Source of the DNA: Ascidiella aspersa
Lineage: Eukaryota
NCBI GenBank assembly: GCA_963924565.1
Contig: OZ004615.1
Span: forward strand, 18,228,001-18,292,000
Direction of reading: 5' to 3'
Length of the DNA stretch: 64,000 bases
Below, piece after piece: positions 1 to 64,000 of this stretch. Every line of letters starts with the position of its first letter. The first letter of the stretch is position 1. Position numbers and translations under genes: made by a program. The notes beneath the pieces were generated by a model. The model was not told the origin of the DNA and made no database searches. It saw nothing but the letters and a program-made list of their open reading frames with translations.

Positions 1-24
1 AACTTATTTATTGTGTACTTTAAG

Positions 25-1000
25 AACTGAAGCAGGGACCAATGATGATGATGAAGTGTCCGAACCATGGCCACAAATTCCAACACAGGTAAACTTCATT
101 TGAAAGATAATTTAACCTCTGGTTGATTTTCTATTTTGTGGCATTTGCGCTTACGTAAGGCTTTCAACACTCAAATCATAGAACACACTCATTAGCAAAG
201 TAAGTCTAAACCAATGATGGCACCATTTTTCTTCTTTTTAAACATGCAGCTTTACTAAAAGCAATCAACACTTCCAAGATATCCAACCTAATTTAACTTA
301 TTTAAAAAAAAATCTCAATTTAATTTTTGCAATCTTTCTAAATCAACAATGTTTTATATTTTATCCATTTAAATCATTATAGTGCGGGTTAAATATCTAA
401 GATTTTTACAGGTGACCAATAGCAGTACAGTTGAAAAACTCGATCTTGGCAATTTGTCAACTTCTTCGAAAACTTCTGCAAGCATAAACAATACTAAGTT
501 GCCATCCCCAAGATCTGTTCATACTATATCAAGTTCAAAGGTAAATGCAAAAAAAAAACTAGAATGGGGTTGCATTTATTTCGAACCAAGTTACCACATG
601 AACTTATAATACAACTAATATGCACCCGACCTAGTGCTAAGGGTACAACAGTCCAGGGGCTTTCATAACATTTAATTTACTGCACTTCTGTAATTTTTAA
701 CATAGCAAATCATCAGGAATAGAGAATTTTGTCTCTAATCTGACAAATGGGCTTACTTCTAAATAACATTTAATACAGTTTTAAAAACTTAGAGTTTGCA
801 TGTTTACATAGCAACCTGTTTAAAACTATGAATGGATGCCTGTTAAAAAAAAATTAAAATATGACCACTGTTATTGATGTCAACAGCCAAGTGTACGAGA
901 AGATGTAACAAAAGCTGATGCATCACCAGCTCCACCCCCGCCCTCACCAGAAGTGCCCCTTCGATTGACCCCCTTGCGCAAAAAACGCCATCCATCCTGA
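25..1000 (+). CDS. 3' end of an unidentified protein-coding gene (low-complexity Ser/Thr/Pro-rich C-terminus); partial
   Basis: Hand-spliced exons 25-88 (aag|...CAG|gtaaac; TEAGTNDDDEVSEPWPQIPTQ), 412-540 (ttttacag|...AAG|gtaaat; VTNSSTVEK...SSSK) and 887-1000 (caacag|; PSVREDVTKADASPAPPPPSPEVPLRLTPLRKKRHPS*) join in frame with GT-AG boundaries. No recognisable domain. Confidence 0.6.
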
Positions 1001-2902
1001 ACAACTTTCTTTGCCTTGTTAATAAAAATTATTGTTTTCAAGCAATATTGATCATCTTGCATTTGTTCATTCTATCACTTTGGAATATGTTTAGAGTGAA
1101 TACATATTGTGACTTTAGGTAGATGTACAAGGTATTGTCACGGAAAAACAAAATTTTTAGCCCACTATGACAATTAATAGGTTCTGATTTCTAGGTGCTC
1201 TAAAATTGTTTTTTTTGTTTTCTAGTATATTGGTTTATTAAAATACCACAAATCAGAGAGGTGATGAAGACTAATAAATATTTTGTGCAAAAAATCATGA
1301 AATTTAATACTACATGATTAATATAAATCCTGTTGCATTGTGAAATGTGCATTAACTTTATTCTTGTTACATCTGTGTAGTATTTTTAGCAAAAAACTAA
1401 ACTCGTGTTTATTCATGTTACACAAAAATGATATTCATATTATTTTGCTAACTGCTATGACCAGCATTTTCAGTTCTGGTTTAAATTTTTTAACTCTTCC
1501 TGTTTGAAAAGGTCAGTCATCATGTGTTGAACAAATTTTTATTCAACACATAGAATACAAGAGGAAAATACAAGTTGGTATACGACTGAACACAGATATT
1601 TGAGAATCTATGGCAACGACAGTAACAATTAAATAAAACTGATGTGTTCCAAACAATCAGATTAAACCAATGGAATGCAGGGGTAATTTATGCTTTGAAC
1701 AGGGACTTTTGTAAGGCTTTACAGTTAAACAAATGCGATTATTAGAAGCTCCAGTTTGGAGTTTTTGCAACATTTTAAATCCATCTATGGACATTAGAAT
1801 ATGGGTATTTATTGCCAAGCCAGCTTTCTAATCTTTGTTTTTTTTGGGCTAATTTTTTGTTAACTAATTTAAAGTTTGCACTTTTGTTTAGGTCAACTTT
1901 TAAGTGAAATAAATGTGTTTTATATTAACAATCTGTAAAAGACATAAATAGACGAATGTTATAAAAAAAATATATACTACCCATAAAATCCTGTCAAATT
2001 ACACAAAAGCTATGAAAAATCACAAAAACGATTTTTTAAGTAAATAAAGGTATTGTAACCATCAGTTTCCAAAAGGATCAATGTCCGTTTGCATGGTTAC
2101 AAACAGTACAAAAAGTACACGTACATTAAATTTTTCTGTACAATTTAAAAGATAAATGTCTGACCAGTTTTACATTTAAATATTTGTAATTTATGTAGAA
2201 AAATGAAACATCATAGTTGTTATTACAGTTTGATGTGATTACATGTATGTATTTGAATAATAGTAAACTGAATGCATCCATGAAATGCTATAAATGGTGG
2301 CGCTTCAAACACACACAAAATCATATGAAGGTGTATTTATGCGACACAGGCCCGCCGAAAAATGAAGACAAATTGCACTGAAGCTCACAAATTTCACGAG
2401 AGCCAAGACTACAGCCATTTTTTTATCCTATTTTTAACAATTTTTTTCTTTACTATTACTACAAGTGCGAGAAAAGCCACATCATACCAAAGCTTTAGAA
2501 AGCTTCAATACATATATATGTACACAAATGTTTGTAGCAACCAATAAAGCAAAAATCAAGATATCTATAATTTGCATGCTCTCTTTGTTAAATCTGAACA
2601 AAGCTGACAAAAAGCGCTAGGTGTAAAGATATTTCTTCAATCAAAAAAAAAATTAAAATATGTTTGGAGCAAAGTGCATTTACATATATACTATATGGAA
2701 TAAGATTTCTTATATGTTTCTATCATACCATTTCGGCAAAGTTTAGACCATGATTGATATTATTATTAGGCAAAAGAAAACTTAAAAACACATTTTCAGC
2801 ATTGAATCATAACGAATTATTGGATTTGTTGTTTTTGTTTTTTGCATTAGCAAACAAAAATATTGAAATTTCACCAGGATTTTGTCAAGAGACAAACGCG
2901 CT

Positions 2903-5900
2903 TCAGTGACAACATTTACCGGTTGATCCACCGGCCGCATCTTGGTTTAGATTTTGTACTTCGGGTCCAGGACGATTGGGTCCGCCATCGTTTTTGGGCA
3001 ATTTTTCAGCTTCAAAACGCAAAGGTTTGGTCATGAATTATATTTTTAAACATTTTTTTTAAACAATACATTTTATCATTGTCTAAAGCAGTGATTCTCC
3101 ACGCGGCTCTCAGAGCCGCATGCGGCTCTCCACTGTACATGTTGCGGCTCTCACTAACGGAGTGAAAAATTAGTTAGCAGTAGCAGAACTGCAACAAAGG
3201 AAGTAAGAGGAATCAAGAATTAATGAATTTGATCAGCAAGGATCCCGAGTACGAAGTACTAATGTTACCGAGTACTTCCGTCCGGCTCTTTAAAATAATT
3301 TTGTGGTTTGTTACGTCACAATATATTTAGTCCTGATCGCCAAGCTATGGCAATAGGCAAAGCTATGGCAAACACTGTTAATTAGTTAGCCTAGGCTAGC
3401 GTGATGTATATTTGTTGTTTTCTTGTTGCTATTTTAATGTTTTTTAATTATATGCCTAGTGTTTTTTTTATGCGGCTCCTTGCAAATCTTAGGTTTGAAA
3501 TGCGGCTCTGGCTCTAAAAAAGGTTGAGAATCACTGGTCTAAAGTTTAGACCGGGTTTGGCAATTTTTTCTGCTAACGACCAGTTAAGTCAGGCAATATT
3601 TAGCACACTCTAATGCAGGGGTGGGCAATTATTTTTAACCGCGGGACGCATGAGAATCTTAAAATGCTGTGGTGGGCCGGATCAAAAATAGAATCTCAAA
3701 TACATAAAAAATATGACGTCATACTCGGACACTATAAAACAAATAAGCGAAAGAACTTGTTATTACGTTAGGAGTGAAAATAAATAGAAAAATAGTGTGA
3801 CTATGAACTATTTGTTTTAAAATGCAAACTTTAATTTAGACATAGAGGGTGACGTCACACATTTTGCACAGATAAAAAATGTAGACTACTTAATGGATTG
3901 GCGTTGATTAAATTGTTGGGCTTATGACCAAAAATCAGGCTTCAAGTTACAGATGTGTTCCTTGCGGTACAATGGCCATATTGCCAGATGTTACCCATGT
4001 CTGCTCTAGGGTTTGCTCAAAGACTATGTAATGTGATTACTCAAGTTTATTTTCCTAACCAAACAAACACAACTATCAAAGTTGACCAAACAATGAAAAG
4101 GCAAACTGTAGTACTTTATCCTTACAACAGTCACTTACCAATAGCTAAAAAGATATCATTGACATGCATTGCTGTTTTGGCAGAAGTCTCCATAAACAGA
4201 AGTCCATTTTCTTCGGAATATGCTGCTGCCTCCTGCAAATACACATCATATCTATTAGCTTTTTTATATATACTTTTAAGGCTATAACTTAATAGTGGTG
4301 TTGTATTGAAAACAGTAAAACCAAGAGTTGTTTTCACAGCATATCACATCTGCAAACTGAAAGTTGTCAGACTTGTGAAGCATGTGATTTTAGTATTCCG
4401 CTGCAGACACCAAAACCACTGAGCCATATAATGCCAATACTGCCCAAGGCCAGTGATTATCTTTAAACTTTGACACGATTACTGGCCACTGCCCTGACTG
4501 ACTGCCCTACCACAGCTAACTTCATATTGATTATTTGTTTTTCGAAGCTGCCAGGCACACAATAAGGACTATACAAGAATTGCATGAATTATGACATTGC
4601 CTCCTAACATAAAGCTATATATAGAATCCATTCTCAATTGACATGTTGGTAATGTATAACAACATGTATTCTTGTTGAACTACTGTTTTCTATAATTACT
4701 CATGCATTTGAAATCATGTTAAATTTATCTTGCATACAGTCTAACCTGTAATTCTTGATTAATTAAATGTTACTTTCTAAGCACTTTGACACAAGCATGT
4801 GAAAAAAATTATATTCCAAATAGGTGTGAAAAAGCGCATATGGGTTCCTGGCTTTTAAAGAAGTCTGTGTTATGTTAAACATGTTGTTTTCAGTTATATT
4901 CAACTTTGAAACCCCACCAAGTCAACCTAACTATCATATTACAAAATCTGTACTGCATATAAAAACTTGTAATATGAAAACCACGCTAATGAGTAAAATA
5001 TCTGAATGTTTTTTACTATTTTAGAAACGATTATAGACCATCTTTATACATATAAAACTGAGAAAAGAGTGTTATAAAATACAGTGTTTGTTCTAACCAA
5101 TAACAATTTAGTTTTTCTCAGATACAGTTTAGCAACAAGATTATGAATTTTGAATAATTAATTATTATTAAACATGACAGGAAAGATTTCAAATAAATCT
5201 GACATAATGCTAACGTGTCATGCGGTTACTAATTTATTAATAACACAAGTAATACAACGGTTATGGATTCTAACTAAAACAAATATAATAATGCAGTACA
5301 AAAAAAAAATATAAATTCCACCCAAAATTATTTAATTTTGCCTAGCTACAGTTTATTTTTTAATAGTAATACAAGGCAAAATGCCCAATGTTACACAGGT
5401 TAAATCTAGGGTATTTACTAATAACAATCCTGTGCCACCTTTTGGTAAATATCAAACGCATATTGCCTGTGACAAACCATTCTCAGGTATCGTTTAAAAA
5501 AGTGTAAAATTCCATCCAGCTGTGGCCTCTTATTAACTATTAAATATTATGCTGTACCATCCTGTATTAATTTTCTAAAACAGTGTGTTAAAGCCAAACA
5601 TTTTTTCATGTTTCAGTATTTAAGCCTTGGTTAAAAAAATTCAGACAAATATTGATTGGTAGTTGGTAGTGTTGCATTACCTCATGGTCGACCATTCGTT
5701 TATTGGACAAGTCAGCCTTGTTGCCAGCAAGGGCGATTACAATGCTGGGACTTGCTTGTCGCTGGAGTTCTTTAACCCACGTCTTAGCTCGTGCAAAGGT
5801 GTCCTGAAACACAGTACAAAACAATAGTAAAGTACAAAAAACATATTACGTAAGTTCTTTCCTTATCAGGGGACATAGTTTCAGTTTTAACAAACTAAAA

Positions 5901-8900
5901 CATACCATTTTGTATGACATACAGTCAAAGCAACTTTATTGTCAGCTAGAATTCTTGAGTTTTGTTCATAAGCACTTAACACTATATCTCACAGTACTGA
6001 ACAACTAAAAATAATTCAGTCTTTTTCATTAAAAAACTCCCCAAGCTGGTTCTTTTTAAATCAAAAATGAGTGATGTTCAAACTTCAGGCAAACAAAATA
6101 ATTTCCTGTTGATTGCCAGACTTAGGTGGTTACCAAGTTTGTTTAAGACTGATAAACTTTTTATAGAATTGGAAGGTATAAAAGTATTTTGTGTATGATT
6201 AAATTCATTCATCAGACCAGCGTGGTCCAACTTCTTTTCATCGCGGGCCAAAAATTTTTTTTCAAATAGCGATTCAGGCTTATTGCTGGCAAATTATACA
6301 TAGCCCATGGCAGTGATTCTTAACCTTTTTTCAGCCGCGCCCCACTTTGATAATTTTCATAGGCCTTTCGCCCCCCCCCCCCACGCCGCTACGAAAATCA
6401 ATTCAGCATTTTCAATTAAATATCACTAAGACAACTTGAAAATAGTAAAGTTTGTTGTCGATCGCGCAAAGCGCGAAATAAATTGAGTTTAATTGGTTGA
6501 ATTGACGCTAAACTGTAAATTCAGGAGGGTTTTCACATTGATTTAAACAGTACGTTATCTTGTTTCAAAAGATGTGACGACACACAATACAACGGCCATA
6601 TTGCAAAAACATTATAGATTCACGCAAAAAAGTTTGATTTCCCCTGTTGCAAGCCTGTTGTCATATATAAAATATGGATTAAAAATAGTTTGAACGGGAG
6701 ATGACTTTCATCGTTTATCTATAAGTTAGAAAAAAATGTAATTAAATAGGGCCATTATACATTCGATGATATGAAAACATGCAAAGGCACTCAAAGAGAC
6801 TTTGGGCTAAAACATTTCTCGCGAAGCTCGAAAATTTTTTGCAGGTTTAATGTAAAACATTGCAAAAACAGAGTTTGTAGCCTACAGCGCTGTAGGAATG
6901 GTGTAAAACCCAAACGAAACAATTAAAATCTTTGCAAAAAATTTAAAAATTAACTTGGAGCTTGTGTGCCCCTAAGAATTGCTTGGCGCCTCCCTAGGGG
7001 GGCGCCCCCAGAAGCGCTGGCATATGGCTTATATACTAACTTAACTTGATTTAAATATTTTTAACAAATGGCTTGACTTGGCCATTGAGTCGAATGGGTT
7101 GAAATTAAGTGTTTTCATCTAACATGTTATTATAAAATTAAGTACTGGTTCATTACACTTATTTCCAATTTACCTTCACATAAAAAAGCAGATGTTTTTT
7201 TAGTAAAATAATTTTCAAAGTTCAGCCATTGTACCAGGTGGTTTACTGACTGTGACATTCAACATTTTATAAGAAAAAAATCCGCAATTTTTCTAATTTC
7301 CAATTTTTCCAATCAACACTCAAATTAACGTCTTACTTAATTGTTTCCGAGGGGCTAGATCACAGAAGTTATTAAACACATATGTTTGTGTGTGTCTTTC
7401 ATTAATTGTTTGGACTTTTACAATGTTTTAAATGCTTGTTTATTGTGTTTTTAGTAGTTGCACAAGTGTGAATTGTCTTTGGAATTTATCATAAGGCATC
7501 GCCAATCAACCAATAGAATCCAATTGATCCAACAACACCAAACTTTTCAATACACAAATAAATTCACAAAGATTCAAAGACTTGGTGATAATCCTGCAAT
7601 ATTTAAGGGTGCTGGTAAAACTAGATTTTTTTTATTGAGTGCAATGCAACACTTAAACTTAAGACAAATTCTGTCTGTTTCATAAAACGTTGATAATGAT
7701 AAATATTCCGCATGTAACCTTGTTGGTGAGTGGCTTAAAATTGACCTGAACCACCTAGTAGTGTATTATAGAGATAGACCGATATATCTGTTTACCGATG
7801 ATATCGGCCGATAATTGGCTTCTACCGATATATCGGTATCGATAAATGTAGGCCGATATTTTAGTACAAGAATACGATAAAAATTTTCCTGTAGAACAAA
7901 CAACTTACCCATTTTTCGATCAAACAAATTTTGGTTTTAGCATCACGCCAAGTTAATATGCAAAATAATAGTTTAATAATTAATAAAAGGTATATAAACT
8001 AAAACGGTATTTGGATTTTTCTTTTTTAATTTAAGTTTTGAACATTTCCCGGGTAAATAAAAAAATTAGTATCCGTTGATCAGGTATTGTATTGGTCCTA
8101 AAAAGTCATATCAGTCGATCCCTAGTGTTTTTTACACCCTGAATTTCTAGTCATGCGTCAAAACGCCCTGGAATTTTGACATGCAAGGAAAACTATAAAG
8201 ACAACACAAAACATGCCCTCAGGAACACAGTTTAGGTTAATTAACATTGTGCAATACTTTCCTAAATTAAGGCGTGGGAAGGTAACATCTGCAAAAGTAT
8301 TGCACTGCCTCCAAATATATAAACCAAAGCACTGAAATGATATGATTTCATTTAGTAATGAACAATTTGTTCTGGCAAAATTATAGGAGACACAAGCATT
8401 GTTCTATTTATAACATGCGGAAGCGCAGAAATGGTTTTCCAAGAGCTTCGTTGAAAAAAAAAACGCCTTGAAATACACATTGGTCAGCTAGTCCAATAAT
8501 ATTTAATTAACAATATAACTAACAACCAAACGAAAGGTATCAAAATTGACAAGTAATTCATTGTGCGACGGCATGGCGTCATACTACTTGCTTGCATACA
8601 AAGCAAGCAGTCTAAATGTTTTGGCACCATGAGGGGCATAAGCATTTAAATGAGTAGCAACCTCCTGTATCTCAACATTGTATTTAAAAAAAATTGTAGC
8701 CGTTACAATTACTAATTACCAATAAATGCAATTATATAAATCATTGGCGTTATAACCAGTTTAGGCAGTGCTCAGTCACACATCTATTAGCATAGTAACT
8801 TAATTGCAAGAATGCTATCCTTGATAACAAATTATATCTGGGCATAAGTTGACAATAACTGAATAATTTGGGTTAAAGTGTCTATTTAAAGTGAGAATGA

Positions 8901-10300
8901 TATTTTTAATTCATTTTTCTTTATTTTAGGAAAAAAAACATAACATTAGTCCAGAATGCTTGTTGGCTGGGCTGCTGAGTCGGTTAAAAATGTCGCGAGT
9001 CGAAATGCGCATTTCGTTAAGTCTAGAGTCAGGCTCCGACTCTACAGTCTGTATTTCACTTATTTAAATTATACAAATTGGATGGATATTGGATATACAG
9101 CAATCCACTCATGGGGGTATAGACATGCTGGTATGCCTAGTTACTATTACAGCTTGTGGCCTTAACAGTTTTAAAATATGGTATGCCCATGTCAGGCTTG
9201 GGACTCAATAAGTCTTACATAATCATACTCAAGGCCCAGAGTCTGACTCCAACAAAACGAACCAACTCTGACAAGTCTTAACAAGTCGCGTTCTGACTCC
9301 GTCACCCTGCTTGTGAGTCGTAATAACTTTTAGCTACTTGATTCCAACAACCCGCAGTAGAACTTTCACAATCCCTACTAATGAAAGTTAATATAGTGCA
9401 TGGTTGTTGAAAAGCAAAAAAAAACAAGTGTTTGACTAAACAACAACATAATATTTGGTAAACTGATATAAATTCGTAAAGCACACCTGATTTGTTATAT
9501 CGTACACAACAATAGCTGCTTGTGCTCCTCTATAGTACATCGGTGCGAGGCTGTGATATCTTTCCTGGCCTGCTGTGTCCCAGATTTCAAACTTAACAGT
9601 GGTATCTTGCAAGCAAACGGTTTGAGTGAGGAAGGCCGCTGTAAAGTGCAAAACAAGTAGTTATTATTTGACGAAAATATTAAGATAACATAGAATAAGA
9701 TAATTATGAGCTTTGTGTAAAACACTCAACCCTGGTGTAATTTGTTTGACAAATTGTTAAAATAGATTTATCATCTACTGAATATAATGTAAATATCAAA
9801 CATATTTTATAATGTCAATTTACTTGACCTATTTGCCTTAGCGTTCAATATTCTTTATTAAAGATATGTGCATAGTTTACATAAAATTAATCATTTTATT
9901 AAATAAAAGCTAATAAAACATAAAATAGTTTAAATAACATTAAACTAATGATTTATCAGATAAATTTTAACACATTTAAAACATACCACAAAGTTTTTAC
10001 CATAATTCAAAAATATAGTGCTTTAAAATCAAAGTTCATGTTTTAAATAATTGGGCAATTTTTGACTTTGTTAGAGTTGTATAATGTATAAAAGCTGTCA
10101 TGCCCACAATAAACGAGCAAAGGTAAAAAAGGCAGCATTGCACAGTTACCTCCGATTGTGGATTCTTGATATTCGTGAAATTGTCCTTTGACAAACCTTA
10201 ATACCAAACTACTTTTGCCAACTGCTGATTCACCAAGCAGGACCAACTTAAATTGGCATATCTTTCCTTGCGCTGCATTTGCCGTTCGTTGAGCTGACAT
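2903..10300 (-). CDS. RAB5: Rab5 small GTPase (early endosome), 5 coding exons, 208 aa
   Basis: Exons 10300-10150, 9638-9487, 5803-5681, 4232-4139 and 3009-2903 are all GT-AG and total 627 nt in frame. Motifs: [15 protein letters not shown] effector, [28 protein letters not shown], and C-terminal prenylation GKCCH*. Confidence 0.98.
3089..3536. mobile_element. hAT/Charlie-like MITE in the last Rab5 intron
   Basis: TIR CAGTGATTCTC/GAGAATCACTG; perfect 8-bp TSD GTCTAAAG (3081-3088, 3537-3544); GCGGCTC subterminal repeats. Confidence 0.92.
6218..7050. mobile_element. Nested MITEs: outer element from 6218 (right end unresolved), inner element 6311-7019
   Basis: Outer end CAGCGTGGTCCAACT is homologous (inverted) to 29545-29664. 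Inner CAGTGATTCT...AGAAGCGCTG has a degenerate TSD GCCCATGG/GCATATGG. Confidence 0.75.
7769..8124. mobile_element. MITE with TAGRGAT..ACCGAT termini
   Basis: TAGAGATAGACCGATAT / ATATCAGTCGATCCCTA inverted ends; repeated CCGAT/ATCGG motifs; TSD GTGTATTA/GTGTTTTT. Confidence 0.75.
8967..9309. mobile_element. Degenerate MITE with GACTC subterminal repeats
   Basis: CTGGGCTGCTGAGTCGG ... CTGACTCCGTCACCCTG ends resemble the termini of the 28900-29382 element. Confidence 0.5.
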
Positions 10301-11263
10301 TTTTCTTTTTGTTAGGGAAGTTTATATACAGAACTTTGAAATAAATTGAACAATATAAAACAAAAAGTCTGCGATTATATTTAATGCTAAAATTAAAAAG
10401 AAATTCTTAATAATAAGTAAAAAAAGCATTCAAAAAGTGAATTAATTATATAGTCCACTCATAAATGTAAAAATATAAACACTTAGCTGTAAATTTTAGC
10501 ATTAACTTAAGTACATTAACTTTTCGATAAATTTTAGGCTGCCTAAACATCTTCCTTGCAAAGTTTTCAATCTGGGTGAATAAAAGTAGGCATAAAATCA
10601 TTTTATACAGGAATACAGGATTTTAACATCCTTATTTTTACTTTGTATAAGCGCCAACATTCTATATAACTTTTGAATGGGTGGCTTTGAGAACAAGTGT
10701 CTGAGTTTACAGAACAGAGGAATTCTGCAAGGCTATTACATAACATGTCAATAAAAAATGTGCGTTACTTTAGGATTGAGAATCTTGGTGTTAATTTTTG
10801 GCGCTTAACTAATTAGGACAAACAAGAGCAAAATTGAAGAAAAACAAGGTTATACAGGTATGCACGGCTGTGTTTACTTGTGCTTCCTACATTTTGGTTC
10901 TAATTCATAGACATGATAATTATTTTATTATTTTGTCGTAAATTAAGTTGGGGTTTAAATAAAACATCAAGCTGAAATAGATAGCTCTCAATCCACACCT
11001 ATGCAAATGTAATCAACAAAAGATTGTTTCAAACCTCACTAGTAGGGCACAATCACTTTTACTTTGTGGATGTTAATGATTAAATATTTTTAACACGTTC
11101 AAAACAGTTTTAACTTACACAAAAGCACATTAAAAAAAACGATTTTATTTACAACAAAAACGACTTCAGTATATCAATAGATTTGCATAACATATTTCTA
11201 TTCTTAAATCCTAATGTAAAATTTATGGCAAATAAGCAATTCTCGATATCTTATTAAAACAGT

Positions 11264-11462
11264 GGGGGCTAGTCTAGAAACCACAACGCACATTATTTGG
11301 GTTAGGGTGCGGGTTAGCGTTTGGGTTAGGGTGGGTTATGCAATATTATTAAAAAATGAATATAATAATACTTGATTCACCAACACCCTAACGCTAACTC
11401 GCACCCTAACCTAAATATTGTGCGTTGATTTAATAACTGTGGTAGGATTCTAAACCAGCGCC
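11264..11462. mobile_element. Palindromic (foldback) MITE with telomere-like GGGTTA units
   Basis: Inner arms at about 11284-11321 and 11390-11428 are near-perfect inverted repeats. The termini are shared with 17630-17832. Confidence 0.75.
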
Positions 11463-12819
11463 AAACGGTGTTTAGAGCATTGTAAGGACGCATATACCGA
11501 TATGAAACAAGATCACACAAATGTTAGTCATTGTCCTAGCCCGGGGTGATATTTTTCAAGACAAATCAATCGATTAAATTTGTTAAGTTTGCGATTTTTA
11601 TGAAACTGCAATCAGTCAACAGTTGACGCAACAATGGTCTTTTTAAAACGTCTAGATTTCGACGAGGTTCTTTGAAAGTATTCATGGGAAACGAAAATTT
11701 ACAAGCGTTTTGATGAACGCTACCCAGCATACTATATGTAATATAACTAACTATACATCATAGATATAACTGCTTAAACTTGCAACTGTCTAACATGTCC
11801 AAGAAAGTTTTTGTTATGTCTCAAGGCTTGTCTAAAACTTTCACATAAAATATCCAAAAATGGTGGACGTAATATTGTGAATGCAAACAATGGCAGATTG
11901 GCAGGTGATTAAGCAAAGTTAGGGGGCGCTCTAACTTGTTTGGGCGTTAAAATCCACAAAAGCAACGTCATACTTTCAATGGTTTCCTACAATTGCTCCA
12001 AAGTACTTAAAAAGTCATTTTTTATGTAAAGTTGTTTGTTATTTCAAATTTCAATTACATAAAAAAAGGTTTTTCAACACCCAAGTTAAATAAATGTTTT
12101 CCAACGCCCTTAGCTGCAACTTGCAATACCAGTCACATAAAAACTTGGATAATAATTTGTTTTTTCGTGCGAATAAAATTTGATTTCGTCACCGATCAGA
12201 ACACTGTGTTTTCTATTAAGGATTCACTGCACTACAATGATAACAACTTTTTTATTTTCCATGATAGACCTATCTTAATCATAGATCAGAACTGAAAAAA
12301 CTAAAGAATAAATTCAACCTCTAAACTTTAAATAGCAGAATAGTAACATTCTGTCTTTTCTATACTGAAAAGGGGACAACAAAGTTTTAAATCTGCATGA
12401 ATAAAATGTAATTTATCCAAATAAATTGCACACCAAACCTAAAAAGCTGACACAATAAAGAATCACGTTTTGAGATGGGTGGCAAATTCTTACAAACCAG
12501 CACAAGGCAATTTAAAAGTGCAAGTTTGCGAAAAAAACGTTCTAATAAATGAAAGCAGCAAACGCTACACACAAGAAAGCATTGTTAGTGGATATCGGTA
12601 CATCATCAATAAAAGTACAATAGTTATACAAAATTGAATAGATATAATATTCATCTAAGGGTGCGCAAGTTTTTACAACCGGTATTTTATGCGATAATAT
12701 AGTTATAATTGGTTGAAATAGAAATGCAGATTAGCTGCTGTCAAAAGTTGGCTTGATTAGATGTGGAGCATTGTCTGCTTCTGTTGGTGTTGGTAAAATA
12801 TATCTTCTCCAATTGAAAA

Positions 12820-15473
12820 TCACAACCTCTTGCGATCAGCTAATACACGGATGATGCACCCCATCCCACCCTTGGCTGTAACCTAAAAATTAAGATTTAT
12901 TGTTTTATATTAAAAGTGGTCTATATCAGGGGTGTCCAACTCAAACCTGCCGGTGTGCCAATTTTTATCTTATAATTTCTTCCGTGCCAAAGTTTCGTAA
13001 CCGAATTAATTCTTTTTAATCATAAGCGCTTTTATACCAAAAATAAGAACGTTTATTTAAAATTGAAAAAAAAACTGTCTAGTAGAAATGCGCATCACTA
13101 CATCAAAGTGTCTCTCGGTGAGCTCACTTTTGTTTCTTCACACCAAGCTATATAATATTATGTGAATGCTAGCCTCCACACAATAAAATGTTATTATATC
13201 AAAAGTAATTGTTGGTTTTCGCGATTTGCCGATTGTTTTATATTGTGAACAAACAATGGCAATTGGCTGTATAACAAACTTAGTATTTTCTGATAAATGG
13301 CTGAATGACAAATTGACCTTTTTTGGCAATTGGCTAAATAACAACTTTAGTATTTTTGGGGAGGGCTTGCGTGCCGCTTGTTGGACACCCCTGGTCTATA
13401 AGGAAACAAGTGAAAAAGTTTCTTTTTTGACTAGTATAATCTTGCAGCAAACAACTTTTGCACATAACTACAGTCAGACTCCTTTAATCCAGACCACATT
13501 GTTTTGGTACAAAATACTGGTTTACAGAGTCAACTGGGTTAAAACCAATTAATTTTGCCAGTGTAGCACTTGGTTCACTAAACTAATTTTAAATCAAAAA
13601 AATATTATTAGTAAAACCACAACATTATTATGCATATCAATTGGATAATTGTTATGTCCGACTACTACCGTAAATAAGAAAATGGTAATTAATAATAATC
13701 ACTTCAAATGTTATAAACCGGTTTGGGTAGATTTATTGGAAATATTTGATGACTTTTTGTTTTTAAGGGATATAACAAACATGTCAGATTAGGGTTATAA
13801 TGAAACAAGAATAAATCCGTTTCTTTCAGTTTATGTGGAATAACATGATTTTGTTTGTTTGAGGACCCATAAATAATGTCTTAAAGTATATATTTAAAAA
13901 AACTTTGAAGGATGGTTTAAAGAAATATATGGAAACCTAAAAACAACCAGCACAAACCTTTTCATGCCAAGTAAGCAGTGTCCCACATTGTCCTCCATCT
14001 AGGTTGAGTGAAAAGCCTTTGTAGATGTACTTCATTAGTATATCAAGCTCATCAATGTCCAGGCTATTCACAGCATTTGCAATCTCACTTGATTTCATTG
14101 AGGCCATTACACGAATTACTAACATTGTGGAATTTTCCTGCCCAAAATATATTGGTTAAACATAAATTGTCAAATTTCAATAATAATTAAAGACAACCAG
14201 CCAAAAAATATGAGGAGAAGGTTTGGCTAGGCTTTAAATAGGAAATATTTTATTTGAACAATTGCATAATCACATTTTTCTATAAAGAGTATTGTAATAG
14301 TCTGTGTTGCACCCTGAAAACCAGTATGATACTTATTATTATTTAATAAAGCATCCATTCAAAAAATTATAAAACCAATAAATGTTAGCCAACTTGTTTA
14401 CCTTTATACAGGCATCTTTTGTTCTTACTGGTGGGCTTTGAAGAGCTGCCTTCAGTGCTGGCATGTTTTTGCCACTAAACATTTAAATTTTAGTAGTTAA
14501 GGAAAATGCTACACCGAGGTGAATAAACAAAATACTTTTCTAACAGGGTGGTGCAAATATTTGAGCAACAGGAGCTGCATTGTAAAATTCATAAGTTAAA
14601 AGAGTCCCATAAAATGGATTTAATGAGTTTAATTTCTATCGCAATAGCCGGAAATTGTTGATGTTTGGTTCTTGGAAGCAGCAACACCTCAATGTTACAC
14701 AGGGTGAATTAATTTAATGCGGGGTTCTATAAAAAACACTACTGTTCTGTTATTATGAATTACATTATTAAACGAACGTCGTTTATATATATGGTACACC
14801 TCTCTATTGATATTAGTCTTCATAGAAGAGCCGCGAATAACATGCCGCAGAGCCGCATGCAGCTTGCAAGCCAAAAAAACTATTTTTATGTTGCTTTGCT
14901 ATTAGTATATATATAATACAATACAGGGACAAAACATCAAAGACCTAATACTGTGAAATATGGTTTACACCAGGATTATCTAAATGGGTGCTGAACATAG
15001 GACTTTGGGCAGCCATAAACAAATATATTTTGATTTTTTTTTTAATTTACAGTTGTGGTTTGTTTTTATTACAGCTTCACAAAACTCTCTCTTGTGTTAT
15101 ATATTTCATAACAATTTTTTCTGAAGTGTGACCAGGGGGGCACAAATTTTGAGAGACTACGCAAGAAAAGGACAAAAAGCATACATAGATGAGAATCACT
15201 GGTCTAAACAAACACCCAATTCCTAATGTTCACAATGATCGGTTTGTCTCATTCCTTTAACAGTCTTATATTTACCAAGTGAACAAATTTTGTTAAACTT
15301 GTCAAATAAAAGTTGAAAGAATACCCTAGAAGTAATTGGGAAACTTCTTGTTCATCAGGTCCAGTGTCTCCTTGGTCTGCTTGTTCCTCATTGAACTTTT
15401 CTTCGTCATACTGGTCAACGTCGATACGACGAAATCCCTTTGCTACACCGCCGGCTGTGACGTTCTTTGACAT
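12820..15473 (-). CDS. ARPC5: Arp2/3 complex subunit 5 (p16-Arc; ARPC5/ARPC5L pro-orthologue), 4 coding exons, 154 aa
   Basis: Exons 15473-15325, 14474-14402, 14137-13958 and 12882-12820 total 465 nt. Translation MSKNV...FRRIDVDQYDEEKF...GPDEQEV...ALKAALQSPPV...DILMKYIYKGF...LLTWHEK...GGMGCIIRVLADRKRL* matches p16-Arc signature blocks. Confidence 0.97.
12927..13393. mobile_element. hAT-like MITE in ARPC5 intron 3
   Basis: TIR CAGGGGTGTCCAAC/GTTGGACACCCCTG; TSD GTCTATAT/GTCTATAA; inverted homologue at 21627-22430. Confidence 0.9.
14475..15324 (-). other. U12-type (minor spliceosome) GT-AG intron 1 of ARPC5
   Basis: Donor GTATTCTTT (consensus RTATCCTTT, one mismatch). Perfect branch site TTTTCCTTAAC at 14506-14496, about 22 nt from the AG. 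No polypyrimidine tract; phase 2. Confidence 0.85.
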
Positions 15474-16109
15474 TTTGAGTTCTACAACAAAAACCAAATA
15501 CTTTAGAACTGCAGTAAACAATATGCAAAATATAAAGATTTGCCAAACTGCACAAAGGGATGAACATCCATAAATTCTTGCATGAAATAGTTATTTGTTT
15601 TTCACACTATTTTATGTTTCCTAACATCGTTATACATTTCATTTTAGTGTGCTTACTTTTGATATTTCTTTATTTATAAAAAATTATGTGGCAAAAAACT
15701 CATATATATATATATACATTTTAAATTGTATAAAGGAGTGCAACTCACCTATAAAAAGAGCTGAAGCCTAGACAATATTTACAAAGATATGTGTATATAT
15801 CTGCAATAATACCAAACAAACATTTGTATTTTACAAATACATGTAGTAATTTAATACAATATAATAATGTATGTAGCATAATATAACTATCTTTCGCTAC
15901 AGCGAACGATACAGTAAAAATGTACTTCATTTAGTTTTCAATTAATGTCATTGAGAAGAAAAACACTTTTGAAAATTGTTTAATATTAGTAGTAATGTCC
16001 AATCTAACTCTAGTGATGCTGTGACTTTAGCGCTCATAAAACTGGAAAGCAGCTACTAAAAATAAAGCACCACATATTGTAAACTTTAAAGTATAGGTTT
16101 GTCCATCGG

Positions 16110-16994
16110 TTATTTTCTTTTGGAGTCCTTGATCTCCTTCGGAACAACAGTGTATTTCTGGGCCACTCTGAGAGCTGGCGAGTATCCGTCAGCATAAGAA
16201 TTGTCTTCAAACAAAACAAGGTACTCGTCCACGGCAGATTTAGGCTGCTCGCTAATAATTGCTCTGTAAAAGCAGGTGGTTTGAGGATACAATGCCATGA
16301 CCAAAGTACCCAACTGAAATAAAGCCTCAGGGTCAGTTTCAGGGTTGGCTTTCCACTGCGGCAAAGGCACAACCCTTCGCTTGCTAAGAGTATGACAAGC
16401 CCTGCCTTCTTCATCTATGTCGTCGACTTCATACTTTGTCGATGAGCTATTGTAAGACACAACTTCTGCAAGTATCCATTGTTCCTCTTCTTCTGTCTTT
16501 ACCTTGGCAGCAACTTTATCTCCGGGCTTTGCGATGTAGTCGGGTGCAGCACCAATTGCTCCACACAGCGCTGGAACTTTTTCGTGTGGCTTTCCAATCC
16601 ACAAAGGCAATGTCTGAGCAGCTTTTTGTAACATGCTCATTAGCACTCCGCGGCGCATACTTTTCCTGGGCTGTTCTTCTTGTACAAACGCCTGTGATGC
16701 TCGGGCAGTTATTCTCTTTTCCTCTTGCAGTGCTTTGATCTCAGCAATCAGCTCAAGGCATTTTCGTAGCAAGTCACATTCTGTGTCAGCATCTCGCAAT
16801 GCTGAACTATATAATGCTCTTAGTTTTTGCTTAAAGTAAGGTGAAATCTTTTGGTCTGATTGTACCTTTTCGTGGGTCTTTCCAATGTTTTCTAAATTGG
16901 TAAACCCACTTCGTCTTTCTGACTCAGTTTCAATAATAGTGTTGTAGAGCTCGCCAAGAAGGAGCTTTATCCTTTGGTCACTTTCAGACGTCAT
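16110..16994 (-). CDS. SGF29: SAGA/ATAC subunit SGF29 (CCDC101), tandem Tudor H3K4me reader; single coding exon
   Basis: 294-aa ORF with an N-terminal coiled coil, RRGVLMSMLQ..AQTLPLWIGKP..PALCGAI, EQWILAEVV, YEVDDIDEE, ALYPQTTCFYRA and YLVLFED..YADGYSP. An upstream splice acceptor tttttgcag| lies at 17133. Confidence 0.97.
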   Translation of the reverse strand: MTSESDQRIKLLLGELYNTIIETESERRSGFTNLENIGKTHEKVQSDQKISPYFKQKLRALYSSALRDADTECDLLRKCLELIAEIKALQEEKRITARASQAFVQEEQPRKSMRRGVLMSMLQKAAQTLPLWIGKPHEKVPALCGAIGAAPDYIAKPGDKVAAKVKTEEEEQWILAEVVSYNSSSTKYEVDDIDEEGRACHTLSKRRVVPLPQWKANPETDPEALFQLGTLVMALYPQTTCFYRAIISEQPKSAVDEYLVLFEDNSYADGYSPALRVAQKYTVVPKEIKDSKRK

Positions 16995-17629
16995 GCTTGG
17001 TTGGTTAACTAAACCATTAAAATGATTTAAACAAGTTCATAACTTTTATTTACTGTTCTAGCAATCCAACTTGTCTGTTTACCTTTATATATTACTTTTT
17101 AAGCTATTTCCTCTGCCTACATAATCATGCACCTGCAAAACAATAACATTCACAATTAATTTAGATAAATAACCTGCTGTAGCATTTCAGTCTGCATTTT
17201 ATTATACTTAACGCCAAGTGAACAGCACTAAATTTTGAGACGACCAGGTGTGCAATTAAGGTTTGTTGCACTTGCACACCACAGTGTGAAAAGTATGGCG
17301 GATCACAACGAAATCTGGGTAGTGCCCGTCCGAAAAAAAATCGGGGTGTCAGGGTGTACCAAAGGTCTGAAGTGCGACCCCCTAGTATATAGGAAAATCA
17401 GGTTGATTTTTTATTTTTTGCAGGGCAGTTTAATGAAAATACATGCGGGTTCACTTGTCACACTTTTCAGTGGTCTATCACATCTCAACTTTGAATTTAG
17501 AAGTGAAAATTAGTATTTAAGTGAGCATACACATTAATTAAAAAAAAAATTGTGGTGTGCAGCTGCCACAGAATGCTGAAATGCTAGCAGTGTCTGACCA
17601 ACTGTTAAGTGAAAAGTTTGAGCATATTG

Positions 17630-17832
17630 GGTGCTGGTTTAGAATCCTACAACTTTTTTTTAAAAAGCAACGAAAACGAGAAAATCCAAAGAACAAATAA
17701 ATTATGGGATAATAAATATAACAATAATACTTAACCAAATACTTGAAAATCAAACGCTAATTCGCAATCTAAACCAAACAACGTTGGCAATATAAACCCA
17801 GATAAAAATGTGCTAGGATTCTAGACAAGCGC
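17630..17832. mobile_element. Second, decayed copy of the foldback MITE family
   Basis: GGTGCTGGTTTAGAATCCTA ... TAGGATTCTAGACAAGCGC termini. Confidence 0.6.
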
Positions 17833-18413
17833 AGTTTATTGTGTTACCATTTCATCATTTACCTAAGGAACACATACCTAATAATCGAAATCACTTTAAA
17901 ACAGATAAAACAAGTAGCAATAAGCTTCCGTGAAAAAAATTTAGTGAAGTGTTTTACCACTGTTGTAAGTTAATTTTGTAATTAAATGGCGAAAACAATA
18001 TGCAAAGTAAAAAAAAAATACGAGGAAACCCGACATGGGTTAGTAACTTTTTGAGTTTACTCAACCGTTAAATCATAGAATACTATGTTTAAATAGGTTT
18101 AGCGTTTAAATTTAAAGGTTTTGCTTTATTCAACGACATATAAATACTGTTTATATGTCTTTGTTTTGTTGAACTTCTATAAAGTAAAATTTGTTTACTA
18201 TTGATATGTATTCTTTGACCACCGTGTTGTACAAACTATTAAGACAATGGTAAGCGTTTACAAAAAATCCTAACATTACTTCAGCGTTGCGGGTTGAAGG
18301 CTTCTGCAGATTGTAAAAAATACCAAGAAACAAACATATTATTACCCACATCAGCCCATTTAAGTTATAATTTTGACATAGGACACGTTTTACAGATTTT
18401 AGTCAGTAGTTGT

Positions 18414-18592
18414 TGACAGGGTGTCACCGAATCAGTTACAGGATTTCACTAGATCGATGACAGGGTGTCACCAAATCGGTTACAGGGTATCACTAAATCT
18501 GTGACAGGGTGTCACCAAATCAGTGACAGGTGTCACCGAATCAATGACAAGGTGCCACGAAAAATCGGTGACAGGGTGTCAGCAATTTGGTG
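18414..18592. repeat. Minisatellite, ~22-bp unit, about 8 copies
   Basis: Consensus ACAGGGTGTCACCAAATCGGTG, contiguous copies with no unique spacers. Confidence 0.9.
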
Positions 18593-21186
18593 ATACTGAC
18601 AAGGCGTCAATAAAAAGTAACAATTCCTCTATTGGGTTACTACGGGTAAGTAATGGACTGGCCCTTAAGACGAGGGCTGACGACTGCCAAAGTAGCTTTA
18701 TCTAAATCAAAGTAGCAGGCCGCTAAAAAATACCTGTCCTTAACTTCTTTAACTCTAGACACACTTCACTCAGTCGATATTGCATGTTTTTGAGTATAGT
18801 CACAAATCGCAGTAGGCCTACACACGATGGACATAAAAATGCCAAAAAATAATGTGTAGCAAACGCATTAAGTAAACTGACGTTTTAGAAAGTGCCAAAT
18901 AAATGCAAAGGCATTTGAACTAAAAATATTATTTCAAACGGTGCTGAAACATACTAACATGCAAGAAAAATACCGCACATCACCAGGTTTTTTTTAAGGT
19001 TTGGTTTGGGTGACCGATAAGTAGTTTTAAGAGACCGCAAGTGTTTCATTTTATTCGACAAGGCACAGCTTAAATGATTGTGACAGCGAATTAAATGATT
19101 GTGAATGCCCAACACGGCCGCCAAACAAGTTTGCTGCATAATCAAACAAAGTGTGCTTGTTGGCTTCTGCTTGTTGTGTTTCCACACGTTAAAACTGATC
19201 ATTATGCGCTATAAATCAGAAATAAACATTGACGAGTATCGAAGGTGCACTTCTTTGGTGAATAACTCTTTGATTCAGCTGTTAACTGTACCTCCACTTA
19301 TTCTTTTTTCCGAACGTGAACTATTAATTGTAGGCTATATATTCGTATTATCGACAAGACATAGCGAGTAACAAACATTACTTTTGTACTGTAGTTGCAA
19401 GTCCAAATTTTGGCAAAACGCTGGAGAAATTAGGGGGACCGTTTCGGTCCCCCAAAACACCTTAAAAAAAGCACTGCACATCACACAAAGAAAAAAAACG
19501 CAACGTTTTTGCAAGATGATTAAAATAGTCGAATTTGGACGAGATGATTAAAATAGTTTAGATTATAAATAAAATAGTAAAAATATAATATATTTAGATT
19601 ATTAATAAAATAGTAAAAAAAATATAAATTTGGGGGTAATGTGGATACAACATATTTTACCGATACGCCGTTCCGGCAATAGCCTAATCCTTTTGCGGAA
19701 CGCTGTTTTAGACCATTTCGGCTTGTTTTATAACTACTTTAATGATAATACGCTAATTTGTAAAAATCACACCTTTGAAAGTAGAATACACTCAACTCAA
19801 ACGGTGGCGGAAATTGTAAAATTATTTCAATAATATAAAAACACTTATTTTCTGCTTTAATCTGACAACGCATTTGTAAATCTATCGTAGCCTGTAATTC
19901 GAAAAATTGTTCACTAGGAAGTCAATAACGCACATAAGTAAAAATCAGCGCGCCCCGCTTTTCCCTATATGTTTGGTTTTAACATGAACCTAAATGTATT
20001 TTTGCGCGTCGAACGAATATATTCGGTCTTGAAAATATGAACAAAAATTAACATAACGGCCGTTTTAAATTCCATAAAACAACCCAATTTACCTTATTTT
20101 AACCAAAGTTTAGTAGAAAATACTATTATGAATTCGTGTTTCGCTCAATTTATACCTAGTCTGCAATATGACCATTGTATCGTATAGTGACACATCTTCG
20201 ACTAAAAATCTCAATAATCTTGAACGCATAAAAAGTATTTTGGTGCTTTGACCTAACTCTCTAACAGTGTTTTTGTGCAACCTTGCCGACGTTGGTTTAA
20301 CGCTCCTAAACAACTTGATAAATGCCATATCGAGTAATTTGCATATCTTTTATCTGTGCTTAATGCGTCACATTCCATCCTAAAATCTAAATTAAAGAAT
20401 TTCTAACCAAATAAATGTTTGACGCTTCGCGCGACGCCAATTAGCATTTTCTTAAATTACACTTTAGTTGGACATACGCCCACAACTCCCATATACCTAA
20501 TAAAATGTTTCTTAAGCCTATACTTTTTAAAGTGTCACGGTATTACGTCATACTGTGTATGGTTGAGATCCTATTTTGGACCCTGCCCGCTATAATATTT
20601 TATATTCATGAGGTCCGCTGTACCCCTGCTTCAGAGGGGGCAGGGTAATATTTGGATGAGGACTGCAAGCGGAACCGGACTCAGGACTTAAAGTTCAACG
20701 GATTCGGTTATTTGGCTGGTAGTTGTGCAGTCGTATGTTCTACCCCTTAAAAAAATAAATCCTTAACTTTTTGCTTCCCTCTGCTTTCGTGTCGACCTTT
20801 GTTAATACTGGTCAAATATTTCTAAATTGCCAAAAAATAAGATAGCAGAAGCACTGAAACCATATCGCAAAGAAAAAACACGCTGATGTTAATTTGCATA
20901 TTTTTACACATGAACGAACAATAATACATTTAGGAGATGGCTCGTAAAAATATAATTTAGTAGGCCTATAGGTCTTCCGCTTGCACCAGTGTTTTTGAAG
21001 TTCTGAACCTTTCATACTCGGTGGACCGTTCATAATTTCGCAATATTGTGTTAAAAAAATGCGCCATGCAACGTCACAAGTAAGGTCATTAAAGACATAA
21101 TAAAAACTACAAAGGTAATTTAATGGGACAATGATAAAAAAAATGTTTTCTTATGGCCCCCGAAGACTGTTGCGTGCCCTCCCCCC

Positions 21187-21528
21187 AAGGGACGCCGGAG
21201 AGGGGGGCGCGGGGTCAAGCGCCCCTCCTGCCCTTTGCTAAGGGGGACAAGGGGGGACAAAAGTGCCCTTTTCATGAAAAATGATATATTGCTTTCTACG
21301 AAAAGCTACGGAAAAACGCCAAAAAATTCGTAAAATGACATGGTTGACATTTGTTAAAACATTTTTGGTACCATTTTAAGCCAATCTAGAGGGCGTGGCC
21401 GCAAATTTTTTTCCGGGGGAGCACCCCCTGACACCCCAATATTTCGGCTCGCTACGCACGCCTGCGGTCTATTTTGCCCTTACCAAAAAAGTCGCCCCCC
21501 TTGCCCTGAAATCGCTCCGGCGTCCCTG
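21187..21528. mobile_element. GC-rich MITE inserted into the end of an older MITE
   Basis: TIR AGGGACGCCGGAG/CTCCGGCGTCCCT; perfect TSD CTCCCCCC. Confidence 0.85.
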
Positions 21529-21626
21529 CTCCCCCCATGGTGGCCCCCAGGATGGAGGAGGGCCAACGTTGAGAACCATAGCTTAGAGTTAGACACTGTC
21601 AACAATTTTAATTATTATGAACAACG

Positions 21627-22430
21627 AGGGGTATCCAACACCAGGCACGCGTGCCAAATGTGGCACGCAAGCCCAAGCCAAAATACCGCACTTATTTGTT
21701 ATTCAGCCAATTGTCAAAAAATATTAATTTGGTATACAGCCAATTGCCCTTGTTTATTCACAATATAAAACAATCGCTACAATTAAGACAACTAACATTT
21801 ACTTCTGATATTGTAACATTATACTGTGGTGGAGGCTAGCTTTCACATAGTTAGCCTATAGCAGGGGTGGGCAAACTGCGGCTCGCGAGCCGCATGCGGC
21901 TCTCCGGCATGTTTTTCGTGGTTCTTCTAGTTGAATCATAAAATTCCAACACATTGGTTACCAAGAGTAGGCTACCGTTTATAAACTTTTCTCTCTTTTT
22001 CTTTTCTTAATTTAGTCCAGAATTTCGTTTATGACCTAACACTAAACATACGGTATAGTCCGAAGAGTTAGTTAACAAAAGAATGATTTTAATAAATTTT
22101 GTGCGTTTTATTTTGCTATCACCGTTATATTTATTCTTGATTATTACCGTTTTGTTGTTATATTACAATTCTGTTATTATATGCTGCTAACCTTGCTGCT
22201 AAGGCTCTCTGGTACTTGTATTTTCTGCAAATGGCTCTTACGTTGAATACATTTGCCCACCCCTGGCCTATGGCTTTTGGTCGAATATGAATGGTTTGCT
22301 TGATTAAAAAGCGCTTTTAATATTAGAAATTAGAAACTAGTTTGGCACGGGAAGAAGCTATAGAAAAAAGTTTGGCACGGAAAGAAGGTATGAGATAAAA
22401 ATTGCCACGCCGGCAAATTTGAGTTGGCTT
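21627..22430. mobile_element. MITE (family of 12927-13393) carrying nested MITE 21862-22265
   Basis: Inner TIR CAGGGGTGGGCAAA/TTTGCCCACCCCTG, TSD GCCTATAG/GCCTATGG. The flanks align in reverse to 12927-13393. Confidence 0.85.
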
Positions 22431-22519
22431 ATCATCTACTGAAGTAGTAAATTGAGTTGGTAACAAACTACCGCCAAAACATATGTCAACTCTCCTTAAA
22501 AATAGGATAGTCCCAAGGG

Positions 22520-23000
22520 AAATCCCCCATAAAAATGCCGTTGTTATGTTTTCGCTGCTAAAATCAAAATATACATCGACATTTTAGTCAATACATGTTC
22601 AGCTGCAATAAATCGAATAGTATTTAATTTAGCTGTTTTGTCGTCAATGTGCTTTCGCTTATCGGTGTCTCCAAGTCGACAAAAAACAAAAGAAACCTTT
22701 CCAGGCGATTGCGCGCGCTCCTTTAAAAGAGAAAGAGCAGCAACTCAAATAATTTTTGTGGAAACAACTGCCTGACGACAGATGCTTAAATGTCTGGAAG
22801 CCAGGCTAGCGCGAGGTTTGAAGGCGCTTTTTGTTTTCTTTCTCGGCCTACGTGCTTTGGTTACAACCGGTTGACCACTCTTTAAGTTGGTGTTTATGAT
22901 GAAAGTGTTCATGCGGTCAAATTAATTAGATTCATAGCAATTCATTAGTGGAAGATGGTAGTTCTTCAGTACAAGTTTATATCGTGTATCCAAACGTCAC
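22520..23000 (+). promoter_or_regulatory. Probable distal promoter/leader region of the RasGAP gene
   Basis: Local CpG-rich, non-repetitive patch (e.g. GATTGCGCGCGCTCC) about 0.8-1.2 kb upstream of the first coding exon, followed by CpG-poor sequence. Confidence 0.35.
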
Positions 23001-23731
23001 GTTATTTGAAATTTAAAGTATTTTTGAGTGCTTTTGGTTTCCACATGCAGCAATTTCTTCAGTGCTATGTTCATTGTTCACTATGCATTTTTGTCATTTA
23101 AATTTCAATAATTGGAAAATTCATAAACTAACAATTTAGATTAACAAAGAAATCCACTACCTCTGTGGCGGATTTAACTTTTAGATAATGTTTGTGCTAT
23201 TGTACAAAAAAGTTAAGTACCACGTTTTTTGCCTACAAATCGACATATTTTTCCTTTGGTGTTTTAAATCAATTTATCATTTTTCTTTGCATTTGCATTA
23301 CCAAGAAGATAGTAGCCTGCCATTATTTTTAGTAAAGTGAACATCAATTTTCTTGTTTGTATATATTTATGTTAATAGATTACAAGTGTGCAAACAAATT
23401 ATCTTACTATAGGTCTGCATTTATGTTTTTTTTTAATTTAAAATAGTTTTTTTGTAACATCTGTCATTTTTTTGCAGTGTAGCCCATATTTTTGCACTAA
23501 AAGTTAGCAAAAATTATCTTGCATTTTATTTAATGAATAGCAATTGCATATTAAATAATCCTTTTTTTTTAGAAAAATCTGTTAGATTGGTAGACTGTAG
23601 TAAAGCTGTTTGTTTTCATATTGATTATATTGTACCTATACTTAAAATCCTAAACTTGGCAACTAACAAAATATTTCTGCATATGACAGACAACAATATA
23701 TTCCTGATAAGATTGCTTCTTAATTGAACAG

Positions 23732-23771
23732 TTGTCAAGCATGGACAATGAAGGGGTGCTTGAGGTGTATG
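23732..23771 (+). CDS. RasGAP first coding exon (MDNEGVLEVY)
   Basis: ttgaacag|TTGTCAAGC ATG...TAT G|gtaagc; phase-1 donor in frame with 24886. Confidence 0.8.
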
Positions 23772-26700
23772 GTAAGCAATTCTAGTTACTTCACCCTAAC
23801 CATGTTAGTACATTTGCCGGTGTATATGTAGAATGTTATAGTTAAACTAATAAATTAACTATATACAAGGTTAAAAAGGTGTACTTTTTGTTCTTTGATT
23901 GATTAGTACATTTGCTGTGGTATAAGTAGTATGTTATTAGTTAATCCAAAAAATCAACTGTACTAGAGATTAAAAAGGTGTACTTTGAGATCTCTAATGA
24001 ATTATTTGTATTAGTGCACTATAATTTCCAAAACAAAAATAAGTTTTCTGCTATGACACATTTCAACACATTCATAGCCATTTCCTTGTATTTAAAAACT
24101 CATTTTTAAATTATCTGTGGTTAATGTTTATCATTATCAGAAGCAAAATCGAATTCTATAAAATGTAACAGATATGAAAAAAAAAACACAATAAATTGTA
24201 ATTTTGTTTTATATAAACGATAGTTCTTCCTTTAAGTCACCTTCCATGATCTGTGGTTTTACTGGATATTAAAATAACCAGCATCTCAACCCGTCAAATG
24301 ATTCATTTCTGCCCCGAGTAGGTTCTTGGTCAGGAAGCCAGTGGGGAAGTTATCAAATTCCTATTGATTAGCTTTTTGTAAAGTGTGTAGCCTCCGCACA
24401 TTCGCTCTGTAATTTAATTACAGAAAATTTAATCAATCCACTGAAAAACTACCAAATATATTGTTTTGTTGTTGCAGTGTCTCAGGTGTAGGTAACATTT
24501 GTTTACTAGCAGGTAACTTTGATCATATCAATTATATTAGTATAAATTCGAGTAGATCTAGAGCCAAAACCAATAATTTTTTTTGCATAAAGTATAAACA
24601 TTATATATAAATATTTTTTTTGTTCTTCGAATCTATAGCTTTTTTATTATTTTTATACTGAAACCATAAAGTTTAAGTTAATATCTAGTACAAAATCTAC
24701 TCAACTTTTTCGGTATAGTTAAATGTTGTTTTTCATGAGGCGTCCCATATAAGCTATTTATATAAAATCCGTCAGATGCTTCAGATAGCTACCCTCTCTT
24801 GAACTGCCATGTTTTTTTGAGATCATAAGATTGCAGTGAGGATAATCGGCTCTTCACTGCTGTTTTTTGTTTATTTCGTGGACAGATATCCACGGCTTGC
24901 CGAGCCACCAAATGTCATGCGGTCAAGTGACGTCGGGTGTTTGGATCGTAAAGTACTGTGTACTGACAAACCAAAAGCTTTGGATGTTCGACCTCAAGCA
25001 ATCAAACAATGTAAGCCTGTGATCTATTAAATTGCTTAATTCTGTTTGGTGTTTTAAACAAGAAGTATGTGTTTAACAGGACACCGTCTAGCTTCAGCTT
25101 TTGTAACTTTTTTAGACTGTTTGCTCTGAGTGGATTAGTAAATACAAATATGTGTTTTGGTGCAACACACCAAAAGTTTCCATAAATAGAGTTCAATTAT
25201 GTACTCAAACTAGAATATTTTTTAAATATATCAAACCTGTTTTTCTTTAATGTACTGTAAGCATTTCTGAATCGTGTTCAAATTTGTTAATGATGTACCG
25301 TTGCAGTCAAACTTTATTTAAAGGTGTGGTAAAACCGGCTCTTGATTTTAAGTAAGGAGCGTCACTTGTTGTCAGATTTAGGTAGAGTGAGTCATTTATT
25401 GTGCTGTTCTATGTCAGTGCTATTTTAAACCCTAAGTTTTCTTTGTATATAATTAAAACAGTTCAGTTGTCGAATTCACATCGTTCAGCAGGCGTTTGCT
25501 ATTCAATAAAAATGTAACTATAGAAAAAAGTGTTTGTGTTTTGTCTTACCCTATTGGTGATTTGATACTTTGATCTAACATATAATAGATACATATTATT
25601 ATGCCAAAAAAGAGAGAAATGCTGGAAAAGATAAATACTGAACATAAATAAACAAAAAAACGTTTTAGGCCCTGTCAATTCAAAACGTTTGATTTTACTA
25701 CTAAGAAGTCTGATGAGTAGTACACAGGTTACATGTGGATAATCTGATTGTAGGTGATGCCTTGTATAGGTTTCTCTTTGTGTGAGATAAGCATGGGACA
25801 GATCTATCAATAATGCAAAAGACAGGCTACGTTTCAAGGCTTACAAAGTGGCGCACCAGGCAACTTAATTTCTACAGTGAATTGATTGTAGTGTCTAAGA
25901 GCATTTTACTTCATTGTTATTTTTATATAAAACGTTAGTCTTTTTATATAAAACTTTAATAAACTTGCATCATGGAATGTAAAATAATCTAATTAGTTGT
26001 TTGATTTCCGTCATATCAAGTTATTAAATTATAATCTGGCCACTACCTGCATTAGTTCCTTTTCAATTTTTCAAACCATCTTTGACACTCCAGGCGAAAT
26101 TTGTGGATTTGCGCTGAAAACACTGAAAGCAAAAAGGTAAACCACTTCAGCGAAGTTTTGCGCAGCAACTGGGTACTCGCAAACGCTCCGGTGGATAGCC
26201 TAAACGGGCGAACGATGATCTATGCGCGAGCACCGATCAACGCACGAAAAACCCACAGTCACCGCTGCACCTCCATTCCATAATGCACAGGGGATTCGGT
26301 GGTGGCGGTCGAAACGAGCCCGTCACTGTCAAAGCAGGGCCGGAAGACGGCCTGTGGATGCCGAATGTGGCTCGCCCGATCGTTTCCCTTCGGCAGCAGC
26401 GGCGCCCTTCGTTATTAGTACTAGACCTTCGTTCGCATTCCCTGTAATACGGCCTCTGTTGTGTTGTTGGCTGCGGTTTGCAGATTGTTGCGGGCGCAAT
26501 TGCAACTGGGACGGCCCTAGCTTTTCTGGGCGCCTTGCTGCTGCGTTTTTAAACGCAACTGCCTTTTTTGGCCGTGCTGTGTATTTGCTCGACTATGAAG
26601 TTTGGATGGTGTTCGAGAGAAACTCGATAATACCTCGCTAAAACTTTTAATTACCCAGCAGCAAGTCGCCCAAAAGAGAGCTAACTTTTCTCTTACGATT

Positions 26701-29700
26701 TTTGTAATTTAATCGTAAGAGAAAAGTTAACGTCAGATTAAGTAGTGTAGGAAAATATAGATGTTAGGTGTAATCTAGTTAGAATGAGATCATAATAGAG
26801 AAAAAACACGTGTGTGTGATTCTAAATGTGGAAGTGTACTTTAACGACATTCTTAAAAAACACTTGTTTCTCAGTTACAACCTAGACAGACTGTCCATGA
26901 AAATTGTTGTCGCGAAAGAGCGTTTTGCTTTAAAACGGTTTCTGTGGTCGAAGTTCTGCCGCTTATGAAACATTCCTTTTTTCCTATTCATATCATTCAA
27001 AGGTAAAGTTTCTTGTGTCCGGGTTTGTGCCTGTCAATGTGCCAAATGCAGATTACGAACAGAGATATGCGAATAGATGATGTATGTAGGCGCCCTTGTG
27101 CGGTATTGCACTGTGGTTAAGAATATTTGTATCGCAGCAAAGGCGTTTTTGTCATCCGGGTCATTACTCAAACAATTCGTATTCGCAAAACTTTGAGGCG
27201 TGAATTTTTATTGAATTTTACTTAACTTTCGAAAACTCTAGATTTTCAGTGATCGTATTTCCAGATAATGCTTTATAAAATGCGACCTTTGCTGTTGCAA
27301 AGATTATTTTGCTGTTACTGATCAGGAATTAAGGTCGACATTTATCTTGCAAGGGTCAAGGTGATTTCCATTATTCACATATCAAGTGCAACTTTGCTGT
27401 TGCATACAGGCTTCTATCACATCATGCTGTGCTGCGTTGCTCAACGAATATTACGATTGTAAACCGCCAACTACTTGTCATATTGAATTGCACATCCGCG
27501 ATTGCTGTCGACGGCAAAATATGGCTGCTCCCTTGGGTTACAATTGTTTACCTAAAGTGCGCGTTTCTCCGAATTTACAGAAAGCGAAACAGCCATCACC
27601 GCTGCTTGCCTCTTTATGGCACACCCAGATCGTTCACTGCGAGTAAACTTAAAACGCTTGTTGGCTCATGCAACTCCCTTTCCCGCGGTTGACCTTTATG
27701 ACCTGATCTTATGCTAAAGCTAAGAGGTCGGAGGTCAAATTGCCGCGACTGTGGCCGCTCCATTCGCGTTCTTACCGTTCACCATGCGACTATTCGCTGT
27801 GCTGTTTTCTGAAGTACGCTGTGTTTTTCAAACTTAGTACTAACATGCAAACGTCCGAATGTCAATTTGCCCTATCTGTGTGTTCTTACCCTTCGGGCCG
27901 TTGTTCCTAAACTGTGTTCGCCAAATCCAAAAAATGTACCGTCCGGATTTCAATGATTTAGCTCAGCATGGTCCAACTGCAGGCCCGCGGGCCAAAGTTG
28001 GCTCGCGAACTGATAGTCAGCTTTGGTTCAATCTGGCAATTTCACTTAATTTTTTGTTTTTTTTAATTTTTTGGTGTTGAAATTATTTCATAACTACCGT
28101 AACTGAACAAAGGTATACATTCCATAAAGTTAGTATATATGCCATAGAGCAGTGGTTCTCAACCTTTTTGTTCTCGCGACCCCCTTAAGTTTTCGATAAC
28201 TCGCGCGACCCCCCAATTCTTTACAAATTTACAAAACGGTTAGTCGTTAACAGCAGTGCAATCTGTCTGTAAATTCTATTTCTCTTTGCCAAAACGACAA
28301 GACCAACATTTTATTACCGGTATTCTGTGGATGTTTTGGAAAAGGCTATTTAAAATGTTATGATGCCGCTGAAAAGTAGAAATACTTTGCCTGTAACCTA
28401 TTGTAAACCTAGCACAAATTTTATTGTTACTTGGCCCAAATTTCAATTTGGAACTAAAAGCGCCATATACTACGCCTGACGCTTTAGTACTGCAGAAAAT
28501 TATTGCAGAAATACGCATCAAAATCGCGAACAATTTTTCAATTAACGTTGTTAAAGTTGGTATAAACAAAGTTTGTAGGCCTCGTGAGCCCGTGGTTTCA
28601 CTTCATCCCACAATGTTTCAAATCAATTCGGTCAAATTAGGACAGAAAGCTTACTGTCCTAATTATTTGCAAATCGTCGGACACAGCAGTTAAATTAGGA
28701 CAATTTATTGTTTTTGATTCAAATTTTAGGCCTTCTGGCAATCCTGATTTGAGCGTCCATTCATTTTTATTAGACATCGTTTGACTGAAGCTAAGTTTAA
28801 TTCATTATTGAAAAGTGTAATGGTGACGTCATTACCGCCACAGGTTCGCTGCAGCAAAAGCCGCACAAAGACAAATGTTAGACTGGCGGTTCTTTTGCTC
28901 AGGGCTGGGGAGCCACCGTAAAATAGCATTAGCTCCGGCTCCAGCTCCGGAGCCATCAGGCAATTATTAAATGGCTCCGGCTCCAGCTCCGGAGTCGTAA
29001 AACTCAATCCTTTGGCTCCGGCTCCGGAGTAGTAAAACTCATATCCTTTGGCTCCGGCTCCAGCTCCGGAGCCATCAAACACACATCCAATGATTCCGGC
29101 TCCAGCTCCGGTGCCACCAGTCACCTATTCAATGGCAAGTTTTAAAAATTGCTTCTGGCTAACTAACGTTGGAGATATAATTTCTTAGCTTTAGCACCAC
29201 AAATTGAAAAATGGCTCCAGCTCCACAAAAATAATAAAAAAGGCTCCGGCTCCACAAAAATAATAAAAATGGCTCCGGCTCCGGCTCCGGCTCCAGCTCC
29301 ACAAAAATAATAACAATGGCTCCGGCTCTGGCTCCAGAGAAAATGCTTAGCTCCGGGCTCCAGCTCCGGCTCCCCAGCCCTGCTTTTGCTCCTTATATAC
29401 TGCTAAACTGTTAGTTCATATTGCCTAATTCTTGTGATTATTTCCTTAATGAAATTGTACATGGCGACCCCCCCCCCCCCAGACAGCCCTTTGCGACCCC
29501 CCTTGGGGGTCGCGACCCCCAGGTTGAGAACCACTGCCATAGAGTAATAGACCATGTATAATTGGCCAGCAATAAGCCTAAGAATAGCAATTTAAAAACA
29601 TTGGCCCGCAAGATAAAATAAACCTTGTTTTTGGCCCGCGATGAAAATAAGTTGGACCGCCCTGATTTAGGTTGTTCGTTTTTTGTGGTCTGATGAGATG

Positions 29701-32700
29701 TCGTGAATGAAAACACGTGCATTTAACGCGAACATGCTTGCAACAGTGATTAGCTGAGTGGTTGTAAATGTGTTCTATTAGGGTTCCACTCTACTGAAAA
29801 GTTCGGAACCACTGACCAGAGGGTTAAGGCGGTAATTCAAAGCAAAGTACATGATATAAAGGTACCGAAATATCACTGAGCAGAAGCATTTCCTAACTGG
29901 TGTATTAATAGTCCCCCATCTTATCTGTCTGCTAAGAAGCCAATGTCGATATCTCGCGACAAACCTGTCAGTCCGTGCTGAGTTCAGCGATGATGTCACT
30001 TGTCCGTTTTGTGCGTTGTGCAATGACGCCGTCCATTATTTGTGATGCTTGTTTTTCAAGTTCAGTTTTTACATTTAAAAACACTTTCTGAGTAACGCAT
30101 TTTTCACCTATTGCGAGGATCTAAGAGTTACGTGTGATTTGTGAATGTATTGTGACAATGATTTAACGCCATGTCTCATTAATGCAAGTTTGGTTGACTA
30201 ATGAGTCAAATGACTTATGACAAAAGTGCCTTACCGAGTGTATTTGTATAAAAAAGTCAATCCGACTCAACGAACGTTGTTTTTAAAGCCCTAAAACAGT
30301 TTCGCTTCCATATACAGTTCATCAATTCATCATCATTAAGCGCATTTACTAAATTACTGCATAAACAAAACATTGCAGTTCAATGAAAACTGACGCTTGT
30401 TGTGGTATATGGTCAAAAAAAATACCTTTGTTTATCTTCTATCCTCGCAATGCATTGTAAAGGTAGACTTGGGTTTGTTAAAGGTGATAACCAATCACGC
30501 ACATCCCACAGTAATACACGTCAGTTAGGTTTCTCTTCCACCAGAAAAAGTGTTTTTTCTTGTAAAACCTTTCTTAGTGTCGAATGAACCCTCGTAATCC
30601 TGCCAAGTTAGATTGGAAGAAAATAGGCTAGAGCAGTGCTTCCCAGCCTTTTTCAGTTCGCGACCCACAATTATGACCAAACGAATGAAAAACAAATTAG
30701 TGAGAAAAGAAACAATGTATACACATGCAATTTAGTATTAAGGCAAAACTTGAGCTTGCATACTTAATTGTTACGTATTGTTGCATTGTTGCATAAATGT
30801 TACGAATGAGAATGCAATAATTTCCCGACCTAATGGAAAAATGTAACATTTAAAAATGCTTGACGACCCACCTGAAATAGCTTCGCGACCCACTGGTTGG
30901 GAAGCATTGGGTAGACTACATCAGTGTGCTGGGTGCGTGTTTAGCCTGCGTACCCTGTCGCGCGTTTTTCTATTACGTGCAACATAAAGCGCCGCGTCAA
31001 CCACAAAAACAAAAGCGTTTGTCAGACAACAACAATTGGTGGACAGAGACAGGGCGGCTTATTAATTGTCAGCAACCCGTAATGCCGAGTGACTGTGTTC
31101 ATATTCAATGAAACTGCCAGGCCCGATTTCAATGTGGCTTTCGTGCGTATCAGCTAAAAGCAAGGCAGTTTGTAGCTGCAGCAAACCATTGAAGTCCAAG
31201 GAGGGCTTTAGTCTTCGCCGTGAAACCAAACTTCGTTCCACGGCGAAATGAAATAGATAGTTAGATAGCTTGCAGTTGAAATGGTTAATTTAAGGCGTAA
31301 TTTGCGAAAGTTTCAGTTAATATCACGAATGCTATTTTTCTGTATTAGTGTTTACATTGGCGCTGACACCCGCGTTTATAAGGGAAAAGTTTTAAACAAA
31401 GGTTAGAGATCAACTGTGCGGGACTCCCCCGTCAAACTAAACTTGGCAAACCGATGTGACCGAACCCTGAACCCTCGAAGTTGTGCTCTTGGTCAGATGA
31501 GATCGACACTTAAAAAGCAGGCGATTCTCATATTTTTTCCTTGTATTTGGCGACCCGTAAATTGATACGTCCGAAAAATATAACAAAGCGTGTTTTATAT
31601 AATAGAAGCGGTCCTATAAATAAACTTTCCGCGCAGCAGCTGCCCATGGCATATTTTAAAGGCAAAACGAACGCAGATTGACGCACACGTGTCATTTTTA
31701 TTTGAAAAGGTTGGTGTTCATCCGGTTGCGCAGGTAACCATCCGGTTGAAACGTGACTCGTTGGTCATTAGGCACTGGTGTTGACGAGCTGTTCTGTGAC
31801 GCTTTTGGTAATTAGTCCGGTCGTTAGATAGACTTTGCTACGACTAAAGCCTATAGACAATTGTTCGGGGAATTGGCTACAAATTATTTTCCTGTCTTTT
31901 CTGTAGGTTTTTGTCAGCGGTGCGGGTTTCACTAGTTTCTGAAATAAGGATGACATTTCGTTTAAGATTCGTTGATATTTTTCCTTTTTATCTTATGAAA
32001 GATACTACATAATGTCGCTTAGTGAAGGAACGCTATAAAGTTAATCGCCGCGTCTTGAAAGATGTTGATTGGATTTTGGCTTGTTATTCGTATATTTTGT
32101 TTTTCATTTTGTCGTGTCAGCACAATCTTTTTTTTTTACGTACACTGATAACTGGGGGTATTTGGGTGATCGGAAAAGTTTAAAAACACAAGTTTAGCTC
32201 TTCGTCATAAACGAATTGCAATTTGTTTGGTGCCCGATTCATTTTTTCAACTGAATTATTCCACTGACCTTGTCTGGGCCGTATACTAACACGAACAGGG
32301 AAAGAACCCACGTCCAACGCAACACTAAACTCATTGCACGAAGTCTGGCCACCAGTGATGGACAACCGCTTCATGCTACACCTCATGGAAGAGCAAGCCC
32401 AGAGCTCAATCGGGTTACGGACGAACTAATTGCACGTTCTTTCGCGCAATCGTTGTTCGTGACAGACGTGTGGACACAAGGCACACTTGTCCGAATCGGA
32501 ATTCGCGCCGGGCAAATCACGTTCTTAGCGCCCGCGCCCGGGAGAAACGTAAACAAAAAAGAATGCAGAATGGAAATGCCTTTTCCGCCTTGAGCGAACG
32601 CCCCCGCGCCGATTTTACTGAAAAGAGTCTCAAGTCGTTGTATTTTGTTATTTGATTGAGGCAGAGTAGATCGCAAAGTGATCTTAGCCAAAGGCAAATC

Positions 32701-35700
32701 GATGCTACGCAAACTCAAAATTGTTGCCGCTTTTCCGCTGCTTTACTTAAAACAAAATCGGCGCTCTTAGTCTAGAAAAGACCAAGATCCCGTGGTATGA
32801 CAATCTTCACAGGATCACAAAACTAGAAACTGGAAAATCTGACATTTGTACATCGGCAAAACCCTGGCATTCTTTTTAGCCTTGCAAACCGGGGTGTTTG
32901 AGTTGATTTACGTGGTTCGGAGACTATATGCAGGTTCTCAGGAATCAGTCTACCGATACATATACAAGTTGCACAATTTTGCTCAGAAAGGATTGAAATG
33001 CCCAGTTTGCCTTTCTTTTCAAAACGAAGGCTGGTCAGGCTATTCTGCGGTTTAAATGATATGCAAATGGCCATATACAATTAGGAAGTGGGGCGTCCCT
33101 CCTTCCGGAGTAATTCCGCGATTGTTCGATGATCAGCGTTTTTCGACTGACTGTCAGTCTGAAAACTACCTGTTCAAGTTAGGAAGCAAAACCTGCTCGT
33201 CGAGCTAAACTTGCGGTTAATAGAAAGAAACTGCAGTGTACAAATGTGCTGTAGAAAACGTGTCAAGCTCGAATGGAAACGATTACGCCTTAATGTGGGT
33301 AACTTTCGTTCACGTGAGAAGAGTCCGGTCTCTTGTTCATTTTTTGCTATGATTAACAATTGTTGAGTCTGGCAGTTTCGACGATTGATGCTGGGAAGCA
33401 AAGAAATGACTAATTGTTATTTGTTTAAACAATCAACGCTCGTTATAGTCATTTGTTTTGACAAGTCTTTTGAATAAGTAACGTAAAACTTTATCGTAAA
33501 CCTGTTCAGGTTCAAAAATCAATCTAACCCGTTTACGATTATTATCTGTGTCCACCAAACTTACCTCCAATGTCTTGGAGGCCATACGATGACCACAACC
33601 CCACAGTAATAAATACTTGAAATATTTAAGTCACAGGTCTCTTACATGGTTAATAATGACAATAGCAGGAACAGAACGACGTACACGTCGCTTTTCCGTT
33701 AAACTTCTTTTATACTTTCTAACAACGTTGAATAAGGGAGATAGAGTACTATTCCTTATTTGTTTGCTCCTATTTTTTTTGGGAGCTGGAATCATCTTTA
33801 TGTTGTCGTGGTTGCGTCACTGACTCCGTGTTGATGTTTGGACGCCAGTGCCAGAAAAAAGGCAGGTGCATCATTTTGCTGGACGTGTGTTGTATTGACT
33901 CCTAAACACGTGACAGAGTGGCATCCGGAAAGGGCACTTCCTTCGATTTCAACTTCTTGTTTATGCTGACGCTACGTTTCAAAAGAAAGAGAGAAGGAGA
34001 GAGTTATAACAAGAGAAAAACGCGCTGCTTACACTGCTCATTCTCTCGGTGACGTAGCGATTGTGACGAAATAACGGGCGTGATTGTGCGCCGGGCGTCA
34101 CGCACACGCGCACCTCGTATTAATAAGGGGGAAATGCCGGCTTCGGTTTCGGCCCATAGTCAGGATGCGCCAGCTTTGATCGCACAGCGAGTAAAAGCAC
34201 ATGGGGAGCGCGTGCCCTGGTTGAAATGTTGGGTCACGATGTAAACAGGGTCCAGTTGTTTTTAGCCTGTACTCGATTAGGATTATAACACTCTTTTTTG
34301 CAGTTTAGTTTAAGCCTTTTGTAAGTTATCATAATTGCAGTAAAGAAAAACCGATCATAATTGCAGTAAAGAAAAGCGAGCAACGCAGGGCTTCCAGGTC
34401 AGGTCTTTGTCCATTTAGAAAGTCCAGTGAACTTGTATATACAGGCAATCCTATGAAAGATCACTATTCCAGGCCCTTATCGCTGGGTTAAATTTGCCGC
34501 TAGGTTTCCGCAAGCCTGAGCCCCAAATGAGTTATCCATTTGTTTCTGCATAGCTAGATTGCAGGCAGTGCTGTGCACTTTCCCAAACTGAGAGTCGAGA
34601 CTCTGCAGGGATTCGCACGACGTGTCTTAGTAGGCCTACATCAATTTGACACCAAGTTTAACATAAATATGTATTGTATTTTTTTTTTCGCCAAGGGTTG
34701 TGGAAACTATTCATGAACTAAAATTGGGTCCATATATTTCGATTATCGAATTGTATTGGTTTTATATTTTTAATTTTAGTAAAAGATGACAAAGACTTAA
34801 AAAAGTTTGGGAAGCACTGTTTTTGACAGTCTCGAATAAAACGCATTTGAACAGCCAAGAAAATCAAACCATTTCTTATGTTTTATTTAACCATGTTAAG
34901 TTCGCTACTTTGGCCTACCTATTTTAGGTCCTAGTCTGATTGTCCTTACTTACCGCGCCACTCTTGTAGCTTGGGAAATTGCGCAGAGCCCTGATGCAGT
35001 ACGTTTAATCGCACCGTTGCTAAATTTAACTCTCGCCTTTTTGCCATGTAAGATGGTCGCTCCGGTTGGCTACCTGATTGAGTCACAAAGGGTGCTATTG
35101 CATTGCAACCCTTATTTCAACGTGCTCGTATTGGATGTGTTAGCTAACTTTATTGATCAGCGTGTTTTTAAGTAAAACGTGTGAAGCTTTTTGGCCCCTT
35201 AGCTCTGTTTAGCTCAATCGTTTTTAATTGTTAAAAAAATAACATATATAAATCTAAGCCATTAATCCTTGGCATTATCTAGCTGGCACACTGTAACCTA
35301 TATGGCTATTTTTAACAAAGTGACCCGTAGAGGATTTGTTTGTTCGTATGGTAAATAGCGATGCGGGAAACAATAACTCGATACTCGTCTGCCGTTTAAC
35401 CCCGTGAAGGAAACAGGCAAACAGGAATCACAGCTAAGTCGCATATTTACATGTTTTTGTCAGACTCCGTTAGGCTCCGGTGCGTTGAAAACATCTCCTT
35501 TCACGAAACGTAATAAAAAATGGATCAATAAACATACCGAGACACATATCCCAGGGTTCGTGTGCTGTCAGTTTAAAGCCGTGGAATTTGTCACGTAAAC
35601 CTGCAGGAAAAAAACGAGGGTTTTAAATGACGTTCCATATTGCGGTCCTTGCATTCGATTCTTTGGTTTATTTTAAGTACGGAATCCGGAAATGATCAGC

Positions 35701-38700
35701 CTAAAATGAGGCTACCTTGATCTGTGTAATTATTTAGAAAAAATGAATAATTGTCTACCGGTACATATAATTGGAAAATAGTGCCTATAAATGATTCGAA
35801 ATATTGCCCAAAAATGATTAGAAATTAGTTCTTATAAATGATTTGAAATAATGCCCAAAAATGATTAGAAAATAGTGCCTATAAAAGTGACAAGCAGTCG
35901 ACCGTGTGGCGCTTTGATGTAATATGTTGCACGTAAGAGCCTATATGCAATTTGTCTTACCCGGAAACCTTGTAAACAAACAGGATGCGATTAGCCTTGT
36001 GGACTTGGGGTTTCATCGAGGCAGGAAGAGTGTCATGTGTTTGTACGTGCTCTGACAACACTGACAGAAGGTTTGTGGAAGTGATTCATAAACAGTATGG
36101 AACGACATGATGTGTAATGTAACTTGCATCAAGCTTGTTGCCAAAATGCGATTAGGAAAATAACAGTGGTAATTGTTTGATTAAAATATTTGCTGAAATT
36201 ACACTGTCACCGTGTTTGATCTAGTCAACTTTTAAAAAGATAACCTTTATGCCCATTGTCGCAAAAAAACTATCGTAGTATAGGAACTTGGGTTACATGT
36301 AGGGCCTACGCATATTAATGCAGCGCCCTACAATCTAACTTTAAAAATTTTACCAAAGCGTTAAAAAAGTATAGCTCAGCATCGCTATTTATAACTAACA
36401 TAGGTATAGTCAGCTCGCAAAACAGCCGACAGGCCCCCGGTCGTATTAAAACCGACTGAGGTTAGGTTTCTGGCGACAATGACGGAAGTTACATACACCC
36501 GCCGTTGATTGAATCTATATACCCCTTGCCGATTCGCCGGCTGTATGTTGGCTTATTAATAGCCTATACTATGATCGGCGTGCACAATCAGTGCGGTATG
36601 TTTTTGATAACGCCGCAGCAGTTTGCTGATTGATGGGACTTTCTGTGGCCTAGCGGTTGTCATTATTTTATGAACGGCCAAACGCTCCGTGAAAACCACA
36701 CTACCCGACCAAGGTCAGGTGGCTGCCGTGCCATTGTCTGATTTTGCTCCTAACTTTTGACTCGTGATGTCCGATAATATCGGATCAGAGCCGATACTCG
36801 ATATCAAGTGGTAGTGTCGGAGCTCGTCCGAAAGTTACAACCGGAGGTAACTAAAGTTCTCAACGCTTAAATAGATTGTGGCCTAATTACTTGAACATTG
36901 TTTTAGCATAGCAATGACGCCGTTTTCTATCGGATCGGATCGCGGTACTTTTGGGCCAAAATATCTGGTATCGTTAGTGGAATTAAAATCAAGTATCGGA
37001 CATTCCTACTTGTGAGTGGTTAGAAATCAAATTAGGGCACCAAGTCATTTTGCAGTGTAAAGGTAAGAATAATGCAGATACCACTAAAGCTGTAACGCTG
37101 GCTGATTACGCCTTGCATTTGCTATGCCTTTTTATCGCACGTTGACCAGGCTAAAGGTTATACAAAACCCTGCATTCGACTAGGACTGTCCGATGCGAAG
37201 CATTTTGTTCCGATATTAGATACTTTAAAGTTAAACTGAAACTAAGGCCCTCCCATCTAATACCAAATAATGTACTTACATTATGGCCAGAAAAGCAAAA
37301 TTGATAAAATAATAGCGTTTAACGGTATTCCGTTTTTAAGTTATTAAGCTAAAAATTTCTCTAGCTTTAGGAAGCTTAGTTACCTTCAGTTATTACTTCC
37401 TGTTTTCCAAGTTATTCTTTTAGGCCTTTCAAGGTAATAATTGATTTGTTCGATGGTAGCCAAATGCTGAAATAAACACAAGTTTAATTGGGTATCGGAT
37501 CTGTACCAGTTATATTGGCTTGCATCGGCAAGTACCGATAGTAGTACTTTATTAAGGGTATCCAACTGAAGTTGAGCATGTTCTACAAAGGAGAAACCTT
37601 TGATTGATTGTTAAACCTTAGCGATTTTTTGTCATCGGTTATGTTAAAGATTCGCCGCCAATTTTGTCCATGTTTTCTTCTGTAAACGAAAGGTGGCGTG
37701 CCCCCTTTTGCCGGATAGCGTCGAAACAATCGACAGAAGAAGTTGTTTTGTACACAACGCCAGCGCACGTCGGCACCGTAGGACCAGACGCTTCACAATT
37801 TGTGCAACTCGATTCGTAGTGAGATCTTGGCATTAGCGCTGCCACACTTTTCCTTAGTGAATACTCCTTGTTGTATAGCAACGACTGCGCAGCAAAATGT
37901 CGTATTTTAGGTATTCTGGAACCCCTAAACGCTATGGTTGACCAATTGGCTATTTATGATAGGGTAGACACGAAGAGTCGCTTATGGCATAATTTGTAAG
38001 TTTGGGCCGCGTATTGGATTTTTGCAAATCCTGGCTTTTAAACTTACACTCCAGACTGACAGAATATGATGCGCTAATCCCAATTTTAATAATAGACTTG
38101 TTTAAAAAACGAAATTAGTTAACTAGAAAAGTATGGCTCTAGAACCTTGAGCAGTATTGCAAGAAGTCGCGTGAACAGCGAGGGGCCAGCTGGTTGCTTT
38201 GTAAAGTTGTCCAAACAACTTCGGTGGCGTTACAGTGGTTCTCAACCTTTTATGGCTTGCGACACCCCTCAGAAATAATAAATAGTTTGCGGAACCCCTA
38301 CAAGATTTATCCCGACTTTCCGCTTTCCCTAATCCCGACTTTCCGCTTTGATTTTCAGCAGCCGCCATTGGCGCTCACTCGCGTAGTATAGTTTCCTCGT
38401 AACCTATAGAAGGCAGTAGGCAATTGGCGTATGCTGTTTTCGCTGCGAGCGTTCCGACAAAATGATGCGCACCACGAGCAAGACCAGCTACGACGAGAAC
38501 ACTTGCAGTGAGGAGACGGTCGGCTTTAGGCGCCGGTTCGGGGAAGTACCGCGCCGACACACTTACACCTGCGGTGATACGTCACCCGACATCGAAAAGC
38601 GCGGAAAGCTGAGGAGAAGATTCAGAAAGGTGGCCAGCGTTCCTGTGTTGTTTTTTTTGGTGTTTGCCTGCCGCTACCGATTCCGAAAGGGTGTTTTCCA

Positions 38701-40343
38701 TTTAATTCTACGGTTTTATTTTTGGTTTCTTGCCTTGCTTAAGCTTCTGAAAGGTGATTTTCAGCAGCCTCTATTATTTCTTTATTTTATTTTTTAAGAT
38801 GCGTAGCCTACAGCTGTTTTTCTTTTGTTACGCTTTTTTATTTTTGGCTGGCAACATTCCGAGAGGTGGCGTACTTTCGTTTTTGCATTTTATTTTGGGG
38901 TTTTTCTCTAAAAGTCGGTTTCCGATTGTTCCTGCATTTTTTTTTAATTTTTATAAAGTTATTCGACTTTGAAAAGATTAAACCGCATGTTTTTAGCTTT
39001 TTAAGTGTACAGTGCTTATAGATTGTAAAAGGCGACCTTGTTATGTTTAGCTATTTGCTTCTAAATTCTAAATGCCTGTAATTTCTTTTGATTTGGATAT
39101 TGTTCGGTCAAATCATTGGTAATGCTTTTTCTCAAAACCATTTAACGTGATTTGGTCCCGTTATCACCAGAAAGTTAAAAAAAAAAACTCTGGACATTTA
39201 TTCATAGACTCAAATTCTGTAGAATCGAATACTGAACTATCGATATTTGTAGATTTTATTTTGATAAAAAAGGGGCGAAATGAGTAGTAAGACGAAATGA
39301 GTATTTCGTAGACGCGCTGTATTGCTATAAAGTTCGTGAAGGCCTTTTTGTGAAGGTAATGTAAAAGATATGCTACGACATTTGTATTAGTTCATTTCTA
39401 GGCGTTGTCTCTCATTTTCGACCAAGGCCTCTTTCCATGCTACTTTGAAAGGTGAAACGAGGTGCGTATGGCGATGTTTGTCAACTCTACTGATAAACCA
39501 ATGTCTTAGCCAGATAATCCGTCACTGGTAGTCTGCCACTCTTCCCTTCGATCACGATTTGCCATATAGGGAATTATCCTATTAGCATTAAGGGAGAAAG
39601 GCGACCGCAGTTACGATTTTTCTCGCGATATATCCGATAGCGCCGTACTATTCAAGTTGTAGACGATGTTCAGATTGCAATTTTGCCAATTAGTTTTGTA
39701 TATTTCTACAAGGGCGATAAGAAAACAAATCATTTTGGTGTTTTATGCAAAGATTATTTCTACAGATAGTTTGGTAAAGAGGGAACAACCAAAGTGGTGA
39801 ACACATTCGTATGTTAAAAATATGTTATAGCATTAATTATGTTTTTAATGCAAAATTATGTATAACCATTTTTCATATACTGGTATAGGCCTGGCAGGGC
39901 ACTTGGGATAAATAATATAGCTCGCTTATTCGTTCGTAAAACATTTCCTAATTTTAATTTTCCCTGCTTAACCTATCTAAAAATTACGGAATTAGTTTTG
40001 ATTACAATTTGTATCGAATTCATTCAAAATTTACCGCTTCGTACACCGGCAGTGAACAAATTTACAGCGTTTATTTTATAGGTACAAACACCGACATTGG
40101 GAGGCGCGTACTGCTTTCAACAAGCCAATTGCAATTCTATATTTGCTAATTCGGTTTCCTCTTTGGCGTGCGGCGTTATATTACAATGCGTGACACCCGC
40201 AATAGCGTCGAAAATACGCAGATTTTTGTGGTGTAACCCCTGGGCGCTAATACTGTCGTTTCGCGGTTATATCAGGTCGTGGATGTCAAAATAATGTACA
40301 ATGCTAATGGAGAAATGTCTGGCCGAGGTTGTGTCGCGGGCCG

Positions 40344-40380
<37 letters not shown>

Positions 40381-43300
40381 AATGAAGAATTTAAATATGC
40401 AATGATGCAAGCAGTGTATTAGGGGTGCTGATTTGAGTAGATTGGCGACTCTCGTACCTTTTGCAGGCTATTTAGGTGCACTATTATTAGCAATATACCT
40501 CCCAATGAAAAAAACAGTCACTTTTAACCAAACGTATAACAAAGACACTTAAGTAAACGTCCAAATAAGTTCAATAAGCCAAATAGCTTGCACCAAGTTA
40601 GCAGTCAAATAACCTTGCCTTCAAGGTTAGTGTGAAGACTTTTAAAACTATAGTTAGGTGAAATTGACTTCAATAGTGTAATTGGAAAAAAAATTAGCCA
40701 ATTTTTAGGCACAGTTAACTTTCAAAAGCGTTTCTAGAATCATCGACACGAAAAATCATTAAAGATTTTTTCATTTAAAAATACTTGGGGTGCACTCGAC
40801 CTTAGTTATCACAAAACAGTATTAGGATATAGGTATTAAACAAGGTAATTAAAATAGGATTTTCGGAGATCCACGTGTGTCAAGTTGTAGATTCAAAAAA
40901 ATCTTAAAAAATTAAAAAAAATATATATGAATGTACTATGCACCACGGGACACATTGTGGGTTCCACGGGCACATTGTGCCCGAAAATACTTTAAAAAAT
41001 ACTTTATGGGTTAGTTTCTTAAATGCACAGGATGAAGTCTACTTTTATTTCATACAAAATTTCCATATATAAAACAAAACAAGCACCCTTTATGTTATAT
41101 CAAGGGTACGCTGGCACAGAAGAAAATCCTATTGGGTGATCTATACAGCGCATAAATACGCGAACGCTGCAAGTTTCGTTTATAAACGGGGCAAAAGCAT
41201 CCGGCCTTCCAATTCCGTTTCTTAACGAATCGGTTTGCAGCAACTATAGGCAGCACACGTCGGTTCTGCTGACGCCCACAGCACTCTTAGTCACTTGCAT
41301 TTTTCAATATTTTTCAACTGTAGTTTCCCTTGCAGCTATTTGGAGACGGGGACAATGGAAAGGATGTCGACGTGTTCCAGGAAGAACGCCTCGACGAATC
41401 AGCCTTCTCCGCTGGTGAGTGGACTTTCAATTTGCTAATGTATTGTCTCATGAAATGGCCTATTGTGTTCGATTTAATGAAGCCGAGCGTTGTTGCAATC
41501 GTAAGTGCTCCTCTGTCCTTGTGCATATACATACACACTATGTATAGAGTTGTTCAGCGCTTTTACCGATTTTGCATTGAACGTCGCTTTTTTAGTCGGT
41601 TGGAAATTACCGTTTGACAACTACGTGGGCACAAAAAAGAAATGATTAGTTTATTTTGAAATTTAAAAAAATTAAAAAATAAATTAAAAAAAATTTGACC
41701 AAAGGCTTTCCTCTATCAACTATGTGTCTTTGAGAAAACCTCTTACATTAGCAACGAAATTTCGCCCTAAAAGGTCTAGATGTATCGTTTTATGTTGCAT
41801 GTTGACTTCCGAGCTTTTTGAAGGTTTATTGATATCCACCGACAATATTAACCAAATTTGACAAGAAATTGACCGCCACGAATTCCTAATTTACAACGAC
41901 ATTCTTCAAGTTTATATTCTCCTTAAGGATGTGAGATGCCACACAACTCACCAATGTTAAAGCGTGGCTCTTTTTTCAATGGGCCAGCGAAACTAGGAAG
42001 TAATATATGCCCGGGGATGGTCCACACCTCCTATCGGCAATGTGTGACGTCACGCAACCTTGCGTTCTGCAGGGTGACGTCACGCCTGCTATTGTGTCGT
42101 GACAGCACGAGCCGGCGTCATAGCAGGAAACTGGGCGCAATTGGGAAACTCCTTTAGATTCTAGACGGAAATGATGCAAGGGCTGCAAGTTGTAAATTGA
42201 GATGGCTTGGATTGCAAAGGTTGCCTTTGAATGACGAGGAACCGGATTAAGACTCACGTTTTAACCTTGGCCAGAACGAATTGTGGCATTGGCCCGTAAA
42301 CTTCCACAATCAGAATCAAACGAAAAGGAAAATATAAAAGGCAGAAAAAGTTGTTAAAAATTAAATCGTTTTCCTTGTACTGCCGAATCCCATATTGGAA
42401 TAAGATAGTTTTCAAAGAAACAGCGTGGATGAGAAGTAAAGGTGCAACTAGTTTGTAAACATAGTGTATCGGCGATTTATTATGCGAGACGAACCGCGTG
42501 TTTGATGCATGATCTTCGTTTAACTTCTTTATGGCGGAAACTGCCACTTCTCACAAATTGCCGGGGAACCCGAACTGGGCAGTTTTGTTTACACTCGAGA
42601 ACAAAAAAAACCTTGTGTCGCGTTGAGGTGATCGTCGCACCATCGCTTATTCTTTAACCCGAGTTTATACGCCTTTTCAAAAACATTTTTCCAAAAGGTA
42701 ACTTTACGCCCTTTGCGCCCACTAGCGGAAATACACGCCAATCATTAACTTTATTAGAAGAAAAAAATTAATTGCGTCGGGTAGCTAAAGTTTTTGGCGT
42801 ATTTTTGCGAGCCGTTGTGCATAATAATAAAGATGTGTATGAAACGTACTTTCGAATTTAGAGAATCTTTTGCAGAACATAAATTAGAAAAAAATGTGAT
42901 TGGTTAATAAGAGATGTGTTGTTGACTGTGACTTATTAAATACAGTAAATGCACGATTATTTTTTGAAGAGAGGAAGAAATTTAAATTACGCCGTTCAAG
43001 AATTAATCTTTAGGAACGTCCACACAGCATTACACCTGGAACAATTTGTCTACCCAGACAATTGAACATTCACACTAAAATGTTTTCAAATGATGTATAC
43101 ACACATTACGCGCTTTCTAATATTCTGAATCGCATAGTTTTGCCACTCTATCAGCAGTAGCGCTACAGTTGCAAGCGGTGCCAGTGTGCCACCCAACTCG
43201 GACGCGAACATCCGTTAATCGGCTCGCGAAACCTAATCCCGAAAGCGCTAAACCTTGGTCGCCTTTTCGCCAAATCGAGCGCGTCAACTTTTGCTTCTTG

Positions 43301-46300
43301 ATGGATTGCGACGAGCAGAACGCCGATTGTTTACGTTTAAATTTGGCCGCAGTTGCAGCAACAGCATGCAATCTGCATTGTTCAAACGCCCACTCGCCTT
43401 TCCACCTTTGTTACGTCACTAACGAGCGGAATTAACGGTACAACGCGCTGTTGTCAGCCCTGTACACCGTACAAGCCCACGCTCGCTTTCCCTCGCGCGA
43501 GAGACACACACCAGACTATATTCAGGTCGTATTGCAGGCTATGTATGGCAGCAACTCCTAGTTGAAGTCAGCTTAAGCTCAAATGCACGATTTCGCGGTG
43601 TGTATTCACCTTGAATATATCCGATGGAAATGGCTAAAGTAACGCGGATTTTGCACCACAATAAAGTCGCGTAACGTGTGAAGGTTAATGCTGCCTCAAG
43701 CTGCATTTTCTGTACCAGGGCGATTTTTTCTATTACGGGTGACAAGGTAAAAAATTGATTATATATCGTATTCGTATCGATGGTGTTTGTTAAACCGATT
43801 AGTCGGCCACATGAAAATGTTGGCGGATGTTTAAGAGTATATTTGCTGCTGCTTGCCCTAGTTCACTTTACTCCCTAAAACGTGTAATGCATCAGCTTAA
43901 AAGGGCATTCAGTGACGATCCGTACTAGAGTGGCACAACGTAGCAACTGTGTCGGTTTCAAGCGGTTCCAGCGAATCAATTGAAAGGTCCCGACATTTGC
44001 GGCCTAGCCCTCTGCTCTGTGGTCGCGTTTCGGATGATCTTCGGCATTTCGCGGTGCGTTTTGCGTCACTTTTAAGCCGGTTCAGTTCGAATTAACTGCG
44101 GGCCGGGTTTCTGCTTACTGGGCGTGAGCCCTCGGAACGTCAACAATACACGGCGCCGCTCGGGATTAGCGTTTAAAGGGAAAATCGCCTTGCCGACGCG
44201 ACGTCGCAGCAGCGCTGATCGACGTTTGTCAAGTTGTTGATTGTGACGTCATCAAAAAAAAATTAGGTGGCGCGTTGGGGTGTTCCGCTGCGCCACCTAG
44301 CGCATAAAAGTATTTATTGTTTGCTGAGTAAAACTTATTCTTGATTCCCTATCGGAATGTGATTTAAACTAGGAATGTCTGATATTTCCTTTTATCCAAT
44401 ATTCAATATTTTAGACGACGTCATAAGTTTGGTTAAACGAGTCAAATAGTTGAAAATGAAACATGCATAGGTATTTTTACAGGTCATTAGGTCAAAATTA
44501 GCTCAAGCTTCAAGTAATTGAGTTACTTTTAGTTGCTAACCTATTGTTTTTTTAATAAATTAACCTTTCAAAGTAGAAATATGTGTGTTGTATTGCAATT
44601 CAAGCAGCAATTTCTGTAGAAAGTTGGTATCGGGTGAGTAGTGTAATACTACAAATTGGTATCGAATATGAGCACAGATCCGATAATACCGGACATCCAT
44701 ATTCTAATTCCTTTTCATTGCTCGCAACAATTAAGTTCCTTGTCAGTTCAAGAAAGGTGAAAGTTATGATTCATGCATATCTGTTGTGTTGTACTATAAT
44801 TGCTGTATAAAAGAGGGCGAATTAGTTCGTGGTACGATTTTCTTTCCTTATAAAGTTTCGCCAGAAGTATACGGCATGCTGTCTGTCGGCAGTGACATCA
44901 CGAAACAGGCTAAATCGGATCCCATTACTGCATGTCTTATTAAATAATTGATATTGGCAAGGTCTGAGAAGGCTCGTTTTCTTGGCGCGCACGTTTTTTA
45001 CTTCTAGCGTTTGCTTTTCGGGGAGGAAACGTCTTTTTTTGTTCAGTCGCGCGCGTTTTTTCTCCTTGTGTGAACGTGCGCGAAGTGTCTGCGTCTGGCC
45101 GTTTTTCATGTAATTCGCCCGAAGTGTATTCAGTTTGGAAAAGGCCAGTTGGATTAGGCTTGTGCATGTGTTGTTCAAGCGTATGATTTCCTAGACAGGT
45201 TTAACGTCTGCTCGTAATCAAATAACGTTAGTAACTTTAGGATAGCGTTTAAAGTAGTTCTTTGCCTGTTTTTAGCACAGAAAAAGCTGTATGATATACA
45301 TCTTACAAGATTTGGCTTCTTGTAGGTTTCTTATGATACAGGGCGTTTAATTGTATATTGTTTTGCCGAGACGTAAAGCGACGGAGTATACCCTGTAGTG
45401 CGAAGGATTTCGAAGGCCGGCTCAAACCCTCTGCTTTTCCACCGAGGCATGAAAAGCGCCGACAACTGCTGTCTGACGTCACAAACGGGTAAGCTAGGAG
45501 AAGCGGTTGTGGCCGCTAGCGGCGCCACGCTGCTGCTGCTGTTGTTGTTATTGTAGCGCCCGGTTTTAGAAACGGGGGCTTTGCGTGTGACGCATAGTGT
45601 GTTGTTTGAGGGTGTGGAGAAATTGCATGTCTGTCTTGAACCGATGGGCCGAGACCTTTTATTGGGTGCTGTATTATGTGCACACCGCCGCACTTCTGCG
45701 CAAGATGCTTACCTGGTTCAGACGTAGAAAAGATACCAATGCCTTTACATAAGTATGTAGCATTTTGTTAAGGTTTTGATTAAATCTTTATTCATTTTCA
45801 CCATCAGATGACAAACAAATGCTACCTATTGTTGTATAGGCTCTTGAATTTTGTTCTACGTAACTATACCTCCAGCCAATATACATATACCTGGTATTCT
45901 TTATAGTTATGTAATACATTCGAAAACTTACTCTTTTAACCTGGTGCGAACTCAGCCCAAACTCGACCTAAAATTCATGACGCATTTGCGCGGTCTTATC
46001 GCTTTATGGCATAGTTTTTTACGTGCGCAATCGTGGCAAACCTGTCTCGTTTGACGTGATTCTCGCCAAGCAACTTGAACAGACGTCATGAGTACACCTG
46101 AAAAAGGAAAAGTTTAGATAAGGAACACCAAAGCGAACTTTTTCCAAATTGCTCCGTTCTGCCATTATGCAGAATTTTTTATTTTCCAACTTAACTTGCC
46201 TGACGACTTTAAATACCGAACATATCATAGAAAATGGTAGCCGACTGTTTAGTACAAACTGGCGGTATTTATCCAGCTTGTTCCCGAGGTTCCGACGCTC

Positions 46301-49300
46301 AACAAGTCAGTGTTTTTAAACTTGAGAGGAATAACTTGCAGGTTGCATATCTTTTAGTTTTTGTTGGCAAACTTGTTGAAATTAAACAGCATTAAACAGC
46401 GTAAAGTAAGAATTGTGCACTAAAAGTGACTGATTTTTTAACTTTATTTAAGTTACTAACGCAGAACCGTTTTGTCAAACCACTTTGATTGATGTGAGAC
46501 TCGACATTCGTTCATAAAGAGATATATTTACTACTTTCGTTACAAACGTGTGAATTGCATTGACATGATGCCTTAAAACAAACATTCATGGCCTAACTTG
46601 TTAATTCCTAAAGATATTTTCCTATGTGTTGATCAGAAGTAATCTTCAGTCCGCTAAAAGGATGTAGTACACAGTAAGTAAATCATCTTTAAATCAGGAA
46701 TCGGTCCTTGCCATTAATTCAGTCACGTCGGTGTGATTTGTTGCTCACGTCTCAGGCCTGTCGGATGTGCTTTACAAAGTGAAAAATTACCAGCGCTTGC
46801 AAACATCGTATTGCTTAAACAGCGACATTGTGTGGTGACTGATCAGTTTGCCTTACGCCTAAAAAAGATATTTTGTGCGGTTTAACAATAAACTATTTAG
46901 TTTAAAATTTTGGAGCATAATGGTTGGAAGTTGTAGTAAGACGTAATAAGAATATCAAAGCCCATACAGAAGTAGGTATCATTTTGGTCGTTTCGAATAA
47001 CTCTTTATTCATTTTCAACATAGTTTAAAATGTTTTTGACAAAACTTTGTTCATGTCGTGGTGCCATCTATATTCCGTTTTTATTCAAAGCTTCCACAAT
47101 TGTTTTCGGTATAGTTGTAGTTGAAATAGCGTCGACCCTTTGGCAGAGACAGTGGATTAAAGTCATCTCTCCCCTGCCAAGTTATGTATTCCAACTGACA
47201 GGATTTTTTAATTATAATAGGTCAAAGTTAATCGGCAATTCATCTGAAAAACTCGAATATGGTTACATTTGTTTTTAAGTTTTTTAAAAATATGTTTAGA
47301 TTTGCTCTTTTAAGTTTCTTTTACGTATCATCATGTAGAAAAACATCCGTAACGCACCAGATCGCTAACGTTATATTCGGGAACCCTAAAGTGTTTACTT
47401 TGTATTTTCTCTTCGTCGACTTGTCATAGGCTGCGAGTCAATGCAGTTAAAAAAATCTGAGTTAAACTTTCTGTCAACCCGCTAGAAACGAGTCGTGCAA
47501 TGAATGCTCGCTTCCCGTGGGCTTGGCGCACAAACGGTGCTCAGAAAAAGATAGATATACCGGTCAGCCGAACTCCTTCCTGTCCTTACGTCACCCTGTT
47601 GCCTCGTAACGTCACGTCAAATCTTAGCAGAGCTGCTGCCACAATGAACGGTGGGATGTGCAGCTCGTGTGAGGCGGTCCTTCACATCCAACGCAACACC
47701 CGTGGGCGATCGCGGAGCGCTGTGACGTCTTTCCTATTTGGCTCTTTACAGCTTCTAAAGGGATCCGCGCTTCTGGCTCTCGTGCCTTTGTTCTTCGCTC
47801 TGGCAATCTTTGAAGCGCGCTGCCGGTTTGATGGAACAGTGAGGTGATAAAAACACCGCGCCTTTGAGGAAGCTCGTTGCGATTTTTTATGCGCCTGATT
47901 GTTCAGTTGTTTGTTTTTATTTTGAAAACGACATTGCGAAATGTCAATGTCGTATTGGAGCTGGAGGTTGATCATTAGGTTTTTATTGCCCAGACGTACT
48001 TCTGCTGACTTCATAAAAGTGAGGCTGTATGCATTTCCTCGGTAGCTTAAAAAATATAGCTCTATTAAGATAGAATGTATCTGGTGTCTATTTTTAGCGA
48101 GTGTATCGAATGAAAGTGTAACACGTTGTTTTACGATATTGGGACACTTTTGTATCTAGATCGAGCGATATCTCTTCAAAATTATCTTACCGTGTTCCCT
48201 TTTCACGCTAAAACCAGATTAAGCGTGCTGTTAGTGCCGTAAAATAAAAATATCCTGGACTTGGCCGCTTGCTAATCTCTGCCAGCGGTGCCGCGACGCA
48301 CAAAAGCAAGAAACTCTTTGCTCTTCTGACATGAGCTCTCCGGAATCCCGGCGCCGCAGGGACACCCTGGGCGCCCGGGCCTTTCGCCGGTTCCAGCGCA
48401 TCGTGTCCGTCGCCGACTTTCGGGACCTGGAGTTTTACGCCGAAACGCGCGGCTACCGCGATCTGAACGTCACCAGCAGCACCGGTGGGTTATGCCTTTC
48501 ATTAAAAGAAATAGACGAATTTTGTGAAAATCGTCAGGCTTTTTATACGTTGCATTTATTTTGTAAGGAAACTCACTTGTTTGATTTTTGTTCTGTTGCG
48601 GTTGTTTTGTTCTTAATTGTATAGGTACAATAAATACCCAGAGTTTACTAACGTGTTTACCTTTATCCCGATTACCCAATATACTTTAATATATAAATTA
48701 TATCTCGTTAAGTTCAAACGATTGTTTTGTAGGCTAGTTCAAAAATAAAAGATACGTTATAATCTGTAACCTTAAAAACTGACAATTAGGGATTTCCGAT
48801 AATATCGGATCGGAGCCGATACCCAATGCCAAATGGTAGTATCGGTACTGGCCGATAGCGGGATGATATCGGTGCCGATCCGATACCAAATTAATAAAGT
48901 AATTTCAGACATAATGTGCGTTCAAACGCAGCACTTTCCACCTTTAAGGTTAACTTATTAAGAACGGAAGGGTAACAACTGAAGGTAACTAAACTTTGCC
49001 ATAGCAAACAAAATCTGTTTTCTAGTGAACGTTTTAATTTCGCTTTTTTGATTATTTGAGCATATTAGTTACGTCATTTAGTATCAGATCGGATGGAAAT
49101 ACCTTTTGTCTGTTTATCGGGGTATCAGTAAGTATCAGACACTCACAACCATGGTGAAAAGGAATAGGAAGCCTTTACCAGCCCTTCGCATAAGTATTCA
49201 ACTTAAGCTCGTGGCAATCGTTTGCCTTCAACATATTACGAAAAATCATCAACAGTGTGAAGTTTTTTGTCAGCAGAAGTCATAAAAAATCGCAACGTAA

Positions 49301-52300
49301 ACCGTGTTTAAAATGCGTGTCGTTGTGGCGCCCTCCACATAAGTCGAATTTGCCGCGTTGGTCATGACTAATGACGTAACCCAATTTGTTCCATAAATCA
49401 TTAAATGTATGCACAAAGGCTGGCACGCCGTAACCGGAGAGCAATTAATTTCGAATTGGTGAGGAATATCAATCGCCGAAAGGTTTGCATTTTGTTGTTG
49501 TCGTTTCCTTGACAAAGCCTGTTCCGAATTAATAACTGAGTGTTTATTAGTAGAGATAGCATCAATTTTCTCACGACCACCATAAATGTGGATCTGCAAC
49601 TTTAACGTTTACCGGCTTTTTAAAATGGACGTTACGTATAAAAGTGATAGCTGAAATTTTGAAATTTTAAAGAAGAGTTCAATTAACGCTTCGTTGTGGG
49701 ATGATTTGTCTCGTCAACATGATTCACCGTTAAAAATATACAGTAGGAAGAGACTCAAGCACCTGTCTGTTTCTCTGATCAACACTGTGTCTGTTCTTCA
49801 GTGATTTTGAAGTTTCTGTCCTATTTCACTTCACTATTACGTGGCATTGTGTCTCGGGTTGCTTTGCGGTTACGTTAAGTTGAGAGCGCTTTTTTCAGAC
49901 AAAAATTTCCGTTTCTTATTTGAACGATAAAGACTTGTTTAGGTAGACGGTATATTTAGCGTAAGACGTTGTATTTGGCACAGGCAGACGAGAAAAGTGC
50001 GTATCTGCAGTGTATTTAAAGTGTTTATTTTTTCGATCCGTTAATATCACTGTGGTAACCTCGTAAAATACAGTCAGTATGTTAACTAGATATTAAAATA
50101 GCATAGCGAACTGGTTTGTACTATAGGACATTTAAGACAAACCACATCAACCTGTATTATAACCAAAAGTAACGAGCAGGTAGAACTTGTAGTACAGCCT
50201 AATATATATGCAGCGTGGAGTCATTTATCGCCAAAATTTGTACGAACAACGCAAACAGGGGGTGTGAAGTATCATCCACAGTTTTTCAGTAAGTGCAGGA
50301 GTTTGACATCGTCCGTTAATCTTAGAAACTTTAGTCAGATTATAAGTAACTCTTGATTATTAGCGCAGTAACAAATACTTTCCTTTTAGAATTTGCAGAA
50401 AGGTGGCCAATCACTGTTATAGAGGGATCCCGGTACTTCGTCGCCATCAGTAATACATTGAAGTCCACCCGTCCGTGTAATGCGTCATATACCTGCTTAC
50501 GGCGACTTTAAGCGCTTTATTCGCCCTGCGGGTTGCCTATTCAACAACCGGCATAAGCCAAAGCTGCAATAATCCGAGCTACACTGGAGCTAAACGTCTA
50601 TATTTAGGAGCTTAGTCACACGCCTCTGTCTGCTGACCCGCGCCGCCTTTTCTATTGTGCTAGGATTCGTTGGGTGGTCTTGAGACCGAGATTGGCGAAT
50701 ACATTTAGGCCCACTACCCCTTCCGAGTGTCCCATGCTGCGGCATGCGGTAAATAGCGGTGTAGCACGAAACAAAATACTCAACACGTGTGTGTTTTTGT
50801 TTTTTTTTGCTATTTGTTCTTCAAACCACGTCGGTTGTGTTCCTTTACAATAGGTTGGGTGAGAAACGAGTAAGCTTCCTGCCTTCGATTTTTAGATTGC
50901 GGCTAAGGAATCTTAGTAGGAGACAAAAATTATCCGATGTCAAAAAACTCAAGTACTGAAACTTGACAGGAACATGTCTACAAGCTTATAGAGCAAGACC
51001 AGACTGCACAAAGCAATATATGTCTATGTATTGACAATATGTTACATTTTGGCTGTAATTCGCTTCGGAGTATTCGGATAAACGCGTTTGTGAGCAACTT
51101 TGTTTGCTGTTTGTCGAGCATTCAGAGAGCTAATTTTAAAGAGTGTTAGTCACCGGAAGAGAGACGTTAAGTTATGCTAAATACACGCGTCTGCATTTAA
51201 ATCGCCCCACGCTAAATGACAGGAGTCATATACCGCAGCTGGGCTACCGCGGCGCCGAAAGGAATGCGTTACTCAAAAGACTATTTTAAAACGCTTTCGA
51301 CTATCCAATTATCTTGGGGTGCATATTTTTTAGATTTGGCCGCAATTTTAATCAACCAATTTTACTTACAGTGATAATCGGTTAGTGTACACAACGGGAT
51401 GATAAAGCACGCTTTTACCCCTGCGATATTCATCCAGTTGGAGTACATTGCTCGTTCATCCAGTTCATATTTTAAAGTTAGTTCCAATTTACAGCTAGTT
51501 ACATTATTTTGCTGTAGTAGTAATGGGTATCCTGAACAATGTAGATAGCTTACACTTGAGTTGTAGATTGCACACCAGTCGTCAGGAGTACCAAGAAACA
51601 ACGAGGCTAAACTGACTTTTTACGAATCAAAACTGGCTTATCCAAGTTTAACGTTTGACGAAAATCAAACGTCCAAATGTGCATTTGAAAGTGTTCTTAA
51701 GCCTCCAGATTTACGCTAGATCGAGAAAGGTCCACTTAAAATCGACCCGAACCCGACCCACCGGTCACCTCGACCGCTTTACACCATATGGAAGGCCACT
51801 TGACGTCCGCCTGCCTTTTGCAGAAATTGTGTCAGTCTCACCGCCTCGTTTGAAGCGAGCGCGTGTGCCCGGAAGGCAAATTGACCGACGAAAACACGCA
51901 CAACCACGCGGCTCCTTTGCCCACAATCATTCTGCCGAGCCCTCGCCTTGCTAGCGTGATTTGTGCAGTTATACCTCGTTTCGTAAGAGTCCACCTCGCT
52001 CCGTTTTGTTGCTTGGCTGATTTGTTGTGATAGATAGGATGATGGGAACCCGAAGTCGTTTTTTATTGACCGCCCGGGACAATAATGTTTTCTTTAGGGC
52101 TTTGGCAATTGCTGCCCTTTTGACAAAAAAATCAGGTTAAGCCGTCAGCCGCTTGACCAAAGTGCGATTCAGTTTATGTACACTTTGGTAGAAAGCGTAG
52201 TTTAAGGACCTCAAATGCCCGAAATCGTTTTAGGTTGGTTATTTACCGATGAGGTTACAGTTATCGAAAAGCCAAAGGACATTTGTCGCGCGTTAATGAA

Positions 52301-55300
52301 TAGCCAGGGCTTCACGACCGACGCTGAAATATCGCACAGTTGTCCGACGTGAGCAAATAGGCCGTAGCTCGATTTCAAAGATAGCTACAGTTTGATTTGG
52401 AAGATAGCTGCAGCTATGTGTGGTGTGATCTACAAAAGCATATACGCGTGCCTGTAAATATAAAACCAGTTTAAACTGCAAACCTTACGAGATATCACCA
52501 AACAGGGGCCAAACTCTTTGTTTTCGATAAATGTCTAAATAGATGAGCGAGCTTTAAAACAAACTGACAGCTGTCGCTCAGTGTATACAGCAAAATATCG
52601 TATTACATTTTATTACCGTCTTCGTCATTGTTATGAGTTTATGTTACGTTGTTCGACCACCCGCCAGTTAACTATAACATTTTCTGTCACCCAATGTCTC
52701 TGGTAGCTTAGCCATATGTACGACAGTTTTTTACAATATAAGAGGATATTCGACCTCATTGCGAGTATTTAAAACAATATTTAAATGGAAATAAAAAATT
52801 TAGTCAAAAAAGTAATCAATTGCAGTTGGGTTAGTAATATATACTTTACCAAACATTGCAATAATAATGAAAGAAATGTCGATTTTGATCAAAAACCTTT
52901 AAAAGGCAATGCGCTTAAAATCTTTACCGGAAGTTTTCCATTCGGCTCGCACTATAGTACGGGACGTGCAGGCAAGTTACAGGGAACGTCGGCCGCCTAG
53001 CAAGTCAGGGTTCTGCAGAGCGTAAAATAACACAGGGAGGACTTAAATTCGGGGCCTCGGGCGCAAACCTGACCCAGGCAAAGCATACTGTCGATGTTGG
53101 CGGCGCGGCAGCCGGCGGCAAGGCAAAAAGAGTATTTGAGGATGGATTTGATAGAACGGTCGCGCTTGGCTGCCTGTGAAACGCTTTGCTCGCTGTTGAC
53201 GTTTTGCTGGGCGCCGCGTTTACGACAGAGCGACTGGCGCACTGGCAACCTGCTATATCGAGCTTTATAATGTGCTGGCGAGCCGTGAAGCCACCAGCTT
53301 GGAATTTCTAGAGCGGCGTTCGAGAAGCGTTTTCAGAAACGAGGTTTGCAGAACGTGTCCAGTTAAGGTTTTGCCAAAATCGCTATCATTTCTTTGCGAT
53401 GACAGGTCAGCCTGGCATTTTTGGTGAGCAGGACCAAGTACGCTTTACATCTCAGTTAGAAGTGGTTTTCATATGTCAACAAGCGACGTATTGTACAGAA
53501 GTGCCAGCAGAAACGGAAAGGCGAATAAACCTGTCGAAATGAACTGTTAGCCCGGCGCCGAGTAAACGACTGGCAGTCAGCTAACCACACTTCAGAAATT
53601 GTGGAGGTTTTATTCAGGCTATGAATCAGTATGCGCTTTGTGGCGTGTAAAACAAGTTGTTTTTCTAGCCTTTGAATTGCAAGCGACAGAATAGAAGCAG
53701 TGGTAAAGCCTATCTGAGAGATTTGATTCCTTTGATAAAACTACTTCTAGCGTGTGGTTTAGGTTCCCGGAAAAGCATGAAATGTCAGTCAAACAGTTGA
53801 ACTGCTAATTATAGCGCGGTGACTTTTGCCATTATGTTGAATTGAATCTACTCAACCTTTAGAAAAGTTCACGACAAAACTCTATCAATTCAGAACCTGC
53901 AGTTGTAGTTTTATTCAACCCTTTTAACATTGGCGCGGTAAGTGTTTAGAAGCGGGTATAAAGAAGTAGAACCAATCCCCAACTGCTTGAAGGGATCGAT
54001 ATTCACTAAAATGCCATTAGGTCGATTCATATCGCAAATCTAATGTTCTGACCCTTGTCCTATCGTAACGCATTTTCCTGCTCGGCTAATGGTAATTGCC
54101 CGAAGACAGGGAAATTGATTCGCACGAGTCAAGTTGCGAATTTCGCCCGGTTAATGATTGAAGGAATGCCATTAGTGGCGACAACTTTTTTGTAAGTTAG
54201 TGGTTTCGTCGATGAAACCCAAGTTATTTGAGCCCGGTGAAAAGACGAAAACGCTCGTTTGAAAAGCAAGGCGTTTGATTGACTCGAGTAACCGCATAGT
54301 AAACACCTTAAAACTGGCAGAAAGGGCGTAGTAACCGCAATATAACATAATTCGTCAATGTTGACAAATGTGCCAGAAAGGAGTCAAAATGGAGCTCAAT
54401 CCACGAAATTAAAGCCAAAATTGTCTGTTTTTAATCGATAAAACTGAAAAATTGAGTAAGGTTCGTAATCAGCCTCTAACAAAAGGTTAAAAATGCATTT
54501 TCTTGTCAAACCGGCTAAGTGTAATCAGAAAAGCTACGTTTTTTTAGTTTGCAATTTTAAAGTACCTGTTGTTCATCGGTGTGTACACGCGCAACCTCGG
54601 GACCCCTCTTATCAGGCCTTTATAACGATGCCAGCAATCAATCGGCACAAGTGCAAAATATTGACCGTATTTTTGCCGAACCCAGAGAGCGTGTTTGCTT
54701 AGAAACTTTCGAGACTCTATGGCGCGTCGGCAAACAGCATATTAAACCGACTTTAGCGATAACGATAGGTACAATACGCTTCCCAAAGACTTTGTCAAGA
54801 AAAAGCAAGCTCATAAGAAGGGAGGCTACATAAGGCACTTTTAAGACGTAATTCCTTTTCAGTCCAAATTTTCCAAATTTGTATAACGCTTTTGTCTGTT
54901 TCGATCAATATGTATCAGCGCTGCTGAATTACTTTCTTACCGTGCGTTAAACGTAATTTCCGCTCTGAATCCCTGGGCGGACGAGGCGCAACGCAACGCA
55001 ACTCAGGAAAGGAAACGGTGTTATTGCGTTCGGCGTGCTAATTGCCGGCAGGTGTCATGAAATATTAATCGGCCGATACATTGCTTTCATTGGCCACACG
55101 CAATTCGACCGCAATTTGTGGCGTTTAGTAACTGGAAGTTGCAGTTGAAAACAAGAGCAGACGCGATTGTGGCGTTCATGGTTTATCACCGTGACCTATC
55201 CTGTTTAAATAAATCGATTTTGGACGTGTAAAGAGATCAAGTGGCTAATCGTGATTTCCATCAAACAACTGCAGCAGGCCCACGCTCATACAATTGGTGG

Positions 55301-58300
55301 CGCGCCAGTTGTTTGTTTTGGTTCAAATCAAAACTCGCTTTGCATTGCACTTCGCCGTGCAAGAGCCGTTTCGCTCGTGGTCGTCTCGTACCTTAAAACA
55401 ACACGTTCGCTTGAAGGTTGCGCACTTAACGAGGCAACGTTTATTGTGCCTATATTCGATTACTCGCCGCAAGCGAGAGGTAATGTAAAAGGATTTGGTT
55501 CGTTTCGATCCGCCTGGCTTGCAGCACTGTTCAAACGTTTGAAATTATGAACAAAGCCAAAACGCGAAAGTAAGTTGATCGAGCGTTGTAAGCGCAAAAG
55601 TGTTATGTGACTGCATAATATTGATAAACGAGCACACGCGAGCACAACTTCTGGCAGAATGATGGGTTGACGCGTTGTACAGGTTTCAGAGTGACCACTT
55701 TAGCACAACATGAATAAAAAGTTTAGGTAAAATGTCTATTCGAGTGCTAGAAAAGTAGTGAAAACCCCGAGAGTGGTTCAGAACGTTTTAGTTCATGTCA
55801 AGGCTTTAAGCACAGTAAATCTCAGGACTTCTCAAGAGTCTCAATATAACGGCGCACTTTTGACAGACTTTAGGTGGTAAGGGCCCTAAATCACACCTGT
55901 AATCAACAGCGCAGGTCTTCCACAGACTGCAGTCAGCTCACAGGCCAGTTGAAAGCCAAGTGCAGCCGCATGCAATACAGGAAGCTGCATTACGCGGCGC
56001 ACAATTTTTTTGGGCGTATCCGTTTAAAAAGCCCTGCAATCTTTGCGCTCAAAGTGCCCAACAATTGCTCGATAAGGCGTGACAAGGTACCAGCAGTTAC
56101 CCGGGCTGCGCTTGTCCCCAAGGCGCGCTTAAACCGCCCAAACACTCGACGAATTCGCCACGTTTTAGTGACTCGCTTGCCAGCTGACCGACGTGGGACG
56201 TGCACTTTACGAATTCCTTCATTACTCCCTTGTGACTTGTATCTCGGTATTAACTTTTCGGGGTGGCTTATCGCCGCCGTTAGCTTATCGCCGCGAGGTT
56301 CGGATTATAAGTCACGCGCCCAGTAATGTCACTTTGTTTTGTTTGGCATTTCAGATCAAGTTATTACGAAAATTGCGTTTAAGCTACGTCAGACTAGTGC
56401 TATATTAAACTGTTGCCGAATTCTATTAGGCTGTGCAACTGTTGCCGAATCACTACACGCTACTGTTTCGCTTTAATCTGCCAATGTGCGCAACGTACTT
56501 CACGCCCCACTTTGTACTGTCCCTCCTTCAATCCTGACTTTAACAACGTGTACAAAACAAAATCTCACCCACTGAACAACCGATCATTGTCTCGTAACAA
56601 TGAGCCGACCGAGGAGCCGAAAGTCCGAAGATTTGAACGTAAACAAAGTTGAATCAGCCGGGCCGTCGAGCCCCACTGGGCGCACTCTGCCCCGCACGCC
56701 CCGCACCCCGAAAAAGGGGACCAAAAGGTTCTCATTTGTGTCGACGCGCATCGGAATACGCAGGTCTGGCAGCAGACGAAGGCACAGGAGCTCCAGTAGA
56801 CGGCGGAATAGCCTCAGCAGACGTTCTTCCGGCTTGTACGGCGTTGACCAGCACGGTAAAGTCTAAAAGTCTTTAAGTCTATATAGCGTACTGATGCTAT
56901 GGTAGTTCACTACGTGTGAATTGAAACCTTGTTGTAGGATTTATGATTATTAGTGAAGCTTTTGATTGAGAAATACTGAGGAATTGCAATATTAAATGGG
57001 TGACAAACCGATAGCCCATAGTGTGGTTTTTGTAATTCGAGTCGCCTGTAAAAACCCTGTTTCATGTGTTTGGCTTTGTGGTGTTCAACAGGGCTAGATA
57101 TAAAACGCTTGCCAGTTTTTTCTCCTACGTCAGTGTGGAAAACCTCATATATTTTCGCCGCACTGTCCCAGCGGGATATCTCCGAAAAAAATAGTTTGAT
57201 ATGTTTTGCAGTTTCGTATGCTTTCACTATTGACGTAAATCTGTGAGTAAACGTTGCCAACAATAACATTCAATTTCGCTTCTCTAGACAGAATACTCTT
57301 GTTGTACGCCACGTAACTGAAAATCGTTTACACAAGTGGCGGGTAGGTGCTGGAACGAGTATATCTATCAGGGTTCGAAACCGTGAACAAGTCTTTTCTT
57401 TCATTGCCAGTCATGCGAATGCACCATTACCCACTATTGGGTGCTAGAGGCAGAATTGCGTTTTGTAACTCGAAGTGGCGCATCCCTTGTCATGTTATGG
57501 GTGGCGGCTGTAACGCGATAAGGCCACCAAACGAAGCATTTAGCAACTTTTGGTGTCCGGTTGCCTCTATTTTAAATGGTTTGTTTTGTCGAGCGGTGGG
57601 AAATAAGTCTGCTGCCGCGACCCTGGCACCTGGTGTCGATTTCATGTGGCTTCAAACCGGTCAGCTGACTTGTTTGGCAAACCGTGGCACCTCTACCCAT
57701 TTTCTAAAGTTGTGCGTATTTTGTCACCATTTGAATTTTAAAGGCACGCACTGTACGGTACATGGTTTTCAAGCGCAATACTACTAGATTTCCACGTCTG
57801 TTGAGACTCGCATCACACCCATATTTGTACTTTAAAAGTGACCATCAAACCTTTGATACTTGTGATGTATAAGTGTTTAAACAAAAACCGCAATCGTCCC
57901 AAAATAACAGGCCACGCGCACCTGCGTAACTAGACAGGGTTACCCCGGTTAGTCACGTCACTAAAACGACTCCCGAGTATATAACAAACAGGGTCCGTAA
58001 ACCTAACACAAACCTTAAGTCACCCAGCGCCGTCTATTCCGCCGACGCTTTTCTCCTAACCTGACGGTGAGCTCTCCCGCGATTTGACGGACGTTTGAAG
58101 CAGGTGCTTGTTCGTTTCGTTTCGTGACACGTTCGCTCACATATCGCGCTACACGATTAAAAGCACCTGCCGTCCGTCGCCGAAGCCTCACCCCGAAACA
58201 TTTGCAAGCGCTTCTTGTACCTGGATGGATGTTGTTTGATATGCTGCGTTTTGAAGCTGCTGCTGTTGACCGACCTTTGCTAATCGGCTGAACGAAGCTA

Positions 58301-59720
58301 AGGCTGAAAGATAAGCGAAAAAATGAAACGTGGGTGACCTTCTTGAGAGAATAAATTCAGGCGTGTTTTGTGTACTAGAATAAAACAAATGTTAAAATTA
58401 TACAACAAAATTAGAAAGCTACTTTGCTGGTAAAAAGTCAAATGAATAATGGAACATTCAGTTCGTTTTACAAAACAATTACTTTTCAGTTGTTGGGTGA
58501 GAGGTCGACCGTATCTGTAATAAATTTATTTACATCTGTGCACTTTTGGAATGTAGTAAAATAATTTTACATAAGCTTGATCTCAGAGTTATGTGTACGG
58601 TGTATCGTTTATGGGATGTCTGTGAAAACCGTCTCTATTTTAGTGTGTTGCCTACTTTTATAGCGTATTTTTTTTGGCAATGCTCTATACTATATTGTTG
58701 AAGAACTACCGTCTTGGTACTTTACTAACAAGTTGTAAGAGTATGGTGTATTGATAGGTTTGGAGTGGGTTTAAACAAGAAAAATTAAAAAATAATCTTT
58801 CTGAGGTAGAACACATTTAAACTAATATATCACATAAGATCACGGCAGCAAATAATATATCCACGTTAACAAATCGGTTTCCTAATTGCACAGTTGTCTG
58901 AATACCAGTTAAGTGCCTTTAATAGGTAAGGTATTCCTGCAACAACTTGCATCGAGCTGAGATTCCCTGCAATATGTTTAAGGAAGCCTACAACAACAAG
59001 CTAATGCTATGCGTTGTTGCACGTGAGACTGTGTGTTTGTGTCCACGTAAACGCGGCATTATCGGTGCTCCTAAATCCGATTTATTGCTTAATTGCAATG
59101 CTTTGTAATTCTAACGTGCTATTATTATATGGATATAACTACAGCGTTGTTAGAGAAGTTTTACTACTTTCAATTAGCCTCGTTTATGTTTGTTGTTTCG
59201 CAAGGAACCTTACGTTTGTTTCGACCATCAGCACAGCAATGTTGCAAGAATGTTGTTTTGATCCAACTATCGTGTTTTGTCGTGTGTACATAAACGTTGT
59301 TAGCGCAACCAGGATGCCCATCTGCCAACGCTATGATATTGAAAAACAGCTTTGATCATACGTTGGCTCCAACAAGTGTTACTTGTTCCGCAGTAAATTT
59401 GGCAAATTTTAAATAAAGAGTTTTTATTAAATATGGCAAACTTAAAATTATTTTTGCGAGTTAAAACCGCCAAATTATTAAATTTTAAGAACCTTAAAGC
59501 ACTTCTCCTCTTGTTATCGTTTGACGTAAATTCGGGAAACACCCTTCGGAGAGGTATCCCCATGCCGCGGCTCACATTACGTCAAGTGCGGATTTTTCCC
59601 ACCCTCTTTGCAATAATTGGCCTAATTTCGTGTATTTCTTCTCCAGATTCAACCTCGGACAACAGGAGACGCAACCAGGCATCGGAAAATGTGCTAAGTC
59701 CCACCAAAGATGGCGTATCG
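23741..59720 (+). CDS. SynGAP/DAB2IP/RASAL2-family Ras GTPase-activating protein, 5' part (gene continues beyond the window)
   Basis: Exons 23741-23771 and 24886-25010 give MDNEGVLEVY|DIHGLPSHQMSCGQVTSGVWIVKYCVLTNQKLWMFD. This matches the RASAL2/DAB2IP N-terminal split-PH segment (VRVY|DVKGPPTHRLSCGQ...WERKYCILTDSQLVLL, recalled from memory). Exon 48286-48484 (RRFQRIVSV ~ RRTVSV) and exon 59647-59720 continue in frame with phases 1,0,1,0. Confidence 0.85.
23804..23987. repeat. Local tandem duplication (two copies about 99 bp apart)
   Basis: TTAGTACATTTGC...TTAAAAAGGTGTACTTT occurs twice. Confidence 0.75.
24886..25010 (+). CDS. RasGAP exon encoding N-terminal PH strands
   Basis: tttcgtggacag|...AAT|gtaagc, 125 nt; SCGQ and W-x-x-KYCVLT motifs. 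Confidence 0.9.
27964..29664. mobile_element. Triple-nested MITEs (27964-29664 > 28150-29536 > 28900-29382)
   Basis: TSDs ATTTAGCT/ATTTAGGT, CCATAGAG/CCATAGAG and CTTTTGCT/CTTTTGCT. TIRs CAGCATGGTCCAACT, CAGTGGTTCTCAACC and CAGGGCTGGGGAGCC. Confidence 0.93.
30634..30909. mobile_element. hAT-like MITE
   Basis: CAGTGCTTCCCAGCC / GGTTGGGAAGCATTG termini; GCGACCCAC subterminal repeats. Confidence 0.8.
35775..35885. repeat. Tandem repeat of 23-24-bp alternating units
   Basis: GAAAATAGTGCCTATAAATGATT / GAAATAATGCCCAAAAATGATTA alternate, about 5 units. Confidence 0.8.
36762..37008 (+). mobile_element. MITE, TAGGGATGTCCGATA family
   Basis: GATGTCCGATA / TATCGGACATTCCTA ends; TSD CTTTTGAC/CTTGTGAG; shares sequence with 48787-49147. 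Confidence 0.75.
37181..37563 (-). mobile_element. MITE, TAGGGATGTCCGATA family, inverted copy
   Basis: TAGGACTGTCCGAT end; the internal TTAGTTACCTTCAGTT is the reverse complement of AACTGAAGGTAACTAA in the 48787 copy. Confidence 0.65.
38462..38629 (+). CDS. Candidate alternative first coding exon of the RasGAP (MMRTTSKTS...RRHT...GKLRRRFRK)
   Basis: aaaATG context; purine/GC-rich, coding-like block ending AAG|gtggcc (weak donor, phase 0), followed by T-rich sequence. In frame with exon 41336. Confidence 0.5.
40345..40380. repeat. (CAA)12 microsatellite
   Basis: Twelve perfect CAA units. Confidence 0.95.
41336..41414 (+). CDS. Alternative internal RasGAP exon (LFGDGDNGKDVDVFQEERLDESAFSA)
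   Basis: Long pyrimidine tract + ttgcag| and strong G|gtgagt donor; phase 0 to 1, in frame with exon 59647. Confidence 0.75.
42044..42085. promoter_or_regulatory. Paired full CRE (CREB/ATF) sites; candidate intronic enhancer
   Basis: GTGACGTCACGC occurs twice, 30 bp apart (cores 42045-42052 and 42075-42082). Confidence 0.5.
44370..44701 (-). mobile_element. MITE, TAGGGATGTCCGATA family, inverted copy
   Basis: TAGGAATGTCTGATA ... GATCCGATAATACCGGACATCCATA. Confidence 0.7.
47644..47838 (+). CDS. Possible alternative first exon with a hydrophobic segment, or a non-coding leader exon
   Basis: gccacaATG context in a CpG-rich block; ACA|gtgagg phase-0 donor in frame with 48286; encodes SALLALVPLFFALAIF. 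Confidence 0.3.
48286..48484 (+). CDS. RasGAP exon (RCRDAQKQ...RAFRRFQRIVSVADF...TSST)
   Basis: gctaatctctgccag| acceptor and G|gtgggt donor; strong GC3 coding bias; phase 0 to 1. Confidence 0.75.
48787..49147 (+). mobile_element. MITE, TAGGGATGTCCGATA family
   Basis: TAGGGATTTCCGATAATATCGGATCGGAGCCGATAC ... AGTATCAGACACTCACA. Confidence 0.75.
56600..56855 (+). CDS. Alternative first coding exon of the RasGAP, Arg/Ser-rich
   Basis: aacaATG, 85 open codons (MSRPRSRKS...RRSGSRRRHRSSSRRRNSLSRRSS...DQH), G|gtaaag phase-1 donor in frame with 59647. Confidence 0.75.
59647..59720 (+). CDS. Shared RasGAP exon (DSTSDNRRRNQASENVLSPTKDGVS)
   Basis: tatttcttctccag| acceptor and consensus |gtaagt donor; phase 1 to 0. 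Confidence 0.85.
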
Positions 59721-62700
59721 GTAAGTCGATCAATTCTTTTAATTATGGCACAAAAAACATACTCTTTTCACTCGCGCATAGACAACAATACAAGCGTGCG
59801 AAAGCCAAACTAAAATTCGAATTTCCTTAGTTTATAGAAAAAATTTAAGAATTAATCAATTTCACGAAGACAGAGCTTCACAACCATCGTTAAGTCGCGG
59901 CACAACTTTAACAACAATTTACCGAGCAGCCTACTATAACGGTGAATATATTTTTTGGGGTAAAAGCCAAAAACAAATCCTAATGTCTGGTTACGTGTAC
60001 CACATTCGATTCTTTTGTGGGTAGAGATTCTGGGTTTTTAAGGGTAAACCAGGAGCCATCCTGAAATCCTACTTACCAATATTAAAAAAGCAGTACATCT
60101 TTACCACTAACAGCTGTGATTCTGGTATGCAAAAGTTGGCAAAAGTGTCAAATCAAAGACGTAAAATATATGTTCGAAGAGATTACAGCCTCCATATTTG
60201 CACCTAATAAAAATAAACAGCTAAGTAAAAAGTACACAACCAACCGTCATGAAAGCTTGACCAAATCAAGCCGAACCAGAAAATATTCTTGCGCTTGGGG
60301 GAAAGCGCCTTTGGTGTGTCCACTGCCCCTCTGATGTTCCTTTTTAAAAGAGCAACAAACCCGACAAGGATGTCGGTTTCAACTTCGTGACGATCAGAGC
60401 AGCACCGATCGCAATTTGGCCGGTGTGCCGGTAATCAGTCACGACCCACTACCGGTGTTTACCACTCGACTGCCGGCCGCCACTGACCAGCAAAAGCTAG
60501 CGCAACCCCCTGAAAAGCTTAATCATATGTCGCGTGGTGACTATTTGTTCCGTCCGCCCATACGCTTGGGTAAAGGCAAGACGAAACAGTTTAAAAATCC
60601 TTTTGTGGTTTGTCGAGTGGTTATTAAAAAACATGACATAAATTATTGTCAGTTACTAAAATGTGTTTCAAGCCGTTATATCGAAGTGCTTTTTTTTGGT
60701 TAAAGTTTGGATATTTGTTTGCCGAGTTTAAGACGCTTTTATATTTGGCATCCAGACAAAGTTTGTCTCTGTTTTTGCTTTCTAAACAGCTATAGTAGGT
60801 GTCGTAACTCCATATACCCACTCTGTTTTTGTTTTCAGTAACGTAAAATCACGGTTGTATTCGCCATTAAGCGCGTTCGAATCAGCTATCTAAACAAATA
60901 TTGTTTTAAAACCCTTCGCTGAGGCGAGATTTTAAATCGCATTGCAAAATATAATGTGAAATCGGTGTCTTTATACTCCTTGTATATGCATAACATATTA
61001 TAAACATCAAAAAAGGTCGTTGCCCCTTTGATGTACATTGCGCACGGTTAACAGTGCGGCGTGGAATTTACACACACAAAAAAAAACAGCGCAAAACCGA
61101 AAATAAATCAGTAATTACTGCTGTCGCGCCAAAGGTGCAACTTAAAAACACGCATTTCAACAACATCCTGAGCGTCGTGCACGTCAGGACGTGGCAATTC
61201 AAAGTAAACCGTTCGCAACTTGCAAGCGTCATCGAAGCCAGTATCCCGGACGCCGCTTAAATGCACGACTGTTCCACAACACTGGACCCCGCCTCGCGAC
61301 CTTTTCGATTCGATTCTGCTCGAAAATTATGCCGGGAAGCGCCTTTCAGCTTTTTGGCGCCTCGGCCGGTGTATCCCGGATTCGATTGTCACGTACGTTT
61401 GTGATTACGACGCGAGCCGAAATTTGTGCGCTTTCAACTGATTTTGCTCTATTTTCGACTACCGCGTCTTTGCAGCGCGAGAATAATTCCAGTGTTTTTC
61501 CGGTTATATAGTAACAGAATGTACTGTTAATTGGAAAGAGCAGCCACCGCGTAAAAAAATGACATAAAGAAACATTTTTTAGTCTCTTCTCTTCCTAAAA
61601 AAGTTAAAAAAAGGCGAAGACTTTGTGATTTGTTATACATTGTATAGAACGCGGCCACAGCTATGGCGCTTAAATATGTTTTTTGCAACGCAGTATCGAA
61701 ATGTTCCCTGTTATCGTTTGGTCCCTACAAAAACGCAGAGGTTATATATCGCAATCGACTTCAAAGTGGAAGCAGCCATGTAAACCGGGTCCGCCCTTAC
61801 AAGGCTTCCCTTCCGTGCCTTGACGTTGCCTTGACGCCAAAGCGCTTGACGCAGCTGTTCGTTCGTTCAAGGTCCGTAACGCGCGTGTCGCGACTTCCAA
61901 TTGCGCCCTTTAACATGAGACGCGAGACGCGCAGTCTCGGAGGGCTGTCGCCACTGGTTTAAACAGGTCGTAGGCTTCTACGCAATGGGGGCTAGCCGAG
62001 TGGGACGGTGGGTCATTTTAAGACGACCTTAAGTGTATTTTAAGGTGTTTCAAGTGACCGAAATGTTTTCCCAATATTTCTGTAGCTGCAGTGAAGAATT
62101 AGCATGCGGTACTTGAAAAAAAAGTGAAAACAAATAGTTGCTGTTTTTTTTTTAATTTGTTACCGGCCACCATTGCTAAACCTTCGAAACACGTCGCCAC
62201 TTTTTATTTTCTTCTAGTTTAAAACATGCGATAATAACACCAGAAGACCAAAAAGTACTCGTGTGAATAGTCCAATATTTTGAAAAAGCACAAAAGTATC
62301 TTTCGCAAAGGGGCCCAAACTCTCTGTAATCCATATCTCACGTAGACTGCTCTTGTGAAGTTGGCAATTCGACGGTTTGTTTTTAATGTGTGCTCTTCAA
62401 AGCTGCAGCACATTACCGCCCAAGCTCGAGTTTCCTAGCTTTCGCATTCAGGCGGTGCACCTCAGATTCAATGGTCACGTGATCTAGACACACTTCCTGC
62501 CCCACGCATCCGTCCATTATGCGACTGAAAAAGAAAACGTCCAGTCAGGGGTATTGGCTACAAACTCGGTTCAGACGCCAACTTGCAGTGCCTGTATAGA
62601 GCCTTATTGCAGTGCTTGTGTAGCCTGAGCGCGGCGCAATGTAACTTAGCGCTTTTCGGTTGTAGTTCGATGGAAACTTTCACCGAATTCCGTCAGAGGT

Positions 62701-62996
62701 TTCGCCTTTTACCATTTTAAACCTGAAACGGTGCTTTCCTGTTTGAGGGCCTTCTGTACAGGACCTGGTGTGTTGTTTGTGTACAGTCGATTTAGTCAGT
62801 CGGGCTTTGTGCAGAGTCGAACGTTTGCAAACCAGCGTAATACGCCTTTCTTGTTTATTCGAAACATTTGTAATATTTGACCATCCGTTGTGTACAGTTG
62901 TATCGTACGCAACCCAGCCACGGTTAAGTCGATAAACAGATGAAAATTTTCATTGCCCCGACAAACAACTTTTTACTTTCCATCATTTAAGTTGCG

Positions 62997-63024
62997 TGAC
63001 GTCACTGGACAGCTAATGACGTCA
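62997..63024. promoter_or_regulatory. Paired full CRE sites
   Basis: TGACGTCA at 62997-63004 and 63017-63024. Confidence 0.45.
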
Positions 63025-64000
63025 GACAAACAGGACATATGAACTCGTGCTGGCGTTGGAAGAATGATTGCGGGTTGCATGTGGCGCGTTGTGATTGCCG
63101 AAATGTAAACAGAATGCAGGAGAGAAGTAGGCTCTGGCGTCAAAAGCAGTTTCGCATGTTTTTTTCTGGGAAGGTCGCATTCAAATAATACATAGGGCCG
63201 TTTTGTTTGCGCTGTGTTTCCTATAAATCGAAGTGTAGTGTCGAACAGATACAGATATCATCAAGTTGGACTCGCTGTATTGCCGAGGGTGGTTCTTTAT
63301 CCGCATCACATGGCACCATTGGATCTTGATGCACAAGTCGCTGAACGATAAGTAAAACGAAGCGCGCGGACTTCACCATCAATAGACGTCTTTTTTATTA
63401 TTTTTATTTAATTAGTCGGTGCGTTTCTTTCGCTCAAGTTAAGCGGCGGTTTATAAACAGCGCCACGTCTTGTCGAATTGCCGTCTTCTTTTAGCTGGTG
63501 TGAGTGATGACACGGCGCCGTGGCGTGCGTAAGCTGCACCGACCGCGGACCATAAAGGCCAGTGTTTTAGCCGCAGCGCAGTTTCAAGCTAATCTTCCCC
63601 CAGCGTACGCAACTTCCTTCCGTATCAAGTGGCGCGGCACGAACTTAGCCCAGATTCAGTCGTCAGGCTAAGCCAGGGGTAAATGACAGTAAATCGAGCA
63701 AGCTGTGAGCAGCGCAGCGCATTAACCGCAATGCCTTATTACGGTGTCTACCTGTCACGTTTTACGCGCCACATTTTTGTAGATCAGTCAGGATTGAACG
63801 CCCATATTGAAACGCAGGACTGCAGATGTGCATTACGAAAGACGGGCGTGTGTCGCTAGCCTTCGATTGGACTTGTATCGGCAGGCGGTTTCATCGCGCG
63901 TTTTATTGCCGCGTAATTGGCGACGCGCTACGACGACGCCTAAAGGGAAAAAGGCCCGAGTGTTTTATTGCTGGAACGGTGAGGGTGAAAAGAGCAACGC

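Follow-up and report, generated by a model that had tools for sequence, protein, structure and literature searches.

How ARPC5 obtains its mRNA in the ascidian Ascidiella aspersa is the question raised by this locus, where the gene follows SGF29 head to tail and its start codon lies almost against a splice acceptor. The window is the whole 64,000-nt stretch of contig OZ004615.1 analysed here, from a genome of 309 Mb in 75 contigs. Its minus strand holds SGF29, ARPC5 and then a Ras-family gene (Pfam Ras; ATG at 10300) that resembles Rab5. A first-pass annotation, made from the letters alone, had noted that the acceptor tttttgttgtag ends at 15482 with the ARPC5 ATG 8 nt downstream (15473), and both are present. 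It offered three accounts: (a) an operon resolved by spliced-leader (SL) trans-splicing, (b) a non-coding exon at about 17.9 kb spliced alternatively to SGF29 or ARPC5, and (c) a short cis intron starting at 15656.

Four sequencing runs (X1–X4) were aligned to 12000–19000 and two of them (X4 and X3) to 15200–20900. X4 is stranded raw RNA picked by species label, of which about 6/100 was sampled. No record describes X3 as RNA; it is treated as such because four introns are missing from its contig and almost no depth falls on introns. X1 and X2 are DNA controls, and both cover the introns. The longer alignment has 46 joints, of which 15 were listed. In 15200–20900 nine joints were listed, each with at least 3 reads, and a depth of 10–20 leaves minor isoforms below view. 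Repeats occur at 12.9–13.4 kb and 18.98–19.47 kb. The aligned reads give ARPC5 the following structure.

15749 to 15800, minus strand: non-coding first exon of ARPC5, 52 nt; 3′ edge shown by the joint 15481/15749, 5′ edge putative; depth 15 at 15758.
15482 to 15748, minus strand: ARPC5 intron 1, 267 nt, GT-AG; holds AATAAA (15674) and gtaagc (15656).
15325 to 15481, minus strand: ARPC5 exon 2, with the ATG at 15473.
14402 to 14474, minus strand: ARPC5 exon 3, with joints of 41 and 13 reads.
13958 to 14137, minus strand: ARPC5 exon 4, Pfam PF04699, E 1.6e-18.
12531 to 12882, minus strand: last ARPC5 exon; stop TGA at 12822–12820; joint 12879/13955 with 16 reads; 3′ end near 12500.

The acceptor at 15482 works in cis, paired with the donor ag/gtgagt at 15748. 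Their joint, 15481/15749, is carried by 15 X4 reads with 10 different starts and by one X3 contig, and intron 1 is unspliced in the DNA-like contigs of X1 and X2. Account (c) fails as drawn: an intron of that kind is real, but its donor is at 15748 and not at 15656. The AATAAA at 15674–15669 had been taken as the SGF29 polyadenylation signal; it sits inside the intron (15748–15482), and one such hexamer is observed where 1.02 are expected by chance. Both the real donor at 15748 and an acceptor-like site at 15801 were missed in the first pass. The 60-nt leader region of ARPC5 contains no ATG. The product is a protein of 154 aa, identical to Ciona ARPC5 at 102/154 positions, and its exons match PF04699. 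On the 3′ side, the X3 contig stops at 12531 and X4 depth is 0 below 12468. Ciona ARPC5 used as a query against the whole genome finds a single locus, the present one; no ARPC5 retrocopy was found in that genome-wide search, so none is available to reveal the leader.

The upstream exon of account (b) can be placed against the same reads.

17862 to 17950, minus strand: upstream exon and donors proposed earlier, rejected; 17874–18064 has no depth in either X4 or X3, and no joint is present.

All of the motifs called from sequence lie where they were placed (AATAAA at 15674–15669, ttttgcag ending at 17133, ag/gtatgt at 17877, ag/gtaaat at 17862 and gtaagc at 15656), and account (b) has the two donor-like motifs in its favour. 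Their number is at chance level (2 observed, 0.67 expected, P 0.14). RNA depth is zero in X4 and X3 at 17874–18637 and again at 19593–20547, X4 depth being nil throughout 19593–20900. Reads that reach the acceptor at 15482 come from 15749, and none of the nine joints in 15200–20900 (X4 and X3) uses 17862, 17877, 17133 or 15656. A shared exon at 17.9 kb therefore retains next to no probability. The absence of a CpG-rich patch, earlier advanced as an argument against an ARPC5 promoter, carries no weight since Ciona has been described as lacking CpG islands (PMC4691747).

The next question is where the 52-nt exon begins and what lies upstream of it. The upstream gene and the boundary comprise the following features.

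17117 to 17133, minus strand: 5′ end region of SGF29 mRNA, with two acceptor-like AGs, at 17133 and 17117.
16110 to 16994, minus strand: SGF29 coding sequence, intronless, one 294-aa ORF; Pfam PF07039, E 3e-37; X3 contig with 0 gaps over 15749–17121.
15801 to 16109, minus strand: SGF29 3′ UTR, probably ending on the acceptor G (15801) or close to it, judging from the X4 depth ramp.
15801 to 15822, minus strand: putative trans-splice acceptor and operon boundary, a G+U-rich tract followed by CAG.

Among the best 120 of 723 matches to SGF29, ascidian proteins come first; protein identity is 77% in Phallusia mammillata, 73% in Ciona, 72% in Clavelina and 70% in Styela. The X3 contig begins at 17121 and X4 depth falls from 5 at 17100 to 1 at 17125, with a mean of 0.26 over 17110–17300, which places the RNA start at about 17121–17132; this end may be SL-spliced or capped. 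Towards the 3′ end of SGF29, X4 depth declines from 23 (16247) through 17 (16179), 12 (16000), 8 (15967) and 4 (15915) to 1 (15849). Hexamer scans find no AATAAA anywhere in the 3′ UTR (15801–16109), and within 40 nt upstream of 15801 there is likewise none, the only related hexamer in 15845–15801 being AATACA.

Read across the boundary in the opposite direction, X4 depth is 25 at 15455, 15 at 15758 and 1 at 15849, with a trough at 15849–15800; the mature ends of SGF29 and ARPC5 would thus lie less than 100 nt apart, while the X3 contig is gap-free across the boundary. The AG at 15801 ties for the highest T and G+T content among the 31 AG sites between 16109 and 15482, and no other site in the tie is a CAG. 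In reads over the joint 15481/15749 the longest short side, counted from the first base past the joint, is 54 nt, and two other exons give 73 and 182 (X3). Because counting starts at that base, an upstream side of 54 nt has the AG (15802–15801) as its last two bases. The Ciona leader itself ends in AG (PMC1488885, Table 1), and a leader-bearing read would therefore align for exactly 52+2 bases. A short side of 54 thus equals the 52-nt exon plus the acceptor AG, so that the two mRNAs likely abut at 15801/15800. The value could instead come from a read's downstream side, and a capped start near 15802 would yield an identical depth profile. No site where many molecules begin or end was listed in the roughly 6/100 of X4 sampled, and among the loose read ends listed, most of them from the repeats, neither leader letters nor a poly(A) tail occurred.

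Simulation compared one continuous transcript with two abutting mRNAs, with the qualification that the simulated boundary was picked after the data had been inspected and that GC bias (25% GC at 15801–15960) and allele differences lie outside the model. Under a single continuous transcript, depth of at most 1 at 15849 together with a short side of at most 54 occurred in 0/1548, 0/1734 and 0/1717 selected runs, whereas two mRNAs abutting at 15801/15800 gave both in 13–15% and a short side of exactly 54 in 95–98%. These results bear directly on the idea that an unresolved bicistronic mRNA of about 2.1 kb (17121 to 12531) is the main product, with both ORFs translated. The X3 assembly is exactly such a molecule in outline, since one contig of 2142 nt spans both ORFs, although a contig is not one molecule and short leader or poly(A) branches were likely pruned from it. 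A depth of 1 at 15849, reproduced by a continuous transcript in none of about 5000 selected simulations, makes this reading highly unlikely.

Expression ratios agree with a first exon that begins at 15800. The first ARPC5 joint has 15 reads and the second 41, a ratio of 0.37, compared with 0.31–0.36 expected if every ARPC5 mRNA starts at 15800. Direct SL addition at 15482 is superfluous for this ratio, and a minor share by that route is possible.

A start at 15800 need not mean that ARPC5 depends on SGF29. A promoter located within SGF29, in its gene body or 3′ UTR, could start ARPC5 directly at about 15800, or feed a short outron that is trans-spliced there, and the two genes would then be independent. 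Such a promoter predicts the same depth trough. It would also suit an ARPC5 depth of 34–49, 3 to 4 times the 10.8 of SGF29, and the X4 depth of up to 17–23 at 16179–16247, and two-promoter models have been left open for Ciona (PMC11155486). Against it, the probable 5′ end coincides with the AG that looks most like an acceptor in the interval, the gene order has been retained between genera, and in an unbiased set of Ciona pairs that lack intercistronic DNA, 12/12 genes in the downstream position undergo trans-splicing (PMC1488885). We consider an independent promoter rather unlikely.

The gene order is shared: SGF29 followed by ARPC5 recurs in other ascidians. Among the best 120 of 723 SGF29 matches, two proteins (Phallusia and Clavelina) carry both Pfam domains, and protein-cluster look-ups add one further Clavelina model and one Ciona model. 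These fused models (Phallusia CAB3228129.1; Clavelina CAK8674700.1 and XP_076822983.1; Ciona XP_078489244.1) place SGF29 ahead of ARPC5, as here. They join the ORFs, whereas in the RNA of A. aspersa the SGF29 stop codon is retained and the donor used lies in a UTR. When the Ciona fusion serves as query, both domains are confined, among the 96 matches listed, to the two clusters that were looked up.

The four models could record a minor read-through splice that links the last part of the SGF29 ORF with ARPC5 and yields a fused protein, and three of the four junctions are no more than 3 codons apart. No two junctions coincide, nevertheless, not even the pair from a single species, and gene predictors are documented to merge Ciona operon genes artefactually and often (PMC2760879). 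No such joint is present among the nine listed here (at least 3 reads each, at a depth of 10–20), and in the last 290 nt of the SGF29 ORF the two GTs in frame with the acceptor at 15482 (16396 and 16309) both fall within the Tudor domain. A read-through fusion is thus extremely unlikely, and the evidence suggests that the four public SGF29–ARPC5 proteins are annotation merges. It is very doubtful that ascidian orders have retained the operon for the sake of a real chimera, a SAGA H3K4me reader joined to an Arp2/3 subunit, as the four models from three genera might imply.

Metagenome contigs provide one further, ascidian-like case. In three of 11 loci (L009–L011), SGF29 lacks introns and ARPC5 lies on the same strand, 3.5 kb farther downstream; these loci are 99% alike and are therefore counted as one organism. 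The remaining 8/11 have no ARPC5 on their 1.3–6.9 kb, and most are distant relatives. In L009–L011 the ARPC5 ATG likewise follows an acceptor, and the first GTRAG donor after the SGF29 stop lies at 351 nt, compared with 362 in the A. aspersa window. Their gap contains no AATAAA where 3.0 are expected (P 0.045). The window gap has no DNA similarity to the first 518 gap bases of L009 (score 25; shuffles mean 23.4). A gap of 3.5 kb could accommodate a promoter, which counts against the operon reading.

Taken together, the evidence makes it probable, and we hold this with good confidence, that SGF29 and ARPC5 belong to one ascidian operon that has no intercistronic DNA, split at 15801/15800 by SL trans-splicing. 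Account (a) was therefore the best of the earlier readings, with the boundary likely at 15801/15800 and not at 15482, and with an AATAAA that is intronic. The leader is available in the genome, where the Ciona leader followed by GT has 573 matches with at most 1 mismatch, compared with 1 for a reversed control, many of them in 584-bp arrays. A precursor covering both genes would be transcribed from one promoter upstream of about 17.13 kb, ARPC5 having presumably no promoter of its own. The 16-nt leader would be joined at 15800 and release an ARPC5 pre-mRNA, whose subsequent cis-splicing is seen directly in the reads, so that the mature ARPC5 mRNA would comprise the leader, the 52-nt non-coding exon and four coding exons. 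SGF29 mRNA would have its 3′ end on the AG at 15801 or immediately ahead of it, without an AATAAA. If the model proposed for Ciona applies (PMC1488885), each precursor would yield SGF29 or ARPC5 mRNA and not both. The earlier suggestion that one processing choice couples the two genes may thus hold as a proposed property of this operon class, though not by way of a shared exon.

The import of this result is modest: it adds one more ascidian operon with corrected anatomy. The arrangement is ordinary, about a fifth of Ciona genes being in operons (PMC2760879). It does offer an uncomplicated case in which to study the resolution of operons that lack intercistronic DNA, by either-or use of one AG, with the boundary predicted to the base. 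The gene order, common to three or more named genera, can serve to mark operon linkage of long standing. Full-text search found no publication on the SGF29–ARPC5 pair, which the Ciona operon catalogue may already list; the pair's Ciona KH identifiers and operon status had no match in the readable supplements of PMC2760879, PMC4691747, PMC4528069, PMC6952182 and PMC1488885.

Two known systems invite comparison. Caenorhabditis SL1-type operons are alike in having scarcely any intercistronic sequence, or none, and one leader for all genes, and those characterised have AATAAA in the upstream cistron, which SGF29 lacks here (PMC1488885). The closer parallel is Ciona, for which 1,310 operons with 2,909 genes, about 20% of genes, have been reported, the first gene being single-exon in 60% of operons (Satou 2008, PMC2760879). 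Nineteen mapped Ciona operons have no intercistronic DNA; poly(A) is added there at the G of the acceptor AG, and in 16/18 the 40 nt upstream of the boundary are free of AATAAA (Satou 2006, PMC1488885). The present case differs in belonging to another ascidian genome, in a leader junction that is deduced rather than read, and in a downstream gene, ARPC5, that opens with a 52-nt non-coding exon. It resembles the Ciona operons without intercistronic DNA in that the genes share a strand, the first gene has one exon, the probable boundary falls at an acceptor AG with no preceding AATAAA, the gene functions are unrelated, the identical 16-nt leader is in the genome and some RNA may run across the boundary.

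Upstream of SGF29, an AT-rich interval 2–3 kb from the gene (window 19250-20250) has a CpG observed/expected ratio of 1.5–1.8, and RNA depth was nil at 19593-20547. This interval may be the unmethylated promoter or the outron region of the likely operon. High-copy repeats and a further gene lie in the window as follows.

12927-13393, 18400-18780 and 18984-19470: high-copy interspersed repeats
5000-10300, minus strand: Ras-family gene after ARPC5 (Pfam: Ras)

Summed contig depth over the repeats reaches 230,900 in X2, a DNA-like control run, and they are also contained in RNA on both strands; by eye, 18400-18620 is a tandem array with units of about 21 nt. Elsewhere, a ggctccggctcca-type tandem repeat at 28930-29380 sits inside another repeat element.

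The Ras-family gene resembles Rab5. At the ARPC5 3′ end (12420-12620, minus strand), AATAAA is again absent and the next copy lies at 12256. A cag, 8 nt, gt pattern around 12447-12439 on the same strand could mark a micro-exon or acceptor, in which case the Rab gene would be a third cistron. No exon abutting ARPC5 was seen on that side because depth in the stranded RNA run X4 is 0 at 12000-12467. CpG observed/expected climbs to 1.0–1.2 at 11001-11750, and this rise is a possible promoter belonging to the Ras-family gene itself.

Spliced leader (SL) RNA genes form large arrays in the genome with SL matches (G000).

C3, about 5.22-5.45 Mb (loci L005 and L006): large SL RNA gene arrays, 584-bp period

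Gaps of about 8 kb interrupt these arrays every few copies, contigs C1 and C2 also carry copies, and the copies differ from one another in sequence past the donor.

Four short ORFs of 1–7 codons each lie at 17128-17017, upstream of the SGF29 start (16994). The 294-aa protein here lacks the ~30-residue N-terminal extension of Ciona, Clavelina and Styela models. Public SGF29-ARPC5 fused protein models exist for three ascidian genera, Phallusia, Clavelina and Ciona (P0002, P0005, P0121 and P0122; CAB3228129.1, CAK8674700.1, XP_076822983.1 and XP_078489244.1), and are likely annotation merges.
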